Positions 1 through 64,000 are shown, counted from the stretch's first letter. The stretch is DNA of 64,000 nt from Mycolicibacterium smegmatis (GCF_001457595.1 NZ_LN831039.1:1652729-1716728); one strand, 5' to 3'. The notes: generated from the letters alone by a model not told the origin. A program made the numbers and translations.

Positions 1-252
1 CGCGGCCATGCCGTTGGCGAACCGGGTCAGCCCCTCGGCGGCCTCCGGCTCGAGGGCCGTGAGGTCGAAGTTGTCGTCGACCAGTTTGGTGAAGAAGTCG
101 ACACCGACCGCGCGTACGAGCGGCGCGGCGAACGGGTCGTCGATGGCCGGTTCATCGGCGTTGGTGGCCAGTGCCCGCGCAGCGGCGACCATCGTCGCGG
201 TTGCGCCGACGCTGGATGCGAGGTCCCACGTGTCGTTCTCGGTGCGCGCCAT
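1..252 (-). CDS. SAM-dependent methyltransferase (Rv0731c/Rv0726c-like), N-terminal part only; the gene runs off the window start
   Basis: Minus-strand ATG (CAT at 250-252) opens [54 protein letters not shown] with no stop before the window edge. This N-terminus is typical of the mycobacterial putative O-methyltransferase family. It is absent from the ORF track only because it is truncated. Confidence 0.55.
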
Positions 253-603
253 GACGCCCCCTTACATGTCTCAAGATGAGCGCCGCACCCGCTGGAACCG
301 CGGGTGCGGATATTAGTTAGGCCCTATAACGAGCTGTCGCCGACTGTACGCTTCGAATCTGAAAAGAAACTTCGACCGAGTGGCAGTCGCCTGGGAGTCG
401 GTCAGAACCGGCGCGGACAAGGCCGCACCCGCCATCGATGCGGGCCGACGCAAGGGCTCCTGTTACTCTCGTAGACTGTTTGACGGCTGAGTTCGCAGGC
501 TGCGCGCCTGCAGACAAGCCGGACATGACTTGACCATTGACGCTGGACCCACCAGCCCCATTTGGCACGCCGCGCTGAGAAGGTCGGCTGCGCAGGAGGA
601 AGA

Positions 604-1929
604 GTGCTTTCGGCTTTCATCTCGTCGCTGCGAACGGCCGACCTCAGACGCAAGATCCTGTTCACCTTGGGCCTGGTAATCCTTTACCGGGTCGGTGCCT
701 CGATCCCGTCTCCCGGGGTGAACTACCCCAACGTTCAGCAATGCATCGCGCAGGTCAGCGGTGGCGACTCGGCTCAGATCTACTCGCTGATCAACCTGTT
801 TTCCGGCGGTGCGCTGCTGCAGCTCACGGTGTTCGCGGTGGGCGTCATGCCCTACATCACCGCGAGCATCATCGTGCAGCTGCTCACCGTGGTGATCCCG
901 CGGTTCGAGCAGCTGCGTAAGGAAGGTCAGGCCGGCCAGGCCAAGATGACCCAGTACACGCGGTACCTGTCGATCGCGCTCGCGATCCTGCAGGCCACCA
1001 GCATCGTGGCGCTCGCGGCCAACGGCGGCCTGCTGCAGGGCTGCTCGCTGGACATCATCCAGGACAGCTCGATCTTCGGTCTGATCGTGATCGTGCTGGT
1101 CATGACCGCCGGTGCGGCCCTGGTCATGTGGATGGGCGAGCTGGTCACCGAGCGCGGCATCGGCAACGGCATGTCGCTGCTGATCTTCGCCGGTATCGCC
1201 GCCCGCATCCCCGCCGAGGGCCAGACCATCCTGGAGAGCCGCGGCGGCGTCGTGTTCACCGCCGTGGTCATCGCCGCGCTGGTGATCATCATCGGCGTGG
1301 TGTTCGTCGAGCAGGGCCAGCGCCGCATCCCGGTCCAGTACGCCAAGCGCATGGTGGGCCGCAAGATGTACGGCGGCACCTCGACCTACCTGCCGCTCAA
1401 GGTCAACCAGGCCGGCGTCATCCCCGTCATCTTCGCGTCGTCGCTGATCTACATCCCGCACCTGATCACGCAGCTGATCCAGAGCGGGAGCTCGAACCCC
1501 GGCACCGGCTGGTGGGACAAGTTCGTCGCGGACTACCTGACCAACCCGGCCGACCCCGTTTACATCGCGGTCTACTTCGGCCTGATCGTGTTCTTCACGT
1601 ACTTCTACGTGTCGATCACGTTCAACCCCGACGAGCGTGCCGACGAGATGAAGAAGTTCGGCGGCTTCATCCCGGGTATCCGTCCCGGCAAGCCGACGGC
1701 GGACTACCTGAGGTACGTGCTGAGCCGGATCACCCTGCCGGGCTCGATCTACCTCGGCGTGATCGCCGTTCTGCCCAACCTGTTCCTGGAGATCGGGAAC
1801 ACCGGTTCGGTACAGAACCTGCCGTTCGGCGGGACCGCGGTTCTGATCATGATCGGTGTCGGTCTCGACACCGTGAAGCAGATCGAGAGCCAGCTGATGC
1901 AACGTAACTACGAAGGGTTCCTGAAGTGA
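604..1929 (+). CDS. secY: preprotein translocase subunit SecY
   Basis: The ORF track opens at TTG 562. An in-frame GTG at 604 gives [41 protein letters not shown], which matches the mycobacterial SecY N-terminus. 10 TM segments. The stop overlaps the adk start. Confidence 0.93.
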
Positions 1930-2471
1930 GAGTCGTTCTGCTCGGACCGCCTGGGGCGGGCAAGGGTACGCAGGCGGAGAAGCTGTCCGAGAAACTCGGC
2001 ATCCCGCAGATCTCCACCGGGGACCTCTTCCGCAAGAACATCGGTGACGGCACGCCGCTGGGCCTGGAGGCCAAGCGCTACCTCGACGCCGGCGACCTCG
2101 TGCCTGCCGAGCTGACGAACCGTCTGGTCGAGGACCGGATCGACCAGCCCGACGCGGCCGAGGGATTCATCCTCGACGGCTACCCGCGCTCGGTCGAGCA
2201 GGCCGGCGCGCTCAAGGACATGCTGGCCGCGCGCAACACCAAGCTCGACGCGGTGCTGGAGTTCCAGGTGTCCGAGGACGAGCTGCTGACGCGCCTCAAG
2301 GGCCGCGGCCGCGCCGACGACACCGACGAGGTGATCCGCAACCGCATGAAGGTCTACCGCGAGGAGACCGAGCCGCTGCTGGAGTACTACCGCGACGACC
2401 TGAAGACCGTAAACGCAGTAGGTGCGCTCGACGAGGTGTTCGCACGGGCGTTGAGCGCGCTCGGTCAGTGA
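1926..2471 (+). CDS. adk: adenylate kinase
   Basis: [21 protein letters not shown]-loop and short-LID adenylate kinase, 181 aa. ATGA-type overlap with secY. Confidence 0.95.
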
Positions 2472-2490
2472 GCCCAAGCGGAGCGGTGCC

Positions 2491-3288
2491 GTGATCAATC
2501 TGCGTGGAAGACGTAAGCCCAAGGTGGTCACGCAACGCACGTCCGCGGAACTGGACGCCATGGCGGTGGCCGGTGCGCTCGTCGCGTCGGCCCTGCGGGC
2601 CGTCAAGACCGCGGCCGCACCCGGCGTCTCCACCCTGGAACTGGACCGCATCGCCGAAACGGTCATCCGCGACGGCGGCGGCACGCCGTCGTTCCTCGGC
2701 TACCACGGCTTCCCGGCCAGCATCTGTGCGTCGGTCAACGAACGCGTGGTGCACGGCATCCCCTCGGCCGACGAGGTGCTGGCCGCCGGCGACCTGGTCT
2801 CCATCGACTGCGGCGCGATCGTCGACGGCTGGCACGGCGACTCCGCCGTGACATTCGGCGTCGGCCCGCTGATCCCTGCCGACGAGGCCCTATCGGAGGC
2901 GACCAAGGCCGCCATGGAGGCAGGCATCGCCGCAATGGTGCCCGGCAACCGGCTCACCGACGTCTCGCACGCCATCGAGGTGGAGACGCACGCCGCCGAG
3001 AAGCGCGACGACCGCAAGTACGGCATCGTCGCCAACTACGGCGGACACGGGATCGGACGCCAGATGCACATGGATCCGTTCCTGCCCAACGAGGGCGCCC
3101 CGGGCCGCGGACCGTACCTGGCCCCGGGTTCGGTGCTGGCCATCGAACCGATGCTGACCCTCGGCACCACCAAGACCGTGGTGCTCGACGACGAGTGGAC
3201 CGTGGTCACCGCCGACGGCACCCGCGCCGCCCACTGGGAGCACACCGTCGCCGTCACCGAGGACGGCCCCCGCATCCTGACGCAGTAA
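2491..3288 (+). CDS. map: type I methionine aminopeptidase
   Basis: GTG start. Metal-binding residues in the [14 protein letters not shown] and HGIGR contexts. 265 aa. Synteny secY-adk-map. Confidence 0.9.
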
Positions 3289-3351
3289 CACCTTCAGCAA
3301 TTGCTGGAAAGCGCCGGAACCGTGATGTGGTCGACAGGCGCAAAGGTGTAA

Positions 3352-3379
3352 TGAACTGGATCACGCCCAACGTCGTATC
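3352..3379 (+). promoter_or_regulatory. putative SigL-type (ECF) promoter upstream of sigL: TGAACT-N16-CGTATC
   Basis: -35 TGAACT at 3352-3357, a 16-nt spacer, -10 CGTATC at 3374-3379, 17 nt before the sigL ATG. It is a near match to the SigL consensus found exactly at 4765-4792. Confidence 0.4.
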
Positions 3380-3396
3380 AATGACGGAGGTTGGGA

Positions 3397-3939
3397 ATGG
3401 AGGATCCGGAGGCCGCCATGATGCGGGCGCTCTATGACGAGCACGCCACCGCACTGTGGCGATACGCGCTGCGCCTGACCGGCGACCCCGCGCGTGCCGA
3501 GGATGTCGTGCAGGAGACATTGCTGCGCGCCTGGCGCCACCAACCCGACCTCCGCACCGGTGGCGGAGCCGACGGTATCGCCGGTCCCGACCGCTCGCCA
3601 CGGGCCTGGCTTTTCACCGTGGCACGCAACATGATTATCGATGAACGACGGAGTGCTCGTTTCCGCAACGAGACCGACGTCCCCGACCCAGAACAGGTGG
3701 CCGATCACGCCACCTCCGACCAGGTGGATACCGCGTTGGACCGGCTTTTGTTGGGCACAGCTCTACGCCAGCTCTCCGATGACCATCGTGCGGTGATCCG
3801 ACGCGCCTACTACCAGGGACTGACCACCGGGCAGATCGCGGCCGAGCTGCAGATACCCGAGGGAACCGTGAAATCGCGGCTGCACTACGCCGTGCGCGCA
3901 CTGAAACTGAGCTTGCAGGAGATGGGGGTGACACGATGA
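3397..3939 (+). CDS. sigL: ECF RNA polymerase sigma factor SigL (sigma-70 regions 2 and 4)
   Basis: ATG 3397 is preferred over TTG 3391 (GGAGG at 3386-3390). Region 2.2 (ALWRYALRLTGD) and region 4 HTH (GLTTGQIAAELQIPEGTVKSRLHYA). Order map-sigL-rslA as in Rv0734-Rv0736. Confidence 0.85.
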   Translation: MEDPEAAMMRALYDEHATALWRYALRLTGDPARAEDVVQETLLRAWRHQPDLRTGGGADGIAGPDRSPRAWLFTVARNMIIDERRSARFRNETDVPDPEQVADHATSDQVDTALDRLLLGTALRQLSDDHRAVIRRAYYQGLTTGQIAAELQIPEGTVKSRLHYAVRALKLSLQEMGVTR

Positions 3940-4667
3940 CTCAATCCGAACCCCATCGAATCGGGCCAGTCGACCCCGACCGATATTCGACATGGGACGC
4001 GGCGTATGTGCTCGGATCGCTGTCCAGCGAGGAGCGCCGCGAATACGAGGCGCACCTGACGACGTGCCCGCAGTGCCGCGCGGGCGTCGCCGAACTGAGC
4101 GGCATGCCCGCGCTGCTGTCGCTGATCGACCTCGACGACGTGCGCGCCATCGACGGCGAGCAGCCCGATTCGCCACTGCGCCCCGAGGTGCTGGACTCCG
4201 TGATGGCCGAGGTGGGCGCGCGCAGGCGCCGCACCCGGTGGCTGACGACATCGGTCGCCGCGCTGGCCGCGGTGCTGCTGGCGGTCGGGATCGTCGTGCT
4301 GGCCCGGCCCGAGACCTTCGGCCTGCAGCGCGGAACCGAACAGCAGACCGCGCAGATGCTGGAGATGTCGAAGGTCGCGCAGACGCCGATCAACGCCAGC
4401 ATCGCGCTCACGGGCTACACCTGGGGCACCCGCATCGACATGGCGTGCTCGTACGGCGACTGGGGGAGCAAGGGCGCCCAACCGCAGGATCTGGGCATGG
4501 TGGTTGTCGGCCGCGACGGCAGCCGTGAACAGGTGGCCACCTGGCTGGGGCTCTCCGGGGCGACCGCACTGCCCAGTGGCAACACCCAGAAGCCGATGGA
4601 CGACATTGCCGCCATCCAGATGGTGTCGGTCGCCGACGGGAAAGTTCTGCTCGAAAAGAAGCTCTGA
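3936..4667 (+). CDS. rslA: zinc-binding anti-sigma factor RslA (ZAS, one transmembrane segment)
   Basis: ATGA overlap with sigL. ZAS motif H-x3-C-x2-C (EAHLTTCPQCRAG). Central TM segment (LTTSVAALAAVLLAVGIVVLA). Confidence 0.8.
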   Translation: MTQSEPHRIGPVDPDRYSTWDAAYVLGSLSSEERREYEAHLTTCPQCRAGVAELSGMPALLSLIDLDDVRAIDGEQPDSPLRPEVLDSVMAEVGARRRRTRWLTTSVAALAAVLLAVGIVVLARPETFGLQRGTEQQTAQMLEMSKVAQTPINASIALTGYTWGTRIDMACSYGDWGSKGAQPQDLGMVVVGRDGSREQVATWLGLSGATALPSGNTQKPMDDIAAIQMVSVADGKVLLEKKL

Positions 4668-4764
4668 GACCCGCGATTCGGCGCGACACTCCCGGGCCCT
4701 GCTCGGAGTCAGCTGTTTGACAGCTGCGCACCCGGTGGGAAAACAGCGAAAACGCCCATCGGTT

Positions 4765-4792
4765 TGAACCGGCCCTGCGCACCCCTCGTGTC
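4765..4792 (+). promoter_or_regulatory. SigL-consensus promoter TGAACC-N16-CGTGTC driving the 4822-9296 operon
   Basis: Exact -35 TGAACC (4765-4770) and -10 CGTGTC (4787-4792) separated by 16 nt, about 30 nt upstream of ATG 4822. Matches the consensus described for M. tuberculosis SigL-dependent promoters. Confidence 0.55.
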
Positions 4793-4821
4793 ACTAGGCA
4801 CACGACGGGAGTAGGTGACAA

Positions 4822-6570
4822 ATGGCCAATGGGTGCAGAGTGGTGGACCACATCGTCGGCTGTCTCGCACAGAGCGGGATCAGCCACATCTTCGGGGTCG
4901 ACGGGGCCAACATCGAGGACCTCTACGATGCGGCGTTCTTTCGTGACGACATCACCGCGGTGCTTGCCAAACACGAATTCTCCGCTGCCGCAATGGCAGA
5001 CGGATACAGCCGCAGCGGCGCCGGGATCGGTGTGGTGGCCGCGACCTCGGGAGGCGGCTGCCTCAACACGGTGCCGGGGCTCGGCGAATCGCTCGCCAGC
5101 CGGGTCCCGGTGCTCGCGCTGATCGGACAACCGCCCACGACGCTCGACGGACAGGGTTCTTTCCAGGACACCAGCGGCGACAACGGCGCGCTCGACGCGC
5201 TTTCGTTGTTCTCGGCCGTGTCGGTGTACTGCCGCCGGGTGCTCTCACCCGATGCGATCCACACCGTGCTGCCGGAGGCGCTTGCCGCCGCACGTACCGG
5301 CGGACCGGCAGTGTTGTTGCTGCCCAAGGATGTTCAGCAGGCAGTGCTCGGTGAGCACGTCAACGGGCACGTTCCCGTCATGCAGCTGGGAACCCGGATC
5401 TCCGAGCTGACCATGATGGTGCGGGCACTGCGCCGCGCCGACGGGCCCATCACGATCTTCGCCGGGGAGCAGGTCGCCAGGGACGATGCCCGCGCCGAAC
5501 TGGAACGGCTGCGCGCTACCCTGCGCGCCCGTATCGCCACCGTGCCCGACGCGAAAGACGTCGGCGGCACGCCGGGTTTCGGGTCGTCGTCGGCCCTCGG
5601 GGTGTGCGGGGTGATGGGACATCCGGGTGTCGTCGCGGCAGCCGCGGGAAGCGGGGCGTGCCTGCTGGTGGGGACCCGCATGACCGTGACCGCGCGCGCC
5701 GGCCTCGACGGTGTGCTGGGTTCGGTGCCCACGTACTCGATCGGCTCGCAGCAGCCGTACGTGCCCGCCACGCACGTGCACACCGACGACCTGCGCGGCG
5801 CGCTGACGATGCTGGCCGAGGCGCTGACCGGCAACGGCAGGCCGCACCAGATCCGCGTCCCGGATGTGGTGCCGCACACCGAACTACCGACACCACCCCA
5901 TGACGGGCCCGGCATCCGGTACCGCGACGCGATGCGCGTGCTCGACCGGGCGCTGCCCGACGGTACCGACATCGTCGTCGACGCGGGCAACATCGGGGCG
6001 TCGGCCATCCACCACCTGCCGGTGCGCCGCGACGGACGCTTCCTCGTCGCGCTCGGGATGGGCGGCATGGGGTACAGCTTCGGCGCGGGCATCGGCATGA
6101 CCTTCCACCGCGCCGCCCGGCCCGACCCGCACGGGCAGCGGCGTACCGTGGTGATCGCCGGTGACGGGTCGTTCTTCATGCACGGCATGGAAATTCACAC
6201 CGCCGTGCAGTACCGGCTCCCCATCACCTTCCTGCTGTTCGACAACCACGCACACGCCATGTGCGTCACACGCGAGCAGTTGTTCTACGGCGACCGCTAC
6301 ACCTACAACCGATTCGGCCCGAGCCATCTCGGCGCCGGACTCGCCGCGATGCTGCCCGGACTGACCGCGCTGGACGTCGACGACATCGATGATCTGTCCG
6401 CCGCACTCGACGCCGCGTTGCGCACCGACGGCCCGGTAGTCATCAGCGTCGAATGCTCGCCCGACGAAATCCCCCCGTTCGCAGCGTTTCTCGGCACCGC
6501 AACCGAAATCGCAACCGCAACCACCCCGAACACACAGGAGAACGATTCCCATGCCACTGCCCGCGCTTGA
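4822..6570 (+). CDS. thiamine-pyrophosphate-dependent enzyme (acetolactate-synthase / sulfoacetaldehyde-acetyltransferase superfamily)
   Basis: 582 aa. N-terminal Pyr domain (GVDGANIEDLYDA). C-terminal TPP-binding GDG-x24-N-like region (VVIAGDGSFFMHGMEIHTAVQYRLPITFLLFDNHAH). Confidence 0.8.
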   Translation: MANGCRVVDHIVGCLAQSGISHIFGVDGANIEDLYDAAFFRDDITAVLAKHEFSAAAMADGYSRSGAGIGVVAATSGGGCLNTVPGLGESLASRVPVLALIGQPPTTLDGQGSFQDTSGDNGALDALSLFSAVSVYCRRVLSPDAIHTVLPEALAAARTGGPAVLLLPKDVQQAVLGEHVNGHVPVMQLGTRISELTMMVRALRRADGPITIFAGEQVARDDARAELERLRATLRARIATVPDAKDVGGTPGFGSSSALGVCGVMGHPGVVAAAAGSGACLLVGTRMTVTARAGLDGVLGSVPTYSIGSQQPYVPATHVHTDDLRGALTMLAEALTGNGRPHQIRVPDVVPHTELPTPPHDGPGIRYRDAMRVLDRALPDGTDIVVDAGNIGASAIHHLPVRRDGRFLVALGMGGMGYSFGAGIGMTFHRAARPDPHGQRRTVVIAGDGSFFMHGMEIHTAVQYRLPITFLLFDNHAHAMCVTREQLFYGDRYTYNRFGPSHLGAGLAAMLPGLTALDVDDIDDLSAALDAALRTDGPVVISVECSPDEIPPFAAFLGTATEIATATTPNTQENDSHATARA

Positions 6571-7231
6571 AGACATCACCACCCACCGGGGCACCGCCGA
6601 TCCGATCGACGGGCTGATCCGCATCGAGACCTCACCGAAGGAGGCCGCGACCCCGATCATCATGGAGATGATGCGGTCGGTGTACCCGCACGAGCAGGTG
6701 TTCGGTGAGTACTGCACGGTCAACGACTACATCGCGTGCCCGCCCGACGAACTGTTCGACTACCTCGCCGATACCCGAAGCCTCGAGGAGTGGACCTACA
6801 GTCTGCGGGGATTCGCCACCACCGAGGAGCCCGGACTGTGGGTGGCCCGCGACCGCCTCGGTGAGGGCAGCGGTGGACCCGGCAGCGCGATCTACACGCG
6901 CACGGTCGCCAACCGTGACGCGATGACCGTCGACTACCACTGCGCCTGGGATCAGGGCAAGCACCTGTGGATGATCTACCTGATGCGCATCGTCGACGCC
7001 CAGGTGGTGTTCGACAAGCCGGGATCGGTTGTGCTGTGGACCAATTGCCACCATCCCTTCTACGACGAGAACCCGTACCCCGAGACCGCGCCGCCCGGGC
7101 GACCGGTCTGGGTCGGTGACTTCTGGGACATGTTCGGCCCCGGTCACCTGCTGGAACTGAAGAACCTCAAGGCGATCGCCGAGTACCGGCACCGCAACGG
7201 ACTGCCGCTCACCCCGGCCTGGATGAAATGA
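6551..7231 (+). CDS. hypothetical protein (226 aa, no recognisable family)
   Basis: ATG preceded by AGGAG. Overlaps the upstream stop by 20 nt. Coding-like codon usage. Embedded in a translationally coupled operon. Cys/His-containing motifs CPPDE and CHHPFYDENPYPE. Confidence 0.55.
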   Translation: MPLPALEDITTHRGTADPIDGLIRIETSPKEAATPIIMEMMRSVYPHEQVFGEYCTVNDYIACPPDELFDYLADTRSLEEWTYSLRGFATTEEPGLWVARDRLGEGSGGPGSAIYTRTVANRDAMTVDYHCAWDQGKHLWMIYLMRIVDAQVVFDKPGSVVLWTNCHHPFYDENPYPETAPPGRPVWVGDFWDMFGPGHLLELKNLKAIAEYRHRNGLPLTPAWMK

Positions 7232-8262
7232 GCATCCCCATGAACACCACCACCCCCGTGAGCCTCGTCGACGTTTCGACCTACCTTCCCGGTGAACCGA
7301 TCGGCGCCGAGTACTACGCGCAGTTCGCCGAGACCGACGACCTGCGGGACAACCTGATGTTCCGCGCACCGCGGTTCCGGCACCACGTCGCGCCCGACGA
7401 GACCGCCACCGACATGATCGAGCGCGCCGCGGCCGGACTGATCGAACGCCACGGCGCCGACACGGTGCAGGGTGCCGACGTGCTGATCACCCACACGCAG
7501 ATGCCCGACATGCCGTTCTACGGCGGCGGCGGCGGCATCGCGCACCGCCTCGGCATGAAACCGAACTGGGTGATCGACCTGCACAACGGAGGCTGCGCGG
7601 CGTTTGTCCTCGGCATGAAAGTGGCCCGTACGCTGCTGGCCTCGGGCGAAGGCCACACCGCGGTCATCGCGGTGGCGCAGAACGCCGCGGGCCAGATCTT
7701 CGACCAGGAGACCATCCGCCGCAAGGCCCAGGCGTCGGTGCCCGGCGACGGCGCGGCCGTCGGCCTGGTGACGGTGTCGGACGCCTCACCGATCCTGGAC
7801 GTCGAGTGCCGCACCTACGGCGAGTACGCCGGTGACATGACCATCGCGTCGGATCCGCCACGCAAGTGGTGGCAGCCCGGACCGGGGGAGGGCTACATCG
7901 GGTTCACGGAAAGCAAGATCACCAAGGTGCTGGCCCGCGGCAACCGGCAGGTGCCCGAGGTGTCGTATGCCGTGTGCGACCGGATCGGCATCCACCCCAG
8001 GGACATCGACCTGTTCGTCACCAACCAGCCCAACCGGGTGTTCCTGCGCAACTGGCGCGAGGCCCTTGAGTTGCCTGCCGAACGCCACGTCGACACATTC
8101 GACACGTGCGGCAACCTCTTCGGCGCGGGCATCCCGATCAACTTCGACCGCGCGGTCACCGACGGGCGCGTGAAGGCCGGTGACACGGTGCTGATGGCGG
8201 CGTTCGCGCACGCAGGGGACTTCGCCGGCGCGGCCGCGGTGCGCTGGGGAGGCCGGGACTGA
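7228..8262 (+). CDS. KAS-III (FabH)-like condensing enzyme
   Basis: ATGA overlap. Thiolase fold with active-site Cys context (HNGGCAAFVLG) and a C-terminal FabH-like block (GDTVLMAAFAHAGDFAGAAAVRW). 344 aa. Confidence 0.75.
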   Translation: MSIPMNTTTPVSLVDVSTYLPGEPIGAEYYAQFAETDDLRDNLMFRAPRFRHHVAPDETATDMIERAAAGLIERHGADTVQGADVLITHTQMPDMPFYGGGGGIAHRLGMKPNWVIDLHNGGCAAFVLGMKVARTLLASGEGHTAVIAVAQNAAGQIFDQETIRRKAQASVPGDGAAVGLVTVSDASPILDVECRTYGEYAGDMTIASDPPRKWWQPGPGEGYIGFTESKITKVLARGNRQVPEVSYAVCDRIGIHPRDIDLFVTNQPNRVFLRNWREALELPAERHVDTFDTCGNLFGAGIPINFDRAVTDGRVKAGDTVLMAAFAHAGDFAGAAAVRWGGRD

Positions 8263-9296
8263 TGGCCGCCCCGCGTGGCGCCCTGGTGGAGGCGGTCGAC
8301 GCGCTTCCCCCGGCGGTCAACCCACTGGCGTTGTCACTCAACGAGTTTCCGTATCCGCCGCTACCCGCGGTGAAGGCCGCGCTGAGCGCCGCGGTGGATG
8401 CGGCCAACCGCTATCCGGAGTTCCTTCCCGAACGGTTGCGGTCGCTGATCGCCGGCCGGGTAGGCGTCGACGAAAGGCAGGTGATCATCGGCGTCGGCGC
8501 GACCGGCGTCATCATGCAGGTGCTGCACGCGGTCACCAGCCCCGGTGACACCATGGTGATGTCGGCGCCCACGTTCGACGGGTACCCGATCTTCGCGCAG
8601 ATGGCCCGGCTGCGGTCGGTGACCGTCGACCTGGACGTGTACGGCCACCACAATCTGCACGCGATGGCCGACGCCGCGCGCGATGCCCGGGTGGTGGTGG
8701 TGTGCCGTCCGCACAACCCCACCGGCACGATCGAACCCGCCGAGGACATCGAGCGGTTCCTGGAGAGCATCCCCGAGGACACCGTGGTGCTGCTCGACGA
8801 GGCATATGCCGAATTCCTCGGCCCCGCCAACCGGATCGACGGGCCGCGGCTGGTCGAACGGTTCCGCAATGTCGTGGTGGTGCGCACGTTCTCGAAGGCC
8901 TACGGTCTGGCCGGCCTGCGGATCGGCTACGGCTTCTGCGCACCGCAACTGGCGCGTCAACTGTGGACCATGCAGTTGCCGTTCGGGATCGGGCTTCCCG
9001 CACTGGTCGCGGTCGCGGCATCTTATGACGCCGAAGGCCAGCTGCGGCAACGCATCCGGATGATCTCCGCCGAGCGCCGGTTCCTGCAGATGCGGCTGCG
9101 CTCGATGGGCGTGTACAGCACCGACGGGCAGGCCAACTTCGTGTACCTGCCCGCGACGGGCGTGCCGTGGCACGACGTGTTCGACGATGCGGGGCTCAAG
9201 GTGCGGCACTATGCCGACGGCGGCGTGCGCATCACCGTGGGCACCAGGGAATCCACGCGTGAGGTGCTGCGCGCAACGCGCCTGGCTTTGCGGTGA
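8262..9296 (+). CDS. class I/II pyridoxal-phosphate aminotransferase (HisC-like)
   Basis: ATG overlaps the previous stop. PLP-lysine context (VVRTFSKAYGLAGLRIGY). 344 aa. Confidence 0.8.
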   Translation: MAAPRGALVEAVDALPPAVNPLALSLNEFPYPPLPAVKAALSAAVDAANRYPEFLPERLRSLIAGRVGVDERQVIIGVGATGVIMQVLHAVTSPGDTMVMSAPTFDGYPIFAQMARLRSVTVDLDVYGHHNLHAMADAARDARVVVVCRPHNPTGTIEPAEDIERFLESIPEDTVVLLDEAYAEFLGPANRIDGPRLVERFRNVVVVRTFSKAYGLAGLRIGYGFCAPQLARQLWTMQLPFGIGLPALVAVAASYDAEGQLRQRIRMISAERRFLQMRLRSMGVYSTDGQANFVYLPATGVPWHDVFDDAGLKVRHYADGGVRITVGTRESTREVLRATRLALR

Positions 9297-9331
9297 GTTC
9301 CGTGCCGCACAGAGATGCGGTATGAAGAGGC

Positions 9332-9853
9332 GTGCCCTCGTCACCGGACAGCTTCGACCACGCCGACCACACGGATCCCATCGCCCTGGCACGCGCCAAC
9401 TGGGAGGCGGCCGGGTGGGGTGACGTGGCCGACGGCATGGTGGCGGTGACCTCGGTCATGCGGGCCCACCAGATCCTGCTGGCCCGCGTCGAGAACGCAC
9501 TGCGGCCCTACGATCTGAGCTTCTCGCGGTTCGAACTGCTGCGCCTGCTGGCCTTCAGCCGGTCCGGGGCCCTGCCCATCACCAAGGCGTCGGACCGGCT
9601 GCAGGTGCACGTCACCAGCGTCACGCACGCCATCCGGCGGCTGGAGGCCGCAGGCCTGGTGGAACGCGTCCCGCACCCCACCGACGGCCGCACCACGCTG
9701 GTGCGGATCACCGACCTGGGGCGTTCGACCGTCGAGGACGCGACCGTGACGCTCAACAAGCAGGTGTTCGCCGATGTGGGGATGTCCGACGAGGAGTCGC
9801 GCGCGCTCGCGGCGTCGATCGAGACGTTGCGCCGCAATTCGGGTGACTTCTGA
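9332..9853 (+). CDS. MarR-family transcriptional regulator
   Basis: Winged-helix block LPITKASDRLQVHVTSVTHAIRRLEAAGLVERVPHPTDGRTTLVRITDLG. Confidence 0.8.
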   Translation: MPSSPDSFDHADHTDPIALARANWEAAGWGDVADGMVAVTSVMRAHQILLARVENALRPYDLSFSRFELLRLLAFSRSGALPITKASDRLQVHVTSVTHAIRRLEAAGLVERVPHPTDGRTTLVRITDLGRSTVEDATVTLNKQVFADVGMSDEESRALAASIETLRRNSGDF

Positions 9854-9904
9854 GAGTTCCGAGAATTTCCCGAAAATGACGTGAACGCCGCTCGCGGGGC
9901 GTGT

Positions 9905-11146
9905 TCACGGCAGTTTCGTCGAGTTCGGCGCGGGCTCGTGCGAGGGCAGCGGGATGGTCGCGGTGACCGCGGTGCCCGCGCCGGGCCGTGAGCGGATGTT
10001 GAGCCGCCCGCCCACGATCTCGGCGCGTTCGGCCATCGACAGCAGGCCGTACCCGCTCATCTCGTCACTGCCGAGCGGATGTTCGAATGTGTCGAAACCG
10101 ATTCCGTCATCGACGATTTCGAGTCTCGCGATACCGTCCTCGACCGCGAAGGTCAGACGCGCGGTGGTGGCGCGGGCATGCTTGACGACGTTCTGCAGGC
10201 ATTCCTGCGCGATGCGGTAGAGCGCGAGCTCGATGTGGTCGGGCACGCGGGTATCGGCCAGGTCGACGTCGAGGTCGACCTGGGGGATCGACCTGGCCAG
10301 GCTCGCCAGCCCGCCCGAGAGGCCGAGGTCGTCGAGCACCGGCGGGCGCAGCCCGCTGATCGCGGCGCGCGCCTCCTGCAGCGTCAGGTCCGCGAGTTCG
10401 CGGGCCTTGCCCAGCTGTTCGGCCACGGCCCGCGGGTCGTCGGCCGCGCGGGCCGCGGCGTCGAGCCGGTAGGACAGCGTCACGAGCCGCTGTGAGATGC
10501 CGTCGTGGATGTCGGCCGCGAGCCTGCGCCGCTCGAGTTCCTGTGCCTCGATGACCTGCTCGACGAAGTTCTCGTGCGCGCGTTCGCGGGCCACGAGTTG
10601 CCGGTGCAGACGGGCCTGGTGCAACGCTCCGGCGATGAGCCTGCCGATCACCACGAGCAATTCCACATCACGCGGCGTGAACTCGCGTCGCCGCACGGTG
10701 TGCACGTTGAGCACGCCGACCAACCCGCCCGGCTCGGCCTCCATCGGCACCGACACCATCGACGTGAAATCCCGCCCGCGCAGCGACTCGAACGGCATGT
10801 AGCGGGGATCGGCCTCCTTGTCGTGGCTGATCACCACGGGCTCGCAATGATCGGCGACCCATCCGGAGATGCCCTGCCCGATGGGCAGCCGGATCTTGCC
10901 GACCTCGCTGTCGAACGGCGGTGTGGCCCCGGCCAACGTCAGCGACCGGTCGGAATCGTCGAGCACGTGCACGAAGCACACGTCGGTGCCGGTCGCCGCG
11001 GTGATCATGCGCGCCGCGGCCGCGGCGAGCGGTTCCACCCCCGGCCCGCTGGACGCGGCCTGGATGAGCTCGCGCAGCAACGCCAGCTCGCGGTCGGCGT
11101 CGACGAGGTCGCGCACGGGTTTCACGGCGCGTTTCGCGGCGTTCAC
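9905..11146 (-). CDS. sensor histidine kinase, GAF domain plus HisKA_3/HATPase (NarL-partner type)
   Basis: GTG start overlapping the regulator stop (GTGA). GAF domain. H-box HDGISQRLVTLSYRLD. HATPase_c G-boxes. Confidence 0.85.
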   Translation of the reverse strand: MNAAKRAVKPVRDLVDADRELALLRELIQAASSGPGVEPLAAAAARMITAATGTDVCFVHVLDDSDRSLTLAGATPPFDSEVGKIRLPIGQGISGWVADHCEPVVISHDKEADPRYMPFESLRGRDFTSMVSVPMEAEPGGLVGVLNVHTVRRREFTPRDVELLVVIGRLIAGALHQARLHRQLVARERAHENFVEQVIEAQELERRRLAADIHDGISQRLVTLSYRLDAAARAADDPRAVAEQLGKARELADLTLQEARAAISGLRPPVLDDLGLSGGLASLARSIPQVDLDVDLADTRVPDHIELALYRIAQECLQNVVKHARATTARLTFAVEDGIARLEIVDDGIGFDTFEHPLGSDEMSGYGLLSMAERAEIVGGRLNIRSRPGAGTAVTATIPLPSHEPAPNSTKLP

Positions 11147-11805
11147 TGGTAGATGCCTTCACGCAGCGCCGTGGCCACCGCGCCCGCGCGGTCGCTCACA
11201 CCCAGCTTGCGGTAGATCGAGCGCAGGTGGGTCTTCACGGTCTCCTCGCCGATCACGAGCTTGTTGGCGATGCCGCGGTTGGACAGCCCCGCCACCACGA
11301 ACGACAGGATCTCGCTCTCGCGCTGCGTGAGCCCCTGCCGTGCGCCCGGCCAGAACTCGTCACGCTGAAGGCGCGCCGCGGTACCTGCGGCTCTGGCCGC
11401 CATGACCGGGTCGATCGCGGTCTCGCCGCTGTGCGCGAACTCCAACTGGTGCACCAGATCGTCGCTGCTGATGCTCTTGAGCAGGTAACCCGCCGCGCCC
11501 ACCCGCAGCGCCTGGAACAGGTACTGCTCGTCGTCGTAGACCGACAGCATCACGACCTTGCGTTCCGGATTGCGTTCGAGCAGCGTCTGGCACAGGTCCA
11601 GGCCGCTGACACCCTGCATCCGGACGTCGCACAAGACGATGTCGGGGTCGAGTTCCTCGACCACGCTGACGGCCTTCTCGGCGCCGACGGCCTGCCCGAC
11701 CACCAGCACGCGGTCGGAGAACGCGGCGAGCATGGCCTTGAGCCCCTCGATGACCATCTCGTGGTCGTCGACCAGCACAAGGCGCACCGGGCTGGAGGGC
11801 GCCAT
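11143..11805 (-). CDS. NarL/LuxR-family response regulator
   Basis: The ORF track extends to 12015. The internal ATG at 11805 gives MAPSSPVRLVLVDDHEMV with a receiver Asp and a C-terminal LuxR HTH (LTQRESEILSFVVAGLSNRGIANKL). 220 aa. Confidence 0.88.
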   Translation of the reverse strand: MAPSSPVRLVLVDDHEMVIEGLKAMLAAFSDRVLVVGQAVGAEKAVSVVEELDPDIVLCDVRMQGVSGLDLCQTLLERNPERKVVMLSVYDDEQYLFQALRVGAAGYLLKSISSDDLVHQLEFAHSGETAIDPVMAARAAGTAARLQRDEFWPGARQGLTQRESEILSFVVAGLSNRGIANKLVIGEETVKTHLRSIYRKLGVSDRAGAVATALREGIYQ

Positions 11806-11903
11806 GGCAACACGATAGATGTGCGGGAACCGTCGGTGGCTCAACTCCCGCGCGCAATTCGCCTGCCGAATCCCCCGTAGGGGGGACGCGGGAACGCTGT
11901 GAC

Positions 11904-12728
11904 ATGCGCCACTCTGACGGTGTGTCCCCTGTACAGGAGAAAGCATGGCGTGCCGGCAGGTTCTGGTGGGACTGTACGCAGTCGGCTGACCCCGGTGCGC
12001 ATCCGCTGCGAGCACTGATCCTCGATCTCGACGCGATGTCGGATCTCGACCTCGACGGGCACCGCGTCGTGTTCAACGCGGCGTTCGCCGCGCACGGCCT
12101 GGAACTCACATGGTCACCCGCGCGCTACCGGCAGCTGCTGGCGCTGCACGACGAACGCCAGCGCGTCGGCGCCGAGCTGCGCAAACGCTGCGTCGGACCC
12201 GAGTGCGACGTACTGGTGGAACTGCTGGCCGACGAGATCTGCGCGACCAAGGACATGATCTTCGACGAGATGATCCTGGACCTGGGGCCCTCGCCGCGGG
12301 CGGGCCTGGTCGACCTCGTGATGGACGCGTTCGCCGACGGGGTTCCGGTGGGCGTGGTCTCGGGCGGCAGGCGGCGCTGGGTCGAACCGCTCGTGCGTCA
12401 GTTGGTGGGCGACGGACTCGTCGACACCATCGTGACCGGTGACGACGTGAGCGACACCGCCGCACGCGGGGAGGCCTACCGCCACGCACTGTGGGAACTC
12501 GGCGTCGCGCCGCACGAGGCACTCGGCATCGCGGGGTCCGGCGCTGCCCTGCGCGCAGCCAACGCCACCGGGCTGGGCACTGTGCTCGTGGGCGCCGACA
12601 CCGATGGAGCGGGCCGGCCCGCCATCGCGGTGCGCGCGGACTACGCGTGTGCCGACGGCCTGCGCCTGACCACGTGCCGACGGCTGCTCGGTCAGTGGTG
12701 GGCCCAGCACAGCCCGTCCGCGGCCTGA
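11904..12728 (+). CDS. HAD-superfamily hydrolase
   Basis: Motif I LILDLDAMSDLD and HAD core. The start is uncertain. No alternative in-frame start lies closer to motif I. Confidence 0.65.
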   Translation: MRHSDGVSPVQEKAWRAGRFWWDCTQSADPGAHPLRALILDLDAMSDLDLDGHRVVFNAAFAAHGLELTWSPARYRQLLALHDERQRVGAELRKRCVGPECDVLVELLADEICATKDMIFDEMILDLGPSPRAGLVDLVMDAFADGVPVGVVSGGRRRWVEPLVRQLVGDGLVDTIVTGDDVSDTAARGEAYRHALWELGVAPHEALGIAGSGAALRAANATGLGTVLVGADTDGAGRPAIAVRADYACADGLRLTTCRRLLGQWWAQHSPSAA

Positions 12729-12758
12729 AACCCGCCCAGATCTCTCCGACGCAGCGCT

Positions 12759-12787
12759 GAGGGGCAGATCCGCGGGATCTGCCCCTC
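12759..12787. terminator. perfect 12-bp stem / 5-nt loop hairpin between the convergent HAD and mmsB genes
   Basis: GAGGGGCAGATC-CGCGG-GATCTGCCCCTC. No U-tract, as is typical in mycobacteria. Could terminate both strands. Confidence 0.5.
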
Positions 12788-12808
12788 AGTGCAACTCGTG
12801 CGTCCGGA

Positions 12809-13681
12809 CTAGCCGCGCAGCAGTTCGATGACCGCGCTGAAGTCCTTGTCCGCGTGCTCTTCGTTGAACTTGGCGTAGATCTCGGCGGCGTGGCTGCCGA
12901 GCGGTGCGCTGGCACCGGTCGACGACACCGCCGCCATCGCCAGGCCCAGATCCTTGTTCATCAGCGACGTCGCGAAGCCCGGCTTGAAATCGTTGTTGGC
13001 CGGTGACGTCGGCACCGGACCGGGAACCGGGCAGTTGGTGTGCACCGACCAGCAGTTGCCGGTGGCGCCGGTGATCACGTCGAACAGCGACTGCGCGGAC
13101 AGACCCAGCTTTTCGGCGAGCACGAACGCCTCACCGATCGCGATCTGCTGCACCGCCAGCACCATGTTGTTGCACAACTTGGCCGCCTGCCCGGTACCGG
13201 ACCCGCCGCAGTGAATGATCTTGCCCGCCATGGGATCGAGGATCGGACGTGCGCGCTCCACGGCGTCGTCCTCACCGCCCACCATGAACGCGAGCGTGCC
13301 CGCGGTGGCACCCTTCACGCCGCCGGAGACCGGCGCGTCGAGTTGGGCGTGGCCCTTCTCGAGGGCCTGTGTGTGGACCGTGCGGGCGTCGTCGACCGAG
13401 ATGGTCGAGGTGTCGATGAACAGCGTGCCCGTCGGCGCCGCGGGCAGGACCTCGGCGTAGCAGGACTTCACGATGTCGCCGTTGGGCAACGACGTGATGA
13501 CCACCTCGGCTTCGGACGCGGCCTCGGCACCGGTGCCGAACACCTTGATGCCCTTGGCCTCCGCGGCCTCCCTGGAGGCGGGCATCGGGTCGAAACCCCG
13601 CACGGTGTGGCCCGCGGCGGCGAGGTTGGCCGCCATCGGGCCGCCCATGTGGCCCAATCCCAGGAACGCAATGGTCGCCAT
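12809..13681 (-). CDS. mmsB: 3-hydroxyisobutyrate dehydrogenase
   Basis: The ORF track extends to 14128 through an Arg/Ser-rich read-through. The internal ATG at 13681 gives MATIAFLGLGHMGGPMAANL (Rossmann motif). 290 aa. Synteny mmsB-fadE9-mmsA. Confidence 0.9.
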   Translation of the reverse strand: MATIAFLGLGHMGGPMAANLAAAGHTVRGFDPMPASREAAEAKGIKVFGTGAEAASEAEVVITSLPNGDIVKSCYAEVLPAAPTGTLFIDTSTISVDDARTVHTQALEKGHAQLDAPVSGGVKGATAGTLAFMVGGEDDAVERARPILDPMAGKIIHCGGSGTGQAAKLCNNMVLAVQQIAIGEAFVLAEKLGLSAQSLFDVITGATGNCWSVHTNCPVPGPVPTSPANNDFKPGFATSLMNKDLGLAMAAVSSTGASAPLGSHAAEIYAKFNEEHADKDFSAVIELLRG

Positions 13682-13697
13682 CTGATCTCCTGTCCTG

Positions 13698-14885
13698 CTA
13701 CGCCGTGGCGCGTGGCCGGGCCGCATCTGCCTGATTGCGGGCTGCGCCCGCGACAGAACGACCGATGACCACACGCATGATTTCGTTGGTTCCTTCAAGG
13801 ATGCGATGTACCCGGAGATCTCGGACGATTTTCTCCAGGCCGTACTCGCGCAGGTAGCCGTAACCGCCGTGCAACTGCAGCGCCGAGTCGGCGACGTCGA
13901 AGCACGTGTCGGTGACGTAGCGCTTGGCCATCGCGCACAGCGTGACCTTGTCGGGATGGTTGGCATCGAGTGCCGATGCCGCGCGCCACAAAAGGTTTCG
14001 CGATGTCTCCAACCCGGTCGCCATGTCGGCAAGGGTGAACCGGATGGTGGGCTCGTCGAGCAGCGCCGCGCCGAACGCCTGCCGGTCGGCCAGGTACCCC
14101 ACGGCCTTGTCGTAGGCCGCCTGGGCACCGCCCAGCGAGCACGCCGCGATGTTGATGCGACCGCCGTTGAGCCCGTTCATCGCGATACCGAAGCCCGTGC
14201 CCTCGGTGTTGCCGAGCAACGCCTCGGCGGGCACCCGCACGCCCTCGAAGATCACCTGGGCGGTGGGCTGGGCGTTCCAGCCCATCTTCTGCTCGTCGGC
14301 TCCGAAACTGAGCCCCGGCGTGTCCTTCTCGACGATGAACGTCGAGATGCCGCGCGGCCCTTCGCCTCCCGTGCGGGCCATCACCACGTACAGATCCGAG
14401 GTGCCCGCTCCCGAGATGAACTGCTTGACGCCGTCGAGGACGTAGTGATCGCCGTCTTTGACCGCGCGGGTGCGCAGCGCCGCGGCGTCGGACCCGGCGC
14501 CCGGTTCGGTGAGGCAGTAGCTGGCGATGGTCTCCATCGACGCCAGCCTGGGCACCCACGTCTTGCGCTGGTCCTCGGTGCCGTACGTGTCGACCATCCA
14601 CGCGCACATGTTGTGGATCGACAGGAACGCCGCGAGGGTGGGATCGGCCGCCGACAGCGCCTCGAAGATGCGCACGGCGTCGAGCCGCCGCAACTCCGAG
14701 CCGCCGACGTCCTCACGGCAGTAGATCGCACCCATGCCGAGTTCGGCCGCCTCGCGCAGCACGTCGGTGGGGAAGTGGTGTTTGTCGTCCCACTCCAACG
14801 CGTAAGGCGCGATGCGTTTTTCGGCGAACGCGGCCGCCGTCTCGACGATCACGCGTTCGTCGTCGTCCAGATCGCTCAGGTACAC
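13698..14885 (-). CDS. acyl-CoA dehydrogenase (isobutyryl-CoA dehydrogenase, FadE9-like)
   Basis: ACAD N, M and C domains. GTG start. 395 aa. Confidence 0.88.
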   Translation of the reverse strand: MYLSDLDDDERVIVETAAAFAEKRIAPYALEWDDKHHFPTDVLREAAELGMGAIYCREDVGGSELRRLDAVRIFEALSAADPTLAAFLSIHNMCAWMVDTYGTEDQRKTWVPRLASMETIASYCLTEPGAGSDAAALRTRAVKDGDHYVLDGVKQFISGAGTSDLYVVMARTGGEGPRGISTFIVEKDTPGLSFGADEQKMGWNAQPTAQVIFEGVRVPAEALLGNTEGTGFGIAMNGLNGGRINIAACSLGGAQAAYDKAVGYLADRQAFGAALLDEPTIRFTLADMATGLETSRNLLWRAASALDANHPDKVTLCAMAKRYVTDTCFDVADSALQLHGGYGYLREYGLEKIVRDLRVHRILEGTNEIMRVVIGRSVAGAARNQADAARPRATA

Positions 14886-14891
14886 GTGTTG

Positions 14892-16412
14892 CTACTTCAT
14901 GGTCGGGATGACGAACTCGGCGCCATCCTTGATTCCGGACGGCCACCGCTCGGTGACGGTCTTGGTCTTGGTGTAGAACTGGATCGAGGCCGGTCCGTGC
15001 TGGTTGAGATCGCCGAAGCCGGAACGCTTCCAGCCGCCGAAGGTGTGGTAGGCCACCGGAACCGGGATCGGCACGTTCACGCCGACCATGCCCACCTGGA
15101 CCCGCGAGACGAAGTCGCGGGCGGCGTCGCCGTCACGCGTGAAGATCGCCACGCCGTTGCCGTATTCGTGCTTGGTGGGCAGGCTCAGCGCCTCTTCGTA
15201 GTCGTGCGCGCGCACGATGCACAGCACCGGGCCGAAGATCTCGTCGGTGTAGATCGACATGTCGGTCTTGACGTGGTCGAACAGGGTGGGGCCGATGAAA
15301 TAGCCGCCCTCGAGGCTCTGATCGTCGAACGTGAGTTCGTCGGTGGCGCGTTCACGGCCGTCGACCACCAGTTCGGCGCCGGCCTCGACACCCTGGCCGA
15401 TGTAGTCCTTGACGCGGTTGAGCGCGGCCTCGGTGACCAGCGGGCCGTAGTCGGCCTTGGGGTCGAGGCTGTGGCCGACGCGCAGCTGCTTGACGCGCTC
15501 GATGAGCCTGGCGCGCAACCGGTTTGCGGTTTCCTCGCCCACCGGAACCGCGACGCTGATGGCCATGCAACGCTCGCCGGCGGAGCCGTAGCCCGCGCCG
15601 ATCAACGCATCGACGGCCTGGTCGAGATCGGCGTCGGGCATGATGATCATGTGGTTCTTCGCGCCGCCGAAGCACTGCGAGCGCTTACCGTGGGCGGCCG
15701 CGGTCGAGTAGATGTACTGCGCGATGTCGGAGCTGCCGACGAAGCCCACGGCCTGCACGGTCGGGTGCGTGAGGATCGCGTCGACGGCTTCCTTGTCACC
15801 CTGCACGACCTGGAAGACGCCCGGCGGCAGACCGGCCTCGATGAACAGCTCGGCCAGGCGCACCGGCACCGATGGGTCACGCTCAGAAGGCTTGAGGATG
15901 AAGGCGTTTCCGCATGCGAGCGCGGGGCCGGCCTTCCACAGCGGGATCATGGCCGGGAAGTTGAAGGGCGTGATCCCCGCGACGACGCCGAGGGGCTGAC
16001 GGATCGAGTAGACGTCGATACCGGTGCCCGCGCCCTCGGTGAACTCGCCCTTGAGCAGGTGCGGGATGCCGACGGCGAACTCGATGACCTCGATGCCGCG
16101 CTGGATGTCGCCCAGCGAGTCGGCGACGGTCTTGCCGTGCTCGATCGAGAGCAGTCGGGCCAGCTCATCGGCGTTCTGGTTCACCAGGTCGATGAACTTC
16201 ATGAGTACGCGGGCGCGGCGCTGCGGGTTGTAGGCGGCCCACTCCTTCTGCGCCTCGGCGGCGCCGGTGACCGCGGCGTCGACGTCTGCTGCTGAGGCCA
16301 GCAGCACCTGAGCCTGCACCTCGCCGGTGCTGGGGTTCATCACGTCGGCGGTACGGGTCGAGCCCGCGCTGGTGCGCCGGCCGTTGATGAAGTGCTGGAT
16401 CTGTGTGGTCAT
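14892..16412 (-). CDS. mmsA: methylmalonate-semialdehyde dehydrogenase (CoA-acylating)
   Basis: ALDH superfamily with catalytic Cys context (FGGAKNHMIIMPDAD) and GSTAAG-like motifs. 506 aa. Confidence 0.92.
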   Translation of the reverse strand: MTTQIQHFINGRRTSAGSTRTADVMNPSTGEVQAQVLLASAADVDAAVTGAAEAQKEWAAYNPQRRARVLMKFIDLVNQNADELARLLSIEHGKTVADSLGDIQRGIEVIEFAVGIPHLLKGEFTEGAGTGIDVYSIRQPLGVVAGITPFNFPAMIPLWKAGPALACGNAFILKPSERDPSVPVRLAELFIEAGLPPGVFQVVQGDKEAVDAILTHPTVQAVGFVGSSDIAQYIYSTAAAHGKRSQCFGGAKNHMIIMPDADLDQAVDALIGAGYGSAGERCMAISVAVPVGEETANRLRARLIERVKQLRVGHSLDPKADYGPLVTEAALNRVKDYIGQGVEAGAELVVDGRERATDELTFDDQSLEGGYFIGPTLFDHVKTDMSIYTDEIFGPVLCIVRAHDYEEALSLPTKHEYGNGVAIFTRDGDAARDFVSRVQVGMVGVNVPIPVPVAYHTFGGWKRSGFGDLNQHGPASIQFYTKTKTVTERWPSGIKDGAEFVIPTMK

Positions 16413-16571
16413 GACATCCGTCCAAAAGAGGGTGTGCGCGGTGATATCGCTCGGTGTGATCCGAGATACTTGGATATCCTAGTAATTCGTCGGAGGGTTT
16501 GGCAATAGCCCCTCGGTGCGCCCGGGGCGACGCCCTTTAAATTACGGAACCGTATCGTTATTATTTTGTCC

Positions 16572-18077
16572 ATGGCAGCCACCGATTGCGACGTGATCGT
16601 CGTGGGCGCCGGGCCGACCGGCCTGACCCTCGCGTGTTCCCTGCGCCTGCACGGACTTTCAGTTCGTGTGCTCGACGGCGCGGCAGGCCCCGCGACGACC
16701 TCGCGTGCGAACTTCCTGCACGCACGCGGTTCGGAGGTGCTCAACCGGATCGGAGCCCTTGGCCCGCTGCCGGACGAGTCCCTGCGGGCCATGCGCATCA
16801 CCAACTACCTCGGTGACCGACCGGTGATGACGCTGGCTTTCGGCGATCCCGGCATGCGCACGGCCGCACCACCCATGGTGGTGTCACAGGCCAGGGTCGA
16901 AGCCGCGCTGCGGGCCCGGCTTGCCCGGCTCGGGGTGGAACCCGAGTGGGGCAGGAAGGTGGCCGGTGTCCGGCAGGCCGGGGACCGGGTGGTCGCCGAT
17001 CTCGCCGACGGTGTGCAGGTGAGCGGACAGTGGCTCGTCGGGTGCGACGGCACGTCGAGCGTCACGCGGGAGCAGGTGGGCATTCCGTTTCCCGGCGTCA
17101 AACTGTCGGAACGTTTTCTGCTGGCCGACATCCACCTCGACTGGGCGGTGGACCGCGGCGGGACCACCGGCTGGATCCATCCCGATGGCGTGGTCGGCGC
17201 GATGCCGATGCCGAGCGGGGACGGCCGCAACGACCTGTGGCGCCTGTTCGTCTACGACCCCGCGCTCAACCGAAAGCCCAGCGACAGTGAGATCCTGCAG
17301 CGCATCGAACAGATCGTCCCGTACCGCACCGGCCGCGCCATCACGATCGGGCAGCCGGAATGGTTGTCGATGTTCACCGTGCACCGCCGCCTGGCCCAGT
17401 CATATCGGCGCGGACGCGTGCTCATCGCAGGCGACGCCGCGCACGCCCACGCGCCGTTCGGCGGGCAGGGAATGCTGACCGGCATCGGAGACGCCGAGAA
17501 CCTCGCGTTCAAGCTTGCACTCGTGATCCGCGGACTCGCGGCCGATGCCCTGATCGACACCTACGAGGCCGAACGCAGACCTCTGGCCACCGAGGTGCTC
17601 CGCGGTACCAGCGCGATCACGCGGGTCAACGTCGCGAGCAATCCGGTCGGCCGGTTCCTGCGCGACCGGGTGGCCACCCGGATCTTCGGGCTGCCCTTCG
17701 TTCAACGGTGGACCACCTACACGGCGTCGCAGCTGTGGGTCAGTTACCGCAAGGGCCCGCTCGGCGGACACGGGCGCAAGCCGCGTCCCGGTGACCGGAT
17801 CGACGACCGGCCCTGCACCCGCGCCGACGGCGCCGCCACCAGGCTGCACAACGAACTCGCCGGGCGCTGGGCGCTGCTGTGGCCGCGAGACGCCCCGGCC
17901 CCTGGTGCATCCCTACTCGCCCGGCTCGGTGACTTCGGCGTGACGCTGCGGCACGACGGGGCCGAAGCCATGCTGATCCGCCCCGATGCGCACCTCGCGT
18001 GGCGTGGCGCCCCCGACGACACCGCTGGTCTCGACCATTGGCTGGCAAAGGCTTTGGGCTCCGGGGCGGTGCGATGA
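16572..18077 (+). CDS. FAD-dependent aromatic-ring monooxygenase (PheA/TfdB-type)
   Basis: GxGxxG (VIVVGAGPTG), DG and GD motifs (LIAGDAAHAHAPFGGQGMLTGIGDA). ATG 16572 is preferred over TTG 16566. Confidence 0.85.
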   Translation: MAATDCDVIVVGAGPTGLTLACSLRLHGLSVRVLDGAAGPATTSRANFLHARGSEVLNRIGALGPLPDESLRAMRITNYLGDRPVMTLAFGDPGMRTAAPPMVVSQARVEAALRARLARLGVEPEWGRKVAGVRQAGDRVVADLADGVQVSGQWLVGCDGTSSVTREQVGIPFPGVKLSERFLLADIHLDWAVDRGGTTGWIHPDGVVGAMPMPSGDGRNDLWRLFVYDPALNRKPSDSEILQRIEQIVPYRTGRAITIGQPEWLSMFTVHRRLAQSYRRGRVLIAGDAAHAHAPFGGQGMLTGIGDAENLAFKLALVIRGLAADALIDTYEAERRPLATEVLRGTSAITRVNVASNPVGRFLRDRVATRIFGLPFVQRWTTYTASQLWVSYRKGPLGGHGRKPRPGDRIDDRPCTRADGAATRLHNELAGRWALLWPRDAPAPGASLLARLGDFGVTLRHDGAEAMLIRPDAHLAWRGAPDDTAGLDHWLAKALGSGAVR

Positions 18078-18673
18078 CCGGGCCTGGTCGTGGCCGGCCC
18101 CGCGATGCCGAGGCCGACCGCGCGATCCTGCAGGCCGCGCTGGAGGTGTTCATCGAGCGCGGCGTGGAAGGCTCCAGCATCGAACAGATCGCCAGGCGCG
18201 CGGGGGTGGGAAAGCCCACCGTCTACCGGCGCTGGTCGTCCAAAGAGGATCTGATCGCCGCCGCCATGGAGACGCTGGTCGCCGAGGAGGTCCTGTGGGC
18301 CTCACCGGAGGCGATCGAGAGGCAGTCCCCGCATGTGCTCGTCGAGGCCGCGATCGAGAGCGCCGCCGCCACCACGGCCACACCGTCCTACCGGGCGCTG
18401 GTCGCGCGTGTGTACGGTTCCGCCGTGAGCCATCCGGGTTTGATGGCCGTGTACTGGGATCGCTACATCCTGCCGCGCCGCGCGCAGGCCAGGCGGCTTC
18501 TGGAACGGGCCCGTGAGCTCGGAACCGTCTCCGAGGACACCGATCTCGACGTGGCCATCGACATGATGGTCGGTGCCATCACCTACCGCGTACTGCAGCC
18601 GGATCCGCCCGACGTCGACGGGATGCGCCGGTATCTGCGCGCCGTCTACCGACAGATAGGGCTGCTTTCCTGA
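18074..18673 (+). CDS. TetR-family transcriptional regulator
   Basis: ATGA overlap with the monooxygenase stop. HTH block SIEQIARRAGVGKPTVYRRWSSKE. Confidence 0.85.
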   Translation: MTGPGRGRPRDAEADRAILQAALEVFIERGVEGSSIEQIARRAGVGKPTVYRRWSSKEDLIAAAMETLVAEEVLWASPEAIERQSPHVLVEAAIESAAATTATPSYRALVARVYGSAVSHPGLMAVYWDRYILPRRAQARRLLERARELGTVSEDTDLDVAIDMMVGAITYRVLQPDPPDVDGMRRYLRAVYRQIGLLS

Positions 18674-18699
18674 GTCCTGAACTGCTACCGTCGACAGCG

Positions 18700-18939
18700 G
18701 TGCGCCGGGAAGCCTGGTCGGCAAGAGTTGGTTCTTCGACCAGGGAGGGCACCGATGGGTGTGTCAGTGGAGCGGACGGCGGTCGGTCCGACGCTGATCT
18801 GCCGCCGTACTGGGCGGCCAAGGCGTTCTGGGTCGCGAGCGCGTACGGCACCTGGTGGCACTATCTCGTGGTCGGCGCGGTGTACAACGTCGTCGTCGCA
18901 TGGCCGTTGTTCCGGAGGTTCCAGGCCAGACACGGGTGA
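18700..18939 (+). CDS. possible small membrane protein (79 aa)
   Basis: The C-terminal half is a convincing hydrophobic segment (WAAKAFWVASAYGTWWHYLVVGAVYNVVVAWPLF). The start is unclear. Confidence 0.25.
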   Translation: MRREAWSARVGSSTREGTDGCVSGADGGRSDADLPPYWAAKAFWVASAYGTWWHYLVVGAVYNVVVAWPLFRRFQARHG

Positions 18940-18957
18940 GCACGCCGAACCGGACTT

Positions 18958-19836
18958 TCAGGCCAGTGGTTCGGCCGGTCCGGTGTGTGCGGTGCGCACC
19001 GCGCCGATGCTCGCCGCGGTCACCAGCGCCACCCCGAGATAGCCCAGCGTGCCGATCTGCTGGCCGAGCACCATCAGACCCGCGAGGGCGGCCACAACGG
19101 GGGACAGGCTGGTCAGCACGGCAAACACCGAGGGATGCAGATGCCGCAGCGACAGCAACTCCAACGAGTACGGCACCAGCGAACTCAGCACCGACACCGA
19201 CACGGCGAGGACGATCACATCGAAACGCAGGGCGCCGGCGAAGTCGACGAGAAGCAGTGCGAACGGCGTGAGGGCCAGGGCCCCGAGGCCGGTGGCCAGT
19301 GCGAGTCCGTCGATGCGCCGGAACTGTGCCGCGGTGCGCGACGACGCGAGGATGTAGCCGGCCCAACTCGCCCCGGCGACGGCGGCGAAACCGAACCCCG
19401 CGGCGTCGAGGCGGCCGTCGTCGTGCCGGGTCAAACCCAGCATGGCCACGCCGGCGAGGGCGAGCACCGCCCACAGCCAGGCGACACGCCGGGTGCTCGC
19501 CGCCACCGAAAGAATCAGCGGGCCAAGGACTTCGATGGTGACGGCGATGCCGAGCGGGATGCGCGCGATCGCGCAGTAGAAGCTGAAGTTCATCACGACC
19601 AGCGTGGTGGCCAGCGCCAGTGCCGACAGCCAGGCCCGCCCGGACACCCCGCGCAGGCGGGGTCGCACGGCCGCACACAGGATCACGCCGGCCACGGCGA
19701 ACCTGGTGAACACCGCGCCCAGTGTGCCGAGCGTCGCGAACAGTCCGACGGCGAACGCCGCGCCGACCTCCTGGCTGATCGACGCCACGACCACCAGGAC
19801 CGCGGCGCCGGCCGGGCGTCGCGGACCTTCCGTCAC
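18958..19836 (-). CDS. EamA/DMT-family transporter
   Basis: Ten hydrophobic segments and two EamA repeats. The ORF track extends to 20199, but GTG 19836 overlaps the TetR stop (GTGA). 292 aa. Confidence 0.75.
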   Translation of the reverse strand: MTEGPRRPAGAAVLVVVASISQEVGAAFAVGLFATLGTLGAVFTRFAVAGVILCAAVRPRLRGVSGRAWLSALALATTLVVMNFSFYCAIARIPLGIAVTIEVLGPLILSVAASTRRVAWLWAVLALAGVAMLGLTRHDDGRLDAAGFGFAAVAGASWAGYILASSRTAAQFRRIDGLALATGLGALALTPFALLLVDFAGALRFDVIVLAVSVSVLSSLVPYSLELLSLRHLHPSVFAVLTSLSPVVAALAGLMVLGQQIGTLGYLGVALVTAASIGAVRTAHTGPAEPLA

Positions 19837-20444
19837 GCCGTCACCGGAAGCGTTGCACCCGTGGCCATCTCGGCATAGCCGCGCATGAGTCGCAGGGCCG
19901 TCTCGCGGTCCAGGTCGGGATCGCGCGCGACGATGCGGTAGCCCAGGTAGTCCTCCATGGCCATGAGCGTCATCGCGACGTCGCGCGCGGGGGACCGGAG
20001 CTCGAACGCCCCGGCGCGCGCACCGCCGTCGAGGATGTCTGTGTACAGCCCCACCTGACGGTGGTAGATGTGCTGGACGTCGCGACGTTGGTCCAGCTCG
20101 AACCCGGCGGCCAGCACAGCGCGCCAGATCGCGCGCCATTCGGCGTCCTCCGGCCCGGTCGGCAGCCCGGCGCCGATGGTCAGGGCGAGCTGGGCGCACG
20201 GATCGTCGATGCGCTCCACGACCGCGAGACGGTCGTCGTAGAACCGCGTATCGGAACGCTGTGCCAGCTCGGAGAGCAGCTGGTCCATCTCCTTGAAGTA
20301 GTAGCGCACGGCGTTGGGGGTCAGGCCGAGCTCGGCGGCCACGTCGGCGATGCGCAGCGTGGCGAGGTCGTGTCGCTCGATCAGGGCGATGGCGGCGTCG
20401 AGGATCTCCTCGCGCCGCTGCGCCTGTCGATTGGGTCTGCCCAC
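19833..20444 (-). CDS. TetR-family transcriptional regulator
   Basis: HTH block ATLRIADVAAELGLTPNAVRYYFKEMDQL. GTG 20444 (alternative ATG at 20501). Divergent from the peptidase gene. Confidence 0.8.
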   Translation of the reverse strand: MGRPNRQAQRREEILDAAIALIERHDLATLRIADVAAELGLTPNAVRYYFKEMDQLLSELAQRSDTRFYDDRLAVVERIDDPCAQLALTIGAGLPTGPEDAEWRAIWRAVLAAGFELDQRRDVQHIYHRQVGLYTDILDGGARAGAFELRSPARDVAMTLMAMEDYLGYRIVARDPDLDRETALRLMRGYAEMATGATLPVTA

Positions 20445-20547
20445 CTGTCCATAGTTACCGATTTCGCTCCAGCTCTTGCGCGCGGCGCCGCCGGGCCGCA
20501 TTATTTTCCAAACGTGAAAAAAACTTATCGGCAGATCCGGAGAACTT

Positions 20548-21657
20548 GTGGCTGACAGTCCGCGCAAACGCGTCCGCGACCTCGGCGTCGTCGTCGGCGA
20601 ACACCCGACCGGCCCGTACAACGCGATCACCGATGTGGCGGGCGTCCGCGTCGGCCACACCACCATCCAGGACGGTGCCGCGGTCAACACGGGCGTCACG
20701 GTCGTCGTCCCGCACGACGACATCTGGGGTGAACCGGTGTTCGCAGGCGCGCACCGCCTCAACGGCAGCGGAGAGATGACCGGGCTGGAGTGGATCCGCG
20801 AATCCGGCGAGCTCACCACGGCCATCGGGCTGACCAACACCCACAGCGCCGGCGTCGTGCGCGACGCCCTCGTCGATGCGCAGGTCGCCGCGCGCGGCGA
20901 CGGCCTGTACTGGTCGCTCCCGGTGGTCGGGGAGACCTACGACGGTCTGCTCAACGACATCAACGGCCATCACGTGCGAGCCGAACACGTCCACGCCGCG
21001 CTCGCCGCCGCTTGTGACGGCCCGGTCGCCGAGGGCAACGTCGGCGGCGGAACCGGCATGATCTGCCACGGCTTCAAGGGCGGCATCGGCACCGCGTCGC
21101 GGGTCACCGACACCGCGGCGGGCCGTTACACCGTGGGTGTGCTGGTGCAGGCCAACCACGGACGTCGGGAACGGTTGCGGGTCAACGGTGTTCCGGTGGG
21201 CGAGGTGATCGGCCCCGAGGCGGTGCCCCTGCCGGAGATGCCGCGGGCGTACGAGCCCGGATCGGGATCGATCATCGTCATCGTCGCCACCGACGCGCCG
21301 CTGCTGCCGCACCAGTGTGCGCGGTTGGCGCAGCGGTCGGCGCTGGCCGTCGGGCGCCTCGGCGGCACGGGCGAGCAGTACAGCGGCGATCTGATGCTCG
21401 CGTTCTCCACCGGCAACCGCGGCATCCCGCCGTACGCGTGGGACGAGAACGTCGACACCGAGCGTCCGGAGATCGACGTGCGCATGGTCGCCCCTCAGCT
21501 CATGACCCGTCTGTTCGACCTCACGATCGAGGCCACCGAGGAGGCCATCCTCAACGTCCTCGTCACCGCCGAAACCCTCACCGGTCGCGACGGCCGCACC
21601 GCACATGCCCTCGACCACAAACTGTTCCGCACCGCACTTCTCCTGGAGGACCACTGA
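20548..21657 (+). CDS. DmpA/ArgJ-fold peptidase (S58/P1 family aminopeptidase)
   Basis: GTG start. Conserved blocks AITDVAGVRVGHTT and GLTNTHSAGV. 369 aa. Confidence 0.78.
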   Translation: MADSPRKRVRDLGVVVGEHPTGPYNAITDVAGVRVGHTTIQDGAAVNTGVTVVVPHDDIWGEPVFAGAHRLNGSGEMTGLEWIRESGELTTAIGLTNTHSAGVVRDALVDAQVAARGDGLYWSLPVVGETYDGLLNDINGHHVRAEHVHAALAAACDGPVAEGNVGGGTGMICHGFKGGIGTASRVTDTAAGRYTVGVLVQANHGRRERLRVNGVPVGEVIGPEAVPLPEMPRAYEPGSGSIIVIVATDAPLLPHQCARLAQRSALAVGRLGGTGEQYSGDLMLAFSTGNRGIPPYAWDENVDTERPEIDVRMVAPQLMTRLFDLTIEATEEAILNVLVTAETLTGRDGRTAHALDHKLFRTALLLEDH

Positions 21658-23081
21658 TGAGCGCCAACGCCCCCACCTCCGACGATCAAGGCGATCTACG
21701 CGACGAGCAGCGCCTGCACGGCAGGCTCGGCCCCATCGGGGTCGTGTTCATGGTGGTCGCGGCCGCCGCGCCGCTCACCGTCATCGGCGGCAACATGCCC
21801 CTGGGCATGGGTCTCGGCAACGGCGCCGGAGCGCCGGTCGGGTTCCTCATCGCCGCACTGGTGCTGCTGCTGTTCAGCATCGGTTTCGTCGCGATGACCC
21901 CGTACGTGCCGGAGGCCGGTGCGTTCTTCTCGTACGTGACGCTGGGCCTGGGCAGGCGTCTGGGCAGTGGCATCGCCGCGGTCGCGCTGATCGCCTACAC
22001 CGCGATCCAGGTGGGCATCTACGGCTACATCGGCTGGGCCATCGACGACACCGTGCGCTTCTACGGTGGACCGGAGATACCCTGGCCCGTCTACTCTTTC
22101 GCGACACTGGCGATAGTGGCGGTGCTCGGCTACCGCCATATCGAACTGTCTGCGAAGGTGCTCGGCGTCGCCCTCGCACTCGAGATCGGCATCGTGGTCC
22201 TGCTCGACCTGGTGATCGTCGCGAACCCGGGACCGGCCGGCCTGACGTTGTCGTCGTTCACACCCGGTGTGTTCACCGACGGCGTGCTGGGCATCGCGGT
22301 GTTGTTCGCGCTCACCGGGTTCATCGGTTTCGAGGCCACCGCGGTGTTCCGCGACGAGGCCCGCGACCCCGAACGCACCATCCCGCGCGCGACGTACGCG
22401 GCCGTGCTGATCATCGGCGGCTTCTACGCGTTGACCTGCTGGGCGTTCGTCGTCGCGATCGGACCGGATCAGGTCGCCGAGGTGGCCCAGCGCACCCTCG
22501 ACGGCGAGGCGAACATGCTGCTGGACACCACGGGTGACAATCTGGGGCGCATCGGCCGTGACGTGGTCAACGTGCTGTTGCTGACCAGCCTGTTCGCGTG
22601 CGTGCTGTCGTTCCACAACGTGATCGCGCGCTACCAGTTCGCGCTGGCCCGAAAAGGCCTGCTGCCCAAGCCTTTGGCCACCGTGCACCCGAGCCACGGG
22701 TCACCCTCGGTGTCGTCGCTGGTGCAGACCGCGACCGCGGCGGTGATCGTCGCGATCCTCGCGGCGCTGGGCATCGATCCCCTGGTGGGCGTGTTCGGGT
22801 CGATGGCGGGCGTGGCGACCGTCGGCATGGTCCTGTTGATGCTGACGACGTCGGTCGCCGTCCTGGTGTTCTTCGCGCGGCACGCGGATCTCGCGAGCGG
22901 GCGGGTGTGGCAGACGCGCATCGCGCCGGTGCTCGCGTGCCTGGGCCTGGTGGGTGCCCTGCTGCTGGTGCTCACCAACTTCACGCTGGTGACCGGGGGC
23001 AGCGCCACGGTCAGCGCGATCCTGGCCGCGGTGCCGTTCGTGGGCCTGCTCGCCGGCGCGGCCCGGCGACCGCGCGACTGA
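21657..23081 (+). CDS. APC-family amino-acid permease
   Basis: ATG overlaps the peptidase stop. 12 TM segments. The ORF track starts earlier, at 21315. Confidence 0.85.
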   Translation: MSANAPTSDDQGDLRDEQRLHGRLGPIGVVFMVVAAAAPLTVIGGNMPLGMGLGNGAGAPVGFLIAALVLLLFSIGFVAMTPYVPEAGAFFSYVTLGLGRRLGSGIAAVALIAYTAIQVGIYGYIGWAIDDTVRFYGGPEIPWPVYSFATLAIVAVLGYRHIELSAKVLGVALALEIGIVVLLDLVIVANPGPAGLTLSSFTPGVFTDGVLGIAVLFALTGFIGFEATAVFRDEARDPERTIPRATYAAVLIIGGFYALTCWAFVVAIGPDQVAEVAQRTLDGEANMLLDTTGDNLGRIGRDVVNVLLLTSLFACVLSFHNVIARYQFALARKGLLPKPLATVHPSHGSPSVSSLVQTATAAVIVAILAALGIDPLVGVFGSMAGVATVGMVLLMLTTSVAVLVFFARHADLASGRVWQTRIAPVLACLGLVGALLLVLTNFTLVTGGSATVSAILAAVPFVGLLAGAARRPRD

Positions 23082-23087
23082 CGCGGG

Positions 23088-23684
23088 TCACCGGGCCCGC
23101 AGTCCGGCCAGCGCGGACTCGACGGTACGGGCGATGCGCCCGCGTTGGTCGGCACCCGCGCGGGAGAGCACCTGCAGCCCGTTGAGCACGGTCGTCAGAA
23201 GCGTTGCCGTCGAACTGATTTCGCTGTCATCGCACAGGCGGGTGTCGAGGTCGCCCTCGGCGCGCGCCCGCAGCAGCGCATCGCGGAACACCGTCTCCAT
23301 GCGTTCGCGGTTGCGTTCGAGTCGCGCGCCGATCTCCGGGTCGGTGTCACCGTGCTCGACCGTGGCGTTGACCGAGAAGCACCCCGGCGGCAGGCCCTGA
23401 TCGGGTTGTCGCGCAGCCGACTCCAGCAGGGCCCGCACAGCGTCGAGCCCCGATGCCGCCGATGCGACGAGCTGTGCCGGGTCGCCGCCACCGGTGAGGT
23501 ACCGGTCCAGCGCGGCCAGGTAGAGGCCCCGCTTGGAACCGTATGTGCCGTAGAGGCTGGCGCGGGCGATACCCAGTTCGGTCACCAGATCCTCGGTCGA
23601 CGTGTGCGCGTAGCCGCTGCGCCAGAACACCCGCATCGCGGTGTCCAGTGCGACGTCCGGATCGAACTCCTTGTGACGGGCCAT
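23088..23684 (-). CDS. TetR-family transcriptional regulator
   Basis: HTH block TSTEDLVTELGIARASLYGTYGSKRGL. Confidence 0.85.
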   Translation of the reverse strand: MARHKEFDPDVALDTAMRVFWRSGYAHTSTEDLVTELGIARASLYGTYGSKRGLYLAALDRYLTGGGDPAQLVASAASGLDAVRALLESAARQPDQGLPPGCFSVNATVEHGDTDPEIGARLERNRERMETVFRDALLRARAEGDLDTRLCDDSEISSTATLLTTVLNGLQVLSRAGADQRGRIARTVESALAGLRAR

Positions 23685-23687
23685 GTG

Positions 23688-23717
23688 CCAATTCTAGATC
23701 GATCAGTCTAGAATTGG
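23688..23717. promoter_or_regulatory. 11-bp inverted repeat (probable TetR operator) in the divergent promoter region
   Basis: CCAATTCTAGA-TCGATCAG-TCTAGAATTGG between the TetR gene (23088-23684) and the nitroreductase gene (23737). Confidence 0.5.
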
Positions 23718-23736
23718 GGGCGAAGGGGGAAATGAC

Positions 23737-24431
23737 ATGGTCGAAGGGGAGAAGCGGCTCGGATTGACCGCCGATGAGGTGCTGACGACGACGCGCGCGG
23801 TGCGCAAGCGACTCGACTACTCACGGCCCGTGCCGCGCGAACTGGTCACCGAATGCGTCCGCATCGCCACGCAGGCGCCCAGTGGGCGCAACCGTCAGCG
23901 CTGGGACTTCGTCGTGGTCGACGATCCGCGCCTGCGGTCGCGGGTCGCCGAGATCTGGCGTCGCGGGCTGTTCGCCGGGGTGCCCGGAACGGGTGGCAGG
24001 CATGAGGTCAGCCGCATGACGTCGCCCGAGGAGTGGCGCCGCATCGCCGCGGGTCTCGATCACCTGGCCGCACACCTGCACGAGGCGCCGATGCTGTTGA
24101 TCCCGTGTGTGCGCGTCGCATCACGACGCGAATTGGCGACGGTGCGCGGACAGGCCGGCGCGTGGGGTTCGGTGCTGCCTGCGGTGTGGAGCTTCATGCT
24201 CGCCGCCCGCGAACGTGGGCTCGGAACAGCCTGGACCACATGTCATCTCAGTTACGAGCTGGAGATGGCGGAGCTTCTGGGGATCGACGCCGACCATGTG
24301 GTGCAGGCCGCGCTCACCCCCGTCGCCTTCACCCGCGGCACCGAATTCCGGCCCGGTCCCCGTGCCGATCACCGCGATTTCCTGCACTGGAACACCTGGG
24401 ACGGGCGCAGCCGTGCGGGCCGGAAAACCGG

Positions 24432-24435
<4 letters not shown>
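23737..24435 (+). CDS. nitroreductase-family protein
   Basis: Nitroreductase fold (RKRLDYSRPVPRELVTECVRIATQAPSGRNRQRWDFVVV). RBS GGGGGA. Confidence 0.78.
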
Positions 24436-26907
<2,472 letters not shown>

Positions 26908-26935
26908 GGGTGAAGTCCTCACTGTTGTCGTGTCG

Positions 26936-27790
26936 TCAGGCCAGGCCGAGCGGCCCGGCGAGTTCGGCCAGCGCCGGGACCAGCTTGTCCGGCGAGGTCA
27001 GCACCTGCACGGGTACGTGGTCGGCGCCCGCGGCGAGATGTTCGGAAAGACGTGCGGCGATCGCATCAACCGTGCCATAGGCCACGACCGCGTCGATGAA
27101 CCGGTCGGCGCCTGGTTTCGCGAGTTCGTCATCGGCGAAACCGAGCCGCTTGAAGTTGTTGAGATAGTTCGCGAGTCCGAGGTAGAGGTCGAGCGCCTTG
27201 CGGCCCACGGCGCGGGCCTGTTCCGCATCGGTGGTCAGCACCACCTTGTGTTCGGGCGCCAGAAACGCGTCGGGCCCGATGATCTCGCGCGCGCTTCTGG
27301 TGTGTTCGGGAGTCGTCAAGTAGGGATGTGCGCCGGCCGAGTGCTCGGCGGACAGCTGCAGCACCTTGGGGCCGAGGGCGGCGACCACCCGGCGGTGCTT
27401 GGGCACGCCGTAGGAATCGAGCTTGTCGAGGTAATCGGTGAGCGCATCCAGCGGCTTGCGGTACTCGACGTGCGCCTCGCGGTGCCCCACGCCGATCCCC
27501 AGCAGGAACCGCCCCGGATAGGCCGCCTCGATGCGGTGGAACGACTCGGCGACCGGACCCGGCGCGGCCGTCCAGATGTTGACGATGCCGGTGGCCACCT
27601 GCAGCGTCGTCGTGGCCTCCAGAATCGGCTCGACCCACTCCAGTTCGGCGGGCGGTGAGCCGCCCACCCACACGGCGCCGTAGCCGAGCGCCTCGATCTC
27701 CTTGGCCTGCGCAGGTGTCACCCCGCGACCGAACGAACCGTACCTGCCCAGATCTGGTTTCGGCCCCGCCGCCGAAGTGGTGTCAGTCAT
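26936..27790 (-). CDS. LLM class F420-dependent oxidoreductase (paralog of 26056-26907, about 65 % identical)
   Basis: Same architecture. ATG at about 27790 (MTDTTSAAGPKPDLGRYG). Confidence 0.82.
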   Translation of the reverse strand: MTDTTSAAGPKPDLGRYGSFGRGVTPAQAKEIEALGYGAVWVGGSPPAELEWVEPILEATTTLQVATGIVNIWTAAPGPVAESFHRIEAAYPGRFLLGIGVGHREAHVEYRKPLDALTDYLDKLDSYGVPKHRRVVAALGPKVLQLSAEHSAGAHPYLTTPEHTRSAREIIGPDAFLAPEHKVVLTTDAEQARAVGRKALDLYLGLANYLNNFKRLGFADDELAKPGADRFIDAVVAYGTVDAIAARLSEHLAAGADHVPVQVLTSPDKLVPALAELAGPLGLA

Positions 27791-27933
27791 GTCTGCCTCA
27801 ACCCCGCCGCCTTCGCGCGGTATTCCGGTCACCGGGACATGCCGAGATTGCACTCAGGGACAAAGTTCGCCTCTTTTCTGTCCCTCACGGCAATCTCGGT
27901 GCGCAGACATGGGGCCGGCCGCGACAGACGGCG

Positions 27934-29406
27934 TCAGTTCGAGGAGTCGCCGTCGGGCGGTGGCGCCTGCAGCGGCAGCAGCACCACGAAGCGGGTGTTG
28001 CCGGGCTCGGAGTACACCCGCAGATCCCCGTTGTGCTTCTCGACGACGATGCGCCACGCCAGGTCGAGGCCCAGCCCGGTGCCCTCGCCGAACGGTTTGG
28101 TGGTGAAGAACGGCGTGAAGATGCGGTTGATGATGTCCTCGGGGATACCCGGGCCGTCATCGCAGATCTCGACGCGGATCATCTCGTCGTTCTCGCGCGC
28201 GGTGCGGATGGTCAGGGTGCCGTGACCGTCCATGGCCTGGATGGCGTTGTCGATGATGTTGGTCCAGACCTGGTTCAGATCGCCTGGGTAGCACTGCAAT
28301 TCGGGCAGTGTCTTGTCCATGTCCTTGACCAGGGTGATGGGCTTGTCCTTGCCGATCTTGCCGCCGAACATCATCAGCGTGCTTCGCAGCAACTCGTGCA
28401 CGTCGGCGCTCTGGTAGGCGCCGCGGTCCATCTGCGAGTACTGCTTGGCCCCCGCGAGCAGCGCCGAGATGCGCCTGCTGGCCTCACCGATCTCGTTCAT
28501 GCGCAACTCGGTGTCGATCGTGTACTTGAGCCACCCGAGCGCGGACTGCAGCGTCTTCGCACCGCACGTCTCGTCGTGGACGTCCTCGATGGATGCCGAG
28601 ATCCGTTCCAGCCAGTCGATGTCGAGACCGGCCTCCACGAAGGTCGGCGCGTACTCCCACGCCATCGGGATGTTGTGGTCCTCGAGCCAGTCGCCGATCT
28701 GGTCCTCGCGGTCGGACGCCTCCAGCGCGGTGAGTTCGACGCTCTTGTTCTTGGCCACCTGCTCGGCGACCTCGTCCTGGATCGTCACGAGCACCCGCAG
28801 GGTCTCGGCGCTGAACTTGCCGTCGGCGAGCATCGCGAGCTTGTGGCGCATCTTGCCGACGCCCTCGCGCAGGTCCGCGACCGCGCGCGCGGTGGCGGCG
28901 GCGGGATTGTTGAGCTGATGTGTCAGGCCCGCGGTGATGGTGCCCAGCGCCAGGAGCTTCTCGCGCTGGCCGATGATCTGGCTCTGCCGCCTGCCGCCGA
29001 CCTTGTGCCCCTCCAGCAGATGCACGGCCATCGGGAACTGCGACTGCATGAACACCGCGAACGTGTCGGCGTCGAGCACGAAGATCCGCGACGGCTGCGT
29101 CAACCGGACCGAGGCCTCGTAGATGTGCTCCTCGCCGGGGATGTAGGCCGACCAGGCGCCGAAGTACACGCCGCGCTGCGAGGTGCGGTTGGTCTGGATG
29201 TCGACGCCGCCCGAGCGCTTCGACATCACCAGCTCGCCGTCGATCAACACGTAGAAGCAGGTCGCGGGCTCACCTTCGGTGCAGACGGGCCCGGGCGGGA
29301 ACTTCTCGATGCGGCCTGCCTCGCACAGCGTGTCGAGCTGCGCGTCGGTCAGATGCTCGAACAGGAAGAGGGTTCGCAGCTCGTCCCGTACACACAGCTC
29401 GCTCAT
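27934..29406 (-). CDS. sensor histidine kinase with an N-terminal cyclic-nucleotide-binding (CAP-ED) domain, cytoplasmic
   Basis: ATG with AAGGAG RBS. cNMP-binding beta-barrel. H-box LTHQLNNPAAA. HATPase_c N, G1 and G2 boxes. No TM segments. Confidence 0.85.
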   Translation of the reverse strand: MSELCVRDELRTLFLFEHLTDAQLDTLCEAGRIEKFPPGPVCTEGEPATCFYVLIDGELVMSKRSGGVDIQTNRTSQRGVYFGAWSAYIPGEEHIYEASVRLTQPSRIFVLDADTFAVFMQSQFPMAVHLLEGHKVGGRRQSQIIGQREKLLALGTITAGLTHQLNNPAAATARAVADLREGVGKMRHKLAMLADGKFSAETLRVLVTIQDEVAEQVAKNKSVELTALEASDREDQIGDWLEDHNIPMAWEYAPTFVEAGLDIDWLERISASIEDVHDETCGAKTLQSALGWLKYTIDTELRMNEIGEASRRISALLAGAKQYSQMDRGAYQSADVHELLRSTLMMFGGKIGKDKPITLVKDMDKTLPELQCYPGDLNQVWTNIIDNAIQAMDGHGTLTIRTARENDEMIRVEICDDGPGIPEDIINRIFTPFFTTKPFGEGTGLGLDLAWRIVVEKHNGDLRVYSEPGNTRFVVLLPLQAPPPDGDSSN

Positions 29407-29415
29407 TTGGGCTCC

Positions 29416-39841: not shown

Positions 39842-40519
39842 CTAAACCAGCCCCGCGATCAGGCCCGCTGCCTGCGGGATGAACGGCGAGCTCTCGTAAT
39901 GCGTGTGCGCGAACGGGTTCCGGCCGTCCGAACAGATCGGGTCGCCGTCGCTGCATGCGTCGATCGCGCGGCCGCCGAACCGGCTGGTGACCGGGATGCC
40001 GAACTTGGCCGACGGGTTGCCGAACACCGCGACGGCCGCGACGTTGTTCATGAGGTTGCTCGGCAGCGGCGGGGCGGAACCGAAGTTGCCCACCTTGTTG
40101 CCCAGGGGCGGGATCCCCAGCAGCATGTCGACCACGGCCGCGCCCTGCGAGTAGCCGCCCAGCACGACGCGTGTCGACGGGCACTGTTCGGCCAGCGTCG
40201 CGATGCGGTTGGTGGCGTCGTTGGCGCCGTCGGCCGCGGCCAGGAAGTCGTACGTGGCGGGGTAGTTCACGCCGTAGGTGCTGACCGTGCGGCCGCCGAC
40301 CTGATTGCGGATCGCATCGGTCAGCGCCTGGCCGACGCGGCCGATACCGGCGGGTTCACTCGTGCCGCGCGCGAACACCACCTCGATGTCGGAGCAGGGC
40401 TCTGCGGAGGCGACCGGGGCGGGGCCTGTGGCCAGCGCGGCACCGGCGCACAGGACTGCTGAGGCGAACGCGGCCAACCGGGCCGGCTTCCGGAGGGAAA
40501 TCACGATCGCCATCGTCAC
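39842..40519 (-). CDS. secreted cutinase-family serine esterase
   Basis: Signal peptide. VVFARGTSEPAGIGRVG. GYSQGA. Confidence 0.85.
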   Translation of the reverse strand: MTMAIVISLRKPARLAAFASAVLCAGAALATGPAPVASAEPCSDIEVVFARGTSEPAGIGRVGQALTDAIRNQVGGRTVSTYGVNYPATYDFLAAADGANDATNRIATLAEQCPSTRVVLGGYSQGAAVVDMLLGIPPLGNKVGNFGSAPPLPSNLMNNVAAVAVFGNPSAKFGIPVTSRFGGRAIDACSDGDPICSDGRNPFAHTHYESSPFIPQAAGLIAGLV

Positions 40520-40528
40520 ACAAAATGC

Positions 40529-41608
40529 TTAGCCGCGGCTAATCGTTTCGTCGAACGCCGTGCCGTGTGCTGGCGTTTCGGGCCAGCATGCGTCGCAGAT
40601 CTCGTCTGAGATGTCGTCTGAGATGTCGTCGGTGATCTGGTCGGCGCGCCGCTCGCTGCGGTCACCCTGGCGGGCCAGCGCGAGACCCAGCAGTACCACC
40701 GCACCGCCGACGGCCTGGATGGGCGTCATGGCCTCGCCAACCATGATCCACGCGATGATGACGGCGAACATCACCTCGGACAGGCCCACCAGCGAGGCGA
40801 ACCGGGGCTTGAGCCGCGCGATGCCGATGATCCCGAGCGTGTAGGCCAGCGCGGTGGGGATCAGCCCGAGTGCGATCACCGGAACCACCCACGAGGTCTC
40901 GAAGCCGCCGAGCTTCACGGGGTTGGTGGCGAAGGTCATGGGCATGATGCCGGTGGTGCCGATCGCCGCGACCGTGACGGCGCCGACGACCAGACCGCCC
41001 GCGGCCAGGCTGTACGGGTGCAGGCCGTCACCGTCGCTGTCGACATTGTTGGACATCATGAAGTAGCACGCCGCGCACACCGCCGCGGCCAGGCCGAAGC
41101 CCACGCCGACGAGGTTGATGTGCGCGCCGCTGAACACGTCGAGCACCAGCATGATGCCGATGACGGCCAGCGCGACGCCGCCGAAGGTGCCCGCGCTGGG
41201 GCGCCGCTTGGTGACGGCCCACACCCAGCCGACGACGAGGACCGGCGCGGTGTACTCCAGCAGCAGGGCCACACCGACCGACAGGTGCGCGACGGCGTTG
41301 TAGTAGAAGAACTGGGCGCCCGCGATCGGGATCAGCCCGTAGGCGATCACCGTGCGGGAGTGCTGCAGGGCCTCTTTGATCCAACCGGGACGGGCGAAGG
41401 TCGCGAAGATCGCCATGAGCAGCGCGCCGCCGGCCAGCCGTGCGGTCACCGCGGCCGTGGGGCTCCAGCCGGCCTCGATGAGAGCCTTGGCGAACGGTCC
41501 CGACGAGCCGAACGCGAGCGCCGAGCCGACCGCGAACAGCAGGCCGAGCCGGAACTGGTTCCCGGATGTGGTCGAATCGACGTGGGCAGGACTGGTCGCA
41601 GTGGCCAT
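40529..41608 (-). CDS. EamA/DMT-family transporter with an acidic repeat tail
   Basis: Ten TM segments and two EamA repeats. C-terminal DDISDDISDEI encoded by 12-nt tandem repeats. Confidence 0.8.
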   Translation of the reverse strand: MATATSPAHVDSTTSGNQFRLGLLFAVGSALAFGSSGPFAKALIEAGWSPTAAVTARLAGGALLMAIFATFARPGWIKEALQHSRTVIAYGLIPIAGAQFFYYNAVAHLSVGVALLLEYTAPVLVVGWVWAVTKRRPSAGTFGGVALAVIGIMLVLDVFSGAHINLVGVGFGLAAAVCAACYFMMSNNVDSDGDGLHPYSLAAGGLVVGAVTVAAIGTTGIMPMTFATNPVKLGGFETSWVVPVIALGLIPTALAYTLGIIGIARLKPRFASLVGLSEVMFAVIIAWIMVGEAMTPIQAVGGAVVLLGLALARQGDRSERRADQITDDISDDISDEICDACWPETPAHGTAFDETISRG

Positions 41609-41678
41609 CGGTACACCCCCTCAAGGCATGTCATGAGTAAAATTTGCTTTGGTCATGACGTTAGAGCGGAAGGGAGTC

Positions 41679-42239
41679 ATGAGTCAAACGATTTTCACTC
41701 ATGACACGGAGATCACACTCCGGGCTGCCGCCGAGCTGGTTAACAGTGACCGCGTCGACGGCGAGCAACTCGCCGACATGCAGTCCCTCGATGCGTACCT
41801 GGACCACTTCGGCTGGACCGGCCGGCGTGACCGCGACGACGCCGAACTGCAGTCTGTGCAACGCCTGCGCGATCGTCTCGGCGCGATCTGGACCGCCGCC
41901 GACGACGAGGAAGAGGCGGTCCGGTTGGTCAATGCACTGCTGAGCGAGACCAAGGCCTCACCGTGGCTGACCCGCCACCCCGAGATGCCCGATTGGCACC
42001 TGCACCTTGCGTCGGTGGACGACCCGCTGTGGCAGCGCATGGGCGCCGAGATCGCGATGGCGATCGCCGACGTGATCCGCGGCGGCGAACTGCGCCGGCT
42101 CAAGATCTGCGCGGCGCCGGACTGCGAGGCGGTGCTGACCGACCTGTCGAAGAACCGGTCCAAGCGGTTCTGCGACACCGGCAACTGCGGCAACCGTCAG
42201 CACGTCGCGGCCTACCGGCAGCGCCTGCGCGGGGAGTGA
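41679..42239 (+). CDS. ABATE-domain / CGNR zinc-finger protein
   Basis: C-terminal CAAPDCEAVLTDLSKNRSKRFCDTGNCGNRQHV (CGNR zinc finger). ATG 41679 with GAAGGGA RBS. The ORF track starts at 41649. Confidence 0.72.
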   Translation: MSQTIFTHDTEITLRAAAELVNSDRVDGEQLADMQSLDAYLDHFGWTGRRDRDDAELQSVQRLRDRLGAIWTAADDEEEAVRLVNALLSETKASPWLTRHPEMPDWHLHLASVDDPLWQRMGAEIAMAIADVIRGGELRRLKICAAPDCEAVLTDLSKNRSKRFCDTGNCGNRQHVAAYRQRLRGE

Positions 42240-42260
42240 CGGGTTCGGGATCCGGCCCGT

Positions 42261-42581
42261 TCAGGGCACGGCCATCTCCGCCATCTCCGACCAGTCCGTC
42301 GCCTCGATGGTCTGGCTGATGATCTGCGGCGCGGCCGCCAGGTAGGCCGGAGTTTCCTCGATGAACTTCTTAAAGTGCGCACTGGTGACGTGGGCGTGGC
42401 CGGCGCCGTCGCGGAATCCCTCGACCAGAACGTAGACCGCGGGATCGTCGAGACTGCGTGACCACTCGAACCACAGATTGCCCGGCTCGTCGCGTGTGGC
42501 GGCCGTGAACTCGGCGACCTTGTCGGGGAACGTCTCGGCGTACTCGGGCTTGGCGGTGAACTTGACGACGATGAAAATCAC
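42261..42581 (-). CDS. antibiotic-biosynthesis-monooxygenase (ABM) domain protein
   Basis: GTG 42581 preceded by AGGAGG. Ferredoxin-like ABM fold (FIVVKFTAKPEYAETF ... YVLVEGFRDGAGHAHVTSAHF). Confidence 0.72.
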   Translation of the reverse strand: MIFIVVKFTAKPEYAETFPDKVAEFTAATRDEPGNLWFEWSRSLDDPAVYVLVEGFRDGAGHAHVTSAHFKKFIEETPAYLAAAPQIISQTIEATDWSEMAEMAVP

Positions 42582-42718
42582 GGGTGCCTCCTGATCGTGG
42601 ATCACCCGGAGTAACGGTGCGGCCGCCAGGTGGGTTCTGATGGGTTTCGTTCACAGCACGGTGAAAACGCTGCGCCGAGCACCGCATGGACCGGGTTAGG
42701 GTCAGATCCGGGGGACAT

Positions 42719-44095
42719 ATGGCACGGCAACCGGTTACGCGCCTTGAGCGCAGCGGGCGGCGCTTCTTGATTCGGCGGACCATGCATGCGTTGGTGCGCG
42801 GCGACGCCAGGATGATCGACGATCCGCTACGCGCGCAATCGGTTTCATTCGCCGCGGGATGCATCGTGACGGTGCTCGCCGCGGTGGTGTCCGCGGTGCT
42901 GGCCCTCGTTCGCCCCGGTGACACCCTGAGCGACGCGCCGATCCTGCTGGCGCGGAACTCGGGTGCGTTGCACGTGCGCATCGGCGACACCGTGCATCCG
43001 GTGCTCAATCTGGCTTCGGCGCGGCTGATCGTGCAGAACCCGGCCGACCCCGTCCTGGTCGACGATGCCGCGATCGACGCCGCGCCGCGGGGCCCACTGG
43101 TCGGCATCCCCGGCGCACCTGCCCGCATCCACCCGCCGCTGAGCGCAGACGAGATCACGTGGGCCCTGTGCGAGGATCTCGCGTCGGAGTCCACCACGCT
43201 GATCGCGGGCCGCTCGGGGCTGGCGCCCCTGCGGCCCGGCCGGGCGGTGCCGGTCGCCGCGCGCGGTGCGGTGACGACGTACCTCCTGTTCGACGGCCGC
43301 AAGGCCCAGGTGGATCTGCGTGAGGGCGCCGTGGTGCGCGCATTACGACTGGAAGACGTTACACCGGTGCCGGTTTCACCCACACTGCTCGACAGTGTGC
43401 CGGAGGCTCCTGCCGTCCGCGCGCCCATGATCCCGGATGTGGGCGCGCCGGGGCCGCCCGCGGTGAACGGCCTGCCCGTCGGATCCGTGGTGCGCGTATC
43501 GCGTGCGGTGCCCGACGACTCCGCGCGCGGCGAGGAATTCTTCGTCGTGCTCACGGGTGGTCTGCAACGCGTCGACCGTGTGGTCGCCGACCTCATCCGG
43601 TTCACCTATCCGCAACCCGACGGCGAACCGCCGCTGCTCGCGGCCGACGTGATCGCCGGGGTTCCGCACGTCGAAACCGTGGCCATACCCGCGGTGCCGC
43701 ACGGACTGTCCCAGCGCACCCGCGTGCTGTGCGCGGCCTGGGACCCGCGCGGCAACCAGACCGCGCTGCTCTTCGGCGAGGCCGTCAGGGGTGCGACACT
43801 CGAACTGGCGCAGTCGGATTCCGCAGGACCCAACATCGACAACATCGGAGTGCCCGCCGGACGAAGCGTGTTGGTCGAGGCCACCGGGCTCGCCGGCGGG
43901 CGCGGTCCGCTGTATCTGCTCACCGATCACGGTGTGCTGCACGGCATCCAGGATGCCGACGCGGCCCGGCATCTCGGTCTCACCGGTCCCGCCGTACCGG
44001 CGCCCTGGGCAATGCTGGCGATGTTGCCCCGCGGCCCCGAACTCAGCAGTGCGGCAGCGTCAGTCGCCCGTGATGCCCTGCCGTCCACGTCGTGA
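42719..44095 (+). CDS. eccB4: ESX-4 type VII secretion system protein EccB
   Basis: N-terminus RLERSGRRFLIRRTMHALVRGDARMIDDPLRAQ followed by a TM segment, as in EccB. Synteny with cutinases, truA and rplQ mirrors M. tuberculosis Rv3450c. Confidence 0.85.
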   Translation: MARQPVTRLERSGRRFLIRRTMHALVRGDARMIDDPLRAQSVSFAAGCIVTVLAAVVSAVLALVRPGDTLSDAPILLARNSGALHVRIGDTVHPVLNLASARLIVQNPADPVLVDDAAIDAAPRGPLVGIPGAPARIHPPLSADEITWALCEDLASESTTLIAGRSGLAPLRPGRAVPVAARGAVTTYLLFDGRKAQVDLREGAVVRALRLEDVTPVPVSPTLLDSVPEAPAVRAPMIPDVGAPGPPAVNGLPVGSVVRVSRAVPDDSARGEEFFVVLTGGLQRVDRVVADLIRFTYPQPDGEPPLLAADVIAGVPHVETVAIPAVPHGLSQRTRVLCAAWDPRGNQTALLFGEAVRGATLELAQSDSAGPNIDNIGVPAGRSVLVEATGLAGGRGPLYLLTDHGVLHGIQDADAARHLGLTGPAVPAPWAMLAMLPRGPELSSAAASVARDALPSTS

Positions 44096-45385
44096 CAGCA
44101 TGACCGTCGCCAGTGCCACCGCGACGCACAACGCGCCGCCGCCGAACGCGATCCGGCGTGGCCCGGTGTCCTCGGGAGACGGTGCGGGCGGCGCGACCAT
44201 CGCGGTGTTGCGCGCAGGAGGCGCGAGGGCAGGCGCGTCGCCGCTGACCGCGGCAAGCGGGTCGACCACACCGCTGCCCACCGCGGCATCCCATCCACGC
44301 GGTGGGCGTACCGCGGTCGCCTCGATGCGGCGCATCACCTCCCGTGCGCTGAGGTGGGGAAACCGCGACCGCACGAGGGCGGCGACACCCGCCACGAACG
44401 GCGCGGCGTAGCTGGTGCCCGAGATCGGTTTGTCCGGACCCAGACTCGCGATGAGTCCGTCGCCGTCCGGATGCAGCGACACCACCTGTTCGCCGGGCGC
44501 TGCGATGTCGACCCACGGACCGGCCAGGCTGAAACTCGATGCGGTGCCGTCCGCCGCCACCGACCCGACACACAGCACCAGATCGTCGTACCATCCTGGG
44601 CTGGTCACCGACTGCACGTCGTCCCACCCCGGTGCGTCGAGCGGATTCTGGTGACGGCACTGCCGGGCCCCGACGTTGCCCGCCGCGGCGACCACCACGA
44701 CGTTCTTGACGTCGACCGCATACGCCAGCGCCGCGCCGAGCGGGCGATCGTCGAATCCGGCATCGGCCGTATCGGTGTCAGGATCGGCGTCGACGCAGGC
44801 GACCGACGAGATGTTGATGACCGTCGCACCGAGATCCGCCGCGGTGCGCACGGCCTTCGCCAGTGTTCCCACGTCGCCCACACCCGAACCGCCCGCGTCA
44901 TCGGCAAACCGGTTGCTGGACTGGCGGATCGCGAGAATGGTCGCCTCGGGCGCGACACCGCTGAAACCGTCAGGTGTCGCCGCCCCGCCGATGATGCCCG
45001 CCACGATCGTGCCGTGGCCATCGCAGTCTGCGGTGCCGTCGCCGTTCGAGACGTAATCGCCGCCGCCGACGAGCCGGGGTAGCCACCGGTGGCGTGCGAC
45101 ACCGGTGTCGATCACCGCGACAACCTGACCCCGACCACGCGTCAGACGCCACACCGGTTCCAGAGCTGGTGACGATGAACGGGTTTCGTCGTCGTCGCGG
45201 CCTCGGTTGTCGAAGCACGGGCGGCGCTGCTCGGTCGGATGTGGTGGGGCCGGCGGTGCCGCAGGAGGCAGATACGCGTCGTCGACGGTGGGCGGGGTGA
45301 CCGCGGCGGCCGGTGGCGCCGGCACGAGGGTTAGTGACACCACGGCAACGGTCATGAGCGTCGCGGTGACGCGTTGCGCGACCAT
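44060..45385 (-). CDS. mycP4: mycosin (subtilisin-like serine protease) MycP
   Basis: Signal peptide. Subtilase triad contexts VAVIDTGV, DCDGHGT, GTSYAAP. C-terminal TM anchor. ATG 45385 overlaps the eccD stop (ATGA). Confidence 0.85.
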   Translation of the reverse strand: MVAQRVTATLMTVAVVSLTLVPAPPAAAVTPPTVDDAYLPPAAPPAPPHPTEQRRPCFDNRGRDDDETRSSSPALEPVWRLTRGRGQVVAVIDTGVARHRWLPRLVGGGDYVSNGDGTADCDGHGTIVAGIIGGAATPDGFSGVAPEATILAIRQSSNRFADDAGGSGVGDVGTLAKAVRTAADLGATVINISSVACVDADPDTDTADAGFDDRPLGAALAYAVDVKNVVVVAAAGNVGARQCRHQNPLDAPGWDDVQSVTSPGWYDDLVLCVGSVAADGTASSFSLAGPWVDIAAPGEQVVSLHPDGDGLIASLGPDKPISGTSYAAPFVAGVAALVRSRFPHLSAREVMRRIEATAVRPPRGWDAAVGSGVVDPLAAVSGDAPALAPPARNTAMVAPPAPSPEDTGPRRIAFGGGALCVAVALATVMLSRRGRQGITGD

Positions 45386-46695
45386 CACATCCCGAACCCG
45401 CGCACCACGTCGAAAATGCCCGCGAGCCAGCACGCGAGCGGTGCCACAGCAGCCAGCGCCACGTACTCCGCGGCGTCGGCGATGCGGAGAATGCCCGCGT
45501 TTGTCAGCGACGCCGGGCCCAGTGAACACATTGCCGCCAGCCCGACGGCGACCGCCGCCGCACCCACCCAGTTCCCGTACTGCGGGGACCACGCCACCAC
45601 GAGGACGAACATGGCGGTCAGCGCGCAGAACCCGGTGACCCCCAGCGCTGTTCGGCATCGCCCCGAGGCGTGGCTGCGCCCACGTGACAACAGCGCCAGA
45701 CCGATCGCCGCATCGAACGCGATCGCCGCGAACGTCACGGATCCGTACCCGCCGGCCGCGACCGACACCGCTCCGAGGGCCGCGGCCGCGGAAGCTCCCG
45801 CGACCAGTCCACACAGGATCCGGTGCCCCCGCGCGGCAACGACGTCCACGTCACCCGCCGGGGACGCCTCGCCGGGTGTCAGACCCGCGAGGATGATCGA
45901 CATGCGCGGCGACAGCGACAACGCCGCGATACCGAGCGCGCCCAGACACGCGCCGAACGCCTGTACATCGAGCGGGAACAGGGCAGCCACCGCGGCGCCG
46001 ATCCCGGCGATGATCGCGAACGCGACGACGGCGTGCATGGTCTCGACCGACCCGTCGGTGAGTCGCAACAGCACCACACCCAGCGATGCCGCCGCGGCCG
46101 CGGCCAGAAACACATTGCCGGGACCCGAATCTGAGGGCACCGCCACGAAACCGAGGATCGCCACCGACGCGACCGCGAGGCTCTGCACGGACGTGGCGGC
46201 CGCCGCGGTGAGGGCCAGACGGCGTGACGCGAACGCGACCGCGGTGACGGCGACGGCCACCACCGCCGCGACGATCACCCGCGTCGGGCCGCCGGTCCCG
46301 ATTCCGGCGCACAGCACCGCGGCCATCCCCACCGCACATGTCCACAGGCCGGCGAACATGCGCGACGTGGGCGGCGGCGTAGGCGTGGGCGCCGCGGCGG
46401 TCAGGGCATGGATCAGCCCGTAGGACCTGGGCGCCACCGGCACCCGCGCGGTCAGCACCAGCACGGCACCGTCGTGGACCTCGTTCTGCGCCAGCGTCAT
46501 CGACTCGTCGAGCGGCGCGCCGCCCGGTGGCGCCAGATACCAGCGCCTCGGCAGATCGCCCGGTGCGCCGACGGCGGCGACGATCGACGGCAGCAGCTGG
46601 CCAACGGTCATGGCAGCGGGCAGCACGAGGTCCGCGGCGCTCGCGTGATCGGCCGCCGTGCAATGGATCGATACCCGGTACAACGATTCCGGCAT
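45385..46695 (-). CDS. eccD4: ESX-4 membrane channel protein EccD
   Basis: N-terminal ubiquitin-like domain (MPESLYRVSIHCTAADHASAADLVLPAAMTVGQLL) plus 11 TM segments. ATG 46695 with G-rich RBS. The ORF track starts at 47007. Confidence 0.8.
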   Translation of the reverse strand: MPESLYRVSIHCTAADHASAADLVLPAAMTVGQLLPSIVAAVGAPGDLPRRWYLAPPGGAPLDESMTLAQNEVHDGAVLVLTARVPVAPRSYGLIHALTAAAPTPTPPPTSRMFAGLWTCAVGMAAVLCAGIGTGGPTRVIVAAVVAVAVTAVAFASRRLALTAAAATSVQSLAVASVAILGFVAVPSDSGPGNVFLAAAAAASLGVVLLRLTDGSVETMHAVVAFAIIAGIGAAVAALFPLDVQAFGACLGALGIAALSLSPRMSIILAGLTPGEASPAGDVDVVAARGHRILCGLVAGASAAAALGAVSVAAGGYGSVTFAAIAFDAAIGLALLSRGRSHASGRCRTALGVTGFCALTAMFVLVVAWSPQYGNWVGAAAVAVGLAAMCSLGPASLTNAGILRIADAAEYVALAAVAPLACWLAGIFDVVRGFGM

Positions 46696-46816
46696 CACAT
46701 CACCCCCCGGTCGACGCCAGTGCATTTCACGGTAACCGAGCACGCAGCGGAGCAAGCGCACGAATTTTGTGTTGTGGAAATGGAACTGACGGCGCCTCGC
46801 GTGCGTCCAAACGTTG

Positions 46817-49800
46817 ATGGAGAAAACCGGCCGATCAGATGCTGGCACCGGTGAAGTGCTCATCGATGCCCCACCGGAGGTTCCGCGCGCGACACCGGTG
46901 CCCGTGGTGACGCGCGTGCTTCCCGTGGTGCTCGTGGTCGCCATGGTGGGAATGATGGTGGTGTACTTCCGGTCCGGTGTGGCCACCGGCCGTGGGCCCG
47001 CGGTCATGTTCTTCCCGGTGATGATGGCGATGTCGGTGCTCGCGACGCTGGCGTACAGCCTGCGGGGGAACGGCGGAAGCGCCGAACTCGAACGTGACCG
47101 GCGCGAATACCTGCGTTACCTCGACGGTCTCGACGTCCTCGCCGCCGAGACCGCATGCGCGCAGTGGCAGATGTTGCACGACACCTTCCCGGAGCCCGCG
47201 GTGCTGTGGATGCTCGTCGACAGTGACCGGCGTTGGGAACGCGACACCGGACATCGGCACTTCCTGGAGGTCCGCATCGGTATGGGGACGCGTCCCCTGC
47301 AGACCCGGCTCGTGGCACCGGAATCGACCGGCGGCGCCGAACGGGACCCGGTCACCGTCGAAGCGCTGGAAGCCCTGCTGCGCGCGCGATCGACGGTCGA
47401 CGACGTCCCAGTCACCGTGCGACTCGGCGGCCACTACCGGTTGACCGGGCCGGACGAACAGGTCGGCGGCCTGGTGCGGGCGGTGCTGTGCCAATTGGCC
47501 ACCTGGCACAGCCCCCGCGACGTCAAGATCGCCGCAGCCCTGCACGCCGACGACCGATGGGACTGGCTGAAGTGGCTGCCGCACCACACGAACGCGCCAT
47601 ACGACGGCGCCGCACACCTGGTGATCGTGGCCGACTCGCCGGTGAGCGATACGCTCCCCGACGGCGCCACGGTGCTCGGCCTGGGATCGGACGCCACGGA
47701 CGCTTCGGCCACCCGCATCGACGTCGAGCACGACGAGGTGCGCATCGCAACCGTCAGCGCCCGGCCCGACACCATGACGACCGAGCAGGCACTGGCATGC
47801 GCGCGTCGCCTGGCACGATACCGAGCAGAGGCGGCATCGGCGCGGCGATCGGACTGGGCCAACCTGCTCGGTGTCGACGACATCTCACACCTCGACATCG
47901 AGCGAGTGTGGCAGAACCTGGATCCCCGACAGCGCCTGCGCGTTCCGATCGGTATCTCCGACCACGAAGTCCGCGTCGACCTGGACCTCAACGAGGCCGC
48001 GCGGGGCGGCAGCGGACCCCACGGCCTGTGCATAGGGGCCACCGGATCGGGAAAGTCCGAGTTCCTCCGTACCCTCGTGCTCGGCCTGATTACCACCCAT
48101 TCACCCGATGCGCTCAACCTCGTGCTCGTCGACTTCAAGGGCGGCGCGACGTTCCTCGGCCTGGCGTCCGCACCACACATCAGCGCGCTGATCACCAACC
48201 TGTCGGACGAGGCGGCCATGGTGGCCCGGATGGCAGACGCGCTGGCCGGGGAGATGACGCGCAGGCAGGAACTGTTGCGTGCGGCCAACGTCGGCAGCGC
48301 CGCGGAGTACACACGCACGGACGGACGGCCACCCCTGCCGACATTGCTGGTGGTGGTCGACGAATTCTCCGAACTGCTCCATCAACAACCCGATTTCGCT
48401 GACCTGTTCGTCGCGATCGGCAGGCTCGGTCGCTCCCTCGGGATCCATCTGCTGCTGGCCAGCCAACGCCTCGACGAGGGCAGGCTGCGTGGCCTGGAAT
48501 CGCACCTGTCCTACCGGATCTGTCTGAAGACCTTCTCGGCCGCCGAATCACGCGCCGTGCTCGGCGTCGCGGATGCCCACGATCTGCCGAACACACCGGG
48601 TGCGGCGTACCTGAAGACGCCGTCGGGCGAGATCACCCGATTCCAAACGGCTTTCGTGTCGGGACGGTATGACGTTGCGCCGGTGGACCGGCCCGATCAC
48701 CGGGTGCGGCCGTTCACCGCGCGGCCACCCGCAGACCAGCTGTGCCGTTCCTCCACGCAGACCACGCTGGAGGCCACGGTGGCGCGGCTTCTCGGCCACG
48801 GCACACCCGCGCACCGTGTCTGGTTGTCACCCCTGCCTCGGGCGATACCGCTCAGCGACGTGCTCATGGCCGATCCCGAACCGCTCACGGCGGCGATCGG
48901 TCTGGTCGACCGCCCGTTCGAGCAGCGTCGCGACCGCCTGCTGGTCGATTTGTCCGGCGCGGCAGGCAACGTCGTGATCGTCGGCGGTCCGCAATCCGGG
49001 AAATCCACAGCCGCACGGACATTGATGGTGGCGCTGTCGGCCACCCACGACCCGGCCGATGTGCAGATGTACGGCCTGGACCTCGGTGGGGGCGCGCTCT
49101 GCGCGCTCACCGCGCTGCCGCACGTCGGTGCGGTCGCCGGGCGTCGCGACACCGACCTGGCACGACGCATCGTCACACAACTGCACGACGTGATCCGGGC
49201 GCGGGAGCGGACATTCGAGGTTCTGGGCGTGGACTCCATGGCCGACTACCGTGCGCGCCGCGCCGCGGGAGAGTGCCGTGACGATCCCTACGGTGACGTG
49301 TTCCTGGTGGTCGACGGATGGTCCACCCTGCGTACCGAGTTCGAGTCCCTCGAGAGCACCATCACGACACTGGCCGGCCAGGGACTGTCCTACGGTGTGC
49401 ACGTCGTGGTGACCGCGGCGCGCTGGGCCGAACTACGCCCTGCACTCAAGGATCAACTCGGCACGCGCATCGAGTTGCGACTCGGCGACCCCGCGGAATC
49501 CGAGATGGACCGCCGACGGGCCCGCCACATCAGCCCTCTTCCCGGACGTGGCCTGACCCGCGACGGCCACGAACTGCTCATCGCGCTGCCGCGTCTGGAC
49601 GGAACGGCCGACGAGCGCGGCCTGGCTGCGGCACTGACCCGCGTCGGCGAGGTCCTGCACACCCAGCACACGGGCGCGCACGCGCCGCGTGTTCGTCTGC
49701 TGCCGCGGCACGTAGCCGGTGACGATCTGGTGGGGCTTGGCGGTGACCGGCCTGCCACGCAGGTCGTGTTGGGCATCGGTGACGCCGAATTGGCTCCGGT

Positions 49801-50452
49801 GGCAGTCGACTTCGCCGAACAGTCCGATCTGGTCATCCTCGGTGACGCGGGATGCGGAAAGTCGACCACTCTGCGCGCACTGTGTGATCGCCTCGTCCGC
49901 ACCAACGATCCCTCCGCGGTCCAGTTGCTCGTGGTCGACTACCGGCGGGAGATGCTCGACGCGGTCGGATCCGGTCATCTGCGCGGATACGCGGTGTCCG
50001 CCGGCGCACTGGAGACCGCGGTCGCCGACCTGATACGGACTCTTCGCGAGCGCATGCCCGGCCCCGACATCACACCGCGGCAACTGCGCGAGCGCACCTG
50101 GTGGACCGGCCCCGAACTCTATGTCGTGGTCGACGACTACGACCTGGTCGCGGCCGGAGCGGGCAATCCACTGACGTCTCTGCTCGACTTCGTGCCCCAC
50201 GCACGCGATCTCGGGTTGCACCTCGTGATCGCCCGCCGCTCCGGGGGCGCTGCGCGCGCCATGTTCGATCCCGTCCTGTCGCGGCTCAAGGAACTGGGCT
50301 GCATGGGCCTGATGATGAGCGCATCCCCGGACGAAGGTGTGCTGCTGGGACCGGTGCGCCCGAGACCGCTACCACCGGGACGGGGGACCCTGCTCACCCG
50401 CGCCGGGCCCGAACAGTTGATCCAGGTGGCACTGCCGTGCGACGTGTCGTGA
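46817..50452 (+). CDS. eccC4: ESX-4 FtsK/SpoIIIE-family ATPase EccC
   Basis: Two N-terminal TM segments. Three P-loop ATPase domains (GATGSGKS, GGPQSGKS, GDAGCGKS). About 1210 aa. Divergent from eccD4. Confidence 0.9.
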   Translation: MEKTGRSDAGTGEVLIDAPPEVPRATPVPVVTRVLPVVLVVAMVGMMVVYFRSGVATGRGPAVMFFPVMMAMSVLATLAYSLRGNGGSAELERDRREYLRYLDGLDVLAAETACAQWQMLHDTFPEPAVLWMLVDSDRRWERDTGHRHFLEVRIGMGTRPLQTRLVAPESTGGAERDPVTVEALEALLRARSTVDDVPVTVRLGGHYRLTGPDEQVGGLVRAVLCQLATWHSPRDVKIAAALHADDRWDWLKWLPHHTNAPYDGAAHLVIVADSPVSDTLPDGATVLGLGSDATDASATRIDVEHDEVRIATVSARPDTMTTEQALACARRLARYRAEAASARRSDWANLLGVDDISHLDIERVWQNLDPRQRLRVPIGISDHEVRVDLDLNEAARGGSGPHGLCIGATGSGKSEFLRTLVLGLITTHSPDALNLVLVDFKGGATFLGLASAPHISALITNLSDEAAMVARMADALAGEMTRRQELLRAANVGSAAEYTRTDGRPPLPTLLVVVDEFSELLHQQPDFADLFVAIGRLGRSLGIHLLLASQRLDEGRLRGLESHLSYRICLKTFSAAESRAVLGVADAHDLPNTPGAAYLKTPSGEITRFQTAFVSGRYDVAPVDRPDHRVRPFTARPPADQLCRSSTQTTLEATVARLLGHGTPAHRVWLSPLPRAIPLSDVLMADPEPLTAAIGLVDRPFEQRRDRLLVDLSGAAGNVVIVGGPQSGKSTAARTLMVALSATHDPADVQMYGLDLGGGALCALTALPHVGAVAGRRDTDLARRIVTQLHDVIRARERTFEVLGVDSMADYRARRAAGECRDDPYGDVFLVVDGWSTLRTEFESLESTITTLAGQGLSYGVHVVVTAARWAELRPALKDQLGTRIELRLGDPAESEMDRRRARHISPLPGRGLTRDGHELLIALPRLDGTADERGLAAALTRVGEVLHTQHTGAHAPRVRLLPRHVAGDDLVGLGGDRPATQVVLGIGDAELAPVAVDFAEQSDLVILGDAGCGKSTTLRALCDRLVRTNDPSAVQLLVVDYRREMLDAVGSGHLRGYAVSAGALETAVADLIRTLRERMPGPDITPRQLRERTWWTGPELYVVVDDYDLVAAGAGNPLTSLLDFVPHARDLGLHLVIARRSGGAARAMFDPVLSRLKELGCMGLMMSASPDEGVLLGPVRPRPLPPGRGTLLTRAGPEQLIQVALPCDVS

Positions 50453-51543
50453 CGGTCATCGAGGCGGGCCCCGTCGGTGTGCACCGGGCCGGGGCTGAAT
50501 CCGGGCCCGTACCTGACGAACTCGCGCAGACCGCCCTGGAGTGCATCGACGATCAGTTCGCAATCGTCGACGACCATTTCGTCACCGTGGAGGATCTGTG
50601 GACCCGTGTGCTGGGCACCGGCCACGCCCGGGATGCGGTGGTGGTCCACCCCACGTGGTGGACGCCCAACCGCGTGACGCGGCTTCGTGACATCGCGACC
50701 ACATGCGGTATCGGCCGCGTGGTCTCACGGGCGGAGGCGCTCGGCGCCGACGCGACCGGCGCGTCGTGGACGGTGATCGAGATCAGCACCGATCTCGTGT
50801 CGGTGACGCGCGACGGCGGTGTGCCGCAGTCGTGGACCCGCGGCGGGCATACCGAAGAGGCCGTCGTTGACGCGGTCTGCAGCGCCGTCGGTGACACACG
50901 CGACGTGATCCTCGACGTGCCGGACGATGTGCCCGGCGGGCGTGAACTCGCCCGCGCACTCACCCGCCGTGTGCGGTGCCGCCATGCGTCACCGGTCGAC
51001 GTGTTGCAGCGAGCGGTCACCGACACCCCTGCACGTGAGCCGGAGCGCAGGCCGCGCAACGTGACCGTCGGTGTGGCCGCGGTGGCGATCATGGGAATGT
51101 GTACGACGCTCGCCGCGCACGAGCGGCCGACCGACACCGTGACCACCGGACTGGTCGAGGGACGTGTGGCGGTGCAGATACCCCGGGGCTGGCGCGTCGA
51201 ACGTGTCACCGACGACGCCGGATCGCCTCGGCTGCAGGTGTTCTCACTGTCAGGCACGGACCCGGTCATCCACATCACGCAGTCACCGGTCGGGGCAGGG
51301 GACGTCGCGGACACCCTTCGGTACGCGCTCGAGCAGGCGCCTGCCGGGGTGTTCGTCGACTTCGACCCCGACGATCGCGTCGCCGACCGGCCCGCCATCA
51401 CGTACCGGGAGGTTCGTGCGCACCGTGAGGTCCGGTGGGCCGTAGTGGTCGACGGCCCCGTCCGCATCGCCATCGGCTGCCAGGGCCGGGAGTTCCATGC
51501 CGCGTGCTCCGCGGCCGTCGCATCCGCACACGCGGCCTCTTAG
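50449..51543 (+). CDS. ESX-4-associated Ala/Val-rich conserved protein (Rv3446c-like)
   Basis: GTG 50449 overlaps the eccC stop (GTGA). An earlier GTG at 50437 is also possible. Position between eccC4 and esxU as in M. tuberculosis. The ORF track starts at 50101. Confidence 0.55.
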   Translation: MTVIEAGPVGVHRAGAESGPVPDELAQTALECIDDQFAIVDDHFVTVEDLWTRVLGTGHARDAVVVHPTWWTPNRVTRLRDIATTCGIGRVVSRAEALGADATGASWTVIEISTDLVSVTRDGGVPQSWTRGGHTEEAVVDAVCSAVGDTRDVILDVPDDVPGGRELARALTRRVRCRHASPVDVLQRAVTDTPAREPERRPRNVTVGVAAVAIMGMCTTLAAHERPTDTVTTGLVEGRVAVQIPRGWRVERVTDDAGSPRLQVFSLSGTDPVIHITQSPVGAGDVADTLRYALEQAPAGVFVDFDPDDRVADRPAITYREVRAHREVRWAVVVDGPVRIAIGCQGREFHAACSAAVASAHAAS

Positions 51544-51615
51544 AAAAAGATGGAACCGAACCCGTCGCCGCTGCGTCCAATTGTTATATCCCGCAAGACA
51601 ACAGGAGGGGGACCG

Positions 51616-51927
51616 ATGTCGACACCGCTGGGCGCCGATTTCGACGTGATGACCACTGTGGCAGGACAGATCGATGTGCGCAACGACGACATCCGGTCGA
51701 TGCTGCAGACCTTCATCGGCCGCATGAACACCGTGCCGCCGACTGTGTGGGGTGGTGTCGCCGCGACCCGGTTCCGTGATGTCGTCGAGCGGTGGAACGC
51801 CGAATCGCTCACGCTGCACACCACGCTGCAACGCATCGCCGAGACCATCCGCCACAACGAACGCACGCTGCGCGAGGCCGCCGACGGTCACGCACAACGC
51901 CTCGGTGGCGTCGGCGAGACCCTCTGA
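51616..51927 (+). CDS. esxU: WXG100-family protein (EsxU-like)
   Basis: ATG 51616 with CAGGAGGGGG RBS. About 100 aa helical hairpin with W-x-G (VWGGV). The ORF track starts at 51550. Confidence 0.75.
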
Positions 51928-51951
51928 CCCGCAGACCCGGAAGGAAAACCC

Positions 51952-52248
51952 GTGAGCCAGTTGCTCTCATACGATTTCGGCGAGATCGAGTACACGGTCC
52001 GCCAAGAGATCCACGCCACGCACAACCGGTTCAACGCCGCGCTCGAGGAACTGCGGGCGCAGATCGCGCCGTTGCAGCAGGTCTGGACGCGTGAGGCCGC
52101 GGCGGCGTACCAGGTGGAGCAGGCCCGATGGAATCAGGCCGCCGCGGCGCTCAACGAGATCCTGTTCAGCCTCGGCAACGCGGTGCGTGACGGGTCCGAC
52201 GAGGTGGCAGCCACCGACCGCAGCGCGGCCAACGCCTGGGGCGTCTGA
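51952..52248 (+). CDS. esxT: WXG100/ESAT-6-like protein (EsxT-like)
   Basis: GTG start with GGAAGGA RBS. 98 aa. Paired with the preceding WXG100 gene. Confidence 0.75.
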   Translation: MSQLLSYDFGEIEYTVRQEIHATHNRFNAALEELRAQIAPLQQVWTREAAAAYQVEQARWNQAAAALNEILFSLGNAVRDGSDEVAATDRSAANAWGV

Positions 52249-52261
52249 TCCCACAAATGCC

Positions 52262-52305
52262 TGTGCGGTCCCACCCGGTATGGAGAGGTCGGGTGGGACC
52301 GCACA
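52262..52305. terminator. 16-bp stem hairpin between convergent esxT and the helicase gene
   Basis: TGTGCGGTCCCACCCG-N12-CGGGTGGGACCGCACA. Confidence 0.55.
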
Positions 52306-52317
52306 TTTCGCGCGTCT

Positions 52318-53700
52318 CTAGCGCGCGGACGACTCGTTGGAGCGGCGCGGCCTGCGGCCGCGGCCACCCCGGTGCGCACCACCACGTGCGGCGGCAGCGC
52401 CCTCGGACTGAGCGCCGTGGCCCGAACGTCCCGGGCGGCCCGACCCCTGCGGGCGGCTGCGGCGGGGCTGCGTCGAACGCGGACGGCTCGGTGTCGCGGC
52501 GGGCTCGGTGCGAATGGGCTCACCGAAAACCCGCTCACCCGGGGCGATTTCACGCAGCACCGGATGGTCGAGGCCGCTGATCCGGGTGATCGTGGGCTTG
52601 ACGCCGGCCTTGCGGGTCAGGTTGCGCACGTCGTGCACCTGGGCGTCGAGCATGAGCGTCACCACGGTGCCCTCGTTGCCGGCACGCGCGGTGCGGCCCG
52701 AGCGGTGCAGGTACGCCTTGTGCTCGACCGGCGGGTCGGCGTGCACCACGAGGCTCACGTCGTCGACGTGGATGCCGCGCGCGGCGATGTCGGTGGCCAC
52801 CATCACGGTCGCGGAGCCGTCCGAGAACGCCGTCAGGTTGCGCGTGCGCGCATTCTGCGACAGGTTCCCGTGCAGCTCGACCGCGGAGATGCCCCGCGAA
52901 TTGAGTTGGCGGGTGAGGTTTTTCGCGCCGTGTTTGGTGCGCGCGAACACGATGGTGCGGCCGGGTGCCGCGGCCAGGTCGGCCACGACGTTGATGCGCG
53001 CGGCGTTGTCAACGTGCAGCACGTGGTGCACCATCGCCGACACGGGCGACTGCGCGGAATCCACGCTGTGCACCACCGGATCGTGCAGGTACCGCTTGAC
53101 CAGCACGTCGACGCCCGCGTCGAGCGTGGCCGAGAACAGCAACCGCTGGCAGTGCTTGGGCGTGCGGTCCAGCAGACGCTTGACGCCCGGCAGGAAGCCC
53201 AGGTCGGCCATGTGGTCGGCCTCGTCGAGGATCGTGACCTCCACCGACGACAGATCGGCGTGGCGGGACTGCACGTGGTCTTCGAGCCGGCCGGGGCAGG
53301 CGATGACGATGTCCACACCGCGGCGCAGGGCCGCGATCTGAGGTCCGGCGCCCACACCGCCGAAGATGTTCACCGTGCGCAGGCCGGTCGCGGCCGCCAG
53401 CGGCGCCAGCGAGGCCTCGATCTGGGTGACCAACTCACGCGTCGGCGCGAGGATGACCGCGCGCGGCTTACCGGCGTCGCGGGGCGTGCCACTGGTGGCC
53501 AAGCGGGCGACCAGCGGCAGCAGGAAGGCATAGGTCTTGCCGGATCCGGTGCGGCCACGGCCGAGCACATCGCGGCCGTTCAGCGAGTCGGGAAGAGTCG
53601 CGGCCTGGATCGGGAACGGTGTGGTCACACCGTTCGCGGCAAGCGTGGACACGAGCTCGGCGGGAAGGCCGAGCTCGGCAAAGGTTTTCTGGGCAGACAA
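52318..53700 (-). CDS. DEAD-box ATP-dependent RNA helicase with an Arg/Gly-rich C-terminal tail
   Basis: Q-motif (FPIQAATLP), motif I GRGRTGSGKT, DEAD (ILDEADHM), SAT, HRSGRTAR. The likely TTG start at 53700 follows GGAG. The ORF track extends to 53892. Confidence 0.82.
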   Translation of the reverse strand: MSAQKTFAELGLPAELVSTLAANGVTTPFPIQAATLPDSLNGRDVLGRGRTGSGKTYAFLLPLVARLATSGTPRDAGKPRAVILAPTRELVTQIEASLAPLAAATGLRTVNIFGGVGAGPQIAALRRGVDIVIACPGRLEDHVQSRHADLSSVEVTILDEADHMADLGFLPGVKRLLDRTPKHCQRLLFSATLDAGVDVLVKRYLHDPVVHSVDSAQSPVSAMVHHVLHVDNAARINVVADLAAAPGRTIVFARTKHGAKNLTRQLNSRGISAVELHGNLSQNARTRNLTAFSDGSATVMVATDIAARGIHVDDVSLVVHADPPVEHKAYLHRSGRTARAGNEGTVVTLMLDAQVHDVRNLTRKAGVKPTITRISGLDHPVLREIAPGERVFGEPIRTEPAATPSRPRSTQPRRSRPQGSGRPGRSGHGAQSEGAAAARGGAHRGGRGRRPRRSNESSAR

Positions 53701-53946
53701 AAAGAAACTCCGAAATCTAGGCGGTGGTCCTGCCCGGCGCGGGTGACATCCCGCGGCGCTGGAGTTGATGATCAAGAAGGCGGCAGAGGCAGAACAGGCA
53801 AGCCGCCGGACTCCAACATACCCGTAACCGGCGGTTTTCCCGGCATCGGCGGCGCGACCTGTGGGTGATGCCACACCCACCGCGCTGGTCAACTATCCTG
53901 GCGGGCACGTGCCGGGGCCGGCGGGTCGGCCCGCACGCACAGGAGC

Positions 53947-55257
53947 GTGATCGCCGTGGCTTCAATGAGGAATGCAGGTGAACGGGTGCTGACCCGGCTG
54001 CCTGCCGCCAAGGTGCGTGCCATCCACGACCTCTTCATCGAGGGGCAGATCGACCCCGACTCCCTCAGATCGATGTCGCTGCCCCGAGTCGTCGTGGACA
54101 GTTGGCGACGCAGTCTCGAAGTGGGCGTCGACCCCGACAGCGGCGGCCGTACCGCCGCGGCCGAGGCCGCCCTGGCCGAGTTGCGTGCGACGCATCCGCT
54201 CGCCCCCACGCTGCCGCTGATCCGGCGCCTGCTGGTCGAGGACGCTGTCGACTCAGGTGTCGTCGTCGCGATCACGGCGGCCGACGGCACTCTGCTGTGG
54301 GTCGAGGGGGACCGGCAGGCGTGCCGCAAGGCCGAGGCGATGAACTTCGTGCCCGGCTCCGACTGGAGCGAACGCTCCGCGGGCACCAACGCACCCGGCA
54401 CCGCGCTCACGCTGGACCGTGAGGTGCAGATCCGCGGAACCGAGCACTTCTCCCGCATCGTGCACCCGTGGAGTTGCACGGCCGTACCCGTCCACGACCC
54501 GGGGACCGGCGTGCTGCTGGGCGCCATCGACCTCACCGGCGGCTCCCGCGTCGCCTCACCCCAGACCCTCGCGCTGGTGCGCGCGACGGCCGTCGCCGTC
54601 GAGAACCATCTCGCGCTGCTGCGGTTGACCAACCCCGTCACCCCGGTCGCGCCGGAACGCCCCCGGCTGTCGGTGCTCGGCGGCGACCGGCCACGCTGGC
54701 AGACCACAGGTGAGGACGGACGTGCCCGCTCGGCCGTGCTGACCGGCAGGCACGCCGACATCCTGGTGCTGTTGAGCCGTCACCCGGAAGGACTGTCGGC
54801 CGACCATCTGGCGATCCTGCTCGACGACAAGGACCTCGACGTCGTGACGATCCGCGCCGAGATGTCCCGGCTGCGCCGCGTCATCGGGTCCAACTACATC
54901 GCGTCGCGGCCCTACCGGTTGTTGTCGCCGATCTGCAGCGACGTGGCCGACGTGTTCGACGCGTTGCAGTCCGGCGACGTCGCTGCCGCGTTGTCCGCCT
55001 ATACCGGCGCGCTGCTGCCGCAGTCGGTGTCCCCGGCGATCGGGCGCCTGCGCACCGAACTGACCGCGAGCCTGCGCGAGGCGGTGCTGGCCCGCGCGGC
55101 CGTGGGCCGGCTGGACCTGCTGCGCCGCTGGCTGGAACTGCCCGATGGCCGTGACGACCGCGACGGGTGGCGCATGCTGCATGATCACGCCGACGACCCG
55201 GTCACCCGCGCGCAGGCCCTCGGGCACCTGGCGGGCCTGGATTCCGAACTCGCCTGA
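53947..55257 (+). CDS. GAF-domain transcriptional regulator with a C-terminal winged-HTH-like segment
   Basis: Central GAF-like region. C-terminal block [32 protein letters not shown]. The start is uncertain (GTG 53947 or GTG 53956). Confidence 0.65.
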
Positions 55258-55367
55258 GTTCTCGCGCGTCGACAGCGACGCGGCAATCCGTGCAACCGTG
55301 GTGCAACCCCTGTTTGCCTACCTTGAGTGACGACCGACACATTTCGGTGTCCGAACAGGAGAAAGCC

Positions 55368-56891
<1,524 letters not shown>

Positions 56892-57045
56892 CGAGCGCTC
56901 GCGCGAGGAGCATCGAATTCTGATCCGTAAGGCCTGAACAGACCCCGTCGAGTGTGAAGCTGTTGCGACGATTGACCCGCATACTCGCAACAGCTTCACA
57001 CTCGCGGCATTTCTCGTTCCGACAACACAATTCGTAGGAGGCTTG

Positions 57046-57444
57046 ATGGGTGCCCTGTCGCTGTCCACGGCGCAGAAGGTGGTTGACGCCGCGATCGAGA
57101 AAGCGAACGAGATCGGTCAGCCGATGAACATCGCCGTCGTCGACGACGGCGGCCACCTGGTCGCGTTCGCCCGCATGGACGGCGCCATCAAGGCCAGCAT
57201 CGACATCTCGATCCGCAAGGCGCGCACGTCGATCCTGATGAACCTGCCGACGAGTGCGCTCATGGACGTCGCGCAGCCCGGTGGCGAACTGTACGGGCTC
57301 GAACAACTGTCGGGCGGCCTGGTGCTGTTCGGTGGAGGCCTGCTGCTGGAACGTGACGGCGCGGTCATCGGCGCCATCGGCGTCAGCGCCGGAAGCGTCG
57401 AGCAGGACGTGAAGGTCGCCGAGGCCGGCGTCGCCGCACTCTGA
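57046..57444 (+). CDS. GlcG/PduO-C-like DUF336 (haem-binding) protein
   Basis: AGGAGG RBS. Typical DUF336 sequence ALSLSTAQKVVDAAIEKANEIGQPMNIAVVDDGGHLVAF. Confidence 0.8.
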   Translation: MGALSLSTAQKVVDAAIEKANEIGQPMNIAVVDDGGHLVAFARMDGAIKASIDISIRKARTSILMNLPTSALMDVAQPGGELYGLEQLSGGLVLFGGGLLLERDGAVIGAIGVSAGSVEQDVKVAEAGVAAL

Positions 57445-57459
57445 CGCTTCAGGAATCGC

Positions 57460-58161
57460 TCAGTCCACGAGCACACAGTCGCCGCAGTATCCGCCGCCGG
57501 GCACCTGATAGAACAGGCAACAGTTCCGGCGGCGGAACCGGCCGTCGGTGACCTCGGCGGTGCCGAGCAACGGCTCGGCCGCGATCATGTCTCGCACGAG
57601 TGCGCGGCCGAAACCCTCGGCGCCGGGTCGGTTCTGGGCGAGCACCGTCACCGCACCGTTGGCGGCCGACGCGATGTTGCCCCACATCACCTGCGGTGGC
57701 AGCGAAACCGCCTGCTGCATGGCCGTGTTCAGCAGACGTAGGACGCCGTCGACCAGCGTCGCGGTGATCTCGGCGGCCGCCGAGCCCGCGTCGGGCACGG
57801 GTGACCACTCGACGCGGGAAACGCCCAACGCCGGCCGGTGCGACGAATCGTCGTGCCAGAACACCGAATCCGGTGTCAGCGACGGTACAGCGGACAGGCA
57901 CGCCGCCGCGCCGACGGCGGGGGAGAGCAGGCGCGACACGATCGACAGGTGCAGCGACGATGCCGCGGCCCTGACCGGGACATCGTCGACGCCGATGCCG
58001 AACCCGGTCGCGGTCGCCGCACGCATGCGCGACGTGTACTCGCGCAGGATCGCGGCGTCGCCGCACAACGTGTCCACGGGTCGCCACGAACCACCCGCGA
58101 CGGGCAGAGCGAAGAACTCACCCAACGCCGCAAGCGCACCCAGATTCCGATTCTCCATTGT
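57460..58161 (-). CDS. FhuF-like (2Fe-2S)-binding protein (ferric-siderophore-reductase-like)
   Basis: C-terminal C-C-x10-C-x2-C motif (CCLFYQVPGGGYCGDC). ATG 58161. The ORF track extends to 58272. Confidence 0.6.
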   Translation of the reverse strand, partial: TMENRNLGALAALGEFFALPVAGGSWRPVDTLCGDAAILREYTSRMRAATATGFGIGVDDVPVRAAASSLHLSIVSRLLSPAVGAAACLSAVPSLTPDSVFWHDDSSHRPALGVSRVEWSPVPDAGSAAAEITATLVDGVLRLLNTAMQQAVSLPPQVMWGNIASAANGAVTVLAQNRPGAEGFGRALVRDMIAAEPLLGTAEVTDGRFRRRNCCLFYQVPGGGYCGDCVLVD

Positions 58162-58312
58162 GGGCACACGGTAATCGGTGGATCGATACAGTGCGCACGC
58201 CCGCCTTGACCTGCGACGCAACGCTCGTGCAACGTGAGCCAGAGCACAATTGGTACTTGCGTAAGAGAACACGCCTGGGCGAGTGATCGCCCCGCATCAG
58301 TTGGGAGCTTGC

Positions 58313-58741
58313 ATGTCAGAACCCGTCCTCGATCCCGCGGTCGACTACCCGCTGAGCCTCAACCGCAAGGACCTGCTCACCACGCCCAACGGCAAGCCGA
58401 TCGATGCCATCACGATGGACGCCGTGATGTCGGGCGAGGTGTCCGCGTCGGATCTGCGCATCACTCCGGAGACCCTGCGGTTGCAGGCCCAGATCGCCGA
58501 GGGGGTGGGGCGCAAACAGCTCGGCGCCAACCTGCGCCGCGCTGCGGAGATGACCGCCATCAGCGACGAGCGCGTGCTGCAGATCTACAACGCGCTGCGC
58601 CCCAACGCCTCGACCAAGGCCGAACTCGACGCGATCGCCGAGGAGTTGGAGACCCAGTACGGAGCGACGATGCTGGCCGGCCTCGTCCGCGAGGCCGCCG
58701 ACGTCTACGAGCGCCGCGACATCCTGGCCACCAGCGAATAG
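58313..58741 (+). CDS. B12-dependent diol/glycerol dehydratase small (gamma) subunit
   Basis: Sequence DYPLSLNRKDLLTTPNGKPIDAITMDAVMSGEVSASDLRITPETLRLQAQIAE resembles the PduE/DhaB3 family. Confidence 0.8.
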   Translation: MSEPVLDPAVDYPLSLNRKDLLTTPNGKPIDAITMDAVMSGEVSASDLRITPETLRLQAQIAEGVGRKQLGANLRRAAEMTAISDERVLQIYNALRPNASTKAELDAIAEELETQYGATMLAGLVREAADVYERRDILATSE

Positions 58742-58750
58742 GAGACACCT

Positions 58751-60463
58751 GTGACGACAGCCAGAAATCTGGGCACCGAGGCCAAGCGCCAGTCGGAACG
58801 CACCAAGCTCCTGGAGGAGCGCCCGGTCAACCTCGACGGCTTCGTCCAGGAGTGGCCCGAGGTCGGCATGGTCGCGATGGACAGCGCGTTCGACCCCGAA
58901 CCCAGTGTGCGGGTGGAGAACGGCGTGATCGTGGAGATGGACGGCCGCGCCCGCGCCGACTTCGACTTCATCGACCAGTTCATCGCCGACCACGCCATCG
59001 ATGTGGCCACCACCGAGCAGTCGATGGCTCTGCCGGCCGTCGAGATCGCGCGCATGCTGGTGGATCCGCGCGTGACCCGCGACGAGGTGATCGCGGTGAC
59101 CGGCGGGCTGACCCCGGCCAAGCTGCTGGAGGTCGCCAAGAACCTCAACATCGTCGAGATCATGATGGGCATCCAGAAGATGCGGGCCCGTCGCACCCCG
59201 GCGAACCAGGCACACTGCACCAGCGCCCGTGACAATCCGCTGCAGGTCGCGTGTGAGGCCGCCGAGGCGTCGCTGCGCGGGTTCTCCGAAGTGGAAACCA
59301 CTTTGGGCGTCGTGCGGTACGCGCCGCTGGTGGCGATGGCGCTGCAGATCGGCAGCCAGGTGGGCTCCGGCGGCCTGCTGACCCAGTGCGCGCTGGAGGA
59401 GGCCACCGAACTCGAACTCGGCATGCGCGGCATCACGGCCTACGCCGAGACGATCTCGGTGTACGGCACCGAATCGGTGTTCGTCGACGGTGACGACACC
59501 CCGTGGTCCAAGGCGTTCCTCGCGGCGGCCTACGCGTCGCGCGGCATCAAGATGCGGTTCACCTCCGGCACCGGATCCGAGGTGCAGATGGGCAACGCCG
59601 AGGGCCGCTCGATGCTGTACCTGGAGATCCGCTGCATCCTGGTGGCCAAGGGCGCGGGGGTGCAGGGCCTGCAGAACGGCTCGATCTCGTGCATCGGCGT
59701 GCCGGGCGCGGTGCCCGCGGGCATCCGTGCGGTGGCCGCGGAGAACCTCATCGCCTCCGCGGTGGACCTCGAATGCGCGTCGGGCAACGACCAGTCGTTC
59801 TCGCACTCGCCGATGCGGCGGACGGCACGCCTGCTGCCGCAGATGCTGCCGGGCACCGACTTCGTCTGCTCGGGGTACTCCGCAGTCCCCAACTACGACA
59901 ACATGTTCGCCGGGTCCAACCTCGACGCCGAGGATTTCGACGACTTCAACACCATCCAGCGCGATCTGCAGGTCGACGGCGGCCTGCGGCACGTGAACGA
60001 GGCCGAGATCGTCGCCGCGCGCCGCCGGGCCGCCCAGGCCCTGCAGGCCGTGTTCCGGTACCTCGATCTGCCCGCGATCACCGACGCGGAGATCGAGGCG
60101 GCGGTGTACGCACACGGCAGCCGTGAGCTGATCCCGCGTGACGTGCTCGAGGACCTCAAGGGTGCGCAGCAGGTCATGGACCGCAACGTCACCGGCCTGG
60201 ACCTGGTGAAGGCACTGGAGTCCACCGGGTTCGCCGACATCGCCGAGAACCTGCTCGCCGTTCTGCGGCAGCGGGTTTCGGGCGACCTGCTGCAGACGTC
60301 GGCGATCATGACGCGCGATCTGAAGCCGCTGTCGGCGGTCAACGACCGCAACGACTACGCCGGACCGGGCACCGGGTACCGCCCGTCCGGTGCGCGGTGG
60401 GAGGAGATGAAACGGCTGCGTCACGTCACCAGCGCCGAGAACCCCGAACTGGAGGTGGAGTGA
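58751..60463 (+). CDS. B12-dependent diol/glycerol dehydratase large (alpha) subunit
   Basis: GTG with AGGAGA RBS. 570 aa TIM barrel with diol-dehydratase large-subunit blocks (TGSEVQMGNAEG, GIPELIAD-like). Confidence 0.92.
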   Translation: MTTARNLGTEAKRQSERTKLLEERPVNLDGFVQEWPEVGMVAMDSAFDPEPSVRVENGVIVEMDGRARADFDFIDQFIADHAIDVATTEQSMALPAVEIARMLVDPRVTRDEVIAVTGGLTPAKLLEVAKNLNIVEIMMGIQKMRARRTPANQAHCTSARDNPLQVACEAAEASLRGFSEVETTLGVVRYAPLVAMALQIGSQVGSGGLLTQCALEEATELELGMRGITAYAETISVYGTESVFVDGDDTPWSKAFLAAAYASRGIKMRFTSGTGSEVQMGNAEGRSMLYLEIRCILVAKGAGVQGLQNGSISCIGVPGAVPAGIRAVAAENLIASAVDLECASGNDQSFSHSPMRRTARLLPQMLPGTDFVCSGYSAVPNYDNMFAGSNLDAEDFDDFNTIQRDLQVDGGLRHVNEAEIVAARRRAAQALQAVFRYLDLPAITDAEIEAAVYAHGSRELIPRDVLEDLKGAQQVMDRNVTGLDLVKALESTGFADIAENLLAVLRQRVSGDLLQTSAIMTRDLKPLSAVNDRNDYAGPGTGYRPSGARWEEMKRLRHVTSAENPELEVE

Positions 60464-60465
60464 TC

Positions 60466-61062
60466 ATGAGTGCGCAGAGCACACAGGCACAGCGCACGCT
60501 CGAGCTGGTCGGTGACAGCCCCGCCGAACCCGGCAAGCGGTCCGACGAGGTGGTGCTGGCCGTGTCGCCGGCGTTCGCCGACTTCTTCAGCCAGACCATC
60601 ATCGGGTTGTCCCACGCCGACGTGATCCGCGAGATCCTCGCAGGCATCGAGGAACAGGAAGTCCACGCCCGCTGTATCCGCGTGCGCCACAGCAGCGATC
60701 TGGCGGTCCTCGCGCACACCGCGGCGAAGCTGTCCGGCTCGGGCATCGGCATCGGGATCCTGTCGCGTGGCACGTCGATGATCCACCAGCGGGACCTGCC
60801 GCGGCTGTCGAGCCTCGAGCTGTTCCCGCAGAGCCCGCTGATGACGCTGGAGACCTACCGGTCCATCGGGTCCAACGCCGCGCAGTACGCGAAAGGCGAG
60901 TCGCCCGAACCGGTTCCGACGCTCAACGACCAGATGGCCCGCCCGCGCTGGCAGGCCAAGGCGGCGCTGCTGCACCTCAAGGAGACCGAGCAGGTCGTCA
61001 AGCAGGCGAAGCCCGTCGAGGTGGTGCCGCAGTTCGGCGTCGCCGAGGCACTGGGGACCTGA
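60466..61062 (+). CDS. B12-dependent diol/glycerol dehydratase medium (beta) subunit
   Basis: Sequence [47 protein letters not shown] resembles the PduD/DhaB2 family. Confidence 0.85.
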   Translation: [198 protein letters not shown]

Positions 61063-62933
61063 TGGCACTTACCGTTGTCGGCGTCGACATCGGTAACTCG
61101 ACCACCGAGGCCAGCGCCGCGGCGATCGAATCGGACGGTTCGGTGCGGTTCCTCGGCGCGGCGCTGACCGCGACGACCGGGATCAAGGGCACACCCAAGA
61201 ACGTCGACGGCGTCGCGGCCGCGGTGACGCGCGCTCTCGCCGAGGCCGGGATCGCGCCCGCCGAACTCGACGTCGTCCTGCTCAACGAGGCCACCCCGGT
61301 GATCAGCGGGCTCGCGATGGAGACCATCACCGAGACCATCATCACCGAGTCGACGATGATCGGGCACGATCCGCGCACCCCCGGCGGTCGCGGACTCGGC
61401 GTCGGGACCACGGTCGCGTTCGACGCGCTGCCCGAAGCCGATCCGGGTGCCGGGTTCGACGCGGGGGTGATCGTCGTCGTCCCGAAAGGCGTCGACTTCG
61501 AGGCCGCCGCGCACACGATCAACGCGGCCACACGCCGCGGTGTCAAGGTGACCGCAGCGATCCTCGGCAACGACGACGCCGTGCTGGTGGTCAACCGCCT
61601 CGACACCAGGATCCCCGTCATCGACGAGGTGTCGCGCATCGACGCGGTCCCGCTCGGCATGCTCGCGGCCGTCGAGGTCGCCGGGCCCGGCCAGTCGATC
61701 CGCACGCTGTCCAACGCGTTCGGTCTCGCCACGATCTTCGACCTCGACGCCGCGGCCACCAAGGTGGTCTCGCCGGTGGCCCGCGCCCTGACCGGCAACC
61801 GGTCGGCGGTCGTGGTGCGCACGCCGGCAGGCGACGTCGCCGACCGGACCATCCCCGCGGGATCCCTTGAGCTGAGCGGGGAACGGCGGAAGGCCTCCAT
61901 CGACGTGTCCCGCGGGGCCGTCGAGATCATGGCCGCCGTCGAGCGCGTCGCCCCGCTCACCGACGTCGTCGGCGAATCCGGCACCAACACCGGCGGCATG
62001 ATCTCCAACGTGCGCCAGAGCATGGCCGACCTGTCCCAGCACGACGCCGCCGACGTGCGCATCCAGGATCTGCTGGCCGTCGACACCTTTGTGCCGCAGG
62101 AGGTTCGCGGCGGCGTGGCCGGCGAGGTCGCGCTGGAGAACGCCGTCGCGCTGGCGGCCATGGTGCGCACCAAGGAAAGCGGTATGCGCGCGGTGGCCGA
62201 CGCGGTCCGCGACCGTCTGCGTGCCACCGGCGCGACCGGCGCCGACGTCGAGGTCGGTGGCGTGGAGGCCGAGATGGCGGTGCTGGGCGCGCTGACCACA
62301 CCGGGCACCGACCAGCCACTCGTGGTGCTCGATCTCGGCGGCGGATCCACCGACGCAGCCCTGATCGAGGCCGACGGCACCATCGACGCCGTGCACCTCG
62401 CGGGCGCGGGCGATCTGGTGACCAAATTGATCGACGCCGAACTCGGACTGGACAACCTGGAACTCGCCGAGGACGTCAAGCGGTACCCGCTGGGCAAGGC
62501 CGAGAGCTTCTTCCACGTCCGCCTGGAGAACGGCACCGTGCAGTTCTTCGAGAAGGCGCTGCCCACAACGGCGTTCGCACGGGTCGTCGCGCTCGCGGAC
62601 AACGGCATGACCCCGATACCCACGCGGCATTCGCTGGAGCGCATCAGGGCCGTGCGCCGCACCGCCAAGGAGCGCGTGTTCGTCGTCAACGCGTTGCGGG
62701 CACTGCGAGCCATCGCCCCTGCCGGTGATCTGCGCCAGATCGACTTCGTGGTGCTGCTCGGCGGGTGCGCGCTGGACTTCGAGATCCCCGAACTCATCGC
62801 CGACGCGCTCGCTCCGTACGGGATCGTCTGCGGTACAGGAAATGTGCGGGGGACCGAGGGGCCGCGCAACGCCGTGGCCTCGGGGCTGGTGGCCGCGCAC
62901 GCCCAGAAACCGGGGACGCCCCTTGACGCGTAG
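61062..62933 (+). CDS. diol/glycerol dehydratase reactivase large (ATPase) subunit
   Basis: ATGA overlap. DdrA/PduG/DhaF-like. 623 aa. Hsp70-like ATPase fold (VVGVDIGNSTTEA). Confidence 0.88.
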   Translation: MALTVVGVDIGNSTTEASAAAIESDGSVRFLGAALTATTGIKGTPKNVDGVAAAVTRALAEAGIAPAELDVVLLNEATPVISGLAMETITETIITESTMIGHDPRTPGGRGLGVGTTVAFDALPEADPGAGFDAGVIVVVPKGVDFEAAAHTINAATRRGVKVTAAILGNDDAVLVVNRLDTRIPVIDEVSRIDAVPLGMLAAVEVAGPGQSIRTLSNAFGLATIFDLDAAATKVVSPVARALTGNRSAVVVRTPAGDVADRTIPAGSLELSGERRKASIDVSRGAVEIMAAVERVAPLTDVVGESGTNTGGMISNVRQSMADLSQHDAADVRIQDLLAVDTFVPQEVRGGVAGEVALENAVALAAMVRTKESGMRAVADAVRDRLRATGATGADVEVGGVEAEMAVLGALTTPGTDQPLVVLDLGGGSTDAALIEADGTIDAVHLAGAGDLVTKLIDAELGLDNLELAEDVKRYPLGKAESFFHVRLENGTVQFFEKALPTTAFARVVALADNGMTPIPTRHSLERIRAVRRTAKERVFVVNALRALRAIAPAGDLRQIDFVVLLGGCALDFEIPELIADALAPYGIVCGTGNVRGTEGPRNAVASGLVAAHAQKPGTPLDA

Positions 62934-63297
62934 CGCCGGACAGCCCGAGCGGCCCGTGATCCAGGTGTTCACCGCGCTGACGGGCGCTTCCGGGGAGTAT
63001 GCGGCGGTCACCCGCGACGTGCTGGCCGGCATCGAGGAAGAAGGCGTCCCGTACGCCGTGACGACGGTCGCCGAGGACGTGCCCGTGGCGGATCTGGCGC
63101 GCCGGGCCGCCATGAGGTCGCCACTTCAGGTGGGGGTGGGGATCGGCGCAGGCGGCGGGGTCTGCGTGCACCACGACATGCTGGAAGATCCCTTGCCCGA
63201 GTTGAGTTCTGCCGACCCCGCTGATTCGGTGGCCGCGCGGATGCTCGGGCACAACGCGGCGCGAATCGTCGTCGGTTTGCCACTCAAACCTGATTGA
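62923..63297 (+). CDS. diol/glycerol dehydratase reactivase small subunit
   Basis: DdrB/PduH/DhaG-like (VIQVFTALTGASGEYAAVTRDVLAGIEEEGVPYAV). The start is uncertain (TTG 62923 or GTG 62956). Confidence 0.65.
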   Translation: MTRSAGQPERPVIQVFTALTGASGEYAAVTRDVLAGIEEEGVPYAVTTVAEDVPVADLARRAAMRSPLQVGVGIGAGGGVCVHHDMLEDPLPELSSADPADSVAARMLGHNAARIVVGLPLKPD

Positions 63298-63358
63298 TCT
63301 CATCCGGTTTGCGCGTTGGGGTGGACAGCCACGCCATCGGGGGAGATACTCATTGATC

Positions 63359-63380
63359 AAAGGTTGAGTTTCCAACCTTT
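63359..63380 (+). other. 8-bp stem / 6-nt loop hairpin downstream of the reactivase genes
   Basis: AAAGGTTG-AGTTTC-CAACCTTT. Confidence 0.4.
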
Positions 63381-63451
63381 AGGTCCGTGCAGGGTGGCGC
63401 GGCCGACGCTCGAAGCCCGAGAACCGGGGGCCGAAAGGTGGTTACACCGGT

Positions 63452-63476
63452 CAGTTGCACCGACGGTGAGCAACTG
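63452..63476 (+). other. 7-bp stem / 11-nt loop hairpin in the permease leader
   Basis: CAGTTGC-ACCGACGGTGA-GCAACTG, 55 nt upstream of ATG 63531. Confidence 0.35.
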
Positions 63477-63530
63477 GCGCTCGTCGAATCCGACGCGAAT
63501 CCAATGGCATTGCAAACAAGGGAGTTTGAC

Positions 63531-64000
63531 ATGGCGGGTGTGGAAGAACACCTGGAAAGTGCAGATTACCTGCAGAAGCGCCAGCTCAAATCGGGCAGCG
63601 CGGGATGGGTGCTGCTCGCCGGACTGGGCGTCAGTTACGTCATCTCGGGTGACTACTCCGGGTGGAACTTCGGCCTCGAACAAGGCGGCTTCGGCGGCCT
63701 GGCGATCGCGGCCATCATCATCGCCGGCATGTACCTGGCCCTCGTGCTGGGCATGGCCGAACTGTCCTCGGCGCTTCCCGCGGCAGGTGGCGGCTACACG
63801 TTCGCCCGCCGGGCCCTCGGCCCGTGGGGCGGTTTCGCGACCGGCACCGCGATCCTCATCGAGTACTCCATCGCACCCGCGGCCATCGCCACCTTCATCG
63901 GCGCATACGTCGAGTCCCTCGGCCTGTTCGGCATCACTGCCGGGTGGTGGATCTACCTCGTGGCGTTCGCGATCTTCATCGGCATCCACCTCGCGGGTGT
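63531..64000 (+). CDS. APC-superfamily permease (ethanolamine/amino-acid permease-like), truncated at the window end
   Basis: ATG with AAGGGAG RBS. Sequence MAGVEEHLESADYLQKRQLKSGSAGWVLLAGLGVSYVISGDYSGWNFGLEQGGFGGLAIAAIIIAG. No stop before the window end. Confidence 0.72.
   Translation, partial: MAGVEEHLESADYLQKRQLKSGSAGWVLLAGLGVSYVISGDYSGWNFGLEQGGFGGLAIAAIIIAGMYLALVLGMAELSSALPAAGGGYTFARRALGPWGGFATGTAILIEYSIAPAAIATFIGAYVESLGLFGITAGWWIYLVAFAIFIGIHLAG

What the first reader, a model, noticed from the sequence alone, without database searches (positions are those of the whole stretch)
4822..9296. Translationally coupled TPP enzyme / unknown protein / KAS-III-like / aminotransferase cassette: candidate small-molecule biosynthetic operon
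Four genes sit with overlapping stop/start codons: 6551 inside the end of the first gene, ATGA at 7228, and ATG-TGA at 8262. Their products are a TPP-dependent carboligase/decarboxylase-type enzyme, a 226-aa protein with no recognisable family (CPPDE and CHHPFYDENPYPE motifs), a FabH-like condensing enzyme, and a HisC-like PLP aminotransferase. The combination of C-C bond formation, Claisen condensation and transamination suggests synthesis of an amino-containing acyl or polyketide-like metabolite. M. tuberculosis SigL is known to control condensing enzymes (pks10/pks7), which fits the SigL promoter in front of this cassette. The cassette occupies the position where M. tuberculosis carries unrelated genes after rslA, so it is accessory.
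Basis: inference. Interest (0 to 1): 0.65.

Follow-up and report, generated by a model that had tools for sequence, protein, structure and literature searches.

The report
SigL-linked mycobacterial carbazole biosynthesis cassette
Four overlapping genes beside the stress sigma factor SigL in Mycolicibacterium smegmatis match, one for one, the enzymes Streptomyces uses to build carbazole alkaloids from tryptophan, so this model mycobacterium and many relatives probably make an undescribed, stress-induced, lipid-soluble carbazole.

Summary
Four same-strand genes (4822-9296) overlap at every junction, and an exact SigL-type promoter (TGAACC-N16-CGTGTC, 4765-4792) precedes them. The window is Mycolicibacterium smegmatis, and the genes are MSMEG_1488-1491.

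The 226-aa "unknown" protein is not an orphan. It is a homologue of CqsB2, the carbazole synthase of carquinostatin biosynthesis (PDB 6ipv, E 6e-45). Four of five proposed catalytic residues are identical and the fifth changes Glu to Asp. The other three proteins best match the remaining skeleton-forming enzymes:
- the ThDP enzyme matches CqsB3;
- the KASIII-like enzyme matches CqsB1;
- the aminotransferase matches CqsB7.

The likely pathway runs Trp -> indole-3-pyruvate -> acyloin with pyruvate -> acylation -> ring closure to a carbazole. So the aminotransferase removes an amino group rather than adding one.

No ACP, prenyltransferase or P450 gene is present. The KAS-like enzyme has Asn in place of the triad His throughout Mycobacteriales.

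The same bare cassette occurs in Tsukamurella, the genus that makes the antioxidant lipocarbazoles. The synteny and the promoter are conserved across tens of mycobacterial species. Published RNA-seq shows the cassette co-induced with sigL-rslA.

I rate it a new variant of a known kind. The product has not been demonstrated.

The parts
3352..3379 (+). SigL-type promoter upstream of sigL (TGAACT-N16-CGTATC), presumed autoregulatory
   Evidence: 2 mismatches to TGAACC-N16-CGTGTC. The same motif lies about 40 nt upstream of sigL in 54 of 59 loci.
3397..3939 (+). ECF sigma factor SigL (MSMEG_1486)
   Evidence: Sigma70_r2 and r4 domains. NCBIfam NF007227 scores 272 bits against a cut-off of 202. Locus tag from the PMC8931766 table.
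3936..4667 (+). Anti-sigma factor RslA (MSMEG_1487), zinc-associated, with H40-x3-C44-x2-C47
   Evidence: zf-HC2 domain. The motif is read from the translation of the sequence. Redox sensitivity of the M. tuberculosis orthologue is shown in PMC2877774.
4765..4792 (+). SigL-type promoter of the cassette: -35 TGAACC, 16-nt spacer, -10 CGTGTC, 30 nt before ATG 4822
   Evidence: Only exact match in the window. Both hexamers equal the published SigL consensus (PMC2703886 Table 1). Present in 54 of 57 sigL-linked loci with variable spacer sequence.
4822..6570 (+). ThDP-dependent acyloin synthase, CqsB3/NzsH-like (MSMEG_1488)
   Evidence: TPP_enzyme_N, _M and _C. 34% identity to CqsB3, E 4e-72. Far below the AHAS equivalog cut-offs. 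Glu52 and the GDGS...DN ThDP motif are visible in the translation.
6551..7231 (+). Carbazole synthase-like cyclase, CqsB2/NzsI family, Bet v1/SRPBCC fold (MSMEG_1489)
   Evidence: PDB 6ipv CqsB2, E 6e-45. 41% identity to CqsB2. Catalytic residues are D101, Y143, Y171, H199 and E202, against E105, Y144, Y172, H206 and E209 in CqsB2. The predicted structure's best PDB match is 6ipv_A.
7228..8262 (+). KASIII-like condensing enzyme, CqsB1/NzsJ-like, with active site Cys123-Asn266-Asn296 (MSMEG_1490); an alternative start is at 7240
   Evidence: ACP_syn_III domains. E 7e-42 to CqsB1 against 3e-16 to the classical KASIII CqsB5. The His-to-Asn change is seen and is conserved in 80 of 82 loci.
8262..9296 (+). 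Class I/II PLP aminotransferase, CqsB7/NzsD-like; presumed Trp to indole-3-pyruvate (MSMEG_1491)
   Evidence: Aminotran_1_2. 41% identity to CqsB7, E 1e-79. Best PDB match is 4r2n, deposited as a putative phenylalanine aminotransferase. Below the HisC cut-off. An SK(A)YG PLP-lysine motif is present in the translation.
9332..9853 (+). MarR regulator Ms_1492 (Rv0737 homologue); a neighbour reported to activate sigL-rslA, probably not part of the cassette transcript
   Evidence: MarR domains. Function from PMC13002591. Follows the aminotransferase gene within 300 nt in 53 of 59 loci. Not co-induced with the cassette in RNA-seq.

Best explanation
MSMEG_1488-1491 is a minimal, self-contained carbazole-skeleton pathway of the carquinostatin/neocarazostatin type, transcribed from a SigL-dependent promoter.

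Inferred steps:
1. The aminotransferase converts L-tryptophan to indole-3-pyruvate.
2. [quoted passage not shown]
3. The KASIII-like enzyme loads an acyl group on Cys123 and C-acylates the decarboxylated keto acid.
4. The CqsB2-like cyclase closes ring A onto indole C2 and aromatises it, giving a 1-alkyl-2-methyl-3(,4)-oxygenated carbazole.

No dedicated ACP, acetoacetyl-ACP synthase or prenyltransferase gene is present. The acyl donor is therefore most likely an ordinary fatty acyl-CoA or acyl-AcpM. The product would then be a lipocarbazole- or carbazoquinocin-like membrane-soluble compound.

Expression is near zero until SigL is released from the redox-sensitive zinc anti-sigma factor RslA.

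Shown here: the homology of all four enzymes, the conserved catalytic residues of the cyclase, the gene overlaps, the promoter motif and its conservation, and co-induction with sigL in a published dataset. Inferred: the substrates, the acyl donor, the product and the inducing signal.
For: Enzyme homology:
- Each of the four proteins best matches its counterpart in a Streptomyces locus whose cyclase is 100% identical to crystallised CqsB2. The matches are CqsB3 34% (4e-72), CqsB2 41% (2e-49), CqsB1 26% (7e-42, against 3e-16 for the classical KASIII CqsB5) and CqsB7 41% (1e-79).
- CqsB2's proposed catalytic Tyr144, Tyr172, His206 and Glu209 are identical, and Glu105 is Asp, in the window protein and in 80 of 80 mycobacterial homologues. 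The residue list comes from PMC7466098.
- The predicted structure hits 6ipv_A first.
- The biochemical roles of CqsB7, B3, B1 and B2 are reconstituted in the literature (PMC7466098).

Acyl donor and product class:
- The same bare four-gene cassette is found in Tsukamurella and Nocardia. The genus Tsukamurella produces lipocarbazoles (PMC7466098, PMC11387468).
- Paralogous mycobacterial cassettes add ACP, a FAAL-like ligase, an acyl-CoA dehydrogenase, a flavin monooxygenase, MmpL and O-methyltransferases. This points to fatty acyl donors and lipid export.

Regulation:
- The hexamers at 4765-4792 are exactly the published SigL consensus hexamers.
- The motif is conserved in 54 of 57 sigL-linked loci with divergent spacer sequences, and the same motif precedes sigL.
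- With BRACO-19, the log2 fold changes were sigL +1.39, rslA +1.49, MSMEG_1488 +2.59, MSMEG_1490 +1.35 and MSMEG_1491 +1.93. Flanking map (+0.21) and the MarR gene (-0.21) did not move. Basal logCPM of the cassette was only 1.6-2.9.
Against: - No product has been observed. No paper in the searchable library links these genes, or any mycobacterium, to a carbazole.
- The KASIII-like enzyme lacks the triad His (TNQPN, against THQPN in CqsB1). Decarboxylative C-acylation is therefore unproven for it.
- Identity to the characterised enzymes is only 26-41%.
- Cyclase Glu105 is Asp.
- MSMEG_1489 itself was not significantly induced in the RNA-seq data (log2FC +0.60, not significant, very low counts).
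- The inducers in that dataset were G-quadruplex ligands, not defined oxidants. SigL dependence is correlative.
- The Tsukamurella strain examined here is not the published lipocarbazole producer.
Confidence: 0.7

Rival explanations
1. The same four enzymes act on tryptophan, but the end product is not a carbazole. The His-to-Asn KAS-like enzyme could act as an O-acyltransferase, or could make a different C-C bond. The SRPBCC protein could then cyclise to another indole-fused ring (as ScyC does) or merely chaperone an acyloin or ester product.
For: - The triad His is replaced by Asn throughout Mycobacteriales.
- Cyclase Glu105 is Asp.
- There is a weak NCBIfam hit to ScyC, E 0.0016.
- CqsB1 products rearrange spontaneously to indole esters when cyclisation fails (PMC7466098).
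Against: - Four of five cyclase catalytic residues are invariant, and its best sequence and structure match is CqsB2.
- The KAS-like enzyme keeps the acyl-accepting Cys, the second oxyanion residue Asn296 and the CqsB1-type QPN motif.
- Carbazoles carrying plain alkyl chains are known from the related genus Tsukamurella.
Confidence: 0.17
2. The cassette builds an amino-containing acyl or polyketide-like metabolite, and the aminotransferase installs the amino group at the end of the pathway.
For: - The domain composition alone permits it.
- Aminated carbazoles exist, and a late transamination has been proposed for them (PMC7466098).
Against: - The aminotransferase is 41% identical to CqsB7, which acts first and removes the amino group of Trp.
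- This reading gives no role to the CqsB2-like cyclase.
- There are no PKS or ACP genes in the cassette.
Confidence: 0.06
3. The genes are redundant housekeeping paralogues (acetolactate synthase, FabH, HisC) that happen to be adjacent.
For: Public annotations call them acetolactate synthase, 3-oxoacyl-ACP synthase III and histidinol-phosphate aminotransferase.
Against: - All three score below the curated equivalog cut-offs: 187 against 538 bits, 95 against 292 bits, and 246 against 277 bits.
- The KAS-like enzyme lacks the catalytic His.
- Expression is near zero in growing cells.
- The genes travel as a fixed four-gene unit together with the cyclase.
- The cassette appears to be absent between rslA and Rv0737 in M. 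tuberculosis. This rests on locus numbering and PMC13002591 and was not tested on the genome here.
Confidence: 0.02

Closest known systems
Carquinostatin (cqsB1-B7) and neocarazostatin (nzs) carbazole gene clusters of Streptomyces
   Same: All four proteins have a counterpart: aminotransferase CqsB7/NzsD, ThDP enzyme CqsB3/NzsH, KASIII-like CqsB1/NzsJ and carbazole synthase CqsB2/NzsI. The cyclase catalytic residues are retained, and the KAS-like enzyme has the same QPN-type motif.
   Different: - There is no dedicated ACP (CqsB6), acetoacetyl-ACP KASIII (CqsB5), prenyltransferase (CqsB4) or P450.
- The gene order differs: ThDP-cyclase-KAS-AT, with overlapping codons.
- The KAS triad His is Asn and the cyclase Glu105 is Asp.
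- Control is by an ECF sigma/anti-sigma pair.
- The host is Mycobacteriales.
Lipocarbazoles of Tsukamurella pseudospumae, with carazostatin and the carbazoquinocins (1-alkyl-2-methyl carbazoles)
   Same: This is the product class expected if an unmodified fatty acyl thioester is the donor. A Tsukamurella genome carries the same bare four-gene cassette, with a cyclase 75% identical to the one here. These compounds are antioxidant, lipophilic carbazoles (PMC7466098, PMC11350554).
   Different: I found no published gene cluster for these compounds in the library searched. The producer strain itself was not examined. No such compound has been reported from M. smegmatis.
M. tuberculosis SigL-RslA regulon
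   Same: The -35 TGAACC and -10 CGTGTC hexamers are the same. The sigL-rslA operon carries a zinc-binding HxxxCxxC anti-sigma factor. The downstream MarR (Rv0737/Ms_1492) is the same (PMC13002591).
   Different: The reported M. tuberculosis targets are pks10/pks7 and membrane or secreted proteins. The cassette described here is not among them, and it appears to be missing from that genome.
Scytonemin ScyA/ScyC (cyanobacteria)
   Same: A ThDP-dependent acyloin synthase acts on indole-3-pyruvate, followed by a cyclase that closes a ring onto the indole.
   Different: The match to ScyC is marginal (E 0.0016, 18 bits against a cut-off of 400). ScyC makes a cyclopentane-fused indole, and no KASIII step is involved.

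Membership tests
Bacterial tricyclic-carbazole pathway (cqs/nzs type) | CqsB2/NzsI-type carbazole synthase with Glu105, Tyr144, Tyr172, His206 and Glu209 | tested here: met
   E 6e-45 to PDB 6ipv. Y143, Y171, H199 and E202 are identical and Glu105 is Asp101, in the window protein and in 80 of 80 homologues. Fold match to 6ipv_A, E 1e-20.
Bacterial tricyclic-carbazole pathway (cqs/nzs type) | ThDP-dependent acyloin synthase of the CqsB3/NzsH lineage | tested here: met
   34% identity over 580 aa, E 4e-72. This is a better match than any PDB chain. ThDP-binding domains are present.
Bacterial tricyclic-carbazole pathway (cqs/nzs type) | KASIII-like enzyme of the CqsB1/NzsJ lineage rather than classical FabH | tested here: met
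   E 7e-42 to CqsB1 against 3e-16 to CqsB5. Shares the xQPN motif instead of HQAN.
Bacterial tricyclic-carbazole pathway (cqs/nzs type) | Cys-His-Asn triad in the KASIII-like enzyme | tested here: not met
   Cys123 and Asn296 are present, but the His is Asn266 (TNQPN). This is conserved in 80 of 82 mycobacterial loci, and also in Tsukamurella and Nocardia. Streptomyces and Kitasatospora keep the His.
Bacterial tricyclic-carbazole pathway (cqs/nzs type) | Tryptophan aminotransferase (CqsB7/NzsD) | tested here: met
   41% identity, E 1e-79. Substrate specificity was not tested.
Bacterial tricyclic-carbazole pathway (cqs/nzs type) | Dedicated ACP plus KASIII supplying 3-hydroxybutyryl-ACP (accessory; not part of the conserved three-enzyme core) | tested here: not met
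   No PP-binding or second KASIII gene lies in the cassette or among its called neighbours. Both are present in the Streptomyces locus. An ACP gene is also present in paralogous mycobacterial clusters.
Bacterial tricyclic-carbazole pathway (cqs/nzs type) | The product is a carbazole | not testable with these tools
   Needs metabolite analysis.
SigL regulon | Promoter with -35 TGAACC and -10 CGTGTC | tested here: met
   Exact match at 4765-4792. Consensus from PMC2703886. Conserved in 54 of 57 linked loci.
SigL regulon | Transcription depends on SigL | not testable with these tools
   Only correlative evidence: co-induction with sigL-rslA in the RNA-seq tables of PMC8931766.
Housekeeping FabH / AHAS large subunit / HisC | Score at or above the NCBIfam equivalog cut-off | tested here: not met
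   fabH TIGR00747 scores 94.8 against 292. acolac_lg TIGR00118 scores 186.7 against 538. hisC TIGR01141 scores 246.3 against 276.6.

The most novel reading that the evidence does not exclude
The redox-sensing SigL-RslA switch of mycobacteria has, as its most conserved cis-linked target, a four-gene pathway that converts tryptophan, pyruvate and a cellular fatty acyl thioester into a lipocarbazole-type radical-scavenging lipid. This would be an inducible small-molecule membrane antioxidant. It would also give the missing gene cluster for the 1-alkyl-carbazoles (lipocarbazoles, carazostatin, carbazoquinocins), made with a Cys-Asn-Asn KASIII variant that needs no dedicated ACP. The pathway has been lost or degraded in the M. 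tuberculosis lineage and in some other slow growers.
Probability: 0.3. Interest if true: 0.75.

Novelty: new variant of a known kind. Interest (0 to 1): 0.6.

Why it matters
- M. smegmatis is the standard laboratory mycobacterium, yet these genes are annotated only as acetolactate synthase, hypothetical/SRPBCC protein, FabH-like and HisC-like.
- Assigning them to carbazole synthesis gives SigL, whose physiological output is poorly understood, a concrete and widely conserved biochemical target.
- It suggests that mycobacteria make an inducible lipophilic antioxidant or bioactive alkaloid.
- It offers a candidate gene set for the lipocarbazole and carazostatin class, and a four-gene minimal system for enzymatic carbazole synthesis.
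- It is directly testable with existing genetic tools.

Tried and rejected
- Pfam gave nothing for the 226-aa protein. NCBIfam gave only a marginal ScyC hit. The link came from a sequence search against PDB chains.
A narrower alignment worked, but the 80 loci returned were all Mycobacteriaceae. Streptomyces reference loci had to be reached through a second protein search and exact-sequence look-ups.
- Literature searches for BbmA and CsmA, the best PDB matches of the ThDP enzyme, found nothing relevant. I use only the depositors' names for them.
- Searches for MSMEG_1488-1491 and for mycobacterial carbazole clusters found no functional study.
- The sigma-70 promoter and terminator scan found nothing meaningful inside the operon.
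- Composition gives no sign of recent horizontal transfer: GC is 0.66-0.71, like the flanks.
- Co-transcription of the MarR gene with the cassette was considered and rejected, because it is not co-induced.
- Housekeeping roles were rejected on score cut-offs.
Full report
**1. Observation**

The junctions read directly from the sequence:
- ATG 6551 lies 20 nt inside the end of gene 1 and is preceded by AGGAGA.
- Genes 2 and 3 share ATGA at 7228-7231. A second in-frame ATG at 7240 is the start chosen by most public annotations.
- Genes 3 and 4 share TGATG at 8260-8264, behind GGGAGG.

No terminator-like or sigma-70-like site separates the genes.

Pfam finds the three ThDP-enzyme domains in gene 1, nothing in gene 2, the two KASIII domains in gene 3 and Aminotran_1_2 in gene 4.

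Upstream lie secY, adk, map, an ECF sigma factor of the SigL subfamily and a zf-HC2 anti-sigma factor. Downstream lie a MarR gene and a GAF histidine kinase.

**2. Source organism**

All four proteins occur with exactly these sequences in several Mycolicibacterium smegmatis assemblies. mc2155 carries near-identical copies.

A published expression table gives the mc2155 locus tags and gene lengths. These match sigL = MSMEG_1486, rslA = 1487, the cassette = 1488-1491 and the MarR gene = 1492.

The MarR protein is the Ms_1492/Rv0737 regulator reported to bind and activate the sigL-rslA promoter. That study used the "Ms_1488 promoter fragment" as its negative control for DNA binding (PMC13002591).

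**3. The "unknown" protein**

A sequence search against PDB chains gives one strong hit, CqsB2 of Streptomyces exfoliatus (6ipv, E 6e-45, residues 37-217).

CqsB2 and its orthologue NzsI are the cofactor-free carbazole synthases that close ring A in carquinostatin and neocarazostatin biosynthesis. They have a Bet v1/aromatase-cyclase fold. The proposed catalytic residues are Glu105, Tyr144, Tyr172, His206 and Glu209 (PMC7466098).

In an alignment of the window protein, CqsB2 and 80 mycobacterial homologues:
- Tyr144, Tyr172, His206 and Glu209 are invariant. They correspond to Y143, Y171, H199 and E202 here.
- Glu105 is Asp in every mycobacterial sequence.

An AlphaFold model (pLDDT 77, pTM 0.80) finds 6ipv_A first (E 1e-20). 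All remaining hits are Bet v1/PYR-PYL folds.

The family is small. There are 169 representatives at 50% clustering, many of them fragments. Public annotation calls these proteins "SRPBCC family protein" or "hypothetical".

**4. The other three enzymes**

Through a distant homologue I retrieved a Streptomyces locus whose cyclase is 100% identical to crystallised CqsB2 over residues 42-224. Its gene order is KASIII - cyclase - ThDP enzyme - SQS_PSY prenyltransferase - KASIII - ACP - aminotransferase - NUDIX - P450. This matches the published cqsB1-B7 gene set.

BLASTP of the window proteins against it gives:

| Window protein | Best counterpart | Identity | E-value |
|---|---|---|---|
| ThDP enzyme | CqsB3 | 34% | 4e-72 |
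| Cyclase | CqsB2 | 41% | 2e-49 |
| KAS-like enzyme | CqsB1 | 26% | 7e-42 |
| Aminotransferase | CqsB7 | 41% | 1e-79 |

The KAS-like enzyme matches the classical KASIII CqsB5 only at 3e-16.

The literature assigns these four enzymes the following roles (PMC7466098):
- CqsB7 converts Trp to indole-3-pyruvate.
- CqsB3 condenses indole-3-pyruvate with pyruvate in an acyloin reaction.
- CqsB1 carries out decarboxylative acylation with an acyl thioester.
- CqsB2 cyclises the product.

None of the window proteins reaches the curated score of a housekeeping AHAS, FabH or HisC.

**5. Differences from the Streptomyces systems**

- There is no ACP, second KASIII, prenyltransferase or P450 in or beside the cassette.
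- The KAS-like enzyme keeps the acyl-accepting Cys ("NGGCAAF") and the second oxyanion residue ("CGNLF"). The triad His is Asn ("VTNQPN"), whereas CqsB1 and a Kitasatospora homologue have "ITHQPN".
- This substitution is present in 80 of 82 mycobacterial loci, and in Tsukamurella and Nocardia. It is therefore a fixed trait of the Mycobacteriales clade, not a defect of this strain.
- Whether Asn can replace His in stabilising the decarboxylation intermediate is unknown. This is the main biochemical uncertainty.

**6. Distribution and context**

A scan of one genome per species found at least 591 stretches encoding relatives of the cyclase. The 80 best are all Mycobacteriaceae.

- In 71 of 80 loci the four genes are colinear.
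- In 57 loci the cassette directly follows sigL-rslA.
- In 53 of the 59 loci that have both genes, the MarR gene follows the aminotransferase gene within 300 nt.

A second class of cassettes lies elsewhere in the genome, sometimes as a second copy in the same genome. These carry extra genes: ACP, a FAAL-like adenylating enzyme, an acyl-CoA dehydrogenase, a flavin monooxygenase, MmpL transporters, O-methyltransferases or a P450. This points to fatty acyl donors and lipid export.

Tsukamurella sp. 8F and Nocardia uniformis have the bare four-gene cassette without sigL next to it. The genus Tsukamurella is the source of the lipocarbazoles, which are antioxidant 3-oxygenated carbazoles (PMC7466098 ref. 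7, PMC11387468).

In the cqs chemistry the acyl carbonyl becomes ring carbon C1 and the rest of the chain becomes the C1 substituent. This is my inference from the mechanism in PMC7466098. A plain C16-C18 acyl donor would therefore give a 1-alkyl-2-methyl carbazole. That would explain why no dedicated ACP system is needed.

**7. Regulation**

TGAACC-N16-CGTGTC at 4765-4792 is the only exact match in the window. It reproduces both published SigL hexamers, -35 TGAACC and -10 CGTGTC (PMC2703886 Table 1).

The motif lies a median of 58 nt before the ThDP gene in 54 of 57 sigL-linked loci. The spacer sequences differ while the hexamers do not, which is a phylogenetic footprint. It also occurs in 7 of 18 unlinked cassettes and in Nocardia. 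The same motif lies about 40 nt before sigL in 54 of 59 loci, and at 3352-3379 in this window.

RslA here has H40-x3-C44-x2-C47. In M. tuberculosis RslA this zinc site is oxidised to a disulfide, and the affinity for SigL then drops (PMC2877774).

Published mc2155 RNA-seq (PMC8931766 Table S1) gives these log2 fold changes:

| Gene | BRACO-19 | TMPyP4 |
|---|---|---|
| sigL (1486) | +1.39 | +0.82 |
| rslA (1487) | +1.49 | +0.49 |
| MSMEG_1488 | +2.59 | +1.43 |
| MSMEG_1489 | +0.60 (n.s.) | -0.22 |
| MSMEG_1490 | +1.35 | +0.25 |
| MSMEG_1491 | +1.93 | +1.32 |
| map | +0.21 | -0.27 |
| MarR (1492) | -0.21 | +0.22 |

The TMPyP4 response is weaker but runs in the same direction for 1486, 1488 and 1491. 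Cassette logCPM is 1.6-2.9, against 8-9.7 for secY, adk and map. So the cassette is nearly silent in culture and rises together with sigL. This evidence is correlative.

**8. Verdict**

The best-supported reading is a minimal carbazole-skeleton pathway of the cqs/nzs type, most likely making a lipocarbazole-like compound under SigL control. My confidence is about 0.7 for a carbazole-type pathway, about 0.85 for SigL-type promoter control, and about 0.45 for a long-chain alkyl product.

It is a new variant of a known kind. I found no paper in the searchable library that links these genes, or any mycobacterium, to carbazole synthesis. That library does not hold most subscription-journal papers.

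Noticed in passing
L080 7783-8666 and 16100-16621 (Mycobacterium shimoidei): Downstream of sigL-rslA there is a SigL-type motif and a short remnant resembling the N-terminus of the ThDP gene. These run straight into an intact cyclase gene, with no KAS or aminotransferase gene. A second ThDP gene start with its own TGAACC-N16-CGTGTC lies 8 kb away at the locus end. It looks like a decaying or rearranged cassette in a slow grower.
   Followed up: partly
L079 8692-16662; L075 9960-15620; L056: Cassettes not linked to sigL carry ACP, a FAAL-like AMP-binding enzyme, an acyl-CoA dehydrogenase, a flavin monooxygenase, MmpL transporters and O-methyltransferases. These are probably elaborated, exported alkyl-carbazole lipids. 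Most lack the SigL motif.
   Followed up: partly
L046 4933-12457; L061; L077 10745-13962: In some genomes a second sigL-like/rslA-like pair travels with a second cassette, next to an rve-family transposase. Another copy, with a P450 gene, sits beside a phage-type integrase. The sigma/anti-sigma-plus-cassette module appears to be mobile.
   Followed up: partly
window 9332-9853 (MarR, Ms_1492): This gene lies only 35 nt after the aminotransferase stop, with no terminator, and it is syntenic in 53 of 59 loci. Yet it is not co-induced with the cassette in RNA-seq. It is reported to activate sigL-rslA. Whether the carbazole product is its ligand is an open idea.
   Followed up: no
L088 12942-15823 (Tsukamurella sp. 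8F): The four-gene cassette lies beside the thiamine biosynthesis genes thiG, thiS, thiO and thiE and a two-component system, instead of beside sigL.
   Followed up: no
window 9905-11146 (-) and the adjacent response regulator (L001 14593-15255): A GAF-HisKA_3 histidine kinase (MSMEG_1493) with a GerE-type response regulator is conserved immediately after the MarR gene in most loci. I found no evidence that it is tied to the cassette.
   Followed up: no
L001 41-3702 (just upstream of secY, mostly before the window start): Four tandem LCM-family (PF04072) methyltransferase genes lie on the opposite strand.
   Followed up: no
window 4822-6570: The closest solved structures to the ThDP enzyme are deposited as BbmA (8x3x) and CsmA (8x3z), both at E 2e-44 or weaker. 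I could not find what pathways these belong to in the searchable literature.
   Followed up: partly
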